Below are positions 1-64,000 of a DNA stretch of 64,000 nt, piece after piece. The translations under genes and the position numbers were made by a program. A model generated the notes under the pieces. It was given only the letters and a program-made list of their open reading frames with translations, had not been told where the DNA came from and did no database searches. How positions within the stretch are numbered: position 1 is the stretch's first letter; each line of letters begins with the position of its first letter. Origin of the DNA: Candidatus Aenigmatarchaeota archaeon (GTDB lineage Archaea; Aenigmatarchaeota; Aenigmatarchaeia; GW2011-AR5); assembly GCA_016187335.1 (NCBI GenBank), contig JACPJW010000001.1:736001-800000 (forward strand). Reading direction: 5' to 3'.

Positions 1-389
1 TTGCCCGCGCCAAGGCCGTCATTGGCGTCTGCTGAGGCCCGCCAGCCTTGCCGCCGCATAAGGGCGACATCTGTGTGAATCAAAGCTAGCGCGAAGCTGG
101 AATCCGTGGGACGGGATGGTGCTGCGTGATGCGGAGAGATGAGCTGCATGCACATTATTTGCACTGAAAGCTTTTGAGTGTTTCCCGTGGCGGGTGATTG
201 TAAGCTTTTGTCCTGAGCGGCTGTGACTGTTCTGATAAGAGGGTTCCGGAAATTTCCTTACATGTGATGGACGAGCAGCCACTCAGCAGTGACGATAAAC
301 AGGATCTCCACGAACCGCATGCAATGCCGCAGTAGTAAGTAAGTAATTACTCAAAATCATCGGTGCCCCGAGCACCTTTCAGCTAAACT

Positions 390-659
390 TCAACGTGCAG
401 TCATCCGGCTGGTTTCTGATTCTTTGTTCCCTCCGTTCACGAGGTCATCAATACCTATGAGGAGAAAGCAGATTCCCAAGACAGCGCTGAACGCCACCTC
501 TAGCCACCACTGAAAGGGGATAGGTAGGCCTCTGAAAGACTGATCGATTATGAATTCGCCGGTTTCCGCGGCATACCTGAATAGAACAAACGAGAATCCT
601 ATGTGGGCAAGCGCCGAGACCAACCAGCGGTTGGCACGGAGCCATCCAGCGGAGAACAT
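390..659 (-). CDS. hypothetical membrane protein
   Basis: 89 aa ORF with two hydrophobic segments; no recognised family. Confidence 0.5.
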   Translation of the reverse strand: MFSAGWLRANRWLVSALAHIGFSFVLFRYAAETGEFIIDQSFRGLPIPFQWWLEVAFSAVLGICFLLIGIDDLVNGGNKESETSRMTAR

Positions 660-701
660 AGTGGTACTATTTCTAGCGCAACCTTCTTAAAGCGTTAACG
701 T

Positions 702-1457
702 TCAGCACCCGCTCCGGCCCAGTGGCAAGTAAATGCTTATGGTCGAAATTTGTACGCCTACTGTGACGCGAGCAGCAAAGCGTCTACACGCCTGAAACTG
801 CCTCGTGACGGATCGAGGGCTTCCCCCCGGTCGCTCTGGCGGCCCAACGGCGCTGGTAGCCTCCGCCACACCAGAAGCCTCGACTATATAAGACCCCGGC
901 GTCACCCCATAGACCACGAAGTTGGTCGGGAAGTGTGAGAGTGTCTCGGTGTGAATGAGATTCCCATGCTGCCCGAAAATGTGGACGCCGATTGGCTTCA
1001 GGATGCTTCTATCCGCCCCCGTTACGGTAACCCGTAGCTGATATGCAATGTCGACGGTGGGCCTCTGCGGAGGACCCTGTACTACCACCCAGTTCCCAAA
1101 ATATACGGCCATCGTTGTACTTTTGCCTTCAGGGTCCCGGCTGTAGTTCACGGTACCTCTGTAGCCAACTCTGATTCTAAGGGCTACCGCAGCTGGAGCT
1201 TCAACAGAAAAATTCGCCGGACGGCTGTCACCTGGGGGGACGATGCCAAGATCCTCGAAATCACGCGGGACAGGTGTCGGAGATGAAGACGAGCAATGTG
1301 TTCTATTTGCTGGAGATGGATCTGGCTCCTGAACAAGAACGGGCGTTGGTAGGCCTCGGGTTTGGCTGGTTCCTGGAACTGCGCGAGCGATGGCGACGTG
1401 CCAAAGAGCCGGCAACTGAATGGCAGGGTCGTGCACAGGGGCGCTAAGCCGCAGCAA
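702..1457 (-). CDS. hypothetical protein, start uncertain (beta-rich C-terminal half)
   Basis: 251 aa ORF from TTG; C-terminal ~170 aa look protein-like, N-terminus does not. Confidence 0.4.
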   Translation of the reverse strand: MLRLSAPVHDPAIQLPALWHVAIARAVPGTSQTRGLPTPVLVQEPDPSPANRTHCSSSSPTPVPRDFEDLGIVPPGDSRPANFSVEAPAAVALRIRVGYRGTVNYSRDPEGKSTTMAVYFGNWVVVQGPPQRPTVDIAYQLRVTVTGADRSILKPIGVHIFGQHGNLIHTETLSHFPTNFVVYGVTPGSYIVEASGVAEATSAVGPPERPGGSPRSVTRQFQACRRFAARVTVGVQISTISIYLPLGRSGC

Positions 1458-1502
1458 AGAACCTGCGTGTTGGGAATCAAACTTCGGAGCAGTCCTTTAC
1501 TT

Positions 1503-2774
1503 CTATCGTCTCTTTGCCAGCTTCCGGAGTTCTTCCCGCCGCCTCACCCTGAGCAGTTCCTCGTTCGACATCGCCGCCATCTTCATGAGCGTAGGAAGGG
1601 CTCCTTGGATTTCCTTGACTTGCTTCAGCGTAGATGCCATGTCAGAGAACTCCAGGGAGAAGTTGCAGTTCTCACAGATCCTCGCCTCGGGACTGTTGAA
1701 CGCCTTGCAGTTCCAGCATAACAGAGGCTTTTCCAGCTCCTTCCTTATCTCATCCTCCGGCCGGAGCAGCCCATGTCGTTTGAGGATGGCCTCCTCGACG
1801 TCACGGTTGCTCATGTGCAGGTAGACCTCGAAGTGCTTACTGGTCGGAGTATGCCCCGTGATCCTCTTTACGATCTGATCCGGGTACTGCTGCACCAGGT
1901 GAGTCGTCCTGGAGTGACGCAGGATGTAAGGGTAAACCTTCTTCATAACGCCCGCGCGGCGTGCTATACCCTTCAGCATGCGGTTGAGTGCAGCCACGCC
2001 GATAATCTCGTCGTGCCGTGGATTCGCCTTCTGACGCAGCCATAGCAGCGCGTCAGGGTTCGCTCTGAGTGGGTGGATGTTTATCCATGCCCGGAGGTAC
2101 GTCGCAGCGTTGATTATGCGGATGGGCCGCGGCCTCGTCTTGCTGTGCTGGATGTGGACAACAGCACCGTACGGGTCAAAGGTCACATTCCCGATTCTCA
2201 ACGTCAGCAGCTCAGAAGGACGCGCAGCTGTCTCGTAAGCCACACTGATGAGAGCTTTGTCTCTCGTGTTCGTCGCCGTGGCGATCAGGCGTTCAACCTC
2301 ATCTACATCAAGGGTCTGACCTTCTTCCACCCTCGACTTTTTCGCATTGCTGGGAACCGACGTGCGGAGCCACTCGAAATCCCTTGGATTATACTTGCTT
2401 CCCTTGAGCCACTTGACGAAGACTTTCAGCCCAGCCCTCATGTCCGCCCTGTACCATTCGGAACAGAGAGCTGGCTTCTCATCGGCACGGCTGGCTGCGC
2501 CATGCGGTGGCTCCCTTTTCGTGAGGTCGTTCAGCCGGCCTACAAGGCGCCGAAAGTCCCGAACGCTGTACTTGTCGACGTCCTTCCCGAGCAAAGGGCC
2601 AATCCGAAGAAAGAGAAAGGCGTACTTCCTCATTCTGGCCGCCGAAACGCGCGCCGACATGTCATCGAGGAAATCCAGAATGAGCCGGCGGTTTCTTCGG
2701 GGCAGGTCGGACTCCTGAATCTCGCGCCTCCTCTTCTCGAATTCCTCCTTGTGCTTGTAGATCTGGACCTCCAT
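1503..2774 (-). CDS. tyrosine recombinase/integrase (XerC/D-like) with C-terminal zinc ribbon
   Basis: Motifs ETAARPSEL (R), HSKT (K), YILRHSR (HxxR), GHTPTS..Y and CWNC..CENC. Start moved to MEVQIYK (ATG 2774, SD-like GAGGG) because the longer ORF begins inside the tRNA. Confidence 0.92.
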   Translation of the reverse strand: MEVQIYKHKEEFEKRRREIQESDLPRRNRRLILDFLDDMSARVSAARMRKYAFLFLRIGPLLGKDVDKYSVRDFRRLVGRLNDLTKREPPHGAASRADEKPALCSEWYRADMRAGLKVFVKWLKGSKYNPRDFEWLRTSVPSNAKKSRVEEGQTLDVDEVERLIATATNTRDKALISVAYETAARPSELLTLRIGNVTFDPYGAVVHIQHSKTRPRPIRIINAATYLRAWINIHPLRANPDALLWLRQKANPRHDEIIGVAALNRMLKGIARRAGVMKKVYPYILRHSRTTHLVQQYPDQIVKRITGHTPTSKHFEVYLHMSNRDVEEAILKRHGLLRPEDEIRKELEKPLLCWNCKAFNSPEARICENCNFSLEFSDMASTLKQVKEIQGALPTLMKMAAMSNEELLRVRRREELRKLAKRR

Positions 2775-2866
2775 ATTCCCTCTTATTGCCCGCCCAATAT
2801 TTAAGGGTTCGGCATCGAACAGTTTTCCAATGCCGAAGGCGAGAATCGAACTCGCGACCCCCACAT

Positions 2867-2955
2867 TTCTCTTCAACGCGCATGCCGCTCAGAACTCATA
2901 ATTTTCAATTTCTTTGGTCTTTCTTTGGTCAAACTTTCTTTTCAAGAAAGTTTGT
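2867..2955 (-). other. tRNA-Met intron (canonical position, relaxed BHB)
   Basis: Junctions CTCATA|ACAAAC and GAGAA|ATGTGG; central helix CTC/GAG. Confidence 0.8.
2926..2954 (-). repeat. palindromic element copy at the 5' end of the tRNA-Met intron
   Basis: Minus strand CAAACTTTCTTGAAAAGAAAGTTTGACCAAAG. Confidence 0.75.
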
Positions 2956-2975
2956 TATGAGTGTGGTGCTCTACC

Positions 2976-3041
2976 ACTGAGCCACTTCGGCTTTCCGTTT
3001 TGATCAAACTTTTTTGAAAAGTTTGACTGAGCCACTTCGGC
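2976..3041 (-). repeat. 16-bp direct repeat of tRNA-Met nt 1-16 flanking a palindromic element copy
   Basis: GCCGAAGTGGCTCAGT at 3041-3026 and 2991-2976, separated by CAAACTTTTCAAAAAAGTTTGATCAAAACGGAAA. Confidence 0.9.
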
Positions 3042-3096
3042 ACAAAGAGCAGAACCTGACGGTTCTCTCTCTTGACTCTCATTCCCTTATTATTTC

Positions 3097-3122
3097 TTGG
3101 TGCAACTTTTTGGAAAAGTTGC
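3097..3122 (-). repeat. palindromic element copy
   Basis: Minus strand GCAACTTTTCCAAAAAGTTGCACCAAG. Confidence 0.75.
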
Positions 3123-3174
3123 CTCTATCCTCTTTTCCTTATTATGATTTTTAAACGCTTTTATTGAAGTATAA

Positions 3175-3723
3175 ATGATGGACCCGCTTAAATTCCGCGA
3201 ACTGCTGAGGCGCATTGAGTGGAAAAACCTTGCGCTGCTTGCCGTTGCGGTGGCACTCCTGGCGGCGTACTTCAAGCTTTTCATTATAACTGCCCTGATA
3301 GCTTCCGTGATTGCCGCCAGCCTTCTTGTCCAGAAGTTCCAGCTGCGGCTCTTCGGCTTTGAAACGGTAACCTTTTCCACTGTCATCATGGGGGTTGCCT
3401 ACGGCCCCGTGATAGGCGGAATATTCGGCATGGCCATGGTCCTTGTATCCCTGGTCATATCCGGATATTTCGGGATATACTATCTGTGGATCATACCCGA
3501 ATATGCCGTGGCCGCTTACCTTGCGTCGCAGTGGTACGGCGGCGACATACTTTCAGTGGGGCTGAACATAACGATTATCCTGCAGGTTGCAAACATCGTG
3601 CTCACCTATTTCTTTGACCGCTACAGCTTTTTCCAGCACATCGTTTACAGCGCGACGAACATTGTTTTCAATTTTGCCGCATTTGCTTTGTTCGGCCCTG
3701 TGCTCGTGGGCATCCTGAAATGA
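3175..3723 (+). CDS. integral membrane protein, ECF S-component-like (paralog 1)
   Basis: ~180 aa, 5-6 TM segments, G..YGPVIGGIFG motif typical of ECF S components. Confidence 0.6.
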   Translation: MMDPLKFRELLRRIEWKNLALLAVAVALLAAYFKLFIITALIASVIAASLLVQKFQLRLFGFETVTFSTVIMGVAYGPVIGGIFGMAMVLVSLVISGYFGIYYLWIIPEYAVAAYLASQWYGGDILSVGLNITIILQVANIVLTYFFDRYSFFQHIVYSATNIVFNFAAFALFGPVLVGILK

Positions 3724-3751
3724 ATTAAAGCTGTATCGTTCAGTTATTTTC

Positions 3752-4282
3752 ATGGCCGAACTGCTTTCGCGGATAGAATGGAAGAACGTCGCGCTGCTTG
3801 CCGCGGCCCTGGCTTTGGTAGCTGTCTACGCCAAATTATTTGCGGTTGTCCTGCTCATCGCCGGTGTTGTTTTTGTGAGCTTCATTGTCCAGCAGTTCAG
3901 CCTGCGCACGGTAGGCCTTGAGCTCGTGACTTTTGCGACGGTTGTTTCCGGCATTGTCTACGGCCCTGTCGTGGGCGCGGCGCTGGGAGCGGTTCTGGTC
4001 CTGATACATCTTGTTTTCTCGGGTTATTTTGGTGTATATTATTTCTGGGTCATACCTGTTTACGCCTTTGGCGGCTTTCTGGCGTCAGCATGGTCAGGCC
4101 AGGGCGTGGTTTCTTTGGGCATCAACATAACCCTGGTCATCCACGCGATAAACATGGCTTTTACGTTTGCTCTCAACAGGAACAACATGTTCAACTACGG
4201 GCTTTACGCCGTGACAAATGTAGTCTTCAATTTCATTTTGTTCGTTGTTTTCGGCCAGGCTGTCGTGGGCATCCTGAAATGA
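3752..4282 (+). CDS. ECF S-component-like membrane protein (paralog 2)
   Basis: Clear paralog of the neighbours (LLSRIEWKNVALLAA; GIVYGPVVGA). Confidence 0.6.
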   Translation: MAELLSRIEWKNVALLAAALALVAVYAKLFAVVLLIAGVVFVSFIVQQFSLRTVGLELVTFATVVSGIVYGPVVGAALGAVLVLIHLVFSGYFGVYYFWVIPVYAFGGFLASAWSGQGVVSLGINITLVIHAINMAFTFALNRNNMFNYGLYAVTNVVFNFILFVVFGQAVVGILK

Positions 4283-4345
4283 AGCCGTAGTCTGCATTCA
4301 TGGAAGCTTTTCGTAATTTTTAACCCTTGCGTCCAATTATTTCTG

Positions 4346-4888
4346 ATGGTTGAAAGAATATCGTCCCTGCTGTCGCGCATTGATTGGAAGAACGTCGCGC
4401 TGCTGGCTGCCGCCGTCGCGCTGGCGGCTGCCTACTTCAAGCTCTTTGCCATAGTGTTCTTCATCGCAGCCGTGGTCGCGGTCAGCTTCCTGGTGAACCA
4501 GTTCCACATCCGCATTATTGGCATTGAACTGGTAACTTTTGCCACGGTTATTTCAGGCATCGTTTACGGCCCCGTGGTAGGAGCAGTAATGGGCGCGGTG
4601 CTGGTTTTCATAAGCCTTGTATTCTCCGGGTTTTTCGGGGTTTATTATTTCTGGCTGATTCCGGAATACGCTGCCGCCGGCTACCTGGCGTGGCTCTGGC
4701 GTGACCAGCCTATAGCCGCTCTTGGCATGAACATCCTGCTCATGGTCCAGGGGCTCAATATCGTCCTGACGTACCTGTTCGCAAGGCAGAACTTCTTCAA
4801 GTACGTTGTTTACATAGCCACGGAACTGGTATTTAATTTTATAATATTCTCCGTCTTCGGGGCGTGGGCTCTTGGTGTCCTGGCGTGA
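4346..4888 (+). CDS. ECF S-component-like membrane protein (paralog 3)
   Basis: Same N-terminus and GIVYGPVVG motif. Confidence 0.6.
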   Translation: MVERISSLLSRIDWKNVALLAAAVALAAAYFKLFAIVFFIAAVVAVSFLVNQFHIRIIGIELVTFATVISGIVYGPVVGAVMGAVLVFISLVFSGFFGVYYFWLIPEYAAAGYLAWLWRDQPIAALGMNILLMVQGLNIVLTYLFARQNFFKYVVYIATELVFNFIIFSVFGAWALGVLA

Positions 4889-4892
4889 GAAA

Positions 4893-5084
4893 TCAGGCCG
4901 TCACGAGTTCTACGTCCTTCACATCCACGGGCGGCACGACGTAAACGCGGGAGAAATCGTATTCAACGGCGTCGCCCTCGTAAGTTATCTCGCATATGTC
5001 TATGATTATTATCTTGAACTTTATGTCCAGGATTTCTCTTTCAAGGACCTTTTTCTGCGCTTTCACGATTTTCATTTCAATCAT
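4893..5084 (-). CDS. small hypothetical protein
   Basis: 63 aa ORF filling the gap. Confidence 0.45.
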   Translation of the reverse strand: MIEMKIVKAQKKVLEREILDIKFKIIIIDICEITYEGDAVEYDFSRVYVVPPVDVKDVELVTA

Positions 5085-5392
5085 CCGTAGCGTTTTCTTT
5101 GATAATATTCTTTTCCGCCAGCGCTTTTCTTCCCCAAAGAAAAGGGCTGAAAGGTGGATATTGGCGGATGAATCATTTTATTAGACACATGAGGTCCTGA
5201 TGCGACGACGTATAGTTAAACGTCTTTTTTTTGCATCCATTGTTGTCGTGTTCATCCGCCAATCCATCGAAGGCCAGTATTTTTTATGACCTTCATGATT
5301 CGCCCCGAATTCGCTGGACGAACCGAGACTTCATTTCCCGGCAAAGGAAAAATGAAGTAAAGGGAGAAAAAAATATCCTCCCGAAAATTTTG

Positions 5393-5420
5393 TTTTGATG
5401 AAACTTTTTGGAAAAGTTTC
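5393..5420 (-). repeat. palindromic element copy directly after the ftsZ stop
   Basis: TGA|GAAACTTTTCCAAAAAGTTTCATCAAAAC. Confidence 0.8.
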
Positions 5421-6488
5421 TCACAGGATCACTTCGATTCCAAGGTCGCCGAATTTGCCCTGCTGGGCTCTTCCGTTGCTCTTAGGCGACTGCGCGAAAG
5501 GCTGTGCGTTTGCTGCCTTCCCGAGGATGTACGGTGATTTCACGCCCGTGACGATGGTTATGACCTGGACCTTGCCCTGGAACTCGGGAACAATCCTTGC
5601 CCCCCACATCACGACCGCATCCGGGTCCATGTGCTGGGATACTGCTTCGCCTATTGCGTTTATCTCTTCCAGCTTCATGTCGTCGCCGCCGATTACCTGT
5701 ATCAAGGCACCGGTTGCGCCGCTGTAGTCAACGTCCAGCAGCGGATGGTTCAGCGCCTTCAGGACAGCGTCCTTTGCCCGGTTCTGGGCGTCGCTTTCGC
5801 CGACTCCTATTGTTGCCACGCCGCCGGAGCGCATGATTGTCCTGACATCTGCGTAGTCCAGATTGACCAGCGAAGGCTGCGATATCATCTCCGTGATTCC
5901 CTTTATCATCGTGGCTATCAGTCCGTCCGCTACAGCGAAGGCGTCCTTCAGCGGCCTGTTTCCTGCTAATTCTATCAGTTTCTGGTTCTCCACGACAATA
6001 ACCGTGTCGCAGACCTCGCGTAATTTCGCCAGTCCTTCCTCGGCCTTGCCGATTCTTGCGCCTTCAATCTTGAACGGCAGCGTCACTGCAGCAATTACTA
6101 TGGCACCCATCTCCTTTGCCAGATACGCTACAACAGGAGCCGAGCCTGTTCCTGTTCCGCCCCCGAGACCGCATGTAAGAAACAGCAAGTCGCAGCCCTG
6201 CAGCGCAGCGCGTATGTCGTTTTTGCTTTCCTGCGCAGCTTTCTCGCCCACCTGCGGGTGGCCGCCTGCTCCCAGGCCGCGCGTCAGTTCGCGCCCCAGA
6301 AGAATCTTTTTGTCAGCTTTTACAGATGACAGATGTCTTGCATCCGTGTTCGCCGCCACTACGCAAGCGCCCTGGATGTTCATTTCCTTCAGCCTGTTTA
6401 CCGCGTTGGAACCGCCCCCGCCGCATCCCATAACTACGATGTGAGCCTGTTCAACATGGAAATTTTCAACTTCTTCATTGCTCATCAT
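5421..6488 (-). CDS. ftsZ: cell division protein FtsZ (FtsZ2-type)
   Basis: GCGGGGSN, GLGAGGHP, GGGTGTG tubulin signature, NLDYAD; ARIGKAEEGL resembles archaeal FtsZ2. Confidence 0.97.
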   Translation of the reverse strand: MMSNEEVENFHVEQAHIVVMGCGGGGSNAVNRLKEMNIQGACVVAANTDARHLSSVKADKKILLGRELTRGLGAGGHPQVGEKAAQESKNDIRAALQGCDLLFLTCGLGGGTGTGSAPVVAYLAKEMGAIVIAAVTLPFKIEGARIGKAEEGLAKLREVCDTVIVVENQKLIELAGNRPLKDAFAVADGLIATMIKGITEMISQPSLVNLDYADVRTIMRSGGVATIGVGESDAQNRAKDAVLKALNHPLLDVDYSGATGALIQVIGGDDMKLEEINAIGEAVSQHMDPDAVVMWGARIVPEFQGKVQVITIVTGVKSPYILGKAANAQPFAQSPKSNGRAQQGKFGDLGIEVIL

Positions 6489-6834
6489 TTTGATTACCTC
6501 CGTTTTTGTTTCGATCGATCGAACTCCGGAGAGTTCACGAATATAATTTTCCCATATATCTTTTGCAACGTATACGACGCCAAAACAAAATCCTTTTTAT
6601 CAAGCTTCGATATAGTTGCCTCTTAGGAGAAACAAACAACAACGGGAATAACCACCGCGGCGTAGGAAACGCGGTGCTTATTCCTCTCAATTCTGCCTTA
6701 AATACTTTTTGCAAAACGCGAATACAATTTTGCGAAAACCGCTTCGGAACATATGTTTCACAGGCAATACAAGTACTTGTTAGTGGTTAAAACAAGAACC
6801 GCAACGGCTGGGAAATCAAGGATGGAGGCTGATA

Positions 6835-7233
6835 TTGATGAAAACGACAATATACACAGACGGCGCATGTTATCCAAACCCGGGAATAATGGGTGTTGGA
6901 ATAGTTATAGAACAAAATAATAAAATTATTAAAGAAATATCGAAAAAACTAAATAGAGGAACTAATAACACTGCCGAGTATATGGCAGTGATAATTGCGT
7001 TAGAAGAAGCAAAAAAGATGCGTATTTCTTCAATAGATTTATTTATTGACAGCGCCTTAGTTGTAGGTCAACTTGAATACGGATACAAGATAAACAAACC
7101 TCATTTAAAGGAGTTAAATGATAAAGTCAGTGATCTTCGGAAAGAATTCAAAAAAGTAACTATTGTACGCAATGAAAGAGAGAATAACGAAAGAGCTGAC
7201 CGGTTGAGCAAAAAAGCTATCTTTGGTCCGTAA
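6835..7233 (+). CDS. rnhA: ribonuclease HI
   Basis: TDGACYPNPG, TNNTAEY, DSALVV, NERAD (D-E-D-D catalytic set). Confidence 0.93.
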   Translation: MMKTTIYTDGACYPNPGIMGVGIVIEQNNKIIKEISKKLNRGTNNTAEYMAVIIALEEAKKMRISSIDLFIDSALVVGQLEYGYKINKPHLKELNDKVSDLRKEFKKVTIVRNERENNERADRLSKKAIFGP

Positions 7234-7302
7234 TGAATATTACTGTTATGGTATTCTGTGAAAAAAGTAATTTTATTCTTTACCTATACACAAAGCTGGA
7301 AT

Positions 7303-7677
7303 TCACCCGTACTGCTGCCTCGTCAGGACCGAGCCGGGGTTCCCGCACAGCTGCTGGGCGGGTATGTCGTAGCCCGTGAACGCCTTTGCGACTTCTTCTA
7401 TGCGCTTGTTGAGGGCGGCGTCGCTGTAGCTGCTCTTTTTCGCCTTCTCGCACGCCTGCACCAGCACGTTGCTTATTGCGTTGTGCTGCTGCGCCTGTGC
7501 CGTAGCCAGGCAGGGCTGCGGCGTAGGGCATAAATCAGAAGTAACTGTGGTGTCAACGGTTTTCCAGCACTCGCGGAACTCGTCAATGCTTATGCACTGC
7601 TCGCCGAGCACCGAACCGCCGATGTAAAGCAGCCCGAAAACAAGGATGATTATCATAACAGCGAATTTGGTTTCCAT
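7303..7677 (-). CDS. secreted/membrane-anchored Cys-containing hypothetical protein
   Basis: N-terminal hydrophobic helix followed by several Cys. Confidence 0.65.
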   Translation of the reverse strand: METKFAVMIIILVFGLLYIGGSVLGEQCISIDEFRECWKTVDTTVTSDLCPTPQPCLATAQAQQHNAISNVLVQACEKAKKSSYSDAALNKRIEEVAKAFTGYDIPAQQLCGNPGSVLTRQQYG

Positions 7678-7785
7678 GGTTTTATCATGGACGGAGCGGC
7701 TTATAAAAATTTTCAGTGTGATGGCGAAGCCTTTTAATATCTTTCCATATATTATTACTATAAAGTAGTGTTATTTGGTGTCCGT

Positions 7786-8004
7786 ATGGTTGTCAAAGTC
7801 CGTTTGATGAAAAAAATCAGGAAGCTGAGGAGCAGGGGCTTCCTGACAAGGGAGCAGCTGGAAGTCCTGGAGGAAGCGAGCCAGCGCCCTTTCAAGGTGA
7901 AAAAGCCCGCCCAGAAATACGCCTGCGGCGAGTGCAGCTATTCCTGGTTCTACAAGGCCATGAAATGCCCCACATGCTCTTCCAACAGGGTAAGCGCGGT
8001 TTAA
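7786..8004 (+). CDS. small zinc-ribbon protein
   Basis: CGEC..CPTC; ATG at 7786 chosen. Confidence 0.65.
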   Translation: MVVKVRLMKKIRKLRSRGFLTREQLEVLEEASQRPFKVKKPAQKYACGECSYSWFYKAMKCPTCSSNRVSAV

Positions 8005-8236
8005 GCAAATAGAAACAATCCGGAAACTGAAAAATAAAAAGAAAAAATCAAAACAGCTGAATTTTTTGTAGAATTTACTTTCTTCTCTTCTTTGCCATCT
8101 TATTCACCCCACTTATCATGATAATAAAATATGTTTTTCCCGGTTAATTAAGTTTTCTATCAGGGTTTTTGGCGGAGCGAGAAACAAAAAAGCGCTTCGT
8201 TTGCGCGCTATAGTGTATTATCGCTGCGCAGGGAAT

Positions 8237-8422
8237 TTAAGCCCTGTATTTTTTGCCTGAAGGATTAGGATTATTAGGACTTTCCGGGTTCATTCCATCC
8301 AGAACCCTCTCGCGGTAAGTGTTCCATTTTTCTGTGTCGCGCATGCTGTGGCCTTCATCTAAAAAAGTTTCATAAGCCTGCTCAAGAAGCCTTGCCCTCA
8401 TTGCAGCTGTGTGAACTGACAT
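8237..8422 (-). CDS. hypothetical protein
   Basis: 61 aa ORF only. Confidence 0.4.
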   Translation of the reverse strand: MSVHTAAMRARLLEQAYETFLDEGHSMRDTEKWNTYRERVLDGMNPESPNNPNPSGKKYRA

Positions 8423-8506
8423 TCCAGAATTTTGTTAAAAAATCATAAAAACCCGTAATGGGAATTTTCCCACTTGAAAACCGACCGAGAAATTCTTTTG
8501 AGATAT

Positions 8507-9112
8507 TCACAGTTCCTCTATCCATTTTTCGCTGCCGACTGTCGTTTCCTCGCCGTGGCCTGAATAAACCTTCGTGTTGGGCGGCAGTTTGAGCAGTCTT
8601 TTCAAGGAAGCTATCATTTTACCGTGGTCGCCGCCGGGAAAATCCGTCCTTCCGCAGCTGCCGGCAAACAGCGTGTCGCCCGAGAAAAGTATATTGCTTT
8701 TTGCCTCGTAAAGGCACACGGATCCCGGGGAATGTCCGGGCGTTTCCATGACTTCCAAGGAAATCGAGCCGAGTTTTATGACATCGCCCTCGTCAAGGTG
8801 CGTGTCCGCGCGCGACGCAGGAATATCAAATGGGGCGTTCCCCGGCTCCCAAAGCATCTTTTCATCGTTCTTGTGCACGGCTATCATCGCCTTTGTTTTT
8901 TCCTTCAGTGCTTTGTTGTCGGCGATGTGGTCCCAGTGGCCGTGGGTGTTTGCTATCAGCAGCAATTTCAGCTTGTTTTTGCCCAGCTCGTCCAGCACCT
9001 GCCCGTAGCATCCTTTCGGAGCATCTATAATCAGCGCTTTTCTTTCGTCATCATCCCATATCAAGTAACTGTTCGTCGCCGCAGGGCCGCAGGTGAATTT
9101 TTTGATGAGCAT
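8507..9112 (-). CDS. MBL-fold metallo-hydrolase (glyoxalase II-like)
   Basis: THGHWDH, TPGHSPG, SGDTLF, SGHG. Confidence 0.93.
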   Translation of the reverse strand: MLIKKFTCGPAATNSYLIWDDDERKALIIDAPKGCYGQVLDELGKNKLKLLLIANTHGHWDHIADNKALKEKTKAMIAVHKNDEKMLWEPGNAPFDIPASRADTHLDEGDVIKLGSISLEVMETPGHSPGSVCLYEAKSNILFSGDTLFAGSCGRTDFPGGDHGKMIASLKRLLKLPPNTKVYSGHGEETTVGSEKWIEEL

Positions 9113-9397
9113 GCTAAATAAATGTCAGAAGCCGCTAAAATACATTTCACGGCGAATCAAAATAATGGATTACGCTTATAGTGAACCCAGTAAATAATCA
9201 GGATATGTTATACTGGGTTCACATATAGTTCACAAGGAAATAATATCCAGAATCTTTCCTTGTAGAACTATATACATGGAGAATACCACTGTTTTCAGAC
9301 AAAGGTATTATGATGGTATTATCCTGTATAAAATCAGTCCACTATAAAATATATGGTATTTCTCTGAAATACCACCATTTTAGATGGTGGATTGATT

Positions 9398-9406
9398 TTT
9401 ATAAAA
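9398..9406 (+). promoter_or_regulatory. TATA box of tRNA-Thr
   Basis: TTTATAAAA ending about 25 nt before the tRNA 5' end. Confidence 0.55.
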
Positions 9407-9430
9407 TATATTCCATATTTAATGACTAAC

Positions 9431-9551
9431 GCCACCATAGCTCAATCCGAACTTTTCCGAAAAGTTCGATCAAAAGGGAAAGTTTGGGGGAAATTGGCAG
9501 AGCATCTGTTTTGTAAACAGAAGGTTGGGGGTTCAAGTCCCTCTGGTGGCT
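9431..9551 (+). tRNA. tRNA-Thr(TGT) with 48-nt D-loop intron at 15/16
   Basis: Removing 9446-9493 gives GCCACCA TA GCTC AATTGGCA GAGC A TCTGT TTTGTAA ACAGA AGGTT GGGGG TTCAAGT CCCTC TGGTGGC T, a canonical cloverleaf. Confidence 0.9.
9446..9493 (+). other. non-canonical tRNA intron made of the palindromic element
   Basis: 12-bp stem CCGAACTTTTCC/GGGAAAGTTTGG; junctions GCTC AA|T and GGGA AA|T. Confidence 0.75.
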
Positions 9552-9598
9552 CTTGATGCGGCACTGAAAACTATAAAATACAAGATTGAAATAGAATT

Positions 9599-10936
9599 AT
9601 GGAAAAGGCTGTTATTTTGATTGCATTATCCGCGACACTGCTTGTTCTTGGCTGCGTATCCGACCAGCCGGCTGTGAGGCCGCTTCTAGACAAAACCGGT
9701 AAATCCGCTGAACCCGAATCCCTGGAAAATATTCCTCGTGATGTTTTAAGCTCAATCTGCCGGCAGGAAAAGTGGCCTCCTGATTGCACAGTCATTCATG
9801 ATGCCGATGGACAGGAAATATGCAAAAAATGCAAGTTAATGTTCCCAGAAGCTGTTGTCCAGGAAAATTACCAGACATCCCAGCCAGGCAGATCCCAAAG
9901 TGCTTGCTCTGGCGGCGCAATCATGTTTGACTATCCGCCCGTGAACCTGGGGAAAATAACCCATATTGAGCCGATGGGCAGTCTGCACGGAGAGCACGTA
10001 GCCCCGATTGACCACCAGTATTATCAAAATTTCAACAGCAACGAACCGACAATAGAAGTGTACTCTCCTGCCGATGGCGTTATAACAGAAATCCAGCACA
10101 TGGGATCGTTTAGAGGCGATGTAGTAAGGGAGCCCTTTGACGATTACCGCTTAGTCATAGAACACACTTGTTCAATCTCAACATTTTTTATACATATAGA
10201 CAAGCTCTCCGGCAAAATAATGGAGGTTGCCCCGGAGTTTGGAAAACAGAAGAGCGTGAGCATTCCGGTGAAAGCAGGGGAAACCATAGGATGGTTTGAC
10301 AGCAATGTTGATTTTAATGTTGTTGACACTGCAATCACTATTAACCTGATTGAGCCCGAAAGTTACAGATCTTTTCCGTTCAGGCTTCATATCCAGGACC
10401 CGTTTATTTACTTTAATGAGCCGGTGAAAAGCCAGCTTATTGCCAAAAGCCTGAGGACAGCCAAGCCGGAAGGTGGGTTTATTGATTACGATATTGACGG
10501 CAAGGCCATTGGAACATGGTTCAGGGAAAACACCAACGGATGGTCTGGGTTAAATCCTGAAAGATACTGGGCAGACCATCTGGCAATAGTATATGACAGC
10601 ATTGACACGGAACACATTTTGTTTTCTGTCGGCACGTTCAAAGGAAAAGCCCGGCAGTTTGGGGTGAAAGGAAATGCCCCCAAGCCGGATGAAATAAGCG
10701 TTGGGAGCGGCTTAATTAAATATGAACTGGTTGATTATCAGTATTATGACGGGGATCAAAAATGGGATTACAAAAAATTAGTCAGGGGCCTGAAGCTGAA
10801 AAACATGGACAATGTTCTGGGTGTTGCATTACTGCAAATGTTTGAGAATAGAAAATTAAAGGTAGAGGTATTCCCGGATAAAACCGCCGCAGAAGTGCAA
10901 GGGTTTACAAGCAATGCGATGATCTATGAAAGGTAG
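9599..10936 (+). CDS. secreted lipoprotein, distant M23/LytM-like fold
   Basis: Signal peptide ending LGC; VYSPADGVITEI and VKAGETIG segments resemble the M23 fold. Confidence 0.6.
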   Translation: MEKAVILIALSATLLVLGCVSDQPAVRPLLDKTGKSAEPESLENIPRDVLSSICRQEKWPPDCTVIHDADGQEICKKCKLMFPEAVVQENYQTSQPGRSQSACSGGAIMFDYPPVNLGKITHIEPMGSLHGEHVAPIDHQYYQNFNSNEPTIEVYSPADGVITEIQHMGSFRGDVVREPFDDYRLVIEHTCSISTFFIHIDKLSGKIMEVAPEFGKQKSVSIPVKAGETIGWFDSNVDFNVVDTAITINLIEPESYRSFPFRLHIQDPFIYFNEPVKSQLIAKSLRTAKPEGGFIDYDIDGKAIGTWFRENTNGWSGLNPERYWADHLAIVYDSIDTEHILFSVGTFKGKARQFGVKGNAPKPDEISVGSGLIKYELVDYQYYDGDQKWDYKKLVRGLKLKNMDNVLGVALLQMFENRKLKVEVFPDKTAAEVQGFTSNAMIYER

Positions 10937-10964
10937 CATTACCGCAAGAAGGCTCGCTTAGAGG

Positions 10965-11228
10965 TTATTTCTTCCTCTTCACTATCTTCCTCTGCAAAAT
11001 CCGCTTCGCCTTCTCAAGCTCGCGGCGGCGTTCCACAGGCAATTTTTTGCCTGCGCGATTGATGAACATCTGTACCATGCGGATGGCGGAGCCGATGCCT
11101 TTGGGGCTGACCTTCCTTGATGCCATTATCCTTGCGATGCTTTCTGCTTTTTTCGTGAAAGTGCCGGGCGGCGGGTAGGTTGAAACCGTTTTAATCTTGT
11201 GGAACCAGAGCTTTTTTCCTCTCGGCAT
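10965..11228 (-). CDS. DUF3175-like protein
   Basis: PPGTFTK..SIA, SAIRMVQMFINRAGK.L..ERR..LE.AK pattern. Confidence 0.8.
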   Translation of the reverse strand: MPRGKKLWFHKIKTVSTYPPPGTFTKKAESIARIMASRKVSPKGIGSAIRMVQMFINRAGKKLPVERRRELEKAKRILQRKIVKRKK

Positions 11229-11257
11229 GCTATCACTTGTAATTTATTCAATAAAAA

Positions 11258-11434
11258 TCATGCCGGCATGCTCTTCCCTAGAGCCCATGAAAGCACGAAA
11301 AGTATCAGGAAAACGATGAACAGTATTTTCGCTATGTCTATGGCAACTCCGGCCACTGTTGTGAATCCCATAATGGCTGCTATAATTGCCAGTATAAGGA
11401 ACGCCAGTGTCCATGATATGAGCCCTTTTGACAT
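11258..11434 (-). CDS. DUF1328 (UPF0391) small membrane protein
   Basis: WTLAFLILAIIAAIMGFTTVAGVAIDIAKILF. Confidence 0.85.
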   Translation of the reverse strand: MSKGLISWTLAFLILAIIAAIMGFTTVAGVAIDIAKILFIVFLILFVLSWALGKSMPA

Positions 11435-11626
11435 CCTGCCACCAAATAAAAAGAAACCCGCAATAGAAATAAAAAGCATCCTTGCTGCAGCAAAAATTAC
11501 TTTCTGTCCCTAAAGTTGTAAAAAATTCCATTTTTTTGCCTTTAAGAACCTTTTGGCTCCTCAGAAACTCTTGGAATGCTTTTGTGATTTTTTCCAATCA
11601 ATCGGAATTTTCATCAGGTGATTTGA

Positions 11627-12619
11627 ATGAAATACAATGCGATTATTTTTGCGCTCCTATCGGCCTTGCTTGTAGCCGGATGCGTGCAGCAGGCAGGCGC
11701 GGCGAAAGGATCTGTATTCTTTACAATGGCCGACGCGGCGGCGGACATGGGCGCGGTGAGCAGCGTTGTAGTCACTGTCGACAGCGTCAGGGCGCATAGC
11801 AACACCCAGGGATGGATAACTGTTTCTTCGGAAACGCGCACGTACGATCTGATGCAGCTGAAGGCCCAGAGCAACCAGGTTTTGCTCGCGGAAGCGCAGC
11901 TTGATCCCGGAACTTACCAGCAGGTGCGCCTGGATGTTTCAAAGGTTGTGGTTACGGACGCCGGCGGCGAACATGAAGCCAGGCTGCCTTCAGGCGAGCT
12001 GAAGATTGTTGGGCAGCTCATTGTGGAAGCCAACAAGACGTCCTCGGTCACCTTCGACTTCATAGCTGACGAGTCGCTGCATGTCACGGGAAACGGCCAG
12101 TATGTTTTCGCCCCGGTGGTGCAGCTGACCACGCGGCACAGTGCCGACGTTGATGTAAGGAACACGAACAACGTGCAGATTCGCAGCGGCACTGTAGATA
12201 CCGATACCAAGGTGGGAATGGACATCAACGGAAACGTCGGCGTGGGCGTAAAGATTGACCCTAACGTCGTTATCAATGTCGGTGCGGACGGAAAAGTCAT
12301 CATCGGCGTCGGCGCTCCGCCGCCTGCTCCGAAGCCAAAGCTTGTCATTAACATAACCGTCGAAGCGGACAACAACACGCTTTACCCTGTCAGCGCTGAA
12401 GTGAAAAAAGATGCGACGGTGCGCCTTACGTTCAGGGTGCGCGAGGGCACAAACTCGACGGGACTTGAATTCAGGAGCGAGAAGTTCACGACAGGCCCTG
12501 TGCTGCCGGGTGCCAGCGCAACCGTGGAATTCACCGCGGACAAATCGTTCAGTTATTCAACCTACTTCGGCGGAAGCAGCGTGAAGAGAGCCGAAGGCTG
12601 GATTATTGCATCCTTATAG
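11627..12619 (+). CDS. DUF4382-domain lipoprotein with C-terminal cupredoxin-like domain
   Basis: Lipobox AGC; FTMADA..VVVTVDSVRAH..YDL..LDPGTYQQVRL. Confidence 0.7.
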   Translation: MKYNAIIFALLSALLVAGCVQQAGAAKGSVFFTMADAAADMGAVSSVVVTVDSVRAHSNTQGWITVSSETRTYDLMQLKAQSNQVLLAEAQLDPGTYQQVRLDVSKVVVTDAGGEHEARLPSGELKIVGQLIVEANKTSSVTFDFIADESLHVTGNGQYVFAPVVQLTTRHSADVDVRNTNNVQIRSGTVDTDTKVGMDINGNVGVGVKIDPNVVINVGADGKVIIGVGAPPPAPKPKLVINITVEADNNTLYPVSAEVKKDATVRLTFRVREGTNSTGLEFRSEKFTTGPVLPGASATVEFTADKSFSYSTYFGGSSVKRAEGWIIASL

Positions 12620-12761
12620 CTTCTATAGCATGTGACATAAATAATCAAACATATTATGATGTCACTGCTATATGCAGAAGACATTAAATTGTACGAAAAC
12701 TAATGTCTTCTACTATATTGTCAATTGATTTCCAACAGATAAATTTTATCGGGCGATTCGA

Positions 12762-13178
12762 ATGAAATACGAAAATGCCATCATTTTCGCGCTTATTCCG
12801 GCGCTGTTCATAGCGGGATGCGTGCAGCAGTCGCAGCCGAAAGGATTAGGAGACTACACCCCGCCTACGGGCACGCCTTCCCTGGAAATGCTGTCGCCGA
12901 AAGACGGCGATGTCATAAACGGCTCGGCTGTTGCGATAAAGGTGAACGTCACGAATTTCCGGCTTGCCGACATTGCTGCAAACAGGGCAAACAGGGATAA
13001 CGAAGGTCACATACATTACTATCTGGACGACAGGGAGCAGAGGGTTCCCTACACGATAGTGTCGTTCACAAACGTCCCGGCCGGCGAACATTCCATCAGG
13101 ATTGAGCTGCACAACAACGACCATTCGCCGCTGTTCCCGCCAGTGACGGTTTCCATCAGGATAAGAACGACGGGCTGA
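12762..13178 (+). CDS. lipoprotein with Ig-like domain and GHIHYYLD motif
   Basis: Lipobox AGC; SPKDGDVI, EGHIHYYLD, GEHSIRIELHNNDH. Confidence 0.65.
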   Translation: MKYENAIIFALIPALFIAGCVQQSQPKGLGDYTPPTGTPSLEMLSPKDGDVINGSAVAIKVNVTNFRLADIAANRANRDNEGHIHYYLDDREQRVPYTIVSFTNVPAGEHSIRIELHNNDHSPLFPPVTVSIRIRTTG

Positions 13179-13191
13179 AGCCCGTAGATAT

Positions 13192-14067
13192 TTATCTTTC
13201 TCCGGCCCACTCGTGCAGCTTCTCCGCCAGTTCTTCCTTTTCCTCGGCGCCCGCCAGCTTCTCCGCCAAAGTTTTGAGAGAAAGCTTCTTCACCTTGAGG
13301 AATTTCAGAAGCTTTGCGGGCGTGAACTTCTTTTTCTGCGGCGAGCGCGGCGGCAGCATGGACTTGAGCGTTATATAATAATAAATCGCCGCGGAGACAT
13401 CCCTGGCTGTTGCGCCTTTGGCTTTCTTTTTCACTCCTTCCGCAAATCCTTCGGCCTGCTTCATGAAGTAGGCATCGTCCTCGTAGAACTGGTAATAAGG
13501 GCCTATGTCTTCATTGACGAACTTCTTCGTCTGCCATGACGGCGGGCAGAAATCGTAGCCGAAGCCGACGGAGTGCAGCCAGAAGATTATCTTTGTGTAT
13601 CTTATGTTCGGGACGTCGGCGTCTTTCACGAGCCCTTCTATGAATTCCCATGTCTTTTCCTTTGTGCCGAGGGTTTTTTCCAGGGTTTCCGGCGTTATGC
13701 CGTTCTTTTCAAAGAAGCGCGCGCTGCCTTTTATGGAAGCGCTTATGCGGAACATCTCCTTTTTCAGCTCGCGCAGCATCTCAAGGGTTTCTTTGTCCCT
13801 TATCCTGTACATCCGCTCGTCCAGAATCTTTTCAACAGCTTCCCTCCAGTCCTCGCCGCTTGTTTTCCTGACGTAATCCATGCCCAGCTGCGGCTTGAGG
13901 ATGCTTAATACAAGATTTATTTCTGCCTCGCTTCTCTTGCCGCCCATGAAGACGATGAAAAGGAACTTGTCCCACAGCTCTCCCGTGCTTTTCAACTTTT
14001 CAGGCCGGTCCTTCATGGCCAGCCTTACCAGGTCCAGGAAGCCTTCAGGCATCTCGTTATCGGGCAT
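13192..14067 (-). CDS. hypothetical protein, weak resemblance to HhH DNA glycosylases (Ogg-like)
   Basis: VPNIRYTKIIFWLHSVG aligns loosely with Ogg GIGYKEASHFLRNVG; start moved to MPDNE. Confidence 0.5.
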   Translation of the reverse strand: MPDNEMPEGFLDLVRLAMKDRPEKLKSTGELWDKFLFIVFMGGKRSEAEINLVLSILKPQLGMDYVRKTSGEDWREAVEKILDERMYRIRDKETLEMLRELKKEMFRISASIKGSARFFEKNGITPETLEKTLGTKEKTWEFIEGLVKDADVPNIRYTKIIFWLHSVGFGYDFCPPSWQTKKFVNEDIGPYYQFYEDDAYFMKQAEGFAEGVKKKAKGATARDVSAAIYYYITLKSMLPPRSPQKKKFTPAKLLKFLKVKKLSLKTLAEKLAGAEEKEELAEKLHEWAGER

Positions 14068-14112
14068 TGTTTCACGTTCCAGATCTCTAAACTGTTGTAA
14101 AGACTTAAAAAC

Positions 14113-14766
14113 GTGAATCATGATAGTTTAAGGATGCTGGATGTAATCAACATATTCCTTCATCTTGACCAGTACTTCGGCTCGCTGATAAACGAGTACA
14201 GCATATGGATTTATCTTATCCTTTTCGTGACGGTCTTCCTGGAAACAGGAATTATCGTTACGCCGTTCCTCCCGGGAGACAGCCTGATTTTTCTCGCAGG
14301 CGCTTTCGCGGCTGCCGGCAGGCTTGATATGGCGGTACTTTTTGTTGTTTTTGCAGCTGCAGCGATTTTGGGCGACACAGTGAATTACTGGATAGGGCAT
14401 CACGTTGGTCGCAGGGTTCTGCACAAAAAAGTCCGCTTCGTTAGAAAGGAATACGTAGAAAGGACTTACGATTTCTACGAGAAGCACGGCGGGAAAACAA
14501 TAGTAGCCGCGAGGTTCATCCCGATAATACGCACGTTCGCGCCCTTCGTGGCAGGCATCGCAAGGATGAATTACAGCAGATTTTTGTTCTTCAACGTAAC
14601 CGGCGCTGTTCTGTGGGTCGCGTCGTTCCTTGCCCTGGGATACTATTTCGGCAGCATACCTTTAGTCAAGGAAAACCTTGGACTGGCGATAATTGCGATT
14701 ATTCTGGTGACGGTTCTTTATTCTTTGTTTGAACTTTACAGGAGCAGGAAGAAAAGCGGAAAATAA
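14113..14766 (+). CDS. dedA: DedA/VTT-family membrane protein
   Basis: FLETGIIVTPFLPGDSL, GDTVNYWIG, RFIPIIRTFAPFVAG. Confidence 0.93.
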   Translation: MNHDSLRMLDVINIFLHLDQYFGSLINEYSIWIYLILFVTVFLETGIIVTPFLPGDSLIFLAGAFAAAGRLDMAVLFVVFAAAAILGDTVNYWIGHHVGRRVLHKKVRFVRKEYVERTYDFYEKHGGKTIVAARFIPIIRTFAPFVAGIARMNYSRFLFFNVTGAVLWVASFLALGYYFGSIPLVKENLGLAIIAIILVTVLYSLFELYRSRKKSGK

Positions 14767-14988
14767 TACAGTAATTTCAGAAAGAAATCCGCCGGATTGT
14801 TTCCTGTTGTGAAAAACCATTGCCTAAAGGCAGTGGCATCTGAAAGATGCCATTGATATTATAAACAATGTTTTTTACGCTCAAAAACCATAGGTCTTTG
14901 GCGTCTCAAAGAAGCTTTGCTTCTTTGCAGACATCTAACATTCCACCTTATAATACCACCATCTAAAGATAGGTGGAATGTTCAGATT

Positions 14989-15564
14989 TCAAGCCAGTCC
15001 CGATACGAATCCTGTGAAGACCAGCGCCACGATTATCAGGGCGAGGAGCAGGACCGGCAGGAGCCACGTAAGAGCGGCGCGGCCGGTGGAGTATTTATGG
15101 ACTTCCCTCAGGCCTATGGTAAGCACGTAAAGGCTGTACAGGTTCGCGGCAGCTGATAGAATCCCGCCGACGGCGGGTATCGGTCCCAGCAAGACGCCCA
15201 GCACCCCGAAAGGGGCGTTGACAAGAGCGATAATGTGCGCGTGCTGCAGTAAATTCCCCTTTCCCTCGAGAAAATGGGCGAAGACATAGAGCACTGATGC
15301 GGATATCGCCCAGAACAGGACAAAAACAGCGGGTATCATCGCAAGCGAGATCATGTAGAAGCTGGCTGCCCCTGTAAGCGCCTTCAGCTCCAGCATTCCT
15401 TGCGTCGGAACGAGCACGCTTATGATGGCAGCAAGAACGCCGGCGAACGCGACCTGGGCAAGGGATTCAAGAATATTTCTTTTTTTGCTTTCCTTTTTCG
15501 CAGTCTTGCCGGGGTTTGTCAGCATCCCGAGCCATTTCCTGAAAGTATCGGTGAAAAAATTCAT
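14989..15564 (-). CDS. Yip1-family membrane protein
   Basis: LTNPGKT N-terminus, 5 TM segments, GLREVHKYSTGRA. Confidence 0.85.
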   Translation of the reverse strand: MNFFTDTFRKWLGMLTNPGKTAKKESKKRNILESLAQVAFAGVLAAIISVLVPTQGMLELKALTGAASFYMISLAMIPAVFVLFWAISASVLYVFAHFLEGKGNLLQHAHIIALVNAPFGVLGVLLGPIPAVGGILSAAANLYSLYVLTIGLREVHKYSTGRAALTWLLPVLLLALIIVALVFTGFVSGLA

Positions 15565-15609
15565 GGCTATCTTCCTTTTTCACTTTGTATTTCTTTCTTT
15601 AAGAAGTTT

Positions 15610-16032
15610 TCAGACGTCCAAAATCACTCTGGCAATCCATTTCTTTTCTTTTTTCAATTCAAAGTTGTGGTAAGTCACGGCCTTAACGTCCACAAGCAGC
15701 TCATGCTTTTCCATGTCTAATTTCTCTCCGGATACCTTTGCCGTTAATACAAGGTTCTTTTCGTCTATTTTTACGGAAAATCTGCTCAGCAGAAGCTGTT
15801 TGGCGTCCTTCAGGAAAACTATTTCCTGCAAAAAATTGAACAGCAGCGATTCCAAAGAATCGCTCCTCAGCTTTATTGTTTTCGTCACCTTCGGCTTCAC
15901 TTTCTTCAGATCCCTGACCATCGTGTTCGTGACAGCCAGGCCCGCTGACTCAAAAAGCTCTTTCAATGTCCCGCCCGAGGCTTCAAAGGCCACGTCAGCT
16001 ATGGCAACGTCCTTGAAGAATCTGTAGGGCAT
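15610..16032 (-). CDS. archease (RtcB activator)
   Basis: YRFFKDVAIADVAFEASG, VKAVTYH, VILDV C-terminus. Confidence 0.93.
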   Translation of the reverse strand: MPYRFFKDVAIADVAFEASGGTLKELFESAGLAVTNTMVRDLKKVKPKVTKTIKLRSDSLESLLFNFLQEIVFLKDAKQLLLSRFSVKIDEKNLVLTAKVSGEKLDMEKHELLVDVKAVTYHNFELKKEKKWIARVILDV

Positions 16033-16036
16033 TTTT

Positions 16037-16789
16037 TCACCGTTTTGATCCTTTTGATACAACTTTTTGGAAAAGTTGTTTTCCGTTCAGGTAAGCTTTC
16101 CTTTTGCTTTCAGGAAATTTTTCTATCGCATACCTGAGCGTCGTCCTAGGTATTTTCTTGTAGTGCTTTCTTAAAAACTGCTCGAGCAAGCGTTCATCCT
16201 TCTTTCCCAGCTCGCGAAGCATCCACCCAACTGCTTTCTGGATGAGGTCGTGCTTGTCTTTAAGAAGGATTTTTGCGAGCTTTATCGTATCATCATACTG
16301 GTTGTTTCTCAGGAAGTAAAATGTTGCAATGATGGCCATTCTCCTTTCCCATATATTGCCTGATGCCGCAAGCTTGTACAAAACCGATCTGTCTTCGTTC
16401 AGCAGGTATCTGCCAAGAATCTTGTCGGCGCTCAGGTCAACAATGTCCCAGTTGTTGATGTATTTTGTCGATTTAAGGTAAAAATCAAGGATCTCCTTTT
16501 TGCGTTTAACGTCGCCTTCTTTTTCAGCTTTCTCATAATTATGGACCAGAAGCAGAACGGCGCACAAGCGCTCTTCATGTATTTTTGATTTCAGCAATGC
16601 TTCCGCTTCCTTTAGCGGCAGCGTTTTATGTTTTATTGCAACTTTCCTCGTTTCCGGCACTGGCACGCCTAAAAATACATCGCCTTCCCCGTATTGCCCG
16701 GGGCCTGTCTTGAAAAATCTCGCGGATATCCTGGATTTTTCTGCGCTTCCGAGATTCGCGAGTTCCGCTCTAACAGCTGTTAATGACAT
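16037..16789 (-). CDS. DNA alkylation repair protein (AlkD family)
   Basis: FFKTGPGQYGEGD, NNWDIVD, WERR, KAVGWMLRE, RTTLRYAIE. Confidence 0.92.
   Translation of the reverse strand: MSLTAVRAELANLGSAEKSRISARFFKTGPGQYGEGDVFLGVPVPETRKVAIKHKTLPLKEAEALLKSKIHEERLCAVLLLVHNYEKAEKEGDVKRKKEILDFYLKSTKYINNWDIVDLSADKILGRYLLNEDRSVLYKLAASGNIWERRMAIIATFYFLRNNQYDDTIKLAKILLKDKHDLIQKAVGWMLRELGKKDERLLEQFLRKHYKKIPRTTLRYAIEKFPESKRKAYLNGKQLFQKVVSKGSKR
16043..16079 (-). repeat. palindromic element copy inside the 3' end of the AlkD ORF
   Basis: CAACTTTTCCAAAAAGTTGTATCAAAAGGATCAAAA, translated as QLFQKVVSKGSK. Confidence 0.8.
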
Positions 16790-16798
16790 AGAACTGAA

Positions 16799-17341
16799 TT
16801 ATTTCAGAAACCCTTTAGAAGCCGGGTGCTGCAGGAATTTCTCCATGCTGAGGTAAAACCATTTCGTGTACTTCTTGTGTGTGGCGTCTTTTTTCATGTC
16901 TTCTATAACTTCAGCCAGCGGCACGAACTTCGCTTCGCTCATTTCTTCCCTGTTCGGAAAAAATCCATTGTTCCATTCCCCGGCCAAAGTCCGGCAAAAC
17001 TCGTTTTCTGAGCTGTCGCCGTAATGCTCCGTGTATATGAAAGCTCCGCAATCAGTCAGGCTGCGGGAAAAATCAATGCCCAGCTCGTGCTTCATGCTTC
17101 TTTTTGCCGCGCTGTCATAGTCCTCGCCGGCAAGAACATGGCTCGTGGCGGAAACGTCCCACCTGTCGCCGCCCAGCTTCTTGCCGACACGGTGCTGCAG
17201 CAGCAATTCTCCCTTGTTGTTGATAAGAATCACGACAAATGCGCGGTGGCGCTTTCCTGCTCCCGAATGGCATTCGCTGCGCGGCGCCGTGCCTAGTTCA
17301 TTGTCGTTGTCGTCAACAAGGATGAGCATCTGTTCGTTCAT
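16799..17341 (-). CDS. NUDIX hydrolase, type 1 IPP isomerase-like
   Basis: HRAF..LINNKGELLLQHR, SHVLAGE, RSMKHELG, ENEFC. Confidence 0.8.
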   Translation of the reverse strand: MNEQMLILVDDNDNELGTAPRSECHSGAGKRHRAFVVILINNKGELLLQHRVGKKLGGDRWDVSATSHVLAGEDYDSAAKRSMKHELGIDFSRSLTDCGAFIYTEHYGDSSENEFCRTLAGEWNNGFFPNREEMSEAKFVPLAEVIEDMKKDATHKKYTKWFYLSMEKFLQHPASKGFLK

Positions 17342-17407
17342 GAAAATCCACCGAGACGGGAAGGAAATAGCGATTCAGCATAACTTTACCTTCCGGCTTG
17401 CTTTTCC

Positions 17408-18301
17408 TCATTCTTCATAACGCTTTAATCTGTTTGTCATTTCTTTTTTGCTTCCTGATGCCTTCTTGCCGATAAAAACAAGCCTCGTTCTTTCTTCCTT
17501 GCTGAATTTTTCAAGGCTCCACCTGCCGGCGACGAAGTTGAACAAATAAGTGCCGTCAAAAAATTTAACAAAGCCCTTTGCCCTGTAAATGCCCTCAGGT
17601 ATGCTGCCAGAGAAATTTTCAAAATCGTCGCGGCGCATGACAGCTTCGCTTTCGTAAACGAAATACTCCATGTTGTCCAGATGCTCGCGGTGATCTTTTT
17701 TTCCCAAGGCCCTTTCAAAGCTGACGCCAAAAAGAAGCCGCGTGTTTATGTTTCCTTTAACCGCATGGAAAATTATTGCCTTCTGGTTGATGTCTTTCAC
17801 GGTTTCTTCTACGCTTTCAAGGTCATCGTCGGAGACAAGGTCTTTCTTGTTCAGGATGATTATGTCGGCCATCTCTATCTGGGCAACGCCGGTATGCCCG
17901 ATGTTCGGGTAGCGTATTATTGCGTCGCAGTCAACGACGGTTATTATTGAATCAAGCCTCACCACAGGTATGTTTTCTTCTATGTCAAAAGCCAGGGCAT
18001 CCGGCTCCGCTACGCCCGTTGTTTCCACAACAATCAGGTCCGGGTTCACTTTTTCAATGATTTCCTTCACCGCGGCTTCAAACTCGCCTACAAGCGAGCA
18101 GCAGACGCAGCCGCCAGCAAGCTCCACCATGTTTATGTTCTCGCCCTTTATCACTTTGCTATCAATTGCTATTTCCCCGAACTCGTTCATTAGTATTGCT
18201 ATCTTATTGTCCGCCTGATCTATGATTTTCTGCAGCAGCGTCGTCTTGCCCGCGCCGAGGTAGCCGGTGATGATGGATATGGGGGTTTTCATGGTAATCA
18301 C
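17408..18301 (-). CDS. COG0523/CobW-family metal-binding GTPase
   Basis: GYLGAGKT, NEFGE, GGCVCC, ETTG, RAKG. Confidence 0.95.
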   Translation of the reverse strand: MITMKTPISIITGYLGAGKTTLLQKIIDQADNKIAILMNEFGEIAIDSKVIKGENINMVELAGGCVCCSLVGEFEAAVKEIIEKVNPDLIVVETTGVAEPDALAFDIEENIPVVRLDSIITVVDCDAIIRYPNIGHTGVAQIEMADIIILNKKDLVSDDDLESVEETVKDINQKAIIFHAVKGNINTRLLFGVSFERALGKKDHREHLDNMEYFVYESEAVMRRDDFENFSGSIPEGIYRAKGFVKFFDGTYLFNFVAGRWSLEKFSKEERTRLVFIGKKASGSKKEMTNRLKRYEE

Positions 18302-18310
18302 AAAAGCAGA

Positions 18311-18817
18311 TTATTTCATTTTTTCAATCGCATTCAAAACTTCCCTGTACATGTCCGCAGACAAGTAAAACCCGAAGCCGACCATCCTGTCAAGATAGTT
18401 TACCGTTTCCTTTTTTGAAATTATTTTTTTCTCAAGAAGTCTCAGAAGCATGTAAATCGAGCCGTGGCTCTCTATTCCCTGCGCTTCGGCTATACTGCTT
18501 GCATGAAGCTCGTCTATGATTGCTGTTGATTCCGTTTCCTTTGACAGGGCAAGAACTTCCCTGTCAGCCTTGCTCAGGAACGGTATATCCCTTGCAGCGG
18601 TCTTGGGTTTTCTGACAGCAAAAAGCTTCTTTTTTATCAGTTCATCAATATACTTTGCTTCAGGCTCTTTTCTTTCAAAACCCTTTACTACAACCTCTTT
18701 ATAGACGCTGTCAGGAATGAATTTTCTCCCTTCCAGCTTTGCTACCTTGTCCAGTATCCGCAATTTCCCCAGATAAATCAGGCTGGAGGAATCAAATACG
18801 TAGCTCATTTCGAACAC
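18311..18817 (-). CDS. PIN-like DUF3368 protein (putative toxin)
   Basis: VFDSSSLIYL, VYKEVV, IIDE, GSIYML. Confidence 0.8.
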   Translation of the reverse strand: MFEMSYVFDSSSLIYLGKLRILDKVAKLEGRKFIPDSVYKEVVVKGFERKEPEAKYIDELIKKKLFAVRKPKTAARDIPFLSKADREVLALSKETESTAIIDELHASSIAEAQGIESHGSIYMLLRLLEKKIISKKETVNYLDRMVGFGFYLSADMYREVLNAIEKMK

Positions 18818-18850
18818 TTTAGTGTTTGAAAGAAATGCTTACAGAGCATT

Positions 18851-19150
18851 TCATTTAAAGTCCTCTAGGTCCTTTTCTACTATCCTGTCTTTTATCCAAG
18901 GGGTTTTAGAGTCCTTTATCTTTGCAACAAACGACCATACATCCATGCCGGCAATCTCCGCGGCCTTGGAAACGGTGGCCCTGCCTTCTGCCAGCAGTTT
19001 CAGGGCGTACTCCTCCCTCCATTCCTGCAGGGACTTGATAAGAAGCTTTCTGACAGCCGTGGATTTCTCCAGGTGCTCCGTTTTCATGTAGTCTTCCAGC
19101 TCTTTCTCCAGCTCTTCGGGAATCCTCGCCGATATGGGAACTTCTGTCAT
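18851..19150 (-). CDS. UPF0175-family RHH antitoxin
   Basis: ISARIP..EL, KSTAVRKL, TVSKAAEIAGM; directly upstream of DUF3368. Confidence 0.8.
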   Translation of the reverse strand: MTEVPISARIPEELEKELEDYMKTEHLEKSTAVRKLLIKSLQEWREEYALKLLAEGRATVSKAAEIAGMDVWSFVAKIKDSKTPWIKDRIVEKDLEDFK

Positions 19151-19182
19151 GTGTATACTATGTATACAAATACTTATAAAGT

Positions 19183-19563
19183 TTACGATGACCTGAATTT
19201 CTTTGCTGTTTCTTCCGTTGCCGCAGCCATGATGAAATCGTTCTGGCTCAAGCCTGCTATAGAATGCGTCGTCCACGTAACCGTCACACGGCCGTAGCTC
19301 AGCGCGATGTCAGGGTGATGGTCCTGCTTCTCCGCTTCCTTCCACAAAGCATGAACAAAGTCCGCGCCTTTCATTGATGAATTGAAGCGGAAAGATTTTT
19401 CCAGTGCAAGTTCTGTCCTGCCTTTTACATTGACCTGGGAAATTTTCCATCCACGCAGTTGCTTTGAATGCTCTCTTAATTTCTTTTCCGCTTCTTTTCT
19501 GCTCATCGGCTGCACGCCGCCCTCGCACGGGACGCATCTCTGCCTAGAAAGATTTGATTCCAT
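19183..19563 (-). CDS. pterin-4a-carbinolamine dehydratase
   Basis: CVPCEGG, AEKQDHHPDI, THSIAGLSQNDFIMAA. Confidence 0.9.
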   Translation of the reverse strand: MESNLSRQRCVPCEGGVQPMSRKEAEKKLREHSKQLRGWKISQVNVKGRTELALEKSFRFNSSMKGADFVHALWKEAEKQDHHPDIALSYGRVTVTWTTHSIAGLSQNDFIMAAATEETAKKFRSS

Positions 19564-19612
19564 AAGAAGAAATAGCGGGAAAGAATTTTTAAAGGGAAGG
19601 TTTTCGTTCTGA

Positions 19613-20290
19613 TTAAAAATTCTTTTCCTTCTCAATCATGCCGTCCCTCAGGAAAATGCCGCGGTCGGCCATTTTTCCCAGATCCTGTTCGTGCGTTATC
19701 AGCACCACGGTCTGCTTTGATTCTTCATTTAGCTTCCTGAAAATGCTTATGACGTTTGCAGCTGACTTTGAGTCCAATGAAGCCGTGGGCTCGTCAGCCA
19801 GCAGCAATTCCGGGCTGTTTATCAAAGCGCGGGCGATGCCTACGCGCTGCTGCTCGCCGCCTGAAAGCTGGTGCGGATAATTGTTCAGCCTTTCGCCAAG
19901 GCCGAGGCTCATCAGGATTTCCTTCGCGCTGCTCCTGTAATCGTCATGGTTTTTTTCGCTCATCATCTTTGGCAGCAATACGTTTTCCAGTGCAGTCAGC
20001 TCGGGAAGCAGCGAGTAAAACTGGAAGACGAACCCTATTTCCTTCAGCCTGAAAGAAGTCCGCTCCTCGTCGCTGAGCTTCGCCACTTCCGTGTCTTTTA
20101 TCAGCACAGTTCCCTTTGTCTGCGTGTCAAGGACGCCGATAAGGTGGAGCATCGTGCTTTTTCCCGAGCCCGACGGGCCCATTATGGATACAAAATCGCC
20201 CTTTGCGATTTTCAGGTCTATTCCCTTCAGCGCATGTATGGACGAGCCGCCCATCGGATATATTTTGTGAACGTTTCTGAGTTTTATCAT
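19613..20290 (-). CDS. ABC transporter ATP-binding protein (LolD/FtsE-like)
   Basis: [23 protein letters not shown]. Confidence 0.96.
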
Positions 20291-20317
20291 TGCTTGTCAA
20301 CCTGTTTACTTACCGGC

Positions 20318-21565
20318 CTATTCCACGACCCTTATGTTCTCCAGGATATCCTGCCTTGATGCCATCCTTGCGGGGATGTAGCCCGCGACCACTGACGACA
20401 CGATGAGCACCAGCAGCGACGACACAGCGGTTTCCGGCAGCAGCAGCGGCCTCAGGTTTCCTATCGCAAGATGAAGCGGGTTCGCGTTAAGATAAAATAT
20501 GAATGAGTAGACAATAACAAGCCCGATAACAGCGCCTGCTATGCCGAATATGAGCGACTCAAAAAGGAATACCTGCATTATCTGGTTCTTCTGCATGCCT
20601 ATTGCCTTGAGCACGCCGATTATGCGCTTTTTCCGCGATGTATTGATGAAAACAACGATGCCGATGGTTGACATCACGATTATGACCCCGACAATGGTTG
20701 TGACTAGGATTACCACGCCGAAAGTCTGGTTGATGCCCTCCGTGAACGCTGAGGCTTCTTCCCATGTCCTTATGTCCGCGTCAGCTATGCCCAATTCCAG
20801 TATAAGGTTCTTGTAGTAATCCGCCCTGTTCCTGTCGTCCAGCCTGACGCGGATTGATGATGCCTTGCCTTCAAGCCCCAGGATTTTTTGCACCTCTTTC
20901 TTGTTCATGTAAATCGTCTGGGATACAAAGCCGAAACCCTCGCTGCTCACGATTCCCTTGACCTTGTATTCCTTTTCAACCCCGTTCGGGAACCTTATCT
21001 TCACTTTCTGCCCTATCTCAACGCCCCCTAGGCCCTCGACAACGCGGCCGAATGACGTTTCTTTCCCTATGGTGTCCTCGATTTTCTTGCCCGCTATTAT
21101 GTTCCCGATAACGATGTCGTCTGTGTCGCTGTCTTCAAGATATTCTCCCTTTACGACTTTCTGGTGTATTGTGGTTACTTCCATATCGTCCGAGGGCGTT
21201 ATTGCCTCTATTCTTGAGCCCATTTCCCTGCCCTGGAATGAAACGGTGCCGGCAAGGCTGACGGTGCCGGAAGACTTGACGACGCCCGGTATGAGGTCTA
21301 TCTTCTTTCTCGTGCTCGACTCAAAATTAAGATAAGTCTTGCCGGATTCCACTGACGGTTGTATTATGATGTGGGAAGTCCCCGTGTTTATGATTTCGCT
21401 CTGGAAGGTGTCGCTGAGCCCGTTAAGGAACGCCGGAAAGAACGTCAGGTTGATGTAAGAAAACGCAAGCAGCGATATTACGAGCAGCACTATCCTCCTG
21501 TCCCTTGCGATATCCTTCAGCGCCAGAAAAAATATCGTTCTCAAAGCCATCACCGTTGCAAGCAA
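20318..21565 (-). CDS. ABC transporter permease (MacB/FtsX family)
   Basis: 4 TM layout with large periplasmic domain, IGVLKAIG, ESL. Confidence 0.92.
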   Translation of the reverse strand: MLATVMALRTIFFLALKDIARDRRIVLLVISLLAFSYINLTFFPAFLNGLSDTFQSEIINTGTSHIIIQPSVESGKTYLNFESSTRKKIDLIPGVVKSSGTVSLAGTVSFQGREMGSRIEAITPSDDMEVTTIHQKVVKGEYLEDSDTDDIVIGNIIAGKKIEDTIGKETSFGRVVEGLGGVEIGQKVKIRFPNGVEKEYKVKGIVSSEGFGFVSQTIYMNKKEVQKILGLEGKASSIRVRLDDRNRADYYKNLILELGIADADIRTWEEASAFTEGINQTFGVVILVTTIVGVIIVMSTIGIVVFINTSRKKRIIGVLKAIGMQKNQIMQVFLFESLIFGIAGAVIGLVIVYSFIFYLNANPLHLAIGNLRPLLLPETAVSSLLVLIVSSVVAGYIPARMASRQDILENIRVVE

Positions 21566-21613
21566 ATCAAAAGTTCAGTGTTCCGAAATCACGAACCTTG
21601 TGCAGCGAAGCAA

Positions 21614-22771
21614 TTAACTGACCGACCCTTTGCCTTTCTGGAATGGCGCCAGAATTCTTTTCCTGAAAAAGACAAGCCCTCCGATGATCAGGAGGGCGAG
21701 AATTATGCCCAGCGGAGAACTTCCTGCACCAACATTCACGCCAAACTTGTCGCTCAGCTGGTGAGTCCCCGTGTCGTCCTTGTAGAAGACGTTGATGTCG
21801 CACGTGAACGTGCCGCTGCTGGGAGATGTCATCTCAAAAAGAACAGGGGCGTCCTCGTCTTTTTTCAGCTGGCCCAGGAACGATTTTTTCTCTGCGAAAG
21901 GACATTTCATCTCGGCAGAAATAAAATCGGCGTCCCCCGGCCCGACGTTTTTCAGCCTCGCGATAACGGTGAAAGGCTGGCCGGCTGACACGGCAGCCGC
22001 CCCCGTGCTTGAGGCGACTTTTACTGTTTGTATGTTTATGTTTCCCTTGCTCACCACCTTGACGCCTAAGTTTTGGGTGCTGTTCAGGGTGTTTCCCTGC
22101 TCGTCAAGGTAAGAAATTTTCACAGGAATTGAATAAGATGTCGCTTCCAGCGACGAAGCCACGACGAAATCAAACGCAGCCTGCTTTGTTTCGTTGGGAT
22201 TCAAAGTGTCCAGCGTCTTGATTGAGCCTCCTATGACAACGAAAGAGGGCGAATCAGGCTGTATCTTTATCTGCCCCGCGCGGCCGCTGCCTACGTTCGT
22301 GATGTCCAGGACAACGGAAAACTGGGAGTCGGGGGTTATGTTGCTCAGCCCTTCAGTGCTTGTTGAAAAGATGATGCTCGGCTTTCCCTGGACTTTCACG
22401 TCAATCCTTTCCCTTATTTGCGCGTTGTCCGCGAATGCCTTCACAAAAACCGGGTACGTGCCTGAGACTGCTCCGGAATCCAAGGAAAGAAAATAAGTGT
22501 TTTTCTTGCTGCAGCTGCCGCACAGGTTGACCCTGCTCAGGTCGCTGGTTGACGACTTCAGGATAAACGGGTATCCCGATTCCAGCACAACAGAGAAATC
22601 TCCCGTGTCCGATGACAACCTGTTGTAAAGCGTTATATCGATGGTCAAATCCCTGCCAGGCTCCACCGGCTGCGGGTTTACCTTCTCGACAAGGATTGTC
22701 GGCAGGGTTGCTGCGAAGGCTGCGCCGGCAAAAATCAAAAGCATAGAGACAAGTATGATTGTTTTTCTCAT
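21614..22771 (-). CDS. COG1361 S-layer-domain protein
   Basis: Signal peptide, PQPVEPG, repeated Ig-like NVG motifs, C-terminal TM anchor; usual partner of this ABC type. Confidence 0.85.
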   Translation of the reverse strand: MRKTIILVSMLLIFAGAAFAATLPTILVEKVNPQPVEPGRDLTIDITLYNRLSSDTGDFSVVLESGYPFILKSSTSDLSRVNLCGSCSKKNTYFLSLDSGAVSGTYPVFVKAFADNAQIRERIDVKVQGKPSIIFSTSTEGLSNITPDSQFSVVLDITNVGSGRAGQIKIQPDSPSFVVIGGSIKTLDTLNPNETKQAAFDFVVASSLEATSYSIPVKISYLDEQGNTLNSTQNLGVKVVSKGNINIQTVKVASSTGAAAVSAGQPFTVIARLKNVGPGDADFISAEMKCPFAEKKSFLGQLKKDEDAPVLFEMTSPSSGTFTCDINVFYKDDTGTHQLSDKFGVNVGAGSSPLGIILALLIIGGLVFFRKRILAPFQKGKGSVS

Positions 22772-22773
22772 GA

Positions 22774-23007
22774 TTAATCCCTCTTTTTGAAAAGCTCGCC
22801 TATGCCCGTCTTTGAAGCGAGCTTTGTCACTATGTTCGGCTTTATCAGCACAATGCCCCAGCCGCCCATGCCTTCACCGCTGAGCACAAGCAGCTTCTCG
22901 CCTTTCTTTACACCGTAATCCTTCCGCAGCTTCGCGGGCAGCACTATCTGCCCTCGCTCGCCGACTGTCGTGCTGCCGTAGTATTCCTTCAGGACTCCTC
23001 TGACCAT
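22774..23007 (-). CDS. AbrB/MazE/SpoVT-family regulator
   Basis: YYGSTTVGERGQIVLPAKLR. Confidence 0.88.
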   Translation of the reverse strand: MVRGVLKEYYGSTTVGERGQIVLPAKLRKDYGVKKGEKLLVLSGEGMGGWGIVLIKPNIVTKLASKTGIGELFKKRD

Positions 23008-23138
23008 AGAAACCAAAGCATTATAGGGAAGCAAAACTTTAAATCCGAATCATTCAAATCATACTTTTCATACTTTGATCCAAAATAATCCGACGCATGC
23101 AGATCAGAAGATTTTATAAATTTTGCCGAAGGCTCCGT

Positions 23139-23477
23139 CTAATGGACGGTTCCTATAAATGAAACAAATATTGTAGCTCGCTCATTAAGATCTCTTCTGT
23201 CTGTTGGTCTCATTCCACATCCATACTCTATATCAACAGAATAGCCAAAAAGAACTTTATTTGAATTATTAATTCCACAACCAACACAATTAAAACCGCA
23301 GCCATCACTAATATCTTTTTGGCTTTCTTGAAATGCTTCAACAACTCTCTTTTCTGCATAAATCTTTGTAATCCATGGAGACCAAGCTATCAAAATTAAA
23401 ACAGATAATGCAATAATTAGGATTATAATATTTGGTTCTGTAAACTCTTCGGTTGGTATTAAAGTGCCAAAAAACAA
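23139..23477 (-). CDS. hypothetical membrane-anchored protein
   Basis: AT-rich ORF with TM segment and Cys cluster. Confidence 0.55.
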   Translation of the reverse strand: MFFGTLIPTEEFTEPNIIILIIALSVLILIAWSPWITKIYAEKRVVEAFQESQKDISDGCGFNCVGCGINNSNKVLFGYSVDIEYGCGMRPTDRRDLNERATIFVSFIGTVH

Positions 23478-23486
23478 TAAAAATAC

Positions 23487-24065
23487 ATGAAATCTCTGAA
23501 AATAGACGATTTAAGCCGAACAGAAGCACGAAAACTCATTATGAAACTACCGAGAAACAAGGCATTTGTTACAGATGTTCTGAAAGACAGAATAAAAATC
23601 TATTTTACAACTGATGGTGAGAAACAGAGCAAGAAAAATGGAAAAAACCTGAAAGGTCATTTTGACATAAAAATACATTTTGAAGGAGAACCTAAAAGAA
23701 AGTTCAGTTACATTAATGATATATTTATCGATTTAATCAAAAATGAGCATATCTTGAGTAAAGAAGAAAGTGAAATTTTTCTAAAAGCCCTAAAAGATTC
23801 AATAGAGCTAGTTTCCTTAAAAGAAATATACAAAAAATATCCAGAGCTGAACGAAATTGAAAAAAAGAAATCTGGTCATTCAATTGAATTCTTATTGGCA
23901 ATTCTGAAAATCCTTGCACTACAGGAAGATGTAAATTATTGGGGTATAAACCCGAAAACCAAAAAGAAATATGAAGGCAGAGAAAAACCTTATAATGCTT
24001 TGTATGATTTGCTTGTAAAGAAAATGCCTTTAACCCACGTCACAAGAAAACACATGCTCTATTAA
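23487..24065 (+). CDS. hypothetical protein, candidate type II restriction endonuclease
   Basis: Convergent with and overlapping the MTase by 4 bp; no recognised family. Confidence 0.45.
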   Translation: MKSLKIDDLSRTEARKLIMKLPRNKAFVTDVLKDRIKIYFTTDGEKQSKKNGKNLKGHFDIKIHFEGEPKRKFSYINDIFIDLIKNEHILSKEESEIFLKALKDSIELVSLKEIYKKYPELNEIEKKKSGHSIEFLLAILKILALQEDVNYWGINPKTKKKYEGREKPYNALYDLLVKKMPLTHVTRKHMLY

Positions 24066-24826
24066 ACAAATACTTCTAATGGCTTGATTTTTGACAATCG
24101 CTGTTTGCCGATATCTACATATTTTGGATTTATGTCTATGCCAATTGAATTTCTGTTTAGTTCTTTAGACGCTACGCAAGTTGAAAAGCTACCAGCAAAT
24201 GGATCCAAAACTGTATCTCCTTCATTACTACTCGCCTTTATGAAGATTTTTAGCAAAGACACGGGTATTTGGCACGGATGAGGCGTTTTATCTTTGCTCA
24301 CATTCTTCACAAGGTTAAACTGAAATACATCATAGGGAGTTCTACCATTACTGCCATTTTTTAGTCTTTCCTGTATGCGTCTATCGTTTGGATTTTTGTA
24401 AGGTTCTGCTACATCTTTTCTATTGAATTTGTTATTTTTAGTTTTGGCAAAAAACAAAATAGAATGTTGTGTTCTTGTAAAATTAGATTTTGAATGACCT
24501 GTGTTGGTAGGATAGTGCCATGTCATCCATCTTTTGAAAACCATGTGTTTTTGAAGAAAAGGTAATATGTAAGCGTTGTTTTCTGGATAATTAAACAGAT
24601 ATAAACTACCATCTTTTTTCAGTAATCTCATACATTCAGTAAGCCACAATTTACACCATTCAATATACTCATCAAATTTTTTCTTGTCCTTATAAACACC
24701 GCCATAGTCTTTGCCAATATTGAAAGGCGGATCTGTTATAATCAAATCTATGGATTCAGAAGACATTTTCTTCATTATTTCTAAAGAATCTCCAACAATG
24801 CACTTATGTTCTGTTTTCATAACCAC
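24062..24826 (-). CDS. site-specific DNA methyltransferase (N4/N6, beta class)
   Basis: Motif IV DPPF precedes motif I DPFAGS; HPCQIP. Confidence 0.93.
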   Translation of the reverse strand: MVMKTEHKCIVGDSLEIMKKMSSESIDLIITDPPFNIGKDYGGVYKDKKKFDEYIEWCKLWLTECMRLLKKDGSLYLFNYPENNAYILPFLQKHMVFKRWMTWHYPTNTGHSKSNFTRTQHSILFFAKTKNNKFNRKDVAEPYKNPNDRRIQERLKNGSNGRTPYDVFQFNLVKNVSKDKTPHPCQIPVSLLKIFIKASSNEGDTVLDPFAGSFSTCVASKELNRNSIGIDINPKYVDIGKQRLSKIKPLEVFV

Positions 24827-24829
24827 ACC

Positions 24830-24964
24830 TTACTTCTTTACATAATTGGCAATAAAATCTTCAAGAACTTCGGTAGCAGTTTTCTTTTTTTCCATACACT
24901 TTATTCGGAACTTATGCCACAAATCCCCATTAACATTCAGGCTTATTTTCTTTGCCCTGTCCAT
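24830..24964 (-). CDS. small ribbon-helix-helix protein (not in ORF track)
   Basis: MDRAKKISLNVNGDLWHKFRIKCMEKKKTATEVLEDFIANYVKK; SD GGTGA; directly upstream of the MTase. Confidence 0.7.
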   Translation of the reverse strand: MDRAKKISLNVNGDLWHKFRIKCMEKKKTATEVLEDFIANYVKK

Positions 24965-25010
24965 GTAATCACCTATACTCCTATATGTATAGATACTTTT
25001 AAATAGTTTA

Positions 25011-25030
25011 TCCTATATAGATATATAGGA
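25011..25030. promoter_or_regulatory. palindromic operator between divergent RHH and transposase genes
   Basis: TCCTATATA-GA-TATATAGGA perfect 9-bp arms. Confidence 0.55.
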
Positions 25031-25047
25031 ATAAAGGAGATGTTGAC

Positions 25048-25950
25048 ATGAAAACTAAAACAAAACGTGGCTATAAAGACCTTTCATATTTCAAGCCAAA
25101 AGAATGTCCGTTTTGCCAAGCCAAAGAAGTAATAAAATGGGGTTTCAGATACAACCACATAACGAAGAAAAGGCGTTACAAATGCAACAAATGTAAGAAG
25201 CTCTTTGTAGTTGATGACGGCTTCTGGAAAAGGAAAAAGCAGAGAGAGTTCATAGCGCAGTGCATAGACCTTTATGTTAATGGCATGTCGCTACGCAAGG
25301 TCAAAACACACATAGAGCAGTTTTCAGAAACTACGATAAGTCATACAACTATAGCAAGATGGCTTAGGAATTATGCAATTCTTGTAAAGGATTTCACGGA
25401 TAAACTGCCGATAGAAACAAGCGGTATCTATCATGCAGATGAGATTTTTGTTAAATGCAACGGGGAAGAAAACTATTATTGGGATGTGATAGACGCACAT
25501 ACACGCTTTCTTGTGGCTACACACTATTCAGATAATAGAAACTCTCAAAATGCCAAAATTCTATTCTTGAAAGCAAAGGGCAGAGCCAATCTGCCTAACA
25601 TAATCTATACGGATGGTTGGAGAGCATATCAAAAGGCGTTCAGAAAAGTATTCTGGAATCGCTACAAAGAAAACAAAGTGGATTTCATACGCATAATCGA
25701 AAAAGAGGACACAAGAAACAACATAGTGGAAAGGATACAGGGAACTATCAGAGAAAGGATTAAGGTCATGCGTGGATTCAAAAATCCAGAATCCGCTAAG
25801 GCACTTCTTGACTTGCTGATAGTTTACTACAATTTTATCCGAATACATCAAGGCATACGAATGACGCCTGCGGAGATGTGTGGAGTAAATCTTAATCTTG
25901 GACAGAATAAGTGGTTGGGATTGATTTATAGAAGTAAAAACAAGTTCTAA
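25048..25950 (+). mobile_element. IS6/IS240-like DDE transposase with N-terminal zinc ribbon
   Basis: CPFC..CNKC; HADE, YTDG, NNIVER (D-D-E); RGFK. Confidence 0.85.
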
Positions 25951-26900
25951 GCTTTTGGTGGCAAATTATTTAAGATTCCTGAATCTACAGGTGTTGCTAT
26001 TCCTACTCCACTCTGTATGTTTTGATTCATAGCATTAATTATATTATTTTGAGTTTGGAGCACTAATTGAAATTCATAAGATATGTTACTTGGAATATTT
26101 GCTGTTTGTATACCTGCAAGATTTTCTCGTCCATTAATAATTCCTATGACTTTTCCACTATTCACTAAAAATACAGGACTTCCACTATTCCCACTATTTA
26201 CAAAGGAATTTACTGTTATAGTCGGTTTGTTGTTTCTAAGACCTTTGAACGATATTATTCCTTCATGTGTTACTTGTGCTGATGAAAAAAATGGATAACC
26301 TATAAATGCTACATTTGAACCTACATCATAAGAATCACTTGTGCCTAATTCTACAGGTGTAAGATTATAATTAACTTTTATTATTGCCATATCCAAGTCT
26401 TCATTTCCAAAAAATATATTTGAAGTAATAATTTGAGCAGATAATTTTGTTGAATTGCTTAAAACAACAAGAATTGTAGGAGAATTTTCTATTACATGTT
26501 TTGCTGTTAATATGTAACCATCAGAACGGATTACAAATCCTGCTCCACCACTTCCCCATACATTACCATTATTATCAACATATAATTCTGTTGTCTGAAT
26601 AAAATTAGCTTTATTAGAAGGAGTAATAGGAACTAAAATTTCAACTACAGAATCACGAAGAGTGTATATAGTCTGCGTTAATCCCTTATTATCGTAAAGT
26701 TGGTCAATTTTATAATTTATGTTAGAAAGTTGTTGAGTCAGATTTACATTAGAAGTACTAATTTGTTGGCTTAATCCAAAACCCACAACACCAACAACAA
26801 CAATCGTAATTATGGTAGAGATGACGAGCATCTTCTTGTCCATGTCTAAATCTTGATTTTTGCGATATTTAAACTCTGTAAAAAACCTTTTTGGCAACAT
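25947..26900 (-). CDS. trypsin-like serine protease (S1C), membrane anchored
   Basis: ILTAKHV, DMAIIK, GNSGSP. Confidence 0.9.
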   Translation of the reverse strand: MLPKRFFTEFKYRKNQDLDMDKKMLVISTIITIVVVGVVGFGLSQQISTSNVNLTQQLSNINYKIDQLYDNKGLTQTIYTLRDSVVEILVPITPSNKANFIQTTELYVDNNGNVWGSGGAGFVIRSDGYILTAKHVIENSPTILVVLSNSTKLSAQIITSNIFFGNEDLDMAIIKVNYNLTPVELGTSDSYDVGSNVAFIGYPFFSSAQVTHEGIISFKGLRNNKPTITVNSFVNSGNSGSPVFLVNSGKVIGIINGRENLAGIQTANIPSNISYEFQLVLQTQNNIINAMNQNIQSGVGIATPVDSGILNNLPPKA

Positions 26901-27055
26901 TTTTTATCGCCTTTTAAAAAGGTGGACAATTAAATACCAACCGAAGACGTTACAGAACCTAATATTTTTTATTTTCATAAACTACAATAACACATTATCA
27001 TGTAAAATCTTTTTAAGCCCTGAAATTTTATTATTCAAATAGGTTGGCAAGATTT

Positions 27056-27457
27056 TTACCAGTTGCATTTTCTGTTTATTCCATCACAAAAATAAGTTAG
27101 GCCGTCAAATGTTATATTCTCTTGGTTTTGACACATTATTTTAACATTTTCATCATTACAGGGATAGTTACAACCAATCTCTCTACTTTCAAAATTTTCT
27201 GTTTCAGTATAAGGTACTCCGAAGCATCTCTTTTCTCCAGTAGGAATACCAAAACAAATATCACTATAACCACAATCTGAACAATTTGTGTGTATGAATC
27301 TATACTTCATTCCAAAACAAGACTGTTCATAATAATGTAAACCATGGGGAGGACACACAGGACCACATAAAATACCTCCAATATTTCTTGGAAAGAAGAA
27401 TCCTATTAAAGCGATTATAATGATTCCAATTATCAAAAGCAAATATTTTCCATGCAT
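27056..27457 (-). CDS. Cys-rich secreted hypothetical protein
   Basis: Signal/TM helix followed by many Cys. Confidence 0.6.
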   Translation of the reverse strand: MHGKYLLLIIGIIIIALIGFFFPRNIGGILCGPVCPPHGLHYYEQSCFGMKYRFIHTNCSDCGYSDICFGIPTGEKRCFGVPYTETENFESREIGCNYPCNDENVKIMCQNQENITFDGLTYFCDGINRKCNW

Positions 27458-27609
27458 AAATAACAGTAGAATTGAGCTTTATTTAAACATATTGAAAACT
27501 TTTGGTTTTCGCCTAATAGAGAGCTGGATCTCGGTTGGACTTAACAAACATTATGAGAACTTTCAAGAATTTAGGTCGAGAGCCTGCAAGGCTCGAGCCG
27601 TATAAGCCC

Positions 27610-27693
27610 TGTTAAGTGAGGCGAGGACGAAGTCCGAGAGTGCAAAGCCCCAAGGATTTACAAAGTAAATCCGCAGAGTTATTTTAGTGGTGC
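27610..27693. repeat. left inverted repeat (interrupted) of the ARH cassette
   Basis: TGTTAAGTGA (27610-27619) and TTATTTTAGTGGTGC (27679-27693), split by a 59-nt hairpin-rich insert. Confidence 0.7.
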
Positions 27694-27737
27694 AAATCAA
27701 TAAAGGTTTATATATCGGTGTATTCTTCTACTATATA

Positions 27738-29063
27738 ATGAAAAAAGACTGCATTTTGAGTGGATTAATAGGTTTATGTGTAGGGGATGCTTTAGGTGTA
27801 CCTGTAGAATTTAAGAGCAGAGATGAATTAAGTAAAAATCCTGTTGAAAGTATGATTGGAAATGGAACATACAATCAACTTGCCGGAACGTGGTCTGATG
27901 ACAGTTCTTTAACATTTTGTTTAGCAGAAAGTCTATGTACAGGATATGATTTAAATGATTTAAGTCTTAAATTTTGTAGATGGTTAAACGAAGGTTATTG
28001 GACACCATATGGAAAGGTATTTGATGTTGGGATAAGTACCAAAAAAGCCATTCAAAATTTATGTAATGGTAAAGAACCTACAAGATCAGGAGGAAATAAG
28101 GAACAAGATAATGGTAATGGCTCCTTGATGAGGATACTCCCTATTGCATTTTTTACAAATGATATGTATGTTAGCACTATGGTAAAGGTGGTTGAAGAAG
28201 TATCTTCTTTGACACATAGACATAATAGATCAATAATTGCTTGCTCTGCCTATGTTTTTATTGCTAATAATATAATAAGAGGAAAAAACAAAAAAGAAGC
28301 TTTTAGATTATTAAGATTAAATCTTCCGTTTTTATTTAGTAAAGAAAAGGGTGAAGAATATAACAATGAGTTAAAGCATTTCAAAAGAATATTAGATAAG
28401 GATTTCTTTAATTTACCTGCAGAAAAAATTAATTCTTCAGGTTACGTTATTGACACTTTAGAAGCTGCTTTTTGGTGTTTTATGAATAATGATAATTATA
28501 AAGACACTGTTCTTTCTGCAGTAAATTTAGGGGAAGATACAGATACTGTTGCTGCAATAGCTGGGGGATTAGCAGGGATATATTATGGAATAAATAACAT
28601 CCCAAAAGAATGGATTGACGCAATAGCAAGAAAGAAAGAAATTATCTATTTAGCAAAAAAACTTGATGAATCTCTTAAAAAAAGATGGTCGTATATTGGT
28701 TTCGAACTATTGGATAGAATAAATATTAAAAAACCATCTAAACATATTATCAAACAAAACTATGAAAAATATATCAAGGATTGTGAAAATGAAGTAAGAG
28801 GTGTTTTGCAGTTTTCAGCTTATTCTTTTGGATATCCAGAATCAGATCATGCGGTTGTCGATGCTGGGGAAGTAAATAGACAGGTTTGGAGATATTATCA
28901 TGCTAACAAAAAATTCGATATCTTTTCATTAGGACATTTATGCACTGCAGTTTTTTTTATTTCAAGAGCAAGGCATCACCAAGGGAGTTATCCTAAGAAA
29001 CCAGAAGAAGGAGAAGTTGCTATTTCTAAAGAGATTGTTAGAAGAATACATCAATTACTATAA
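27738..29063 (+). CDS. ADP-ribosylglycohydrolase with C-terminal extension
   Basis: VGDALG, WSDDS, GNGSLMR, LTHRH, DTDTVAAIAGG; start moved to MKKDC. Confidence 0.93.
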   Translation: MKKDCILSGLIGLCVGDALGVPVEFKSRDELSKNPVESMIGNGTYNQLAGTWSDDSSLTFCLAESLCTGYDLNDLSLKFCRWLNEGYWTPYGKVFDVGISTKKAIQNLCNGKEPTRSGGNKEQDNGNGSLMRILPIAFFTNDMYVSTMVKVVEEVSSLTHRHNRSIIACSAYVFIANNIIRGKNKKEAFRLLRLNLPFLFSKEKGEEYNNELKHFKRILDKDFFNLPAEKINSSGYVIDTLEAAFWCFMNNDNYKDTVLSAVNLGEDTDTVAAIAGGLAGIYYGINNIPKEWIDAIARKKEIIYLAKKLDESLKKRWSYIGFELLDRINIKKPSKHIIKQNYEKYIKDCENEVRGVLQFSAYSFGYPESDHAVVDAGEVNRQVWRYYHANKKFDIFSLGHLCTAVFFISRARHHQGSYPKKPEEGEVAISKEIVRRIHQLL

Positions 29064-29072
29064 TAAAATATA

Positions 29073-29099
29073 GCACCACTAAAATAATTTCACTTAACA
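29073..29099. repeat. right inverted repeat of the ARH cassette
   Basis: GCACCACTAAAATAA-TT-TCACTTAACA, reverse complement of the two left segments. Confidence 0.75.
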
Positions 29100-29175
29100 A
29101 CTATTAAGCGAACTCTTAAGAATTTTCGCTCGCAAAAGCTTGTAGTGCTGTTTTGTGAACAATTGAAACAGCAGC

Positions 29176-30674
29176 CTACCCTTTCACATTCCCTATCGGC
29201 ACGAGCTTGCAGACCTTCTTTGAAAGCCCTGCCGTATGAACCACTTCTATCACTTCGTCAATGTCCTTGTAAGCGCCGCCTGCTTCCTCGGCTAAGCCTG
29301 CAAACGAAACAGTTTTTACTAAAATCCCTTTCTTTTCCATGTCCCTTTGCAGTTTATCGCCGCGCCACATCTGCCTTGCGCGCGTCCTGCTCATTGTCCT
29401 GCCTGAGCCGTGGCACGTGGAGCAGAACGTTTCCGCAGCCTTATCGCCGCCGACAAGCAGGTACGAGCCCGTTTCCATTGAGCCTCCGATGATCACCGGC
29501 GAGCCGTCGTTCCTGTACATTTCCGGTATTTCCTCGCGGCCTGCGGGATAGCTGCCTGTCGCACCCTTCCTATGGACTAAAACCTCTTTTGTCTGGCCGT
29601 CTACTTTGTGCTTCTCCAGGGATGCCCGGTTGTGAGCGACGTCGAATACCATGTGCATGTCCATGTCCTCGGCGCTGCGCTTGAATACGGAAGAAAACAC
29701 CTCGCGGACGCGGTGCAAAATAACTTGCCTGTTCGCGAAGGACATGTTTACCGCGCATTTCATAGCAGTGAAATAGTCCTGTCCCTCTGGCGAGTTGAAA
29801 GGCGCGCACGCAAGCTCGCGGTCAAGAATCTTTATTTTATATTTCCTTTCCATGACGTTGAGAAATGACTGAAGGTAATCCGTAGCAACCTGGTGCCCGA
29901 AGCCGCGCGAGCCGCAATGGAACATGATTACAATTTGCCCTGGGAACAAGCCCCATTTCTTCGCAAGCTCTTTGTTGTGTATATTTTCTTCCTTTACCCA
30001 CTGGACTTCAAGATAATGATTTCCCGAGCCGAGCGTGCCTATCTGGTTGAAGCCGCGCTCTACTGACCTGCTGCTTATTTTTCTTGAATCCGCGCCTTCC
30101 ATCCTGCCGTTCAGTTCGCAGCGCTTCAGGTCTTCTTTCCATCCGTAATCATGCTCAACGCACCATTCCGCGCCTTCCTCAACGACCTTGCGGAACTCGT
30201 CCTTCGTTAATTTAACAAATCCTGTCGAGCCTACGCCTGCAGGCACCCTTTTGAAAAGCATGTCTACAAGCTCTTTCAGCTTGGGCTTCACGTCGTTTAT
30301 AGTAAGGTTTGTAGTAACCAGTCTCATCCCGCAGTTCACGTCGAATCCGATTCCGCCAGGAGATATAACTCCTTCGTTAGCATCAAAAGCAGCAACTCCG
30401 CCGATTGGGAATCCGTAGCCCGATTTGCCTCTCTTCAGATACCTGAAAAGATATGACCGTCAGGCATACAGAACGCGTGATTGATAATTCCGGGAAGCGT
30501 TGCGACGTTCGCTATCTGGTCGAAAACCATCAGGTCCATATCGTCAATGAGCTTTTTCGACGCGTACATCCGCGCAGGGACCTTCATACCCTGCTTGAAT
30601 GAAGTAGGTATCTCCCAGATTACGTCGCTGATTTTTTTCAGTTCCGGTTTTTTCAAATTTGTCCCCCAAACCAT
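29176..30674 (-). CDS. rtcB: RNA-splicing ligase RtcB, interrupted by a 29-nt intron (489 aa if spliced)
   Basis: Exon1 30674-30453 ends MPDGH and exon2 30423-29176 starts SGYGFPIGG. DVNCG, GSGNHY, HCGSRG, HRKG and STCHGSGR are all present. SD GAGGTGA before ATG 30674. Confidence 0.93.
30424..30452 (-). other. putative BHB-type mRNA intron in rtcB
   Basis: A-TCTTTTCAG-GTAT-CTGAAGAGA-GGCAAA: 9-bp stem, in-frame TGA, frame restored on removal. Confidence 0.8.
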
Positions 30675-31513
30675 TAATTCACCTCCTCTAATTTTGAAAA
30701 TTGGTTTTCTTTTATAGTTAAACAATAGTATAAACTTCCCCAGTTATTTTCCCATGGTCCTAATATTTTTGATTTAATTCCAATTGAGTTTAATCTATTC
30801 CTTAGCTCATTAAGATTTCTTTTTATAATCGAATTCATTCTGATTTCCTTTCTTTTAATACTTAACCTACCATTTTCTCTTATGAATTTTATTATTTCGG
30901 CTTTTTCTTTTGGTAATGTCCATTCATACGACTGATAGGAATTTAAGGCTTCTTCTAATTTTTCTTTTTTACGTGGATGAAGAAACCCTATGTACTTTTC
31001 AAACTTAAGCAAATCATCCTTACCACATATAGTAAGCGACCATATGTTTCTATTTTTTCTTTTCTTGATTGTAGAAGTAATTTTGAAATGTCTTTTCATG
31101 ACTTTTTTGATTTGGTAAAGACCTTTCTTATTTATTGAATCTAGGCCAATTTTCCTGTCCTTTGCTTTGACAACAGAGACCCATCCATCACAATCAAAAT
31201 ACGATCTTAACCAACTAGAAAGTAAATTTTTGGATAATTTCGGCAAAGACCATTTATCTGAATAATAAGTGAAATTTTTTGTTAAAATAAAGAAAAGATT
31301 TTTATTTTGAATTTTGCATCTTTCTTCTGTTAAGACTGGTCTTATTCCAAATTTTCTGTGAAATTTTTCTTGAAAATCTTTCAACAAAGTAAGATTTGTA
31401 TTTCTTAAACCAATATAGTAGTATTTGTGCTTCTGTGATTTAGGATTTGTAATTACGTAACCATCAGCACAAAGATAGCCATGTATAGAAGCAAGATTTT
31501 TGTTGAATTTCAT
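30674..31513 (-). CDS. free-standing LAGLIDADG endonuclease-like protein
   Basis: IHGYLCADG and WLRSYFDCDG motifs; no intein splicing residues at the ends; TAATG overlap with the rtcB start. Confidence 0.85.
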   Translation of the reverse strand: MKFNKNLASIHGYLCADGYVITNPKSQKHKYYYIGLRNTNLTLLKDFQEKFHRKFGIRPVLTEERCKIQNKNLFFILTKNFTYYSDKWSLPKLSKNLLSSWLRSYFDCDGWVSVVKAKDRKIGLDSINKKGLYQIKKVMKRHFKITSTIKKRKNRNIWSLTICGKDDLLKFEKYIGFLHPRKKEKLEEALNSYQSYEWTLPKEKAEIIKFIRENGRLSIKRKEIRMNSIIKRNLNELRNRLNSIGIKSKILGPWENNWGSLYYCLTIKENQFSKLEEVN

Positions 31514-31603
31514 CTTGATAATTATGTTGCCATTTATTTAAACCTAATGTTCGTTAGTCAAATTTTTCTAAAGATATAAATTAATTTGTTAGAAAAAAGC
31601 GTT

Positions 31604-31702
31604 TCAGCGCTTCCTTCTTACTTTCTTCTTTATCGCTGCGCCGGCTTTTTTGACGTGCATTGCTGCTGCGCTGAATGCCTTCTTTATTCTTTTTCTTACC
31701 AC
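31604..31702 (-). CDS. 32-aa Lys/Arg/Ala-rich small protein (not in ORF track)
   Basis: GTG start after SD AGGTGA: MVRKRIKKAFSAAAMHVKKAGAAIKKKVRRKR. Confidence 0.6.
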   Translation of the reverse strand: MVRKRIKKAFSAAAMHVKKAGAAIKKKVRRKR

Positions 31703-31754
31703 TGTATCACCTGGTTAATCATGTGAAGAAGATGTTAAAATAAGTTTTCAGCCG

Positions 31755-31901
31755 CTATTTCTTCATCTCTTCCTCGTAGCCTTCGCTGAATTCCTTGCCG
31801 GCTTTCTTTGCGCGTTTCGCGGCCTTCTTTATGGCCTTTGTGCCCTTCGCAGCAACGCGTCCTGCTTTCCTGGCAATTTTCTTCATTCTCAGCTTTGCCA
31901 T
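31755..31901 (-). CDS. 48-aa Lys/Ala-rich small protein (not in ORF track)
   Basis: SD AGGTGA; MAKLRMKKIARKAGRVAAKGTKAIKKAAKRAKKAGKEFSEGYEEEMKK. Confidence 0.7.
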   Translation of the reverse strand: MAKLRMKKIARKAGRVAAKGTKAIKKAAKRAKKAGKEFSEGYEEEMKK

Positions 31902-31966
31902 GCATATCACCTAATTAATAAAGTAGCAGGCGATAAGTTAAAAAATGGCACTAATGTATTATACGC

Positions 31967-32221
31967 ATGGCTGAATTGGAAGTAATAGGATTCCTTGCTG
32001 GTTTTTTGGTGGCTTTTGCTTTATCCCCGCAGCTGATTAAAACATGGAAGACAAAATCCACGAAGGACATATCGCTCCATTGGACATTGCTGCTGATGAC
32101 CGGATTGTTGCTATGGATAATCTACGCGATTGTGAACAACATTGTTCCTTTGGCGGTTTTCGCGGCTATAGAGTTTTTGATGGCAACTGCCCTGTTCATA
32201 CTCAAGCTAATTTACAAATGA
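31967..32221 (+). CDS. SemiSWEET/PQ-loop transporter
   Basis: FALSPQLIKTWKTKSTKDIS. Confidence 0.9.
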   Translation: MAELEVIGFLAGFLVAFALSPQLIKTWKTKSTKDISLHWTLLLMTGLLLWIIYAIVNNIVPLAVFAAIEFLMATALFILKLIYK

Positions 32222-32240
32222 GAACCGAACTGGATTTGAC

Positions 32241-32696
32241 TTAGTCCTTCCCCTTGAAAAAAAGCCAGTTGTTGCCGCGCCCCGCAAAGGCGGTTTTAAT
32301 CAGTATATACCTGCCCTTTAATTTTCTTCCATGCACGCGGAAAACAATCTTGTTCCTCTTGATGCTCTCGGGCTCGTACCAGCCGCGGTCCCATATCTTG
32401 ACGGCGCCGGCGCCGTACTGGCCTTCCGGTATGCGCCCGGCAAAGCGCGCATAAGCCTTGGGATGGTCTTCCGTCTGGACAGCCAGTCTCTTCTCGCCTG
32501 GTCCGAGCAAAGGCGTTTTCGGCAAGGCCCATGATTTCAGGATGCCTTTCTGCTCAAGCCTTAAGTCCCAGTGAAGCCTCGTCGCCTTATGTTCTTGGAT
32601 AACATAAATTAGCTTCTTGCCGTATTTGGCAATTTTAGGCTTAGGTTCTTTTGTTTTAGAAAAGTTCCTTTTCTTCTTGTAAGCGGCTAGGGACAT
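32241..32696 (-). CDS. stand-alone LigD 3'-phosphoesterase domain protein
   Basis: Y..KRNFSKTKEP, VIQEHKATRLHWDLRLE, KSWALPK, LAVQTEDHP, GAGAVKIWDRG. Confidence 0.93.
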   Translation of the reverse strand: MSLAAYKKKRNFSKTKEPKPKIAKYGKKLIYVIQEHKATRLHWDLRLEQKGILKSWALPKTPLLGPGEKRLAVQTEDHPKAYARFAGRIPEGQYGAGAVKIWDRGWYEPESIKRNKIVFRVHGRKLKGRYILIKTAFAGRGNNWLFFKGKD

Positions 32697-32697
32697 T

Positions 32698-33342
32698 TCA
32701 TAACCTCTTCGTCACGCCCTGCTTCGGGCATAGCTTGTTGAGAACACATTTGCTGCAATAAGGCGCAGGTGCTTTGCAAATCGCGCGTCCGTGGTCCTTG
32801 AGCAGGTGCGGAATTTTCTTCCATTCATTCTTTTGTATAAGATTCATTAAATCCCTTTCGATTTTATCAGGATTTCTACTTTCAGTCCAGCCAAGCCTGT
32901 ACGATAATCTTATGCAATGTGTGTCTATAATTATGCCATCAACTTTATCAAAGGCATTCTGAAGAATCGCGTTCGCCGTCTTCCTTCCGACACCGGGCAG
33001 CTCTGTTAATTCTTCAATTGTCCGCGGCACTTTCCCGCCGTGTTTTTCCACAAGCATTTTACAGGCTTCCTTGATGTGCTTCGCTTTGTTCTTGTAAAAA
33101 GTGATGGAAGAAATTTCTTTTTCCAGGTCATGCAAAGAAGCCTTTGCATAATCATTCGCTGTCCTGTATTTCCTGAAAAGCCGCGGCGTCGTGGCATTGA
33201 CAACCTCGTCGCGCACCTGCGCTGAAAGAATGGCTGCGACCATTAATTCCAGCGGATTGGAGAAGTCCAGGTAGTATTTCGTATGGGGATATTCCTTTTT
33301 CAGCGCCGCGATAACTTTCGCAGCTTTTTCTTGGCCGTTCAT
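32698..33342 (-). CDS. nth: endonuclease III
   Basis: LSAQ, LPGVGRKTAN, DTH, C..C..C..C Fe-S motif. Confidence 0.95.
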   Translation of the reverse strand: MNGQEKAAKVIAALKKEYPHTKYYLDFSNPLELMVAAILSAQVRDEVVNATTPRLFRKYRTANDYAKASLHDLEKEISSITFYKNKAKHIKEACKMLVEKHGGKVPRTIEELTELPGVGRKTANAILQNAFDKVDGIIIDTHCIRLSYRLGWTESRNPDKIERDLMNLIQKNEWKKIPHLLKDHGRAICKAPAPYCSKCVLNKLCPKQGVTKRL

Positions 33343-33514
33343 TATAAAGATATAATTTTTCTCGGATTAATTCTTTTCAAATCCGGATTTTCCCACCTTA
33401 ATTCCTGTTTGATGACACAATTCATCAAGGATTACGCTTTAATTTCTTCAAAAACAAAACATTGATGATGTTTAGCGGACATATATCGTCAGTTTATTCT
33501 AGGAGGTTTGATTT

Positions 33515-34630
33515 ATGAAAATCGGGACTGTCAAAGAAATAAAAACGGGCGAAAACAGGGTAGGTCTGACCCCTCTCGGCACAGCTTCGCTTGCTGTCGC
33601 GAAACATGAAGTATTTGTTGAGAAAGGCGCCGGGGCAGGTTCAGGCTTCAGCGACGAGGAATACAAGCGCGCCGGTGCTAAAATACTGATGACGGCGAAG
33701 GAAGTCTGGAACAAGTGCGACATGGTTGTGAAGGTCAAAGAACCGGTTATCTCGGAATTCCCGCTGCTTCGCGAAGGGCTTATTTTGTTCACGTATTTTC
33801 ACCTTGCTTCGGACAAGAAATTAACGGAAGAGCTGATGAAGAAGAAAGTAACCGCGGTTGCTTATGAAACCGTCGAGCTGGAAGACAAGTCAACGCCGCT
33901 GCTCACTCCGATGAGCGAGGTAGCCGGCAGGATGTCTGTTCTCGTTGGCGTTCATTATTTGCAGAAGCATCACGGCGGCTCCGGAGTGCTTCTTAGCGGC
34001 GTGCCCGGCGTTGCTCCCGGGAAGGTTGCGATAGTCGGGACAGGCGTTGTCGGCATCAACGCCGCGAAAATGGCTTACGGCCTTGGCGCTGATGTGACAA
34101 TTGTTGGAAGGAATCCGACGCAGCTGAAGTACATTGACGACCTGTTTCACGGCAAAGTGAAGACATTGTATTCAAACCCTGCAAACATCGAGCGCGCTGT
34201 TTCAGAAGCGGATCTGCTGGTGGGCGCTGTGTATAATACAGGGGCAAGCGCGCCGAAACTGGTCACAAGGGATATGGTCAGAAAGATGAGAAAAGGCTCT
34301 GTCATCGTTGATGTTTCCATTGACCAGGGCGGCTGCATTGAAACGATAAGAGCAACGACGCATGAGCAGCCTGTTTACGTTGAAGAAGGCGTCATACATT
34401 ACGGCGTGACAAACATGCCCGGCGCTGTCGCGAGGACATCAACCTTGGCGCTGACAAGCGCCACGCTGCCGTATGCGCTTGCACTGGCAAACAAAGGAGT
34501 CGTGCGCGCGGTGAAAGAAGATCCTGCTTTGTGGAAAGGAGTCAACACGCACAAAGGCAAATTAACAGAAAAGAATGTCTCGTCGTCGCTGAAAATTCCG
34601 TACACGCCGCTGGAGCAGGCGCTGAAGTGA
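33515..34630 (+). CDS. ald: alanine dehydrogenase
   Basis: KEIKTGENRV, KVKEP, PMSEVAGR, DVSIDQGGCIET, NMPGAV. Confidence 0.96.
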   Translation: MKIGTVKEIKTGENRVGLTPLGTASLAVAKHEVFVEKGAGAGSGFSDEEYKRAGAKILMTAKEVWNKCDMVVKVKEPVISEFPLLREGLILFTYFHLASDKKLTEELMKKKVTAVAYETVELEDKSTPLLTPMSEVAGRMSVLVGVHYLQKHHGGSGVLLSGVPGVAPGKVAIVGTGVVGINAAKMAYGLGADVTIVGRNPTQLKYIDDLFHGKVKTLYSNPANIERAVSEADLLVGAVYNTGASAPKLVTRDMVRKMRKGSVIVDVSIDQGGCIETIRATTHEQPVYVEEGVIHYGVTNMPGAVARTSTLALTSATLPYALALANKGVVRAVKEDPALWKGVNTHKGKLTEKNVSSSLKIPYTPLEQALK

Positions 34631-34642
34631 AAATTAGAATCA

Positions 34643-34876
34643 TCAGCCACTAATCGAACCAATTAAAAAAATCAAACCTAGAATAATGAACACGATTCCT
34701 GCAAAATAAAATCTTATTCTGCCAAAAGTTCCGACTGGTTTTGATTCAAATTCCTTAGAACCGGTTGCTTTGCTTAATTTTTTCATATAAAATTCTGTAA
34801 TTTTTCTATTAAATACAAAAAACATGATGCCCGCAACGGTTAGAACAATACCGATCAACAACGTGTGGAATGTCAT
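34643..34876 (-). CDS. small membrane protein
   Basis: 2 TM segments. Confidence 0.55.
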   Translation of the reverse strand: MTFHTLLIGIVLTVAGIMFFVFNRKITEFYMKKLSKATGSKEFESKPVGTFGRIRFYFAGIVFIILGLIFLIGSISG

Positions 34877-34905
34877 AATTTTAGTTGAATATAGAATTTA
34901 TAAAA

Positions 34906-35160
34906 TTACCTCCCCATCTCGTAGAAAGGCAGCCTTCGCGACGCTTCAAGGAAAACGATAAGCAGCGCGAACAGGATGAGCAGGGTGCCGACGACTTTCA
35001 CGTCTTTTTCCGAGGGGTATGTAAGCCATACGTAAAGGAAAGGTGCAAGGACAAGCAGCATCGCGATAAAATACCACTTGGTGCGGTAAACGTAAATCTT
35101 TTTTGCCCTGTCCCTGAGTTTGGACCTGATTTTTCTGATGCGCTTCATGAAATGCACCAA
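34906..35160 (-). CDS. small membrane protein
   Basis: Basic N-terminus plus 2 TM segments. Confidence 0.6.
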   Translation of the reverse strand: MVHFMKRIRKIRSKLRDRAKKIYVYRTKWYFIAMLLVLAPFLYVWLTYPSEKDVKVVGTLLILFALLIVFLEASRRLPFYEMGR

Positions 35161-35171
35161 AGCAGGAAGGA

Positions 35172-35465
35172 TTATTCCTTCCTTATTGTTATCTCCATCT
35201 TCTTCGGGTCGAAATTAATTATAACTTTGTCGCCTGTGCGAAAAAACGGGTCAAGTTTCTTCGGGATTGTCACCGCTTTGGAAATGCCTACTTTAATTAC
35301 CTTTCTTTTCTCATGTATTTTTGGCAGAAGCTTTCTCTGCGCCCTTATGGCTTCATCTAAGCCAATAAGCTCTTTGCGGCATTTGTTGCAGACAGATACT
35401 TTTGTCATTTCCCCAAATATCTTCACTGTTTTTTCTTTCATCTCGCCGCCGCAACTGCATTTCAT
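35172..35465 (-). CDS. zinc-finger (YgiT/MqsA-like) plus AbrB-like putative antitoxin
   Basis: MKCSCGGEM..CNKC; RKVIKVGISKAVTIPK. Confidence 0.75.
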   Translation of the reverse strand: MKCSCGGEMKEKTVKIFGEMTKVSVCNKCRKELIGLDEAIRAQRKLLPKIHEKRKVIKVGISKAVTIPKKLDPFFRTGDKVIINFDPKKMEITIRKE

Positions 35466-35469
35466 TTTC

Positions 35470-35736
35470 TCACCTTTTCCTTGTTGTGGTTCCGATAGTG
35501 ATAAGTTCATTATAGTCGTCGTAGCCTGCAAATATGATGTAAGCAATTTTGTTCTTTTATATGGGCAATGAGACACGGAATTTATTTTTACCTTCTTGAA
35601 AAATTTCTCCGTGTTCCCATATTTCCTTTATCTTTTGGAAGTTTATCCTGTGGGCTTCCCTTTCATAAAAATGCCTTGTGAATTTCAGTTCCTTTTTCCT
35701 TATTTCATGCGCTTCCTCATCAGAAATTCTCCTCAT
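35470..35736 (-). pseudogene. DUF4258/RelE-like toxin gene with internal TAA at 35557-35559
   Basis: MRRISDEEAHEIRKKELKFTRHFYER...RVSLPI*KNKIAYIIFAGYDDYNELITIGTTTRKR continues in one frame and ends 4 nt before the antitoxin ATG. Confidence 0.6.
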
Positions 35737-35803
35737 TGGAATGCCTTCTGATTTAAATTAGAATAAATTATTATAATGAAAGTTTATAAAGATTTTGAAC
35801 AGC

Positions 35804-36421
35804 TTAAATCTCTATAATCCTGCCCTGCTTGCCCAGAGAGATGACCGCAGTCCTGCCTATCTTTTCTTCAAAGCCCTCTGTTTCATGGATGTGCCCGCAC
35901 AGGTGTATGTCGGGCTGCAGCTCCTCTATTGCTTTTCTGACGCCGCTGCTGCCGGGATAGCCTGAAACCTTTTCCATCGTGCTTTTCGCGGGATGCATGT
36001 GCGTGATCATTATCTTTTTTTCCGCATCCCTGACGTTCCTGAAGCCTTTCTTCAGGGCATCGAAAGTCTCCCTGTCCGTAAGGATGTTTATGCCCACGTT
36101 GCCTCCGCCGCATCCGAAAAATCCTACATTATTCACCACAGCCGAGCGTTCCTGCAGGTTGTTTATCCTGTACTTTTCCTTGAGCAGCTCGGCTGTTGCT
36201 ATGCTGTCGTGGTTTCCCGCCACGAAAAAGACGTGCTTCTTCTTTTCCAGGAAAGGGCCTATCATGCCGTGCCAGTCGTTGTCGAAATAGGTAAGGTCGC
36301 CGGCGAGTATGACCAGGTCTACGTTGTATTTTTCCGCCTTATCTGCCAGCCTTTTCGCGGCCCTTGTGTCCTCGTGGATGTCGGAGGCGGCGAGGATTTT
36401 CAGCTTTGACATAATTATCAA
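35804..36421 (-). CDS. calcineurin-like metallophosphoesterase
   Basis: SDIH, GDL, GNHD, THMHP, CGHIH. Confidence 0.92.
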   Translation of the reverse strand: MIIMSKLKILAASDIHEDTRAAKRLADKAEKYNVDLVILAGDLTYFDNDWHGMIGPFLEKKKHVFFVAGNHDSIATAELLKEKYRINNLQERSAVVNNVGFFGCGGGNVGINILTDRETFDALKKGFRNVRDAEKKIMITHMHPAKSTMEKVSGYPGSSGVRKAIEELQPDIHLCGHIHETEGFEEKIGRTAVISLGKQGRIIEI

Positions 36422-36792
36422 GATAAACTATTTGGAAAATCCCTATATAAAACAATTCTTTCAGGCGAGGATTCAATAACCTTGTAGCCGGATTCTTTGC
36501 AAATAGGGACCAGTTTTCTCATCGTATGGCCGTCTGTGAATTCGACAAGATTCCTGAGGGGACCATGTTCCATTGCGAATATATCCAGAACGCTGAAAGA
36601 CACCCTGAGGAGATAAGGCCCTATTTCCTGTCCTTGTTCTAACGCTTCAATGTATGAAATGAACACCCGCCGCCCGTCCGGCTCTCTGCAGTCGGGATCG
36701 TGCGATATATTGCAATATCCAAGAACCCTTCCGTTTTCATGGGTGGTTAATCCTATAAATTCGTCGGATTCGATTTTCGCGACGTCAAGCAT
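36418..36792 (-). CDS. hypothetical protein (possibly GNAT-like)
   Basis: VFISYIEALEQGQEIG resembles an acetyl-CoA-binding segment; weak. Confidence 0.5.
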   Translation of the reverse strand: MLDVAKIESDEFIGLTTHENGRVLGYCNISHDPDCREPDGRRVFISYIEALEQGQEIGPYLLRVSFSVLDIFAMEHGPLRNLVEFTDGHTMRKLVPICKESGYKVIESSPERIVLYRDFPNSLS

Positions 36793-36909
36793 CTATCAAA
36801 AACTTCGCAAATCCTTAAAAATAGAATCACGGCACCCTTTGGCCAATGATAGTTGCTCTTACTTCTCATTGAAGGCCGGATGCCTTTTGTATCTTGACGG
36901 AAAGCATAT

Positions 36910-37212
36910 TTAAGCTTTCTTCAGGCGGTCTATCTTCTCTGCCATATCGAAGTCCATTTCTGTCAGGCCGCCTTCGTCGTGGGTTGTCAGCGATAATTCG
37001 ACTTTGTTGTAGCTTATCAGCATGTCCGGGTGGTGGTCGTTTTCCTCGGCTATTTCGGCTGTTTTGTTCGCGAACTTCATGGCCTCGCGAAAATCGTGGA
37101 AAACAAACTGCCTGGTTATCATGTTTCCTTCCAGCCGCCACCCATCAAGCTCGGAAAGCCTGTGCTGGATTTCTTTTTGCTCAAGCATCATTTCAGTCAC
37201 CACAGCCTGCAA
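36910..37212 (-). CDS. pterin-4a-carbinolamine dehydratase (second paralog)
   Basis: AEENDHHPDM, TTHDEGGLTEMDF. Confidence 0.92.
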   Translation of the reverse strand: MQAVVTEMMLEQKEIQHRLSELDGWRLEGNMITRQFVFHDFREAMKFANKTAEIAEENDHHPDMLISYNKVELSLTTHDEGGLTEMDFDMAEKIDRLKKA

Positions 37213-37271
37213 TTAGAATATCTGCGGAGAAGCAGGGTTTCTCCAGATTCCGGAAGGCTTTGTCTGGAAAA

Positions 37272-37382
37272 TTACTTCCGTTTTTTCTTGTACTTGCGCT
37301 CGAAGCCCTTCTTGTAGCCCTTGTACCTCTTCTTTTTCCGCTCGAAGGCTTCGTGCTTGTCGTAGTCCTGAATGAGGTTCAC
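37272..37382 (-). CDS. 36-aa basic small protein (not in ORF track)
   Basis: MNLIQDYDKHEAFERKKKRYKGYKKGFERKYKKKRK, host-like codon use, internal FERK repeat. Confidence 0.55.
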   Translation of the reverse strand: MNLIQDYDKHEAFERKKKRYKGYKKGFERKYKKKRK

Positions 37383-37594
37383 CTTTCATAAATTATTATT
37401 CTTGCATGTCATTTAAGCTTTTTTGACACTTCCAGAACTTCCCTGCCATGTTCTTCTGGAACGACTTTCGGGAAAACGTGCGCGATTCTGTCGTCTTTCC
37501 CCAAAATCCTGCCATTATTTGCCACATAAATCACTAAATAGCAATTACATTAACTTTAAAAACGCTTATATACCACCCTATACCAAGCTTTATA

Positions 37595-40500
37595 ATGCGC
37601 AAGGCGTTCGTAATTGGCTTATTTCTTGTTCTGCTCTCTTCTATTGCCATTGCTCAAACGCTGAAGGGCGTCAATGAAGCGTGCACAAGCGGAACCGAAT
37701 GCAAATCAGGCTTCTGCGTCGCAACTAATGCAGAGGTTACGCAGGGAGTATGCGCTTCCACAACATCGCCGGCTTCAACGGCGTCGCCGTGCGTTGACGG
37801 GCCTGTGCCTTTGGCCGGGTGCAAATGCGGCGGCATCGCGATAGGCGCGGGCGCATGCAAAGGAGGCATTTTCTATTACCCGCCTTACCAGTCAGGCAAG
37901 GCTTTCGGCGAGTCCTGCACCGACGGCAACCAGTGCAGCACGGGCATTTGTTTCCTGGGTAAATGCGCTTACAGGACTTTGTGCACCTCCCAATCGCCCG
38001 GATACTGCGACACGCAGGATGACTGCCTTGCCGTATCCGGAAAATGGTGCACTTATGTATCCGGGGGCAGCAGCTGTTCTGTTTCATGCCCCACCTGCGC
38101 GTCTGATTACCTTTCGCAATGCGCAACACAAAGCAGCTGTACAGCCGTTGGCGGTTACTGGTGCAGCAACCAATGCTCCAGCGTGGCGTGCCCTTCACAA
38201 AGCGGTTCAACGAACCAATCAACGGATTTATGCTCAGGCGTGACATGCAATTCCCCGCCAAATTCGCAATGTTATTATTCTCCCGGAACATGCTCGGCTG
38301 GTTCTTGCTCTTACTCAAAAAAATCTGACGGCACCCCATGCGATGACAGCAATCCTTCCACAACAGGGGATAAGTGCACAAACGGCGTTTGTTCCGGAAC
38401 GCAGGCAAACGCAACCAATAAAGGGGCATGCATGGTAAGAGACGCTTACACCAGCACGCCTTTATTTTCAGCGCCTGATATCGGAAAAGGATATGCAAAG
38501 AATGCAAAGGATGCGAACACAATTGAGGGACTGAGAACCGCTTGCACAAAAACCGATTATGACGAGCTCTTGAAAAACTACTGCACGCAAAATTCAAACA
38601 CCGTGCAGCAGCAGGTTGTTGTCTACTATCCTGACGGAAACGCGTACAGTTCAGGCTGCGGCGCTTCCGGCTGCGATTTCTACTCGTGCTCGTCAACAAA
38701 TACTACAACACAAACAAACCAGACAGCATCATCCGACAATGGCGCGTGCGTTGTAAGAGACAGCTACACGAGCCTGCCGCTTTATACGGATCCTGACTTG
38801 GGCAAAGGATACGCGAAGAAAACAAAAGGCGGCATCAATACTATTGACGGCTTGAAAACAGCGTGCACAAAGGCTGACTACGATGACCTGCTGCAGAAAT
38901 ATTGCGCGCAAAACAACAGGTCTGTCCAGCAGGGGGTTGTCACTTACGGTCCTGGCGGGGGGTGGTCAAGCAGCAGCTGCGGCGCATTCGGTTGTGAAGA
39001 CCATTCATGCCCTGCAGGATCGGGCAACGCAACGTCCACAACGATGCCGCCAACAAATGCAACCAATGCAACAAGACCATCCTGTCCTTCGTATTCCGTG
39101 CCTTCATGTTCTTCCGTCACTTACCTGAAAACAAATTACGACAGCCAGGGATGCGCTTATTACCAGTGCGTTTCATCAGCATCTCCATCAACGCCTGCTG
39201 CTTCAGGCAGTGGCGCTGGCGGAGGCGGCGGGGCAGGAGGATTGATATCAACATGCGCTCAAGTCATAACGCCCGCAATGGACGCTGCGGGCAACTGCAG
39301 GGAATATACAACATCTTGTCTGCCGCCGGGATGGAACAAGGTTGACAAATGCCCCGGACGGGCAAGCACATGCGGAAACGCCGTTTGCGAGCCGGGAGAA
39401 AGCTCTTTGACGTGCCCGGGCGACTGTAAGGGAAAATATCTTTGCGGCAATGGCCTTTGCGAGCCTGACATGGGAGAGTCTTATTTGAATTGTCCCCAGG
39501 ATTGCCAGCGTGCTGACTGCCCTGTGCATCAGGCGCCTGTTTGCGAAAGAGGGTTCGCGATGGCAGGACCTTTTGACGATAAAGGATGCAGGGGGCCGCC
39601 GACGTGCTGCGGCGACAGTGTGTGCAGCGGCGGAGAGAACTCACAGAACTGCCGGCAGGACTGCATAGGCGCTGAGCCTGACAGGATACAATGCCCGGAT
39701 GGAAGCTACGCTGCGTGCAAGGTGGATGCGCGCGGCGTGCGGTATTGCGAGCCGTGCAGGATTGTCAATCTGCCTGCCGGGTGCAGGCAGGAAGTTGAGA
39801 AGGAAACAGGCTTCGTGAAGGTTGTTTGTGAAAGCATACAGCGAATCTGCCCTTCGTTTTCAATGCCGCAGAACGCAAAACAGATATGCGAACAGAAAGG
39901 AGGAATTTTCAATATCAGGAAGGATTATAACGGATGCGAGTTTCCCGACTGCTCTTTCGGCGAAGTTTCATCCTCGCCTATTCCTGTCCTGAGTTTCAGG
40001 GCGGAAAGCAGATGCTTGATTGAAAGCAAGGAGCAGCGGGAAGCCAAAAAGCAGGAATGCGAGAAGCTTGGTCTTGGTTACGTTATTTCCGTTCAGGGAG
40101 AATGCAAGATTTCCAAGTGCGTGCCAAAGGAGCAGAAAAGCGGATGCCAGCCAATATCTGAGCAGCAGCAGAAAATTGAGAGCGAATGCAGGCAGCGTGG
40201 CTTAAGCGTTGTGAAAGATTTCGACCAGAGCGGCTGTGCTGTATTGAAATGCGGAGAAATTTCGCAATGCTTCAAAGACCTTCCAACGGAAGCCTACGAG
40301 AAATGCGGCTCGCAGGGCGGCGAGCTGGTTATAAGAAGGAACGAGCAGGGATGCATCATGCTTTCGCAATGCATCCGGAAAGCGGATGTACGCCAGGCAT
40401 ACGTTGAGCCGATAGAAAAAATACCCGAATCAGCAGATATTCTTTCAATGGCATTCAAGATGGAAGAACTGAGAATAGAACTGGACAAGCTGGCAAAGAA

Positions 40501-41218
40501 GACAGATGATATTGCAAACTATTATGCGTCGGCAAATTCACCGGATGAGGGACGTTACAGGAGAGTTTCAAACATGTTCTCGGCAGCGAAAAGCAAGGTT
40601 GATGAGATAAAAGACAAGCTGCGCAATGTCGCCCAGAAAACCAACCCAACCGAAGATGACCTGATAGAAGTGAAGCGCGATGTCAGGTACATAAAAGACG
40701 TCATGATGAAGGATGCGATCTACGTTATGCTGAGTTCCAGCGACGACGTGAAGAGCATAAAAGAATCGCAAGCCGTTAAAGTAGGCGACAAGTTCGAGGA
40801 AGTAAATATTACAGACGACACCAACTGCGGTTCCGACAACAGCTGTTTCGACAGGGCTTTCAGGCTGTGCAAGAAAGTCGTATTCTATCCGGAAGGCAAG
40901 CAGGGGTCCAAGGTGGAAATAAGAGGGCTTGAAGGCGACGCGTGCATAATGTACGCGGTCACACCGGATACAGGAGAACTGCCGCCTGAAATTGTAAAAG
41001 AAATCAAGCCGCCTTACGACATGACGTGCAGGATAAAGAACTACGCCTTGGGAATGCAAATTACCGAAAAAGATATACTTTCCAACTGCGAGGGACCAAT
41101 GGTTGAACTTACGAAAAAGTTCAAGGAACAGGGCGGAGTGCAAGAAGAACTTTCTAAGCCTGCGCCAGCTGCAATAGCCGCACCGCCGCCTGCAGCGCAG
41201 TCAACGGCCAGAGGGTAA
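37595..41218 (+). CDS. large secreted cysteine-rich multi-repeat surface protein
   Basis: Signal peptide; duplicated ~90-aa domain; CGNAVCEPGES/CGNGLCEP repeats; S/T/G linkers; helical C-terminal block. Confidence 0.85.
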   Translation: MRKAFVIGLFLVLLSSIAIAQTLKGVNEACTSGTECKSGFCVATNAEVTQGVCASTTSPASTASPCVDGPVPLAGCKCGGIAIGAGACKGGIFYYPPYQSGKAFGESCTDGNQCSTGICFLGKCAYRTLCTSQSPGYCDTQDDCLAVSGKWCTYVSGGSSCSVSCPTCASDYLSQCATQSSCTAVGGYWCSNQCSSVACPSQSGSTNQSTDLCSGVTCNSPPNSQCYYSPGTCSAGSCSYSKKSDGTPCDDSNPSTTGDKCTNGVCSGTQANATNKGACMVRDAYTSTPLFSAPDIGKGYAKNAKDANTIEGLRTACTKTDYDELLKNYCTQNSNTVQQQVVVYYPDGNAYSSGCGASGCDFYSCSSTNTTTQTNQTASSDNGACVVRDSYTSLPLYTDPDLGKGYAKKTKGGINTIDGLKTACTKADYDDLLQKYCAQNNRSVQQGVVTYGPGGGWSSSSCGAFGCEDHSCPAGSGNATSTTMPPTNATNATRPSCPSYSVPSCSSVTYLKTNYDSQGCAYYQCVSSASPSTPAASGSGAGGGGGAGGLISTCAQVITPAMDAAGNCREYTTSCLPPGWNKVDKCPGRASTCGNAVCEPGESSLTCPGDCKGKYLCGNGLCEPDMGESYLNCPQDCQRADCPVHQAPVCERGFAMAGPFDDKGCRGPPTCCGDSVCSGGENSQNCRQDCIGAEPDRIQCPDGSYAACKVDARGVRYCEPCRIVNLPAGCRQEVEKETGFVKVVCESIQRICPSFSMPQNAKQICEQKGGIFNIRKDYNGCEFPDCSFGEVSSSPIPVLSFRAESRCLIESKEQREAKKQECEKLGLGYVISVQGECKISKCVPKEQKSGCQPISEQQQKIESECRQRGLSVVKDFDQSGCAVLKCGEISQCFKDLPTEAYEKCGSQGGELVIRRNEQGCIMLSQCIRKADVRQAYVEPIEKIPESADILSMAFKMEELRIELDKLAKKTDDIANYYASANSPDEGRYRRVSNMFSAAKSKVDEIKDKLRNVAQKTNPTEDDLIEVKRDVRYIKDVMMKDAIYVMLSSSDDVKSIKESQAVKVGDKFEEVNITDDTNCGSDNSCFDRAFRLCKKVVFYPEGKQGSKVEIRGLEGDACIMYAVTPDTGELPPEIVKEIKPPYDMTCRIKNYALGMQITEKDILSNCEGPMVELTKKFKEQGGVQEELSKPAPAAIAAPPPAAQSTARG

Positions 41219-41235
41219 AAATAATCGGTGATTTT

Positions 41236-41463
41236 ATGACTGAAGCAACAAAGAAAGAAAAGTTTTCCGGCGGAAGAAAGTTGATTTCACTAATCGTTAT
41301 GCTTTTGCTCGTTGTTTCCGTGATTTTCGCCAGCGGCTGCGTATCGCAGCCGAAGACGACGATAAAGAGCGAGCGCGAAGTCGGCGAAGCCGTGACGAAC
41401 ATAAGCGGCGACGTGGAAGACGTCTCGCAGATACTCAACGACATAGACAGGAAGCTGGGATAA
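41236..41463 (+). CDS. small lipoprotein
   Basis: Hydrophobic segment ending ASGC. Confidence 0.65.
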   Translation: MTEATKKEKFSGGRKLISLIVMLLLVVSVIFASGCVSQPKTTIKSEREVGEAVTNISGDVEDVSQILNDIDRKLG

Positions 41464-41569
41464 TTTATCAGATCAGAAAGCTATTCATGCTGCAAAATTT
41501 ATTTCAAGAACATTGAAACTGCTGTCTTCAGAGACTCTAAGTTTCTGAAAGAAAACCTTTGGTTTCTCC

Positions 41570-41585
41570 GAGTTTTTGAAAAGTT
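41570..41585 (-). repeat. degenerate palindromic element copy at the IscA-like gene stop
   Basis: TGA|ACTTTTCAAAAACTCGG. Confidence 0.45.
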
Positions 41586-42151
41586 CACCTGAAGCTCTTC
41601 CCGCAGCCGCATGCTGAGCGCACGTTGGGATTGCTTATCTTGAATCCGGAGCCCTGCAGGGTTTCCACGTAATCCAGGGTCGAGCCGCCGAGATGCTCCA
41701 GGTCTGATTTGCTTATAAAGAATTCCACGCCCTGCACATCAAAAACCATGTCGCCCTCGACAGCGGTTTGCTCAAAATCCATAAGATATGTTAATCCGGA
41801 GCATCCGCCGGGAACAACGCCGACGCGCAGGCCCCACCCTTCCTTTCCGTCCTTTTGCATGAATTCCCTGGCCTTCATGGCGGCTCTTTCCGTAACAATA
41901 AAGCTCCTGTCTTCTGTTTTTTCCGGCTGGTTTTCAGCCAGGTGGTTCAGGTCTTCAACGAGCGCTGCCAGCTGCTCCTCGGGCATGCCGTGCCCCGATG
42001 CTCCCTGTTCTATTGTTTCGTAAAGTGACACTCCGCAGCCGAAGCAGTGCAGGCCGTGGCGAAGCATTATATCAATGGAAGCAGGGTATTTCCTGACCAG
42101 ATCGGCTATTACCATGTCCTTTGTTATTGTTGATGCCTGCATAATGATCAC
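41585..42151 (-). CDS. Fe-S assembly A-type carrier (IscA/HesB) fused to N-terminal DUF1858
   Basis: GLHCFGC; VVPGGCSG, NPNVRSACGCGKSF. Confidence 0.9.
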   Translation of the reverse strand: MIIMQASTITKDMVIADLVRKYPASIDIMLRHGLHCFGCGVSLYETIEQGASGHGMPEEQLAALVEDLNHLAENQPEKTEDRSFIVTERAAMKAREFMQKDGKEGWGLRVGVVPGGCSGLTYLMDFEQTAVEGDMVFDVQGVEFFISKSDLEHLGGSTLDYVETLQGSGFKISNPNVRSACGCGKSFR

Positions 42152-42207
42152 TTAATTTCTGTCAAAACTACTAAAACTTTATTTATGCCGCCTGCTCATT
42201 ATAGGAC

Positions 42208-42825
42208 ATGAGAAATATAAAAGCCATCATCTTCGACCTCGGGGGCGTCGTTATAGACTGGAGCGACGACATCGTCTATAGAAAAGCGGCAAAGATATCA
42301 GGAATTCGTTTCAAAAAGCTGCAAAAGGCCGCTGAAGACGAGATGGATTCGTTCTGCAAAGGAAAGATAACCGAGACGGAATTCTGGCGCCGCGCGCTGA
42401 GAAAAAGCGGGCATCCTAAGAATCATGTCTTGCTCAGGCTGGACAGGCTGTGGTACCATGAATACAGGAAAAGCGCCCGCCTGAACAGGGAAGTCATAAA
42501 GATAATCAGGAAAATACGCGCCAGATATAAGGTAGGCGTTATTTCCAACATTTCGCCTGTGCACGATGCTGTCAACAAAAAAAGAAGATATTACAGATAC
42601 ACGGACAACGAGGTTCTTTCGCATAAGGTGGGCATCATAAAGCCCGACCTGCGCATATACCGCATAGCCTTGAAGAAGCTCAGATGCGAGCCTTCGGAAT
42701 GCCTGTTCATTGACGACAAAATCAGAAATGTCAGAGGCGCACGCAAGGCTGGAATGAACGCCGCGCAGTTCAAAGACGCTGCCCGGCTGAAAAGGGATCT
42801 GAAGAGGTTTGGCATTGAAGTTTAG
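42208..42825 (+). CDS. HAD-family phosphatase
   Basis: IIFDLGGV, ISN, KPD, FIDD. Confidence 0.92.
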   Translation: MRNIKAIIFDLGGVVIDWSDDIVYRKAAKISGIRFKKLQKAAEDEMDSFCKGKITETEFWRRALRKSGHPKNHVLLRLDRLWYHEYRKSARLNREVIKIIRKIRARYKVGVISNISPVHDAVNKKRRYYRYTDNEVLSHKVGIIKPDLRIYRIALKKLRCEPSECLFIDDKIRNVRGARKAGMNAAQFKDAARLKRDLKRFGIEV

Positions 42826-42855
42826 GTTTTAATAATTAAGGCACTTAGCTAATTC

Positions 42856-43155
42856 ATGGAAAGAAGAATGCCCCTAGAAGAGCTTGTGGATTCTAAGGTT
42901 GCGCTTGCTGCTTACCGAATGGCTGGTGAAATAGGCAGGGTTTATGAACCCGAACTTATTGAAAGATGCAGCCAGTTGGAGTTAGAACCAGGATTAACAT
43001 TAAGCCCCCGCGATGTTTTTGCATCAGTCAGACGGCTTCAAATAAATAGATATTTGACGCCAGCTGAAGAAGAAGAATGGTATGTTGTTAACAAGAAAGA
43101 AATAGATCTGCACTGGGGCCTATTGAAAAGAAATAATTTGAAGCGGTTGTCTTAA
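42856..43155 (+). CDS. hypothetical protein
   Basis: 99 aa ORF filling the gap. Confidence 0.55.
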   Translation: MERRMPLEELVDSKVALAAYRMAGEIGRVYEPELIERCSQLELEPGLTLSPRDVFASVRRLQINRYLTPAEEEEWYVVNKKEIDLHWGLLKRNNLKRLS

Positions 43156-44282
43156 AACTCTGTCAAATCCGCCCGCTTAAGAGCTTCCTTTATCATTTCT
43201 CCTGTGTCCAGCTTGCTTTCTAATTCCTTTATCTTTTTTACTGCTGCTTTGGTTTCCGGATGCTTCGCGACGAGGAATGTGCAGCAGTCCTCGTAAGGGA
43301 TTATTGACGTCTTGTAAGTTCCTATGTGCTCGGCTGCTTCTATTATCTCCTGCTTGTTCATGCCTATGAGCGGCGCGAACACGGGGTAGCGCGCGGCTTC
43401 GTATACGGCGTTTATGTTCTCCAGGGTTTGCGACGCTACCTGGCCTATGTTGTCGCCCATGACAAAGCCTTTTGCGCCTTCCCTGCGCAATATCTCCTCG
43501 GCAATTTTCAGCATGAGACGGCGGTAGATGAGAATGCGGTAGCGCGGCGGCACATGCTTCACAAGCTCGGTTTGCAGTTCCAGGAACGGAACCATGTACA
43601 GTTTTGATTTTAACTGGAATCTGTTCAGTTCTTTGACGAGGTTTTCAATTTTCTTTTTCTTTGCCGCCTTAGCTTTTTCATCGTAGTTGTAGAAATGAAC
43701 AAAAACAACCTCGCATCCCCTTTTCATCAGCGAATAAGCCGCCACGGGCGAATCAATTCCTCCGGAAAGCAGGCAGACCACCTTTCCTGCTGTGCCCACA
43801 GGCAGGCCGCCTATGCCTCTGGCTTTCTCGGTGTAAACAAATGCCTGCTTGGGATCTATTTCTAGGTATACAGTCAGGCCCGGCTTGTTCAGTTTCACCC
43901 TCATCTTTGTGTGCGCAAGAACGTATTCGCCCAGTATGTTGTTCAGCTGCAGCGAGTTGTAGGGGAACTTCTTGTCGGAGCGGCTTGCATCTATGCGGAA
44001 CGTTTTCGCCTTGCTTTTCTTTGCCACAGCAAGAACAGTGTCCTTTATTTCTTCCAGCTTCGGTTCGACAGAGCGGCAGAAAGAAAAATGGGCAATGCCT
44101 GGAATGTGCTGTAGGACAAGCCCGTTTTCTTTGCTGTGCGTTGCTTCGACAAGTATTTTCCCGTAAAGCCTTTCTGCTTTTGCATTCAGGGCCTTCCCGA
44201 TGTTTCTGACCAGCGTGTTTTCAAAGAACGGCCTGTTGTTGCCTTTGGTGCCGATTTCGGAGTAATGCACAAGAATGGACAT
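43152..44282 (-). CDS. thiI: tRNA 4-thiouridine synthase ThiI (THUMP + PP-loop, no rhodanese domain)
   Basis: YSEIGTKG.NR, LLSGGIDS, GQVASQT, EDCC. Confidence 0.95.
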   Translation of the reverse strand: MSILVHYSEIGTKGNNRPFFENTLVRNIGKALNAKAERLYGKILVEATHSKENGLVLQHIPGIAHFSFCRSVEPKLEEIKDTVLAVAKKSKAKTFRIDASRSDKKFPYNSLQLNNILGEYVLAHTKMRVKLNKPGLTVYLEIDPKQAFVYTEKARGIGGLPVGTAGKVVCLLSGGIDSPVAAYSLMKRGCEVVFVHFYNYDEKAKAAKKKKIENLVKELNRFQLKSKLYMVPFLELQTELVKHVPPRYRILIYRRLMLKIAEEILRREGAKGFVMGDNIGQVASQTLENINAVYEAARYPVFAPLIGMNKQEIIEAAEHIGTYKTSIIPYEDCCTFLVAKHPETKAAVKKIKELESKLDTGEMIKEALKRADLTEF

Positions 44283-44353
44283 GATTACACCAATAAGAAT
44301 GAAGTTTCAAAGAAACTTATATTCATTTCTTGAAAAGAAAGATTAAAAGGTAA

Positions 44354-44995
44354 TCATATCAATCTGCATAATCTTTCTAAAGTAATCAGCGATTGGGTAT
44401 CATTCGGAGACCCTAAGTTAAGATGAATGGATAAGGAACCCTTTCTATAAGCTTCAGGTACGCTTCGGTCGCTTCCTGTGTATTGTATATTCATCCTTGA
44501 ATATCTTGCTTCTGCTTGCGGCACTCGTTTTGTTGCTTTAATGTAAACTTTTAGTGGCAGAATTTCTCTCACAGGGTCTTTCATAACAAACGGGACGTCC
44601 AGTTCAAATCTGATAACACCTACTCTGCCTGTTTCTGTAGAGTATCTGAACCCCCCTTGGTGTAGTATTTTTCCCATTTCTTCAAATGCGGCAACATGCA
44701 AAGGTTGCGTTACTTTATGCAAATCTAACATTCCTAATGGCATTTGCGGCTGTTCTTCTCCATTATAGGCATGGCCGAAAGGCGGATATATCTGGGCATT
44801 ATAGCCCGACTGTAAGGAAAGTTGAGGTGCAAAAGATATGCAAGTGCTTCTTGCTACGTTTCCAACATGTATGTTCCATTCCAGGGGAGTTGTCTGAAGA
44901 GCATTGAGTATTTCTTTGACAACACCGTCATAATTACATTCTGGTATAACTATGGGTGGTTTTGTAACAACTTTAGTGTCCGATTCTACAGCCAT
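44354..44995 (-). CDS. hypothetical protein
   Basis: 213 aa ORF, no recognised motif. Confidence 0.6.
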   Translation of the reverse strand: MAVESDTKVVTKPPIVIPECNYDGVVKEILNALQTTPLEWNIHVGNVARSTCISFAPQLSLQSGYNAQIYPPFGHAYNGEEQPQMPLGMLDLHKVTQPLHVAAFEEMGKILHQGGFRYSTETGRVGVIRFELDVPFVMKDPVREILPLKVYIKATKRVPQAEARYSRMNIQYTGSDRSVPEAYRKGSLSIHLNLGSPNDTQSLITLERLCRLI

Positions 44996-45106
44996 AATGA
45001 TTGTAATTCATGTTAGAGATTTAAAGTAAAAGTCAAATATAACCGTGGTGGTATCGAAGTACAGGCTAATTACAATTCTTTTGGTTAAACTTTGGAGAAG
45101 CAAAGT

Positions 45107-45880
45107 TTACCTGAAATACTCCACGGCATTCCTGAATATCTTCATGCCGTCGCCTTCCCTTGGCAATGAGCCTTCTGCTTTCATTCTTGTCCATCTTGGG
45201 TGCAAAAAAGGATGAACATACGCTTCAGGATGGGGCATCATGCCGTATACCCTGCCAGAAGGGTCGCATATGCCCGCAACAGCGCGCATAGCGCCGTTGG
45301 GATTTTCGGGATAAGGAGGGCTGCTTTCACCGTTTCTTCCTACGTATCTTGCTACAACCAGATTTTCCCTTTCCAGCCTGTCAAGAATATCATCAGGAGC
45401 ATAAAACATTCCTTCGCCGTGGCGGACAGGCAGATATGTAGTGCCTTGCGTGAATACGCAGGGCGATCTTTCATTGACGGCAAGATAAACCCACCTGTCC
45501 TCGAACTTCCCTGAAGCGTTGTAAGTAAGCGTGACCAGCTGCTCAAAATCAGCATAAGGCAGAAGGCCGCTTTTCACAAGCGCCTGAAAACCGTTGCATA
45601 TGCCTAAAACAAGCCTGTCTCCTTCGATGAATTTTCTTAATTTGTCTTCTATCCTTCTTAGTTGCGTTGCAAAAACGCGCGCAGACGCTATGTCGTCGCC
45701 GTCAAGAAATCCGCCCGGGATAACGAAAATCTGGTAATTCAGGATATCAGCATCACCTGAAAGAACATCTCCTGTAAGAATGCGTTCAGCTTCTGCTCCA
45801 GCCCGTTCAAACGCATATTTCATTTCCAAATCCGTGTTCAGACCTCTTCCGGTCAGGACCAATGCTTTCGGTTTTGCCAT
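45107..45880 (-). CDS. purQ: FGAM synthase glutaminase subunit PurQ
   Basis: PGGF, GICNGFQ, RHGEG, MMPHPE. Confidence 0.95.
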   Translation of the reverse strand: MAKPKALVLTGRGLNTDLEMKYAFERAGAEAERILTGDVLSGDADILNYQIFVIPGGFLDGDDIASARVFATQLRRIEDKLRKFIEGDRLVLGICNGFQALVKSGLLPYADFEQLVTLTYNASGKFEDRWVYLAVNERSPCVFTQGTTYLPVRHGEGMFYAPDDILDRLERENLVVARYVGRNGESSPPYPENPNGAMRAVAGICDPSGRVYGMMPHPEAYVHPFLHPRWTRMKAEGSLPREGDGMKIFRNAVEYFR

Positions 45881-45881
45881 G

Positions 45882-48797
45882 CTACCATCTCAGCGTTTTT
45901 TGCCACGCTTCTTTCAGCTCGTGCACAGGCAAATATGCTATATTCTTATTTCCGGAATATATCTCCAGATTGTTTCCGCCTACGTAACCGATTAATCTCG
46001 CGTTTCTTCCTAAAACAGATTCAAATCTCTGTGCGCGCTGCTCAGGAACTTCGACAACAAAACGGGAGTTCGATTCGGAAAACAGAACATAATCGTTTCT
46101 GGGAATTGCGCCTGCGATGTTGTCCAGATACACCCGCATTCCGTAACCACCGGCAAAGGCCATTTCAGCCAAAGCAACGCCAAGCCCGCCATCAGAACAA
46201 TCATGGCATGAAGCAACGTAACCCCTGCTTATTGCTTGGTTGAGCGCTCTATAGGTTTTTCTGGCTTTAGCTGCGTCCACCTTAGGAATATTGTTGCCGA
46301 TCCATGCCTCGCCTTTACGGGAGCCCATCATCGCGAAGTATTCAGACCCGCCTAATTCAGGATAAGTACCACCAACAACGTAAACCAGATTTCCAGGGCG
46401 CTTTGCATCCATTGTGACCGCTTTTCTTATGTCAGGTATTACTCCACCTGAAGAGATGAGCAATGTCGGCGGAACAGAAATTCTTATGCCGGTTTCTTTG
46501 TCAAAATAATCGTTGAACATGCTGTCCTTTCCTGAAATAAAAGGCGTGCCAAAGGCAACGGAGTAGTCATGACATGCCTTTCCCGCCCTGACAAGCTGCG
46601 CAAGCCTGTATGCGTCATCAGATGATGACCAGCAGAAATTGTCAAGCAGCCATATTCTTTCAGGAGTTGCACCAGCCGCAACAGCGTTCCTTATTGCCTC
46701 GTCAATATTAGATGCAGCCATATGATACGTGTCAACTAGTCCGTAATTGGCATTGATGCCGTGAGCAACCACCAAACCGCGGAACGACATTTTTCTCTGC
46801 ATTTCCAGCGGCCAGATAACAGCAGCGTCGCTCGGTCCGTCGTTGGCTGCGCCGGTGAAAGGCTTGACAACTGTCTGTGCCTGCACTTCATGGTCATACA
46901 TCCTCACGGTTGATTCCTTGCTTGCAATATTATGTCTTCCTAGAATTTCCAGCAATGCATAATCAATATCAGGCTCGGGAAAATCGGGCTCTTCATAACA
47001 GGGCTGTTGCCATTTTGCGCGAAGACGTTTTTTGGGAACGCCGTTATGCAGGAAATCCATCTCAAGTTTTGTCGCAAGCCTTCTGTCAAATGTAACTTCG
47101 AAATAACCGGTGTCCGTAAACTCGCCGATGACAGTTGCTTCCACTCCATACCTGCGCGCCAGCGAGCGGAACTCATCAATCTTGCTCGGATGGACAGCAA
47201 GCGTCATCCTGTTCTGCGACTCACTGAGTAATATCTCCCATGGCTTCATTCCAGCGTATTTCAGCGGCACCTTGTCTAAATAAAGTCTGGCGCCGCCGCT
47301 CTCTTTTGCCATTTCGCCTACGGAACACGACAAGCCGCCGGCGCCGTTGTCCCCTATACTTTTGTATAATCCCCTGTCACGCGCTGCAAGAAGGAAATCA
47401 AACTCGTTTTTCTGCACGATAGGCTCGTCAAGCTGCACTGCTGTTGCAGGCGATCCTTTATGCAAAGCTTCAGAAGAAAATGTTGCGCCGTGTATGCCGT
47501 CCTTCCCTGTCCTGCCGCCGACAAGAATTATTTTATTCCCCCCATCCGCTTTTTTCACATGCGTCGGTCTTCCGTTGATTTGCGCAGGCATGATTCCCTC
47601 CGAGCGGACATAAACCAGAGGCTTGCCCATGTAACTGATTATTGTTTCCTTTCCTGAAAGGGTTTCAACAACAGATCCATGCGGATAAGAATCAAACCTT
47701 ATCGAGCCGTTAACAGTCGGAATACCGCATTTGTTTCCGCCGTCACGCACGCCGCTCCTGACACCGGTGAAGGTGCGTCTTGGATGGAATATTCTGGGCG
47801 GCAGAGGTCCAGAATAATCAGGCGGCGCAAAGCAGAATATATCCGCGCGTGCGATTTCTCTTGCCCCAAGTCCTGCAGCCATTGTGTCACGTGCAACGCC
47901 GTTGACGCCTGTGATTGCCCCTCCGTAAGGGTCCAGAGCAGAAGGAGAATTATGAGTTTCGGCCTTGTCAGCCACATGAAATTCATTATCGAATTTTACT
48001 ATGCCCGCGTTGTCGCTGAACACGGAAACCAGCCAGTCCAGTCCCCGTCTTTGTAATTCATCAGTTGCGCCGCGTATGTAGGTTGCGAATAAAGAATTTA
48101 TTGTTTCTACGGCTCCGTTTTCTTCATATTCTATGACAGCGCGGAAAATGTTGTGCTTGCAGTGTTCGCTCCATGTCTGCGCTAGTGATTCTATTTCAGC
48201 ATCAGTGTAAATATCACGATGAGCCTGTATTGCTCTCATGAATTCAAGGTCGAGCGCAAGGTTTCTTTCCCTGCTTATCTGCATCAATCCTTCACCGCTT
48301 ACGCCAAGGTCTATGTATTCGATTACTGGTGCTTCTGTGAGGCGGACAACTGGAAGATAGATGCCCATGCCTTCGCGTGGAATCCACTCACTTCTTTTTT
48401 TTACATGCATGCGATGTATCAGCGGGTTGTAAAGATGATGACCGCCGGCTATACCCGCAGCTTCTTCCTCACTGACGCCTTTGACAAAATACAGCCTTGA
48501 CGTATAAACAGGATGATTTTTTCCTATAACATCAGCCATTGCAGAGCTTGCAGTATTGCCTACATTGTCGGTGACGCCCGGCCAGAATCCGATTTCTACT
48601 GCATAGTCCCAGTCAAAATCATTCCCTAAAGGCGTCAAAGAAAACCTTTGCATCACGGGGTCGGTAAAAAGTTCCCTACCAAGCTTTTGCGCTTCTGTTT
48701 CGTTTATCCCGTCTAATGTGTAAACATCCGCCGTAAGGACATCAGCATCTCTCACTCTTTTGCTCGTGGCATCAGAAACTTCTATGCGCACAGCCAT
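45882..48797 (-). CDS. purL: FGAM synthase PurL with N-terminal PurS-like extension
   Basis: WSEHCKH, AETHNSPS, GGRTGKDGIHG, DNGAGG, SESQ, HDCSDGG. Confidence 0.95.
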   Translation of the reverse strand: MAVRIEVSDATSKRVRDADVLTADVYTLDGINETEAQKLGRELFTDPVMQRFSLTPLGNDFDWDYAVEIGFWPGVTDNVGNTASSAMADVIGKNHPVYTSRLYFVKGVSEEEAAGIAGGHHLYNPLIHRMHVKKRSEWIPREGMGIYLPVVRLTEAPVIEYIDLGVSGEGLMQISRERNLALDLEFMRAIQAHRDIYTDAEIESLAQTWSEHCKHNIFRAVIEYEENGAVETINSLFATYIRGATDELQRRGLDWLVSVFSDNAGIVKFDNEFHVADKAETHNSPSALDPYGGAITGVNGVARDTMAAGLGAREIARADIFCFAPPDYSGPLPPRIFHPRRTFTGVRSGVRDGGNKCGIPTVNGSIRFDSYPHGSVVETLSGKETIISYMGKPLVYVRSEGIMPAQINGRPTHVKKADGGNKIILVGGRTGKDGIHGATFSSEALHKGSPATAVQLDEPIVQKNEFDFLLAARDRGLYKSIGDNGAGGLSCSVGEMAKESGGARLYLDKVPLKYAGMKPWEILLSESQNRMTLAVHPSKIDEFRSLARRYGVEATVIGEFTDTGYFEVTFDRRLATKLEMDFLHNGVPKKRLRAKWQQPCYEEPDFPEPDIDYALLEILGRHNIASKESTVRMYDHEVQAQTVVKPFTGAANDGPSDAAVIWPLEMQRKMSFRGLVVAHGINANYGLVDTYHMAASNIDEAIRNAVAAGATPERIWLLDNFCWSSSDDAYRLAQLVRAGKACHDYSVAFGTPFISGKDSMFNDYFDKETGIRISVPPTLLISSGGVIPDIRKAVTMDAKRPGNLVYVVGGTYPELGGSEYFAMMGSRKGEAWIGNNIPKVDAAKARKTYRALNQAISRGYVASCHDCSDGGLGVALAEMAFAGGYGMRVYLDNIAGAIPRNDYVLFSESNSRFVVEVPEQRAQRFESVLGRNARLIGYVGGNNLEIYSGNKNIAYLPVHELKEAWQKTLRW

Positions 48798-48858
48798 TGC
48801 GTAAACTAACCCGCAAAAATATAAAAGCAGAACCAGTAAAGCGTTTAGTTTATTTTGT

Positions 48859-49752
48859 TTAAATAGAAGACGTTAAGACTCCTTCCATCGAATATCCGCC
48901 GTAAGGAAGTTCTCTCCACACTTTGTCTTCCTGAAGCATGAATACTGTTGAATCGTCGACTGCAATGCGCCCCGAAGCTACTAATTCCATGGCTTTCACA
49001 AAAGCCGGACCGTCGCAGTTCCACTTCATCCATTCCTGCAATTCCGGAGCCTTTTCAGGACCTACATCAGCAATAACTGGAGGCGACCTCACTATTATCG
49101 ATCCTTCATCAACATTCCTTGTTGCTATATGTATCGAAGACCTCAGCAATATTTCGTTTGCCAAAAGCGCATCGCGTACTGCGTCAGCACCCTTGAATTT
49201 CCTTTGAAGGTTGTCTGCCGCTCTTAATGTTGCAACATCTTTTGTTTTCATATCGCCGGCATTTATTCTTTTCACATATTGTCCGGACAAAACAGCAAGG
49301 TCAGCGGGGTGGACGTTAAATACGTGGTTGTCATACAATCCTGATCCCCACTCTCTGCCGTTTTTATCGGTTTCTCTTACGAAAGGATATCTGAGAATCT
49401 TCATCAGGCCTGAAAGAACCACAAAATCCGGGTCGAAGCGCCCTTCTATAAGATCTAAAACATAACCCCAATAACCATATTTCGAATATTGATTTTTCGG
49501 ATCTAGTCCATGTTCAGCAAAATATTCTTCAGGCTCCTGGAACCTGACAACCGGCATGTGAGGTTTTAAATGTTCTATGCCGCTAGCTTCGGGATTGTGG
49601 GTCGCTGCAACTACAAACTGGTAAAGCTTGCCGTGGTTAGGGTCGTTGAGCATATATCTTATCGAGCTCGCCCCGCCGCTGAACAGCCCGGCAACGTACA
49701 TCGGCCTTTGGAGTTTCTGCGCAGGAAAAATAGGTTGCATTTCTTTTTGCAT
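48859..49752 (-). CDS. GAR formyltransferase-like (PurN family), divergent
   Basis: LFSGGASS, VVLSGLMKI, FNVHPADL, IHIAT..VDEG.I; adjacent to purL and purD. Confidence 0.7.
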   Translation of the reverse strand: MQKEMQPIFPAQKLQRPMYVAGLFSGGASSIRYMLNDPNHGKLYQFVVAATHNPEASGIEHLKPHMPVVRFQEPEEYFAEHGLDPKNQYSKYGYWGYVLDLIEGRFDPDFVVLSGLMKILRYPFVRETDKNGREWGSGLYDNHVFNVHPADLAVLSGQYVKRINAGDMKTKDVATLRAADNLQRKFKGADAVRDALLANEILLRSSIHIATRNVDEGSIIVRSPPVIADVGPEKAPELQEWMKWNCDGPAFVKAMELVASGRIAVDDSTVFMLQEDKVWRELPYGGYSMEGVLTSSI

Positions 49753-49879
49753 TTTTTTGTTATCACTAATGTCTTTTTAAGATTAAGAAATTGCGGCGAA
49801 GCGTAATTTATCTGTAATTGAAAAGTGATTTGTCGAATCCCGAAAGAAGCGTAAAAAAGGTTTCTGTGAAAATGATAGC

Positions 49880-51247
49880 ATGAACGTTCTTGTTGTGGGT
49901 TCCGGCGGGCGCGAGCATTCTATTGTTTGGAAGCTTCTGCAGGAGCTTGGAAAATCCGATACAATTTACGTTGCCCCAGGAAACGGAGGAACAAAGATCT
50001 TAGGAATGGACTTGAACAGGGCTCGCTTAGGAACGGATTTGGACAAAGCTTGCGTCGTTAATGTCCCTATAAAATCCGATGACCTGAAACATCTGACTTA
50101 CTTTGCCAGGAATAATGACGTGGACTTGACCATCGTCGGGCCTGAAGCGCCCCTCGCCGCGGGAATTGTTGACGCTTTTAGTTATCAGGGGCTGAACATA
50201 TTCGGTCCTACAAAAATCGAGGCGAGGATAGAGTCAAGCAAGTCTTCTACGATGAGGTTGGCTTCGAGACTCAAAGTCCCTATACCGGAATACATGGTTG
50301 CTGAAGACCGCGATATTGCAATGAGATGCGGCAGATACTTTCTTCAAACCGGGAATCAGAGAGGCGTGGTAAAAGCTGACGGCCTTGCTGCCGGGAAGGG
50401 CGTCAAAGTTTATTCATCATTTGAAGAATTGGAAAAAGCTGTTAATGAAATGATGCGCGACGAGGTTTTCGGTTCAGCAGGCAAGAAAGTCATTCTCCAG
50501 CGGTTTCTTGAAGGCGAGGAAGCGTCTTTCATCGTCTGGACCGACGGCAAAAGCGTGGTGCCGCTTATCCCGACGCAGGACCACAAGCGCGCTTATGACG
50601 GCGACAAGGGACCTAACACAGGCGGAATGGGCGCTTACACTCGGCCGAATGCAACGCGCGGTCTGGAACAAAAAATAATGCGCGAAATAATTCATCCTGT
50701 GGTAGAAACGCTTCCTAATTACAGGGGAATCCTTTACGCCGGCTTGATGGTTGTAAACGGACAGCCTTATCTCCTTGAATTCAACTGTCGTTACGGCGAC
50801 CCTGAGACGCAGGCAGTCATGCCTTTGCTGAAATCATCGCTTCTCGACATAACAAATGCGTGCATTGACGGCAGGCTTGATCAGGCAAAAATAGAGTGGC
50901 ATCCCGATGAAGCGCTCTGTGTTGTCCTTGCGACAAAAGGCTATCCTGATGATTACAGTGACAATAAAGGAAAAGAAGTTTACGTTCCGGAAAGGCTTCC
51001 GGACAACACAATTGTATATCACGCAGGAACTGCGCTCAAAGACGGCAAACTGGTCAACTCAGGCGGCAGAGTCCTGAACGTTGTTGGAAAAGGAAAAAAT
51101 CTCCCGGTGGCGTACACCAACGCTTACCGTGTCATCGGTCATGACGGCGTCCATTTTGATAACATGCATTTCAGGAAAGATATCGGGTGGAGAACGTTAG
51201 GTAATGATTTTATGGAATCAGTAGGTGTTAGCAAATTCATTTCCTGA
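49880..51247 (+). CDS. purD: phosphoribosylamine-glycine ligase
   Basis: VGSGGREH, KADGLAAGKGV, QDHKR, GPNTGGMG, EFNCRYGDPE. Confidence 0.96.
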   Translation: MNVLVVGSGGREHSIVWKLLQELGKSDTIYVAPGNGGTKILGMDLNRARLGTDLDKACVVNVPIKSDDLKHLTYFARNNDVDLTIVGPEAPLAAGIVDAFSYQGLNIFGPTKIEARIESSKSSTMRLASRLKVPIPEYMVAEDRDIAMRCGRYFLQTGNQRGVVKADGLAAGKGVKVYSSFEELEKAVNEMMRDEVFGSAGKKVILQRFLEGEEASFIVWTDGKSVVPLIPTQDHKRAYDGDKGPNTGGMGAYTRPNATRGLEQKIMREIIHPVVETLPNYRGILYAGLMVVNGQPYLLEFNCRYGDPETQAVMPLLKSSLLDITNACIDGRLDQAKIEWHPDEALCVVLATKGYPDDYSDNKGKEVYVPERLPDNTIVYHAGTALKDGKLVNSGGRVLNVVGKGKNLPVAYTNAYRVIGHDGVHFDNMHFRKDIGWRTLGNDFMESVGVSKFIS

Positions 51248-51251
51248 AATT

Positions 51252-51470
51252 TTATTCTGGCAGATAATTACGTTCTTTCAAGTCAAGCCTCAAATATTCG
51301 CCATCCGAAGTCTGGTAGTAAATTATCGGCTTGTTTTTTAATGCTTCTTCGATTATCCTTCGTGGAAGTTCTTCTCTTATCCGTCTGACCGCCAAATCTG
51401 GCAATTCGCTGCAGCCGGATAAAGACAACGATGCGGCAGTGAGCATCATAAGATAAGCCATTTTTCGCAT
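51252..51470 (-). CDS. small lipoprotein
   Basis: Lipobox LSGC. Confidence 0.55.
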   Translation of the reverse strand: MRKMAYLMMLTAASLSLSGCSELPDLAVRRIREELPRRIIEEALKNKPIIYYQTSDGEYLRLDLKERNYLPE

Positions 51471-51548
51471 TCTGAATCAGAATAATTAAGCAGAAAAACT
51501 TTTTACTCTTTCAGGGTTTTATGTATAAAAGCTTTTCTCACGTAAAAT

Positions 51549-52610
51549 ATGTCAATGGCTCTAGAAAAATTAGAGGGCGCAATGACAGCGCTCGTGACGC
51601 CGCTTTCTTATTCTGATACCCGCGCCGTTCACGTTGATTACGACGGTCTTGAGAAGCTTGTACATTTTCAGGTGGAAAACGGAATTCACGGAGTCGTTGC
51701 GTTGGGAACGACCGGACAGGGCCCTCTTCTGGCTGATATAGATGTTGATTTATGGAAAGAAGTTGCCAGATTGGTCGAAGATGGTGTTAGTGAAAGAGTT
51801 CCGCTAGTTATAGGCTGTGGCAGCGTTCCTACAATCAAAGCGGTAAAGCTTACCCATTATGCAAGTGAACTAGATGTTGATGCAACACTTCATGACACTG
51901 GCTATAAAATAAAAACTTCACCACAAGGCTTTTTTGAATACTTCAGAACCGTGGCTGGCGTAAATCCAAACATGCAAGTGATCGTCTACGATGTCCGTAG
52001 TAGAGGTCATCCGCCGATAAAACCGGAGACGCGCATCAGGATTGCAAAAGAAGTGCCGAACGCACGCATCATAAAAGATGCGTCCGGGTCCGAGGAGGAC
52101 TGGGTCGAGACAAGACGGCTGGCGGACGAAGCAGGTTTTGACGAGCATACTTACAAAATATTGTCAGGCGACGATCCTGCGACACAGAGAATGTGGACGG
52201 ACCCAAGGATAAGGGCTCGCGGCGTTATTTCTGTCTGGTCTAATATGCTGCCGCATGTTTATGCTATGCAGAATGAATTGCTGGATAAAGGAAGATATGA
52301 AGAAGCAGGGCGCATTGATGAAGATCTATCAGGGATTAACGGGATTGTAGGTATGACGGTCAACGGCCAGAATTACAGCAACCCCCAGGTTGTTCAGCAC
52401 GCCCTTTACATGATGGGAATGATAAAACAACCTTGGCTTGTTCACCCGCTTTTGGTTCTTCCTAAAGAAGGAAGGGATGAATTAGGCAGAAGACTTGCAA
52501 AACTTTATGCAAAAAGGTCTGACTGGTTCGGACCTATAGAAAGTGCTTTTGGAGTCCGCACCACTGACAAATTAGGCACATATCTCAAGCAGGTCGAAAC
52601 GACTCTTTGA
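51549..52610 (+). CDS. DapA/DHDPS-family aldolase
   Basis: AMTALVTP, LGTTG, VYDVRSR, IKDASG (Schiff-base Lys), LSGDD. Confidence 0.85.
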   Translation: MSMALEKLEGAMTALVTPLSYSDTRAVHVDYDGLEKLVHFQVENGIHGVVALGTTGQGPLLADIDVDLWKEVARLVEDGVSERVPLVIGCGSVPTIKAVKLTHYASELDVDATLHDTGYKIKTSPQGFFEYFRTVAGVNPNMQVIVYDVRSRGHPPIKPETRIRIAKEVPNARIIKDASGSEEDWVETRRLADEAGFDEHTYKILSGDDPATQRMWTDPRIRARGVISVWSNMLPHVYAMQNELLDKGRYEEAGRIDEDLSGINGIVGMTVNGQNYSNPQVVQHALYMMGMIKQPWLVHPLLVLPKEGRDELGRRLAKLYAKRSDWFGPIESAFGVRTTDKLGTYLKQVETTL

Positions 52611-52625
52611 TTCTATCATTTTTCT

Positions 52626-53681
52626 TCACAGCAGCGATTCCGAGTTCAAGGGATACGCCGTTGTCGCACGGATGTCTTTTGTGCCCAGCACGAACTGCGT
52701 GATGCGGTTCAGGCCGATGCCGCATCCCGAGTGCTGGACAGGATTTTCCCTGATGAGGTCGAGATACCACTCAAAGTCGCGGATGTCCTTTCCTCTTGCC
52801 TTGAGCTTTTTGTACATCTCCGATTTCAACAATTTCTCACGTAGAATTTCATGGTTCCATTCCCTTTCGGCGGAGCCCACGGCTTCTCCGCTGTTGGGCA
52901 GAATAAGGTCAGAGCTGTTCACTACCTTGGGATTGTTTTCGTTCCTTTTCATGTTGAAGAATTTTATTTCCTCAGGATAGTGCGTTATGAACGTCGGAAT
53001 GCCGTCCTGGACGATTAACGCTTCGTGGCTGCTTTTCAGGTCGTCGCCCCACTCAACGCTGACGCCGTTTTCGTTGAGCAGTCCAATGGCTTCCGCATAG
53101 GTTACGCGGCGGAAAGGCAGGCTTATTTTTCTCAGGCTATTCACGTCGACGCCCAAGAACTGCAGCTCATGCTTCCTGTAATGCACTGCGCGCTGTATCA
53201 TTGAGTGAACGGTGTTTTCTATATGGACAAGAAGTTCGTCAAAACCGCCGGGAAACTCGAATTCAACAAGAGAAAATTCGGCAAGGTGCCTTGCGTCCGC
53301 CGCCGGCTCTGCGCGGAAGCTCGGGCCGATGCAGAACACGTTGCCCAGAGAAGGTATCAGAGCCTCAAGGTAAAGCTGGCCCGTCTGCACAAGATACGCT
53401 TCCTCGCCGAAATAATCCAGCCCGAAAAGCGTGTCTATGTTCTCGCAGCTGCCTGTTATCCGGGTTATGTGCGGAACAATCACTTCCGTGAAGCCGTGCG
53501 CGTCAAAATACTGCCTTGCGCCTTTCAGCAGCTCGGCTTCAATGCTCACCACTGCTGCCAGCTCTGCTGACGTCAGGACTGCAGAGCGGTTTTTTGTCTG
53601 GTTCAGCTTTTCCATGTTTCCGCTTTCAAGAAAAGTGAACGTGGACTTGTCTAGTCTTGCTTCTTCAATAATATTTTCCAT
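52626..53681 (-). CDS. archaeal asparagine synthetase / AsnRS catalytic-core paralog (no anticodon domain)
   Basis: YLVQTGQLYLE, FRAEP, RHLAEF, EAVGSAERE, GCGIGLNR; no N-terminal OB fold. Confidence 0.8.
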   Translation of the reverse strand: MENIIEEARLDKSTFTFLESGNMEKLNQTKNRSAVLTSAELAAVVSIEAELLKGARQYFDAHGFTEVIVPHITRITGSCENIDTLFGLDYFGEEAYLVQTGQLYLEALIPSLGNVFCIGPSFRAEPAADARHLAEFSLVEFEFPGGFDELLVHIENTVHSMIQRAVHYRKHELQFLGVDVNSLRKISLPFRRVTYAEAIGLLNENGVSVEWGDDLKSSHEALIVQDGIPTFITHYPEEIKFFNMKRNENNPKVVNSSDLILPNSGEAVGSAEREWNHEILREKLLKSEMYKKLKARGKDIRDFEWYLDLIRENPVQHSGCGIGLNRITQFVLGTKDIRATTAYPLNSESLL

Positions 53682-53696
53682 TTGAAAACCTCCAAG

Positions 53697-53725
53697 CAAC
53701 TTTTTCACAAAAAGTTGCATCAAAA
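53697..53725 (+). repeat. palindromic element copy
   Basis: CAACTTTTTCACAAAAAGTTGCATCAAAA. Confidence 0.75.
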
Positions 53726-53808
53726 ATTTCTGGAGGGAGAATCAGACCCTCTCTTACATTGTCCGGGCGGCTTTATAAAGATTTTTGGTTTTCTTCTAAC
53801 CGGTCGAT

Positions 53809-54213
53809 ATGGCACCAAAGCTGATGCGCTACGTTGCGGCAGGAGTTGCTTTTGCATTTCTAGCCGGATTTGGAGCCGGTTATAAATTCACAGACACCAG
53901 ACGCAGGGCTGAAATAGAGAACTTGACCCACGACCTTCAGATGCGGGAATACCTTTTCCGTGAAGCAGAAGAAAGGGCCAATAAGCTCAGCAATAGCATT
54001 CTTCCTGCGCGCTTCGTTGAGGCAAAGACACAACTCCCTAAAGAAGAAATTCTTAGGAGGGTTGAGAAGTACAACAGGGAAGACCCGGAATACTCCTTAT
54101 CAGCATTTTTCTACGGCAGTACTCTTGGTGGTTTTTTTGTTGTACCAAAAGAGCCCGGGGTTGGGTATCAGAAAAAAAGAATTGAAGAAGATACTAAAAA
54201 ACTTTCAAGATAA
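53809..54213 (+). CDS. membrane-anchored hypothetical protein
   Basis: N-terminal TM segment plus coiled segment. Confidence 0.6.
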   Translation: MAPKLMRYVAAGVAFAFLAGFGAGYKFTDTRRRAEIENLTHDLQMREYLFREAEERANKLSNSILPARFVEAKTQLPKEEILRRVEKYNREDPEYSLSAFFYGSTLGGFFVVPKEPGVGYQKKRIEEDTKKLSR

Positions 54214-54217
54214 GGAA

Positions 54218-55396
54218 TTATTTCAGAAAGGCAGTCAGCTTCTTCTGTGTGAACATGTTCCTGAGCATCGTGCTTCTCCTGATCCATGTCTGCATCTTTA
54301 TGCGCATGCGGCTGTTTATGTGGTTCAGCGCCGAAAGCATGCTGTCGAATATTGTTGGTTTCTGCTGCAAAGCATCGCGCATACATTGTCTCACGTTCCA
54401 AACACCGAGAGGCACATAGCCCTCGTAGCATTCCCTGAACACAACCGCGCCTGCCTGTCTTCTCTCCTCAGCAAGCTTCTCCGCTATGGCAAAGCGCGCG
54501 GAATAGTAGCATCCTCCGATCTGCGCATAGCCGCGCTTGCCGCTGTGCGGCTCCCAGTCGCCGAAGATTTCCAGTTTATCGCCGATTATCTGGGGAAAGA
54601 ACGCCTCCATGGTCTCGTACTGCCAGTGCGTCGGCGCCAGCAATATCATGAACTTGTTCTGCAGGTGCTCTGTTTCATAAACGCGGTATTCATTTATCGT
54701 TGGCTGCTGCTTAACGTCTTCCAGCAGATGCAAGCCAAGCATGTCATCAACAGCAGTGATGGACCAGCGCGTCGGCACGAGCTTCCTGTTTTCTTCCAGT
54801 CCGAAAGCGCCCGTGCTGAAGGCTTTCTGGATCGCGGAGAAGAAAACGCCCTTTTCATATAGCGTTATGACAGCGTCCCTTGAAAGCAGGTCGGTATCAT
54901 AATAAGCCTTTTCCATATGCGGCACGAACTTTGCCGCATCAACCTTCATTTCCTTGAGCGGTGCGCTGGGGCCAAAAGGCTGCATTTCTTCGTGGACAAA
55001 CCTGCCGCGCGGCTTCTTCTTGAACTGCGCATCAATCTCAACGGATTTTTTGGCTAAAGCAATCTCCTGCAGAAGCGAAATCATTCTGCTTCTGTCCTTG
55101 ATGTTCACAGGCTCCTTGCCGCGGATCAGCGTGAGGCGAAAATCTATGATTTCTCCTTGCGTCTTATTTCCTATCCATCGCTCGGGCGTGTCCATTATGG
55201 CCGTGTCGCCCTGCATTGGCGGGACAAGGGGGCCCACATGAACGCGGGGGTATCCCTCGCGGCCAATAAAGACAGAAGGAGGGCTTGAGCCTTCTATGTG
55301 ATCGCTCGGCACAGTAATTGTCCTGAAAGGAAACCTGTAATACAAGCGCTCCAGATAACGCAGCTTGCCCTTGAACATAAAACCACACGCCATCAT
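54218..55396 (-). CDS. nreA: archaeal DNA repair protein Nre
   Basis: GSSPPSVFIGREGYP, PTRWSITAVD, GGCYY, PLGVW.VR, C-terminal PIP box QKKLTAF. Confidence 0.92.
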   Translation of the reverse strand: MMACGFMFKGKLRYLERLYYRFPFRTITVPSDHIEGSSPPSVFIGREGYPRVHVGPLVPPMQGDTAIMDTPERWIGNKTQGEIIDFRLTLIRGKEPVNIKDRSRMISLLQEIALAKKSVEIDAQFKKKPRGRFVHEEMQPFGPSAPLKEMKVDAAKFVPHMEKAYYDTDLLSRDAVITLYEKGVFFSAIQKAFSTGAFGLEENRKLVPTRWSITAVDDMLGLHLLEDVKQQPTINEYRVYETEHLQNKFMILLAPTHWQYETMEAFFPQIIGDKLEIFGDWEPHSGKRGYAQIGGCYYSARFAIAEKLAEERRQAGAVVFRECYEGYVPLGVWNVRQCMRDALQQKPTIFDSMLSALNHINSRMRIKMQTWIRRSTMLRNMFTQKKLTAFLK

Positions 55397-55530
55397 AAAT
55401 TATGGCGCGGGAGTTTATTAGGATTTATGAAGAGAAGAAGATATACCATACCTAAGCGTGAAGTGATTCAATGCAGTTCCGTGCAAACCATTCCCAGAAA
55501 GGCTACCCTTCTAAAAAAGGCGCCGCAAGG

Positions 55531-55872
55531 ATGACACTGGCGTCGCACGCGAAAAAGTTGCACAACATAGCGCTTTACCGTCCCTCCGGCAAAGAAGATA
55601 TCAGGGAAGCTGCGGCGCTCCGGGACTTAATCAAGCAGTATGGAGGATTTGTCCGATATGTCGGCGACCTCAGATACCATAAGCCCAAGCTCCGAAGCCT
55701 TGCCGAGATAGGCATTTCAATCGGCAGAAGTCAGCATTATTTTGCCGGGCTTTCCAGGGCGGGCGTGTATCCGCTTACAGAAGATATTTGCAAGATCGCC
55801 GACTCTCTCGGAATGAGCATGCGGGATTTCTCGGAAGGATACAGGTCGGCTTGTTGCAAGAAAACGGCTTAA
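55531..55872 (+). CDS. hypothetical protein
   Basis: ATG 55531; no recognised motif. Confidence 0.5.
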   Translation: MTLASHAKKLHNIALYRPSGKEDIREAAALRDLIKQYGGFVRYVGDLRYHKPKLRSLAEIGISIGRSQHYFAGLSRAGVYPLTEDICKIADSLGMSMRDFSEGYRSACCKKTA

Positions 55873-55878
55873 CTGCTA

Positions 55879-56051
55879 CGCTACAAAAAAGGCAAGTTCT
55901 TTTCCAGAGGCAAGTTAGCCAACTCCATTGGCTATGCGACCTTTGACGTAATCGAACGTTATGTGAGAAATCAGGAGAAACATCATCAGATTTCTTTGCA
56001 TTCTTTCTAAATCACAGGGAGATGCGGGCTTTAGCCCGCAGAGGAAGTCAC
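55879..56051 (+). mobile_element. IS200/IS605 remnant: 3' fragment of Y1 transposase tnpA plus right-end hairpin
   Basis: RYKKGKFFSRGKLANSIGYATFDVIERYVRNQ, then TGCGGGC-TTTA-GCCCGCA-GAGGAAGTCAC. Confidence 0.8.
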
Positions 56052-56052
56052 A

Positions 56053-56253
56053 TTAATGATTTTTTGGATAATTACCAATACGATTTCGTTTAAATCGTAT
56101 TGACGCTGCGGAACCCCCGAAACTTGGCCATTTAAGGGTGTATGGCGGCGATGTAGAATCATAATCCCCGTCGAATAGACCTTTATAAGGTCCGTCCTCT
56201 TCCAGGCGGCTTGTTAAAACCAAATTTCTGCGTAGCATGGTGTCACCAAACAT
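56053..56253 (-). CDS. hypothetical protein, possibly truncated at the IS end
   Basis: 66 aa ORF ending beside the IS200 right end. Confidence 0.3.
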   Translation of the reverse strand: MFGDTMLRRNLVLTSRLEEDGPYKGLFDGDYDSTSPPYTLKWPSFGGSAASIRFKRNRIGNYPKNH

Positions 56254-56292
56254 ATTTTCATCTTCAAATATTTTAAAAATTACTGTTCAGAC

Positions 56293-56529
56293 TTATTTCC
56301 ACCCGCTGAAGCATTCTTCTATGTCCGACGGGTCATATTTAATATCCTTTATTTTCACGTACCATATCATCGCTTTACTGGGATTCAAAGGGTCTTCAAC
56401 TATTATGGTTTCTACTTCATAAATGCCCATAGGCTTTCCCGTCTTGAATTGAACGTAGCGTATTTGCTTTAGGACTTCTACATCCCCGCTTTTCCACAAG
56501 TCTTGCTGTATTTCCTTCAGTTTGGGCAT
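56293..56529 (-). CDS. hypothetical protein
   Basis: 78 aa ORF. Confidence 0.5.
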   Translation of the reverse strand: MPKLKEIQQDLWKSGDVEVLKQIRYVQFKTGKPMGIYEVETIIVEDPLNPSKAMIWYVKIKDIKYDPSDIEECFSGWK

Positions 56530-56600
56530 GAGATTCCAGACATTTCAAACAATTTAACGCAGCGTCAAAGAAAAAACGTAATTTTCTCGTAATTCATGCG

Positions 56601-57248
56601 TTATTTCTTCCTATTCGGCTGTGTTTTCATCCAGACCCACGCCGCGACAGCGCCGAACAGGAAGCCGCCGACGTGCGCCCAGAAAGCGATGCCGCTGCCC
56701 GAGCCGCCAACAAGGCTTGTCGTGCCGAGGAAAAGCTGCATCAGAAACCAGAAGCCTATCATGTACTGCGCTGATATGGTGCCGCTGTAATATCCAGACA
56801 GGATACGCACGCGGACATCCGGAAAGAATATCCAGTAAGCGCCAAGCACGCCTGATATGGCTCCTGAAGCCCCTATTGCCGGTATGCTGGAGCCGATATT
56901 TGTCAGGTAATGCGTGGCTGTAGCTGCTACCCCCGAAAGCAGGTAGAAAACGACAAATTTTGCCTTGCCTAATTTGTCCTCAACGTTGTCGCCGAAAATC
57001 CACAGGTACCACATGTTGCCGAAGATGTGGTCGAAGCCGCCGTGCAGGAACATAGAAGTGAATATGGTGAGCAGCGAAGCGGCCGCGGGCTTGAAGCCGT
57101 AATTGTCAATAACAGCTTCGAAATTAGACAGCGACCACAGGAAAATCAGGACGTTTGTCGCAATCAGCGCATAAGTAACGTAGGCTCTGCTCTTCGCTAT
57201 GTTCTCGTCCTTGTAAGGGAAAAACTGTCCTTTCATGAAAACCATCAA
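56601..57248 (-). CDS. rhomboid intramembrane serine protease
   Basis: TSMFLHGG..HI.GNM, GASGA, AHVGG. Confidence 0.95.
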   Translation of the reverse strand: MMVFMKGQFFPYKDENIAKSRAYVTYALIATNVLIFLWSLSNFEAVIDNYGFKPAAASLLTIFTSMFLHGGFDHIFGNMWYLWIFGDNVEDKLGKAKFVVFYLLSGVAATATHYLTNIGSSIPAIGASGAISGVLGAYWIFFPDVRVRILSGYYSGTISAQYMIGFWFLMQLFLGTTSLVGGSGSGIAFWAHVGGFLFGAVAAWVWMKTQPNRKK

Positions 57249-57393
57249 TTAAACGGAAAATTCTGGCGCATCACGAAAGAATTACGCTTGAGCACAGATT
57301 TCTATTTCCGCTTTAATCCCTCGTTTCTCCGCGAAATTTTAAATACTACGGCTTGCATATTCTGACTTACCTATGATTTGACGAGGTGATTTG

Positions 57394-57564
57394 ATGAGCT
57401 ATGTGGTTGCTTCGCAGGTGAAGGAACTGATAAAGAAGCACGAGATGCAGTGCGCTTCGGACTTCTGCGACGCTTTGGACAAGGTTGTGGAGGCAAAGGT
57501 TGCAAAGGCGACTGAGCGCGCAAAGAGCAATGACAGGAAGACTGTCAGAGCGGGCGACTTGTAA
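57394..57564 (+). CDS. archaeal histone-fold protein (not in ORF track)
   Basis: MSYVVASQVKELIKKHEMQCASDFCDALDKVVEAKVAKATERAKSNDRKTVRAGDL (RKTV..D histone motif); SD GAGGTGA. Confidence 0.88.
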   Translation: MSYVVASQVKELIKKHEMQCASDFCDALDKVVEAKVAKATERAKSNDRKTVRAGDL

Positions 57565-57716
57565 GGCGGGTTTCTTGTTTTTTAATCTGTTTCTTGTTTT
57601 TATTTTTACTAAGCAGAAATAGAAGCGCAGATATTAAAGTAGAAAACGAGAAATATTTTCTGCCTTAGAAAAAGGTTATAGAAAATAAAAGAAAAAAATC
57701 AGAATACTTTTTGACC

Positions 57717-57758
57717 CTTTTGATCAAATGAAACTTTTTGAAAAAAGTTTCATCAAAA
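57717..57758. repeat. palindromic element copy (near-complete palindrome) after the SWIB-like gene
   Basis: TTTTGATCAAATGAAACTTTTTGAAAAAAGTTTCATCAAAA. Confidence 0.8.
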
Positions 57759-57760
57759 TT

Positions 57761-57913
57761 TTACTTCCCAGACAGCTTGTGCTTCTTGATGTATACCCAC
57801 AGCTTCTTCGTCATCTCGCTCGGAGCGAGCTTGCCTGAGCCGAATACGTCCTCAACAGTTTCCTTGCGGCCCTTGAAGCTTATGGAATATCCGCCAAATG
57901 CTTTCTTTGCCAT
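57761..57913 (-). CDS. small SWIB/MDM2-like protein (not in ORF track)
   Basis: MAKKAFGGYSISFKGRKETVEDVFGSGKLAPSEMTKKLWVYIKKHKLSGK; SD AGGTGA. Confidence 0.7.
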   Translation of the reverse strand: MAKKAFGGYSISFKGRKETVEDVFGSGKLAPSEMTKKLWVYIKKHKLSGK

Positions 57914-58254
57914 TATTGTTCACCTGAGAATAATTAGGAAAATAGTTTTTTAAGTCAGAAAAAAGGCAGTCTTAACGACTAGGAAGAGGTGATAATCAAG
58001 TCAATTCAATATCCCAGCAAGTCGTAACGAACTCTTATATGAGCACCCTGCGCTACCATCCAATAAGGATCTAGTCACAATCTTTCGCCCTGAGTTAGAC
58101 AAAGTACAGCGAACCTTTCAGAAATTCTTCCCATCATAAAATCATGGAAAATGCCATCTACATACTGTAACGATTTTTTTCGAATATCTCTTTCTTCCCG
58201 AACATCTCGGATAAATGTAGTTACGCCTTTCAACATTTGAGAAATCATAGTAAT

Positions 58255-58593
58255 TTATTCCCTCTGTATCCTTGCCCTGCTTGGGGTGACTATAATCCAG
58301 TCGTCGCCGACGCCTGCAATGTCGCCGTTCAGGTTGCCGACGCTGAGCTTTAATTTGTTCACGCACTGCTTCAGGTCGTCCAGGTTGGTTTCCTTGAGAT
58401 CGCGCATTCCTGCCACGACAATGTTGCCCGCCTTTATCTGCTTTATGATGCGGTCCACTGCGCCCAGAGAATCAATCTTGTCAACAACAACGTGAACCAT
58501 CGGAAGCTCCTCTTCGCCTTCCAGCTCGTGGTATTCTTCCGCAGCCGGCTCCGGCTCTTCCTTCTTTTTCCTGAACATGTCCAATAGTCCCAT
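58255..58593 (-). CDS. sepF: cell division protein SepF
   Basis: IKAGNIVVAGM, NGDIAGVGDDWIIVTPS. Confidence 0.88.
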   Translation of the reverse strand: MGLLDMFRKKKEEPEPAAEEYHELEGEEELPMVHVVVDKIDSLGAVDRIIKQIKAGNIVVAGMRDLKETNLDDLKQCVNKLKLSVGNLNGDIAGVGDDWIIVTPSRARIQRE

Positions 58594-58773
58594 GATATCA
58601 CGTAATAAAACGCTGCTGAACTTTTTAAGGTTATCACGGAAAAAACTTTAAGAAGGGAAAATCAATCCGGAAATGCAACTGAAAGCCTGTTATGAATGTA
58701 ATCCACCATAAAGGACTTTCACTTTCTGTTTTACGATTTTTTATAGTTTCAAGTGCATTTTATCTTGATATTC

Positions 58774-58905
58774 ATGGGTATACTAAGCCTCGAAGACAAG
58801 CCCGTTGCAGGCAAGTGCGCCATGTGCGGCGGCAAGATGGAAAGGGCGGCATTAGGCTACATCTGCAACGCCTGCAGGGACGGCATGAGGCAGAAGAAGC
58901 AGTAA
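58774..58905 (+). CDS. small zinc-finger protein (not in ORF track)
   Basis: MGILSLEDKPVAGKCAMCGGKMERAALGYICNACRDGMRQKKQ. Confidence 0.6.
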   Translation: MGILSLEDKPVAGKCAMCGGKMERAALGYICNACRDGMRQKKQ

Positions 58906-58933
58906 AGTTTTTTTAAGGAAGAAAAACAATACA

Positions 58934-59359
58934 ATGGCATTACAGGTTGCGAAAAGATGGCATATGAAACAAAATTCATCAGGAAAGTTTTCGCGAAGGT
59001 ATATCATTATTTCTGACACAGTATTAGAAAACTGGAGACAGGGAAATTCTGCATTCTTTGACAACGGTTATAGATGCGCATTGCCTCTAGGCTACGTTGT
59101 CCAGAGGCCAAAGGGGCCTACAAGCCCGAGACCGGGTGTAATTTACCATGAATACGAAGTTTCATGTATAAAGGACGGGTCAAGGTCGCTAATGGCTGGC
59201 TATGCCCACGAAAATGAGGTAAATATACTTTACTCGGGATTTCATGGATGGACTTCATGGAAAGAAGTCGGAAGAGCGCTGCGTAAAATATTTTGCCCTG
59301 ACGGCGGAAGGATGGTCAGGGGAAAATTGCATCAAAACATAAGGAGAGAGCCCGACTAA
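58934..59359 (+). CDS. hypothetical protein
   Basis: 141 aa ORF. Confidence 0.5.
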   Translation: MALQVAKRWHMKQNSSGKFSRRYIIISDTVLENWRQGNSAFFDNGYRCALPLGYVVQRPKGPTSPRPGVIYHEYEVSCIKDGSRSLMAGYAHENEVNILYSGFHGWTSWKEVGRALRKIFCPDGGRMVRGKLHQNIRREPD

Positions 59360-59386
59360 AGCCCCCTATAGAAGGAGGCAGAACTT

Positions 59387-60835
59387 CTATCCCTTCTTCC
59401 ACAGCTTCTTCCTCATCTTCGCGAGTTCGTAAGGATACCTGAATGTATATTCAACGGCGTGCTTCAGCCCGTGGGCAGGCTCAACGGCGACGGCGCGCCA
59501 GAACACGTAGCGCACGGGTATGATTTCATGCTCCTTTGTTTTGAGGTCGGATATCATTGTCATGAACACAAGCGACGCAAGGCGCAATAAAAATGATGCA
59601 AAAAATATTATCTGGAGCCCGCTCATGAAAAGCAGCGCCCTGCCTTCCAGGTGAGCCACGATAAAATAGCCGCCGAGAGAGCCTGCGACTGTAGCAAGTC
59701 CCCTGAGAAATGTATGGTTGGCAACATACTGCGGCCTTTTCTCGCTGGGCGTAACGGCCAGCAGGAAATTGAAGGATACAAGGTCAAATCCCGCCCATGC
59801 AAAAGACGAGAAGAAGTTGGCTATGAGTATGTGGCCGGGCGACGAGACGAACAGCCATATGAAAGGCACGAAGCATATCATTATGCCTGTTACAGCTAAA
59901 ATTTTTCTCTCGCCATAGCGGTCGCTGAGCTGCCCCCAATAGGGCTGGAAAATGAGGGTGATTAATGCTTCAAAGGAAACCAGAGCCGCGAACCATAAAT
60001 AAGAAATTTTGAGGTCGCGCAGCATGTAGACGGCAAAAAAAGGCCCCGCAATGCTGACGGCAAGGCTCATTGCTGCAAGGAAGAGTGTGAAAAGGACGAA
60101 GTTCCTGTTTATTCTCAGCGCCGCCGCAAGGTCTTTCAGGCTCAGCGTGTAAGAATGCCTGTAGTGATATACAACCGGCGTCTGCGGTTCGTGCATCTTC
60201 GCAAAAAAGTACACTGAAGCGAGGCCAAGAACGACGGAGACGGCGAATATAAGCGAGAAGCCGTATTCAGACAGCAGGGCTCCGGAAACCAGCGTTGCCG
60301 TCAGCCCCGCAAGGCCGGCAATCATGTTCCTCCTGCCGAAATAATGCCCTCGCATGTCCTGCGGGACAATGTCGCCCATCAGGCTGCTCCATGCCGGCGC
60401 GCGCATGGCGGTGAAGAAGCTTACCGCAAATAGCAGTGAAATGAGCAGATGCACGGGGCTGTTAACATTGACAAAGGGCAGCAGCAGTATGGGTATCCAC
60501 AGAATTCTGGAAATGAGCGTGGAAAACGTCCATATTGTTTTCCTGGAAAAGTACTGCGTGAGCAGCGCTCCCGGTATCTGCGCCAGGGTTTCTCCAAGCG
60601 TTCTCAGCGATGCGATTAACGCTATTTCGCTGCTCGTTGCCTTCAGGGCGAGCGCAAAGGGAGTGACGAAAGAATTGTTGATGCTTGATGCCGCAGAGCT
60701 GAGAGCCCCTTCTATTGTTGAGAAGTGCATGCTCTTCTTTGCACGGTCGTCATAGGGCATCTTTTTTTCGGAAACCCCGCCCTTCACGAGGACTTGCCGC
60801 TCTTTTTCGCCCAGCTTGCGGTTAGCAGGAGGCAT
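59387..60835 (-). CDS. MFS transporter
   Basis: 12 TM segments, WSSLMGDIVP..RG.YFG, WGQLSDRYGERK; true start probably near 60760. Confidence 0.9.
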   Translation of the reverse strand: MPPANRKLGEKERQVLVKGGVSEKKMPYDDRAKKSMHFSTIEGALSSAASSINNSFVTPFALALKATSSEIALIASLRTLGETLAQIPGALLTQYFSRKTIWTFSTLISRILWIPILLLPFVNVNSPVHLLISLLFAVSFFTAMRAPAWSSLMGDIVPQDMRGHYFGRRNMIAGLAGLTATLVSGALLSEYGFSLIFAVSVVLGLASVYFFAKMHEPQTPVVYHYRHSYTLSLKDLAAALRINRNFVLFTLFLAAMSLAVSIAGPFFAVYMLRDLKISYLWFAALVSFEALITLIFQPYWGQLSDRYGERKILAVTGIMICFVPFIWLFVSSPGHILIANFFSSFAWAGFDLVSFNFLLAVTPSEKRPQYVANHTFLRGLATVAGSLGGYFIVAHLEGRALLFMSGLQIIFFASFLLRLASLVFMTMISDLKTKEHEIIPVRYVFWRAVAVEPAHGLKHAVEYTFRYPYELAKMRKKLWKKG

Positions 60836-60917
60836 TCGTATAATTATTGCAGGTCAGATTAAATAATTCGGTTTGCATTAATTCATCCTTTTTAAGCGTT
60901 AAGGGGAAATCAATAAC

Positions 60918-61433
60918 ATGCAACCCAATCTTCTTGTTACATACGAGCCGGCTCACGGCGGCAAGGCGATGCAGGAAGTGAAGCTGTTTCTGGAAGAGGC
61001 AGGCGAAAAAGTAGAATTTCACGACAGCGGCACGGACGGCGTTTTCTTTGTCAGCGTCGGCGATGCAAAGCAAGCCGTAAGGCATCTGGTTGGGCTGTGC
61101 AGCAGCAGTCCTGAAAGGTTCCGGTACACGCAAAGGTGGATTCCTGTCGAGCGCTGGGTTTCGTCGGACATCGACGAAATGTCGTCTGTGATGGTTGAGA
61201 TGAACGACAGGATTGACGACGGAGAAAAGTGGAAGATAGACATTGTCAAGCGGGGATACGACAGGTACGGCACGCCGGAGCTGATAAAAACGCTGACGGA
61301 AAACATAGACAGGCAGCACGTGGACCTGAAAAACCCGGACAAGATAGTAAAGGTGGAAATTTTCGGGGAGAAGGCAGCTGTTGCATTGCTTAACAGCGAC
61401 GAGCTCCTGGAAGTCGCCAAGATGAAAAAATAA
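60918..61433 (+). CDS. stand-alone THUMP-domain RNA-binding protein
   Basis: RWIPVERW, WKIDIVKRG, VDLKNPDKIVKVEI. Confidence 0.85.
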   Translation: MQPNLLVTYEPAHGGKAMQEVKLFLEEAGEKVEFHDSGTDGVFFVSVGDAKQAVRHLVGLCSSSPERFRYTQRWIPVERWVSSDIDEMSSVMVEMNDRIDDGEKWKIDIVKRGYDRYGTPELIKTLTENIDRQHVDLKNPDKIVKVEIFGEKAAVALLNSDELLEVAKMKK

Positions 61434-61462
61434 GGCGGAGCCGCTTTCAAAGACCGGAGAAT

Positions 61463-62089
61463 CTATTTCTTTACCTTCTTTGTCGTCTTGAAGTGGACTT
61501 TTGCAATGCCCTCCAGCACTTCGGGGCCGTACTTCTCAGTGAGGAATTTCAAGGCCTCGTCAACATGCGCCGCTCCTTTGGGCAGTTTATACCCTACCTG
61601 CAATGAAAGCTTCCTGAGCGACGAGAGGAATTCCGCCCTTGCAAGAATTGATGCTGCAGCGACAGCAGTGTCCCTCTCGCCCCTGACCGTCTGGATTAAT
61701 TTTATTTTCCTGCCCTTTTCAAAAAGCTGTTTTTTCAATAAGCTGTCATCTGCGAACTTGTCCACGATTATTATGTCCGCATTCCCCTTTTCCAGCAAAT
61801 TCTCAATTGCCCGCGCATGCGCCCACGAAAGAATCTTGTTGAGGTTCCTGAATTTTTTGTGCAGAAGGTTGTATTTCTCCGGCGATATCTTGACTACGGA
61901 AAAATTGCACACCTTCTTTATCAGCGCCGCGAGCCTCTTGACTTCATTATCGCTGATCAGCTTGGAGTCCCTTATGCGCAGCTGCTGCAGCTTCTTTTCG
62001 TCAGCAGGACCGGCAGCGACAGCGGCGACGACGAGATACCCGAAATAATCCCCTTTCCCGGATTCGTCGGTGCCGATTTTCATGGTCAT
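61463..62089 (-). CDS. rnhC: ribonuclease HIII-type (catalytic domain only)
   Basis: IGTDESGKGDYFG, DSK, NLNKILSWAHARAIENLL, VDKF, VAAASILAR, LPKGA, AKVHF. Confidence 0.82.
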   Translation of the reverse strand: MTMKIGTDESGKGDYFGYLVVAAVAAGPADEKKLQQLRIRDSKLISDNEVKRLAALIKKVCNFSVVKISPEKYNLLHKKFRNLNKILSWAHARAIENLLEKGNADIIIVDKFADDSLLKKQLFEKGRKIKLIQTVRGERDTAVAAASILARAEFLSSLRKLSLQVGYKLPKGAAHVDEALKFLTEKYGPEVLEGIAKVHFKTTKKVKK

Positions 62090-62225
62090 TCTGATGCCCC
62101 AGTAGTTTTTTCCTTTTCAAGTTTATAAATAAGGAAAATAATAAAATAGTCAAGCAGAAGGAAAGGTTCTGCTTCATTAGGAATTTGATTCCGAAATTCC
62201 GTTCCAGATTGATAGAGGTCTAGAA

Positions 62226-62507
62226 ATGGTCTGGCTCATTGATTTCATTCTCGGCAGGACATTTGTCTACAGGATAAGGCGCCGCTACGACAAGGCCCGC
62301 GAGCGCGCGGACAGGATAAGGAACAGGATGGACAGGCTGGCAATACTCCGCATTCTGGACCAGGCGGAGCCTCAGCTGGTCATTCTGGAAGAGCAGAGTT
62401 TGTCGAGAAACGACAGGAAAAGAATCTTCGCTTACGTCAAGTCAGGCATTATCAAAGCCGAGAGAATGCTCCAGCAGCTGAAGGAAAGGAAGAAATTACA
62501 GGCGTGA
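62226..62507 (+). CDS. hypothetical helical protein
   Basis: 93 aa ORF with SD-like GAGGT. Confidence 0.6.
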   Translation: MVWLIDFILGRTFVYRIRRRYDKARERADRIRNRMDRLAILRILDQAEPQLVILEEQSLSRNDRKRIFAYVKSGIIKAERMLQQLKERKKLQA

Positions 62508-62903
62508 TTGGAAAAAATCACGGCTTTGATGCCAAATTTCCTTTTAAAGATTGAATTTTATTTAACCGTTATGGATTTTGAATTCGGAGACTTGTCCGGA
62601 TTGCGCGGAAGAAGAGTGTCTGGTTTTGTTAGATTTTCATACCTCACTGGTCCAAGTGCAGAATGCCAACATAACTATATATTTTCATTCCAAGACAGGA
62701 TTCCGGAAGCCGATGAACAGCCAAGGTTGTATTCAGGTGCAGATGTCGAAGATATAGAACCTAATAATGTTCTTTTAACATACAAAGATGCACCAAATGA
62801 AAGAATAGTGCTCGCTACCATTGAAATAGATGACAGATGCAGAGACGAAAGTCCTGATAGTGTTTCTCAGATGGAATTATTCAGAATGGACGTTGACCGC
62901 TGA
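62508..62903 (+). CDS. hypothetical protein (start uncertain)
   Basis: 131 aa ORF. Confidence 0.45.
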   Translation: MEKITALMPNFLLKIEFYLTVMDFEFGDLSGLRGRRVSGFVRFSYLTGPSAECQHNYIFSFQDRIPEADEQPRLYSGADVEDIEPNNVLLTYKDAPNERIVLATIEIDDRCRDESPDSVSQMELFRMDVDR

Positions 62904-62940
62904 AAACCTTTATAATAAACGAAGTTTATAATTTACAGTG

Positions 62941-63078
62941 ATGAAGCTTTCTATTTCGCGGTGTTCCGAGTGCAGCAAAATACGCCTAGTTGACAGAATC
63001 AAGGAAAGGAACATGGAACGCTACCTGTGCTTTGCCTGCAAGCAGAAGCTGCACAAGACGTCGCGGAGCAGGAAATGA
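62941..63078 (+). CDS. small zinc-finger protein (not in ORF track)
   Basis: MKLSISRCSECSKIRLVDRIKERNMERYLCFACKQKLHKTSRSRK. Confidence 0.55.
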   Translation: MKLSISRCSECSKIRLVDRIKERNMERYLCFACKQKLHKTSRSRK

Positions 63079-63139
63079 TTCGGATAAATATTTTTGGCTT
63101 CTTAATTAATTCTACAGGAAACCCAGGCAGGTTATTATT

Positions 63140-63991
63140 ATGAGAAGAACAGCGAAAAGAACAGCAGCCTTGGCTGCGGCTGCGATGATCGCGGCTCCTT
63201 TGATTTTCCCTGCAGCTGAATCTGCGGTTAATGCTGATAAGCCGCCGGTTGTTGAGGAAGCAAGCAGCAATTATACGAAATTCCTTAACGCAGGCCCGAA
63301 GGAATTATTAAGCCGGTTCCTTCCGCAGAAAGCCGAAGCTTCCAGCCGCACGAGCCCTTATGTTGTCGTGATGGAATGCAGGCCTGTGACATTTTATACG
63401 CTGAGGATATTCGTGAATTCCTGGGGTTACAGGCACGCCATAGTGAGGGCATGGCTTGATGCGCGTGTAAGACAGGATTGCAGGGTCGTGTCGGTTGTCC
63501 GCGATCCTCCAAGAAGAATTTACGTGCCGGGTGATCGTCCCGGAATTTACGTGCCAGGCGAGCCAGTGCCCGCGCAGCCTTCAGATCTTATCTCTTCCGT
63601 TAGCGATTTGAGGGAAGAAATCGCCCGGTATTATGAAGACCTTGGACTGGGGCTTTTGACAAAGCCGGGAGAAATATGGAAAAGGCCCGGCTACATAATG
63701 TGGAGGCGGGGATTTGAAAAAGATGGGGAATTGGTGACAACTTCTATAGCTTCAACTGCAAATCTCGGCAAAATAATAGTTCTTTATGACATGCTGCCGG
63801 AGGGGTCCGATGTGGAAGCAAGGCGAACAAGGAACTGCAATGCGCTTGAAATATACGTCAACCCCAGGCTTAAAGGAAAAACTGCAAATTATATACAGCT
63901 GCCTTCCCTGGCAATGGAAAGGAGCTCTTTGATAGAAGGGCTCGACAGGGGGCTGAGGGGCGAAACGGACTGCCTGCCGTCATACAGGTAA
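63140..63991 (+). CDS. secreted hypothetical protein
   Basis: Signal peptide; short IYVPG repeat. Confidence 0.65.
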   Translation: MRRTAKRTAALAAAAMIAAPLIFPAAESAVNADKPPVVEEASSNYTKFLNAGPKELLSRFLPQKAEASSRTSPYVVVMECRPVTFYTLRIFVNSWGYRHAIVRAWLDARVRQDCRVVSVVRDPPRRIYVPGDRPGIYVPGEPVPAQPSDLISSVSDLREEIARYYEDLGLGLLTKPGEIWKRPGYIMWRRGFEKDGELVTTSIASTANLGKIIVLYDMLPEGSDVEARRTRNCNALEIYVNPRLKGKTANYIQLPSLAMERSSLIEGLDRGLRGETDCLPSYR

Positions 63992-64000
63992 TAATCTGAA

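Follow-up and report, generated by a model that had tools for sequence, protein, structure and literature searches.

A predicted BHB-type mini-intron in the gene for the archaeal RNA ligase RtcB and its linkage to a free-standing LAGLIDADG endonuclease gene

How can a cell make the RNA ligase RtcB when the coding sequence of the enzyme is broken by a short insert that carries a stop codon? This question arises at the rtcB locus of a tiny groundwater archaeon of the Aenigmatarchaeota, which we analysed in a window of 64,000 nt (the whole stretch of DNA under study, to which all positions refer). The first-pass annotation of this DNA had described an rtcB gene split in the ORF list into two ORFs, 30435-30725 and 29176-30339, by a 29-nt insert on the minus strand, and we found the same ORFs and, at 30424-30452, the same insert in the same sequence context. 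The minus-strand text reads TGT ATG CCT GAC GGT CAT, then the 29-nt insert, then TCG GGC TAC GGA TTC CCA ATC. Deletion of the insert, which lies directly behind the His codon of PDGH-SGYGFPIG, gives a single frame of 489 aa that includes CMPDGH-SGYGFPIGG. The unspliced frame, as had been stated, reaches a UGA within the insert and ends as a 79-aa fragment. The parts of the gene, with the insert given as the predicted mini-intron, are as follows.

30453..30674, minus strand: rtcB exon 1, 74 codons; ATG at 30674-30672, last codon His CAT at 30455-30453
30424..30452, minus strand: predicted mini-intron, 29 nt; 0 differences in contigs of two studies, homologous inserts in 20 other genomes
29176..30423, minus strand: rtcB exon 2, 415 codons (30423 to 29179) plus stop; PF01139, 528 bits

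The ATG of rtcB overlaps the stop codon of the upstream gene (TAATG), and a Shine-Dalgarno sequence, GAGGAGGTGA, lies upstream of it. In a tblastn comparison with an intact relative exon 1 covered residues 12-81, and exon 2 aligned end to end with residues 69-481 of Pyrococcus horikoshii RtcB (1uc2), retaining the motifs FDxNC, GSGNH, H-x-GSRG, DVAHN and STCHG. The catalytic residues of the P. horikoshii enzyme we take to be Asp95/Cys98, His203, His234, His329 and His404. The Pfam match and the 1uc2 alignment bear out the claim that removal of 30424-30452 restores PDGHxGYGFPIG in a protein with the other RtcB motifs. The restored protein has PDGHSGYGFPIG, a motif identical to that of the closest intronless relatives, and the peptide spanning the junction of the predicted spliced RtcB would contain CMPDGHSGYGFPIGG. 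A second intact rtcB elsewhere had been named as an observation that would point to a pseudogene; rtcB is present as a single copy in this genome (91% complete, 2 contigs), and the insert sequence has one occurrence in the whole genome.

An error of assembly had also been raised as a possible source of the 29 nt. The insert is not such an artefact because the contigs of an independent 2017 study contain it, and these and the contigs of the source study show 0 differences over it. The Logan contigs of one run end at the tip of the hairpin. No intronless rtcB joint was present among the DNA contigs, which cannot reveal rare variants. The predicted spliced junction, sought as an exact match, was not found in metagenome contigs, and the sequencing runs listed for this DNA included none of RNA.

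We then considered the fold of the insert and its flanks, whose elements are arranged as follows.

30453..30458, minus strand: predicted 5' splice-site elements in exon 1; helix strand GGUC at 30458-30455, bulge AU at 30454-30453
30424..30452, minus strand, in order: A; UCUUUUCAG at 30451-30443; GUAU loop at 30442-30439; CUGAAGAGA at 30438-30430; GGCA at 30429-26; AA
30418..30423, minus strand: bases UCGGGC of the 3' exon; U takes the third position of the 3' bulge, the remainder pairs with GCCUGA at 30465-30460 in the minimum free energy (MFE) structure

The MFE structure of a 57-nt stretch has -21.1 kcal/mol and makes up 74% of the ensemble (z = -3.52; equally stable shuffles, 0 of 200). Its outer part consists of a 6-bp helix, GCCUGA/UCGGGC, a 2-nt CG bulge and then GUC/GGC, and its inner part of an AUA bulge, a 9-bp stem with the GUAU loop and an AAA bulge. 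The central helix GGUC/GGCA is made of G.A, G-C, U.G and C-G. Cuts are predicted after 30453 (AU↓A) and before 30423 (AA↓U). The MFE structure thereby recovers the previously proposed fold, with its 9-bp stem, AU↓A, three base pairs plus G.A in the central helix and AA↓U. On the 5' side the arrangement is canonical (GGUC, AU↓A, 9-bp stem), and the 3' cut falls 2 nt beyond the 3' end of GGCA, in symmetry with the 5' cut. A canonical 3-nt bulge beside the central helix together with a symmetric second cut identifies a relaxed bulge-helix-bulge motif (BHB) of the HBh' type. The strict hBHBh' form, with 4 bp and flanking helices in register, does not fit: the first pair is G.A, and the outer helix is offset because the 3' bulge faces the 2-nt bulge. 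The twin hairpins with 7-nt loops of the HAC1/XBP1 type do not fit either, the junctions lying in the bulges of one BHB-like fold. Only the pair AU↓A and AA↓U yields 29 nt and keeps the His. Neighbouring 29-nt windows also suit the reading frame, as had been noted, and junction offsets 0 to +3 all retain the His; offset 0, with the junction between H and S, is favoured because it matches the closest intronless relatives (PDGHSGYGF) and is the junction common to 21 genomes.

To place the insert among its relatives, we compared 371 genomes of the class (Aenigmatarchaeota). By a broader pattern, inserts of 18-36 nt were found in rtcB of about 42 of them, or at least 43 counting genome G183, at four or more positions within one 15-nt window. 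The identical site (site A1) is occupied in 21 genomes, including the present one, from at least 6 GTDB families. Site-A1 inserts are 21-36 nt long, their lengths mod 3 being 0, 1 and 2 in 10, 2 and 9 cases, and 20 of the 21 contain an in-frame stop, the remaining one shifting the frame. A single programmed frameshift is ruled out by insert lengths in all three phases and by the stops. With the insert removed, the relatives' ORFs reach the normal stop after about 415 codons, except where an intein or a further mini-intron follows; their rtcB genes have a second hot spot for mini-introns. Presence and absence of the intron differ within single genera, for example g92 and g111.

The stem is maintained across the 21 site-A1 sequences, with stem positions 1-5 paired in 103 of 105 cells by 2-4 pair types per position. 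Overall, 81.6% of cells are paired; sliding the partners lowered this share to 44-56%, and none of 2000 shuffles reached the observed value. An independent RNAalifold consensus gave the same helices, with double changes in 6 of 10 pairs. In the central helix, the 5' strand GGYC varies only at the wobble base. Pairs H2 and H4 are the same throughout, whereas H3 covaries (U-A 7, C-G 8, U-G 4), and the first pair is G.A in 18 of 21 sequences and G-C, G-U and G.G in one each; the first base of exon 2 is U in all 21. The compensatory changes expected of homologous introns are therefore present in these sequences, and the stem-covarying inserts at the same codon that the first-pass annotation had proposed to seek in relatives exist in 20 other genomes.

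The genome also encodes the proteins that would be needed for splicing. Its EndA is one 202-aa alpha-type protein (PF02778 and PF01974) encoded outside the rtcB locus, at G000:C2:410505-411113; alpha-type EndA is classically strict. Genomes with many non-canonical tRNA introns have been linked to broad-specificity DPANN EndAs (PMC5829648). The gene for the RtcB cofactor archease is present as had been reported, but its coordinates differ from the 15610-16032 given before.

15610..16062, minus strand: archease gene; PF01951, 133 bits, G000:C2:751613-752002, the Pfam match covering about 15613-16002 of the window

A search of the genome for ATP-dependent RNA ligases of family PF09414, that family only, gave no match. 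ARAGORN at default settings called 4 tRNA genes, and its intron-mode calls are unreliable; 14 RF00005 matches were obtained, several of them 104-161 nt long. Nearly all tRNA genes of the genome are intron-bearing, and RtcB synthesis would for this reason depend on RtcB anyway.

These sequence comparisons strongly support the reading of the insert as an archaeal intron of the BHB type, which has to be excised from the message of the very ligase that would rejoin the exons. We favour this reading because the site is occupied in many species, with all phases, internal stops and covarying helices, and because rtcB has a single copy with no other damage, the genome encodes EndA and archease, and the independent assembly agrees. 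Most likely the insert would be removed by the cell and the exons rejoined through RtcB itself. In this scheme EndA would cut behind CAU (AU↓A) and ahead of UCG (AA↓U), symmetrically, 2 nt 3' of each strand of GGUC/GGCA; pre-existing RtcB with archease would join the 2',3'-cyclic-phosphate and 5'-OH ends; and the joined exons would encode PDGH-SGYGFPIG within the 489-aa enzyme. We are fairly confident that the 29 nt are a real, conserved relaxed-BHB mini-intron in the pre-mRNA of the only rtcB gene, while we infer the cutting by EndA, the joining by RtcB/archease and an origin in a homing cassette.

The notion of such an origin comes from the gene upstream of rtcB.

30674..31513, minus strand: free-standing LAGLIDADG homing-endonuclease gene, 279 aa; PF14528, 90 bits, E = 1e-25

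The stop of this gene, which lies 222 nt upstream of the intron, overlaps the start of rtcB, and the PF14528 match of the gene falls in two stretches, so that one chain contains two LAGLIDADG domains. Homologues with 52-59% identity were found in 12 of the 371 genomes. All 12 adjoin rtcB at its 5' end (9 on the same strand, 3 divergent), and in all 12 the adjoining rtcB is interrupted within the PDxH-xGYGF window. No homologue was found at the 22 intronless rtcB loci with at least 900 nt of upstream sequence. Fisher tests of the association between endonuclease and intron gave p = 0.003 and 1e-12, values that come from related genomes and hence from counts that are not independent. Three of the 12 endonuclease copies are decaying, and about two thirds of the intron-bearing loci are without the endonuclease gene. 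The gene is adjacent to an interrupted rtcB and absent from uninterrupted alleles, as expected of a collaborative (trans) homing cassette. The linkage of this endonuclease to rtcB mini-introns is new here.

Several other explanations must be weighed against removal by EndA and RtcB. The gene is frameshifted as written, and in one run the Logan contigs stop at the tip of the hairpin, which might suggest that rtcB is dead or the 29 nt erroneous. We consider this extremely improbable: two studies' contigs carry the insert with 0 differences, the gene is the only rtcB of a genome in which tRNAs have to be spliced, neither exon is damaged and both are conserved, and dozens of species have stop-containing inserts at the same site in frames that are otherwise open. 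A short hairpin with an in-frame stop in an essential gene also recalls translational bypass, known from gene 60 of phage T4 and from byp elements in yeast mitochondria, in which ribosomes skip a hairpin that is kept in the mRNA. Here, however, take-off and landing codons do not match, as CAU is followed by AUC and UCG is preceded by AAA, with no CAU or CAC there, and a hop from Gly to Gly (GGU to GGC) would drop the conserved His from the protein. The stop does not directly follow the take-off codon, its position differs among relatives, no codon pair is conserved in them, and what is conserved is the BHB, a central helix and bulges across both junctions; bypass thus appears highly improbable. 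The relaxed form of the BHB and the short alpha-type EndA leave some room for removal from the RNA by another nuclease, ligase or route, which we nevertheless regard as very unlikely. A stretch of 29 nt is far below ribozyme size, the conserved geometry, with cuts 2 nt 3' of each four-position helix strand, is the one that EndA measures, the genome has no match to the PF09414 ligase family, and its many non-canonical tRNA introns depend on EndA and RtcB for their removal (PMC5829648).

A different issue is why the intron is there. The first-pass annotation had proposed a positive-feedback loop or sensor comparable to HAC1/XBP1; as such a regulatory intron, the insert would be kept by selection because it ties RtcB output to current EndA/RtcB activity. 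This proposal is compatible with a real intron and differs only on the reason for its presence. In its favour are the position of the intron within the ligase gene itself, where it is widespread, the second hot spot in relatives' rtcB and the dead end of the unspliced mRNA at 79 aa. Yet genomes with and without the intron occur even in the same genus, a large number of near relatives being intronless, insert positions and lengths vary, and translation already depends on RtcB via intron-bearing tRNAs, which leaves little new control to be added. Linkage to a homing endonuclease and inteins in the same gene are, moreover, marks of selfish elements at conserved sites. The feedback or sensor reading is a logical consequence of the intron, but a selected function of this kind seems unlikely to us, and a selfish homing origin fits better because of the tight linkage with the free-standing LAGLIDADG gene. 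The likeliest substrate of the LAGLIDADG enzyme is rtcB DNA that lacks the intron, cut within the conserved stretch that encodes PDxH-xGYGFP; by interrupting this target the mini-intron would protect its carrier, and repair of a cut allele would copy endonuclease gene and intron together. The host would tolerate the insert since its tRNA-splicing machinery removes it, and the dependence of RtcB on RtcB would be a by-product that may still couple somewhat to splicing capacity. These data suggest that the intron and the endonuclease gene together are a small mobile element of the selfish kind and did not arise as a switch for control. It is tempting to go further and see in them an undescribed archaeal mobile element, a collaborative homing cassette in which a host-spliced BHB intron of 18-36 nt, and not a ribozyme intron or intein, destroys the target in an active-site motif; we offer this tentatively, as a proposal with slightly less than an even chance of being right.

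The closest known case is the BHB intron of cbf5, the gene of the aCBF5 pseudouridine synthase in Crenarchaeota, of 16-44 bp (Watanabe 2002; Yokobori 2009, PMC2738675). Our literature searches found no paper on an rtcB intron, in agreement with the first reading of this DNA, which knew of no such description. Both are very short BHB-like introns that disrupt a catalytic motif in an archaeal protein gene, are in frame in some copies and out of frame in others, and have been gained and lost among relatives. The cbf5 intron is cut by EndA and its splicing is proven experimentally, whereas splicing of rtcB is deduced from sequence. The rtcB intron also differs in that its host gene is the pathway's own ligase, in its lineage (DPANN, Aenigmatarchaeota), and in having several insertion positions in 15 nt and, besides these, a second hot spot. 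It is, moreover, linked to a free-standing LAGLIDADG gene; the authors of the cbf5 work found no such nuclease for their intron and remarked that its length would not suffice to encode one (PMC2738675). With archaeal tRNA and rRNA BHB introns the rtcB intron shares a 3-nt bulge, a four-position helix, a second 3-nt bulge, flanking helices and cuts 2 nt into the bulges, and relaxed variants of this motif are known in lineages with many non-canonical tRNA introns (PMC5829648, PMC4090602). Its substrate, in contrast, is the coding region of an mRNA, the exon halves of the motif are restricted by the codons that they form (GGY CAY / UNN GGN), and splicing must be exact to the nucleotide because the reading frame depends on it.

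Collaborative or trans homing by free-standing endonucleases has been described in phages, for T4 mobE/I-TevIII (PMC2790892) and for cyanophage F-CphI with the psbA intron (PMC6083498). There too the endonuclease gene lies beside, not within, the intron-bearing gene and occurs only with interrupted alleles, and the intron interrupts a conserved coding site, the presumed target. These phage introns, however, are self-splicing group I ribozymes, whereas the rtcB intron has 18-36 nt, would depend on host proteins and resides in a cellular archaeal genome. The HAC1/XBP1 system (IRE1 with tRNA ligase/RTCB) likewise involves a tiny intron, of 26 nt in XBP1, and a change of reading frame on its removal; cutting and rejoining need no spliceosome, and in metazoans the ligation is by the RtcB family. 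This intron is cut by IRE1 at twin 7-nt hairpin loops rather than by EndA at a BHB, and its splicing is regulated by stress and yields a transcription factor.

According to a 2009 paper, archaeal mRNA splicing had been confirmed in no gene besides cbf5 (PMC2738675), and our literature searches found no later report of experimentally confirmed archaeal mRNA splicing beyond it. If the reading proposed here is true, the rtcB inserts would be a second, widespread family of mRNA introns, located in the ligase that completes the reaction, and the tRNA-splicing machinery would edit DPANN messages. RtcB synthesis would then be directly self-dependent, with a measurable physiological effect, and gene callers would systematically mis-annotate an essential gene as split or broken. 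The cassette, if real, would show how protein-spliced introns invade protein genes and move between archaeal lineages, and it provides a testable model in which such tiny introns arise and spread by shielding their carriers from a linked homing endonuclease. The rtcB intron may also serve as a natural minimal mRNA substrate for EndA/RtcB biochemistry and circular-RNA tools.

A genome-wide scan for other BHB mini-introns in protein genes, combining BHB geometry with an ORF-fusion test, gave 8,693 raw hits, of which tighter filtering left 116; rtcB was among those found, and the remaining matches were mostly chance hairpins and neighbouring genes. We found no link between the endonuclease and the inteins in relatives' RtcB, because a tblastn search with it, at E <= 1e-3, had no hit in those rtcB loci with inteins that we fetched. 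These inteins, at NCG and between GYGF and C, resemble the proposed element in being selfish, in their LAGLIDADG domains and in their insertion in the most conserved RtcB motifs; they are removed from the protein, whereas the mini-intron would be removed from RNA.

A 29-nt insert splits the gene of the RNA ligase RtcB (rtcB) on the window's minus strand, and the elements considered here are arranged as follows.

30674-31513, minus strand: LAGLIDADG endonuclease gene (279-aa ORF, two-domain)
30674, minus strand: rtcB start, an ATG that overlaps the upstream gene's TAA, preceded by a GAGGAGGTGA ribosome-binding site
30674 to CAT (His) at 30455-30453, minus strand: rtcB exon 1, 74 codons
30452-30424, minus strand: predicted mini-intron, 29 nt
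30423 to 29179, stop at 29176-29178, minus strand: rtcB exon 2, 415 codons, opening TCG GGC TAC GGA TTC CCA ATC
15610-16062, minus strand: archease, the RtcB cofactor (ORF, with a Pfam match)
Elsewhere in the genome: one EndA, the splicing endonuclease (202 aa, both Pfam endonuclease domains)

Deletion of the 29 nt in silico gives a protein of 489 aa reading ...CMPDGH|SGYGFPIGG..., whereas with the insert retained an in-frame UGA ends the product after 79 residues. Against the Pfam RtcB profile, exon 2 reaches 528 bits; it aligns end-to-end with residues 69-481 of Pyrococcus horikoshii RtcB, retaining the FDxNC, GSGNH, DVAHN and STCHG motifs, which places the intron behind the codon corresponding to that protein's His67. 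Reading frames, Pfam match, alignment and translation thus bear out the split gene, restored motif and truncated product described in the first-pass annotation. The insert sequence and rtcB each occur once in the 1.01-Mb genome (two contigs), so that this 91%-complete assembly has no second intact rtcB.

The 29 nt, for which confirmation from DNA reads had been proposed, are matched in assembled contigs of two studies. Logan contigs from the probable source study span 30200-30700 with 0 differences, and those of an independent 2017 groundwater study (run X5) cover 30200-30434 and 30436-30700, also with 0 differences, so that each holds part of the insert; an assembly artefact is thereby ruled out. 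The X5 contigs end and restart at 30434-30436, the tip of the intron hairpin; the interruption probably arose in the assembly graph, where the sequence is palindromic, and has no biological meaning.

The 57-nt stretch around the insert has a minimum free energy (MFE) of -21.1 kcal/mol in a structure that makes up 74% of the ensemble, and none of 200 dinucleotide shuffles was as stable (z = -3.52). The MFE fold, on the minus strand, comprises:

Outer helix: GCCUGA/UCGGGC
2-nt bulge: CG
Inner helix: GUC/GGC
3-nt bulge: AUA
Stem: perfect 9 bp with a GUAU loop
3-nt bulge on the opposite strand: AAA

Reading the CG bulge's G as paired (G.A) with the leading A of the AAA bulge gives a 4-position central helix GGUC/GGCA, flanked by the bulges AU|A and AA|U; no other pair of cuts both excises 29 nt and preserves the His. 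The fold proposed from the sequence, with these same elements, is therefore recovered, and the motif is a relaxed rather than a strict bulge-helix-bulge (BHB).

A set of 60 relatives from this order includes several whose rtcB is broken at the same Pfam position or carries internal stops, with inserts lying exactly after the His codon in some and 7-9 nt further on in others. When the first of these sites, directly after the His codon of PDGH|SGYGFPIG, was searched with a strict pattern, 20 of 371 genomes of the class (Aenigmatarchaeota) matched and none did in the reversed control; one further MAG recovered by protein search brings the set to 21. These introns are 21-36 nt long, with lengths modulo 3 of 0, 1 and 2 in 10, 2 and 9 cases, and 20 of the 21 bring in an in-frame stop while the remaining one shifts the frame. 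Lengths of every phase together with internal stops leave no single frameshift or read-through event that could serve the whole set. Once the intron is removed, the downstream frame stays open for ~415 codons to the normal stop, barring a second mini-intron or an intein ~30 codons on. Common to all 21 is the order GGYC-AY|N, hairpin, GRCN-NN|U. Their helices covary: in the stem, positions 1-5 form pairs in 103/105 cells and draw on two to four pair types apiece, pair three of the central helix is U-A in 7, C-G in 8, U-G in 4 and C.A in 2, and overall pairing reaches 81.6% of cells as against 44-56% with slid partners (equalled by 0/2000 column shuffles). An independent RNAalifold run gave the same helices, with double changes in 6/10 pairs. 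The search for stem-covarying inserts at the same codon, put forward as a check, thus succeeded, with 21 genomes in the set, and on this comparative evidence the insert is very probably a genuine RNA-level mini-intron spliced by EndA and RtcB.

A looser pattern found ~42 genuine inserts in the 371 genomes (43 including G183, a genome matched by the strict pattern only), beside some dozen matches in the control and three hits evidently due to chance. The inserts occupy four or more positions within 15 nt (following His, within the Tyr codon, following Tyr, following GYG). By our own count, roughly a quarter of rtcB genes at least 60% identical to the window's copy are interrupted there, and presence differs within single genera (e.g., g92 and g111).

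Why rtcB should carry such an intron is a separate matter. The first-pass annotation, whose BHB-type intron stands, proposed a positive-feedback loop or sensor of splicing capacity. The machinery is in place: EndA is encoded, and archease is present as claimed, with an ORF that spans 15610-16062 and not 15610-16032; a profile search found no PF09414 ligase in this genome. Default ARAGORN reports 4 tRNAs genome-wide, two without an assignable anticodon, and the Rfam model RF00005 gives 14 hits, several 104-161 nt long, from which most tRNA genes appear to be concealed by introns. One tRNA-Met gene (2831-2991, minus strand; 57.8 bits with RF00005), missed by default ARAGORN, has an intron of ~89 nt. 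This fits DPANN lineages whose alpha-type EndA bears an extra loop and whose tRNA genes are often disrupted and hard to predict (PMC5829648). Because translation here would already require RtcB for its tRNAs, the mRNA intron makes the dependence direct without making it qualitatively new. A sensor is possible but unsupported. HAC1/XBP1, where a tiny intron likewise shifts the frame and an RtcB-type ligase does the joining, is similar in outcome but differs in nuclease, motif and regulation.

A selfish homing cassette accounts better than a dedicated feedback sensor for the presence of the intron. Homologues of the upstream endonuclease (52-59% identity) occur in only 12/371 genomes, all next to rtcB on its 5' side (nine immediately upstream in the same orientation, three divergent). 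Within the PDxH-xGYGF window all 12 adjoining rtcB genes are interrupted by a mini-intron, at one or another of the four positions; three of the endonuclease copies contain stops. Where 900 nt or more of upstream sequence was at hand, the endonuclease gene accompanies 0/22 intronless rtcB loci, compared with 7/20 intron-bearing loci; all these counts include related genomes. The endonuclease is similar to about the same degree (53-60%) next to an RtcB with 46% identity to the window's as next to one with 79%. The rtcB of this genome (family f1) is 74-80% identical to those of families f3, f20, f23 and f27 and only 51-72% to its own family, which suggests lateral exchange of alleles within Aenigmatarchaeota. 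The endonuclease would presumably target the conserved rtcB coding window, which the mini-intron would interrupt. Linkage, distribution and identity patterns together form the signature of a homing system, a reading of the pair to which we give about even chances.

Among published cases the nearest is the crenarchaeal cbf5 intron, which is 16-44 bp long, BHB-like, located in a catalytic motif and spliced by EndA; its authors stated in 2009 that splicing was confirmed for no other archaeal protein gene, and considered the intron too short to encode a nuclease (PMC2738675). Literature searches yielded no description of BHB introns in rtcB, in line with the first-pass annotation, nor of a linked free-standing endonuclease. 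The pairing of endonuclease and mini-intron can be likened to collaborative, or trans, homing of phage group I introns (PMC2790892, PMC6083498).

G+C content is 0.32-0.40 at 24000-32000 and ~0.47 in the rest of the window; this low-GC stretch, which takes in the LAGLIDADG gene as well as an ADP-ribosylglycohydrolase-like ORF (27687-29063) and borders rtcB, may be mobile or accessory DNA. Exon 2 (29179-30423, minus strand) is 64-72% identical to RtcB on contigs from many MAGs labelled bacterial (loci L047-L121; among them Syntrophobacteraceae, Latescibacterota and Gemmatimonadota). Many archaeal relatives are scarcely closer, which could reflect inter-domain transfer or mis-binned contigs.

The window's rtcB is uninterrupted at a second mini-intron hot spot ~30 codons downstream, beside the catalytic Cys motif, which is occupied in relatives L125, L130, L035 and L133 (GIGFD|INCG) and L136 (PGG|IGFD); in genome G169 the intron there has a clean 4-bp central helix CGAU/GUCG and an AU|U bulge. 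In many members of the order, rtcB has an intein at the NCG motif (open frames of 900-1000 aa), and one copy has an intein at GYGF|C (L044). Inteins and mini-introns alike thus make rtcB a hot spot for several kinds of element.
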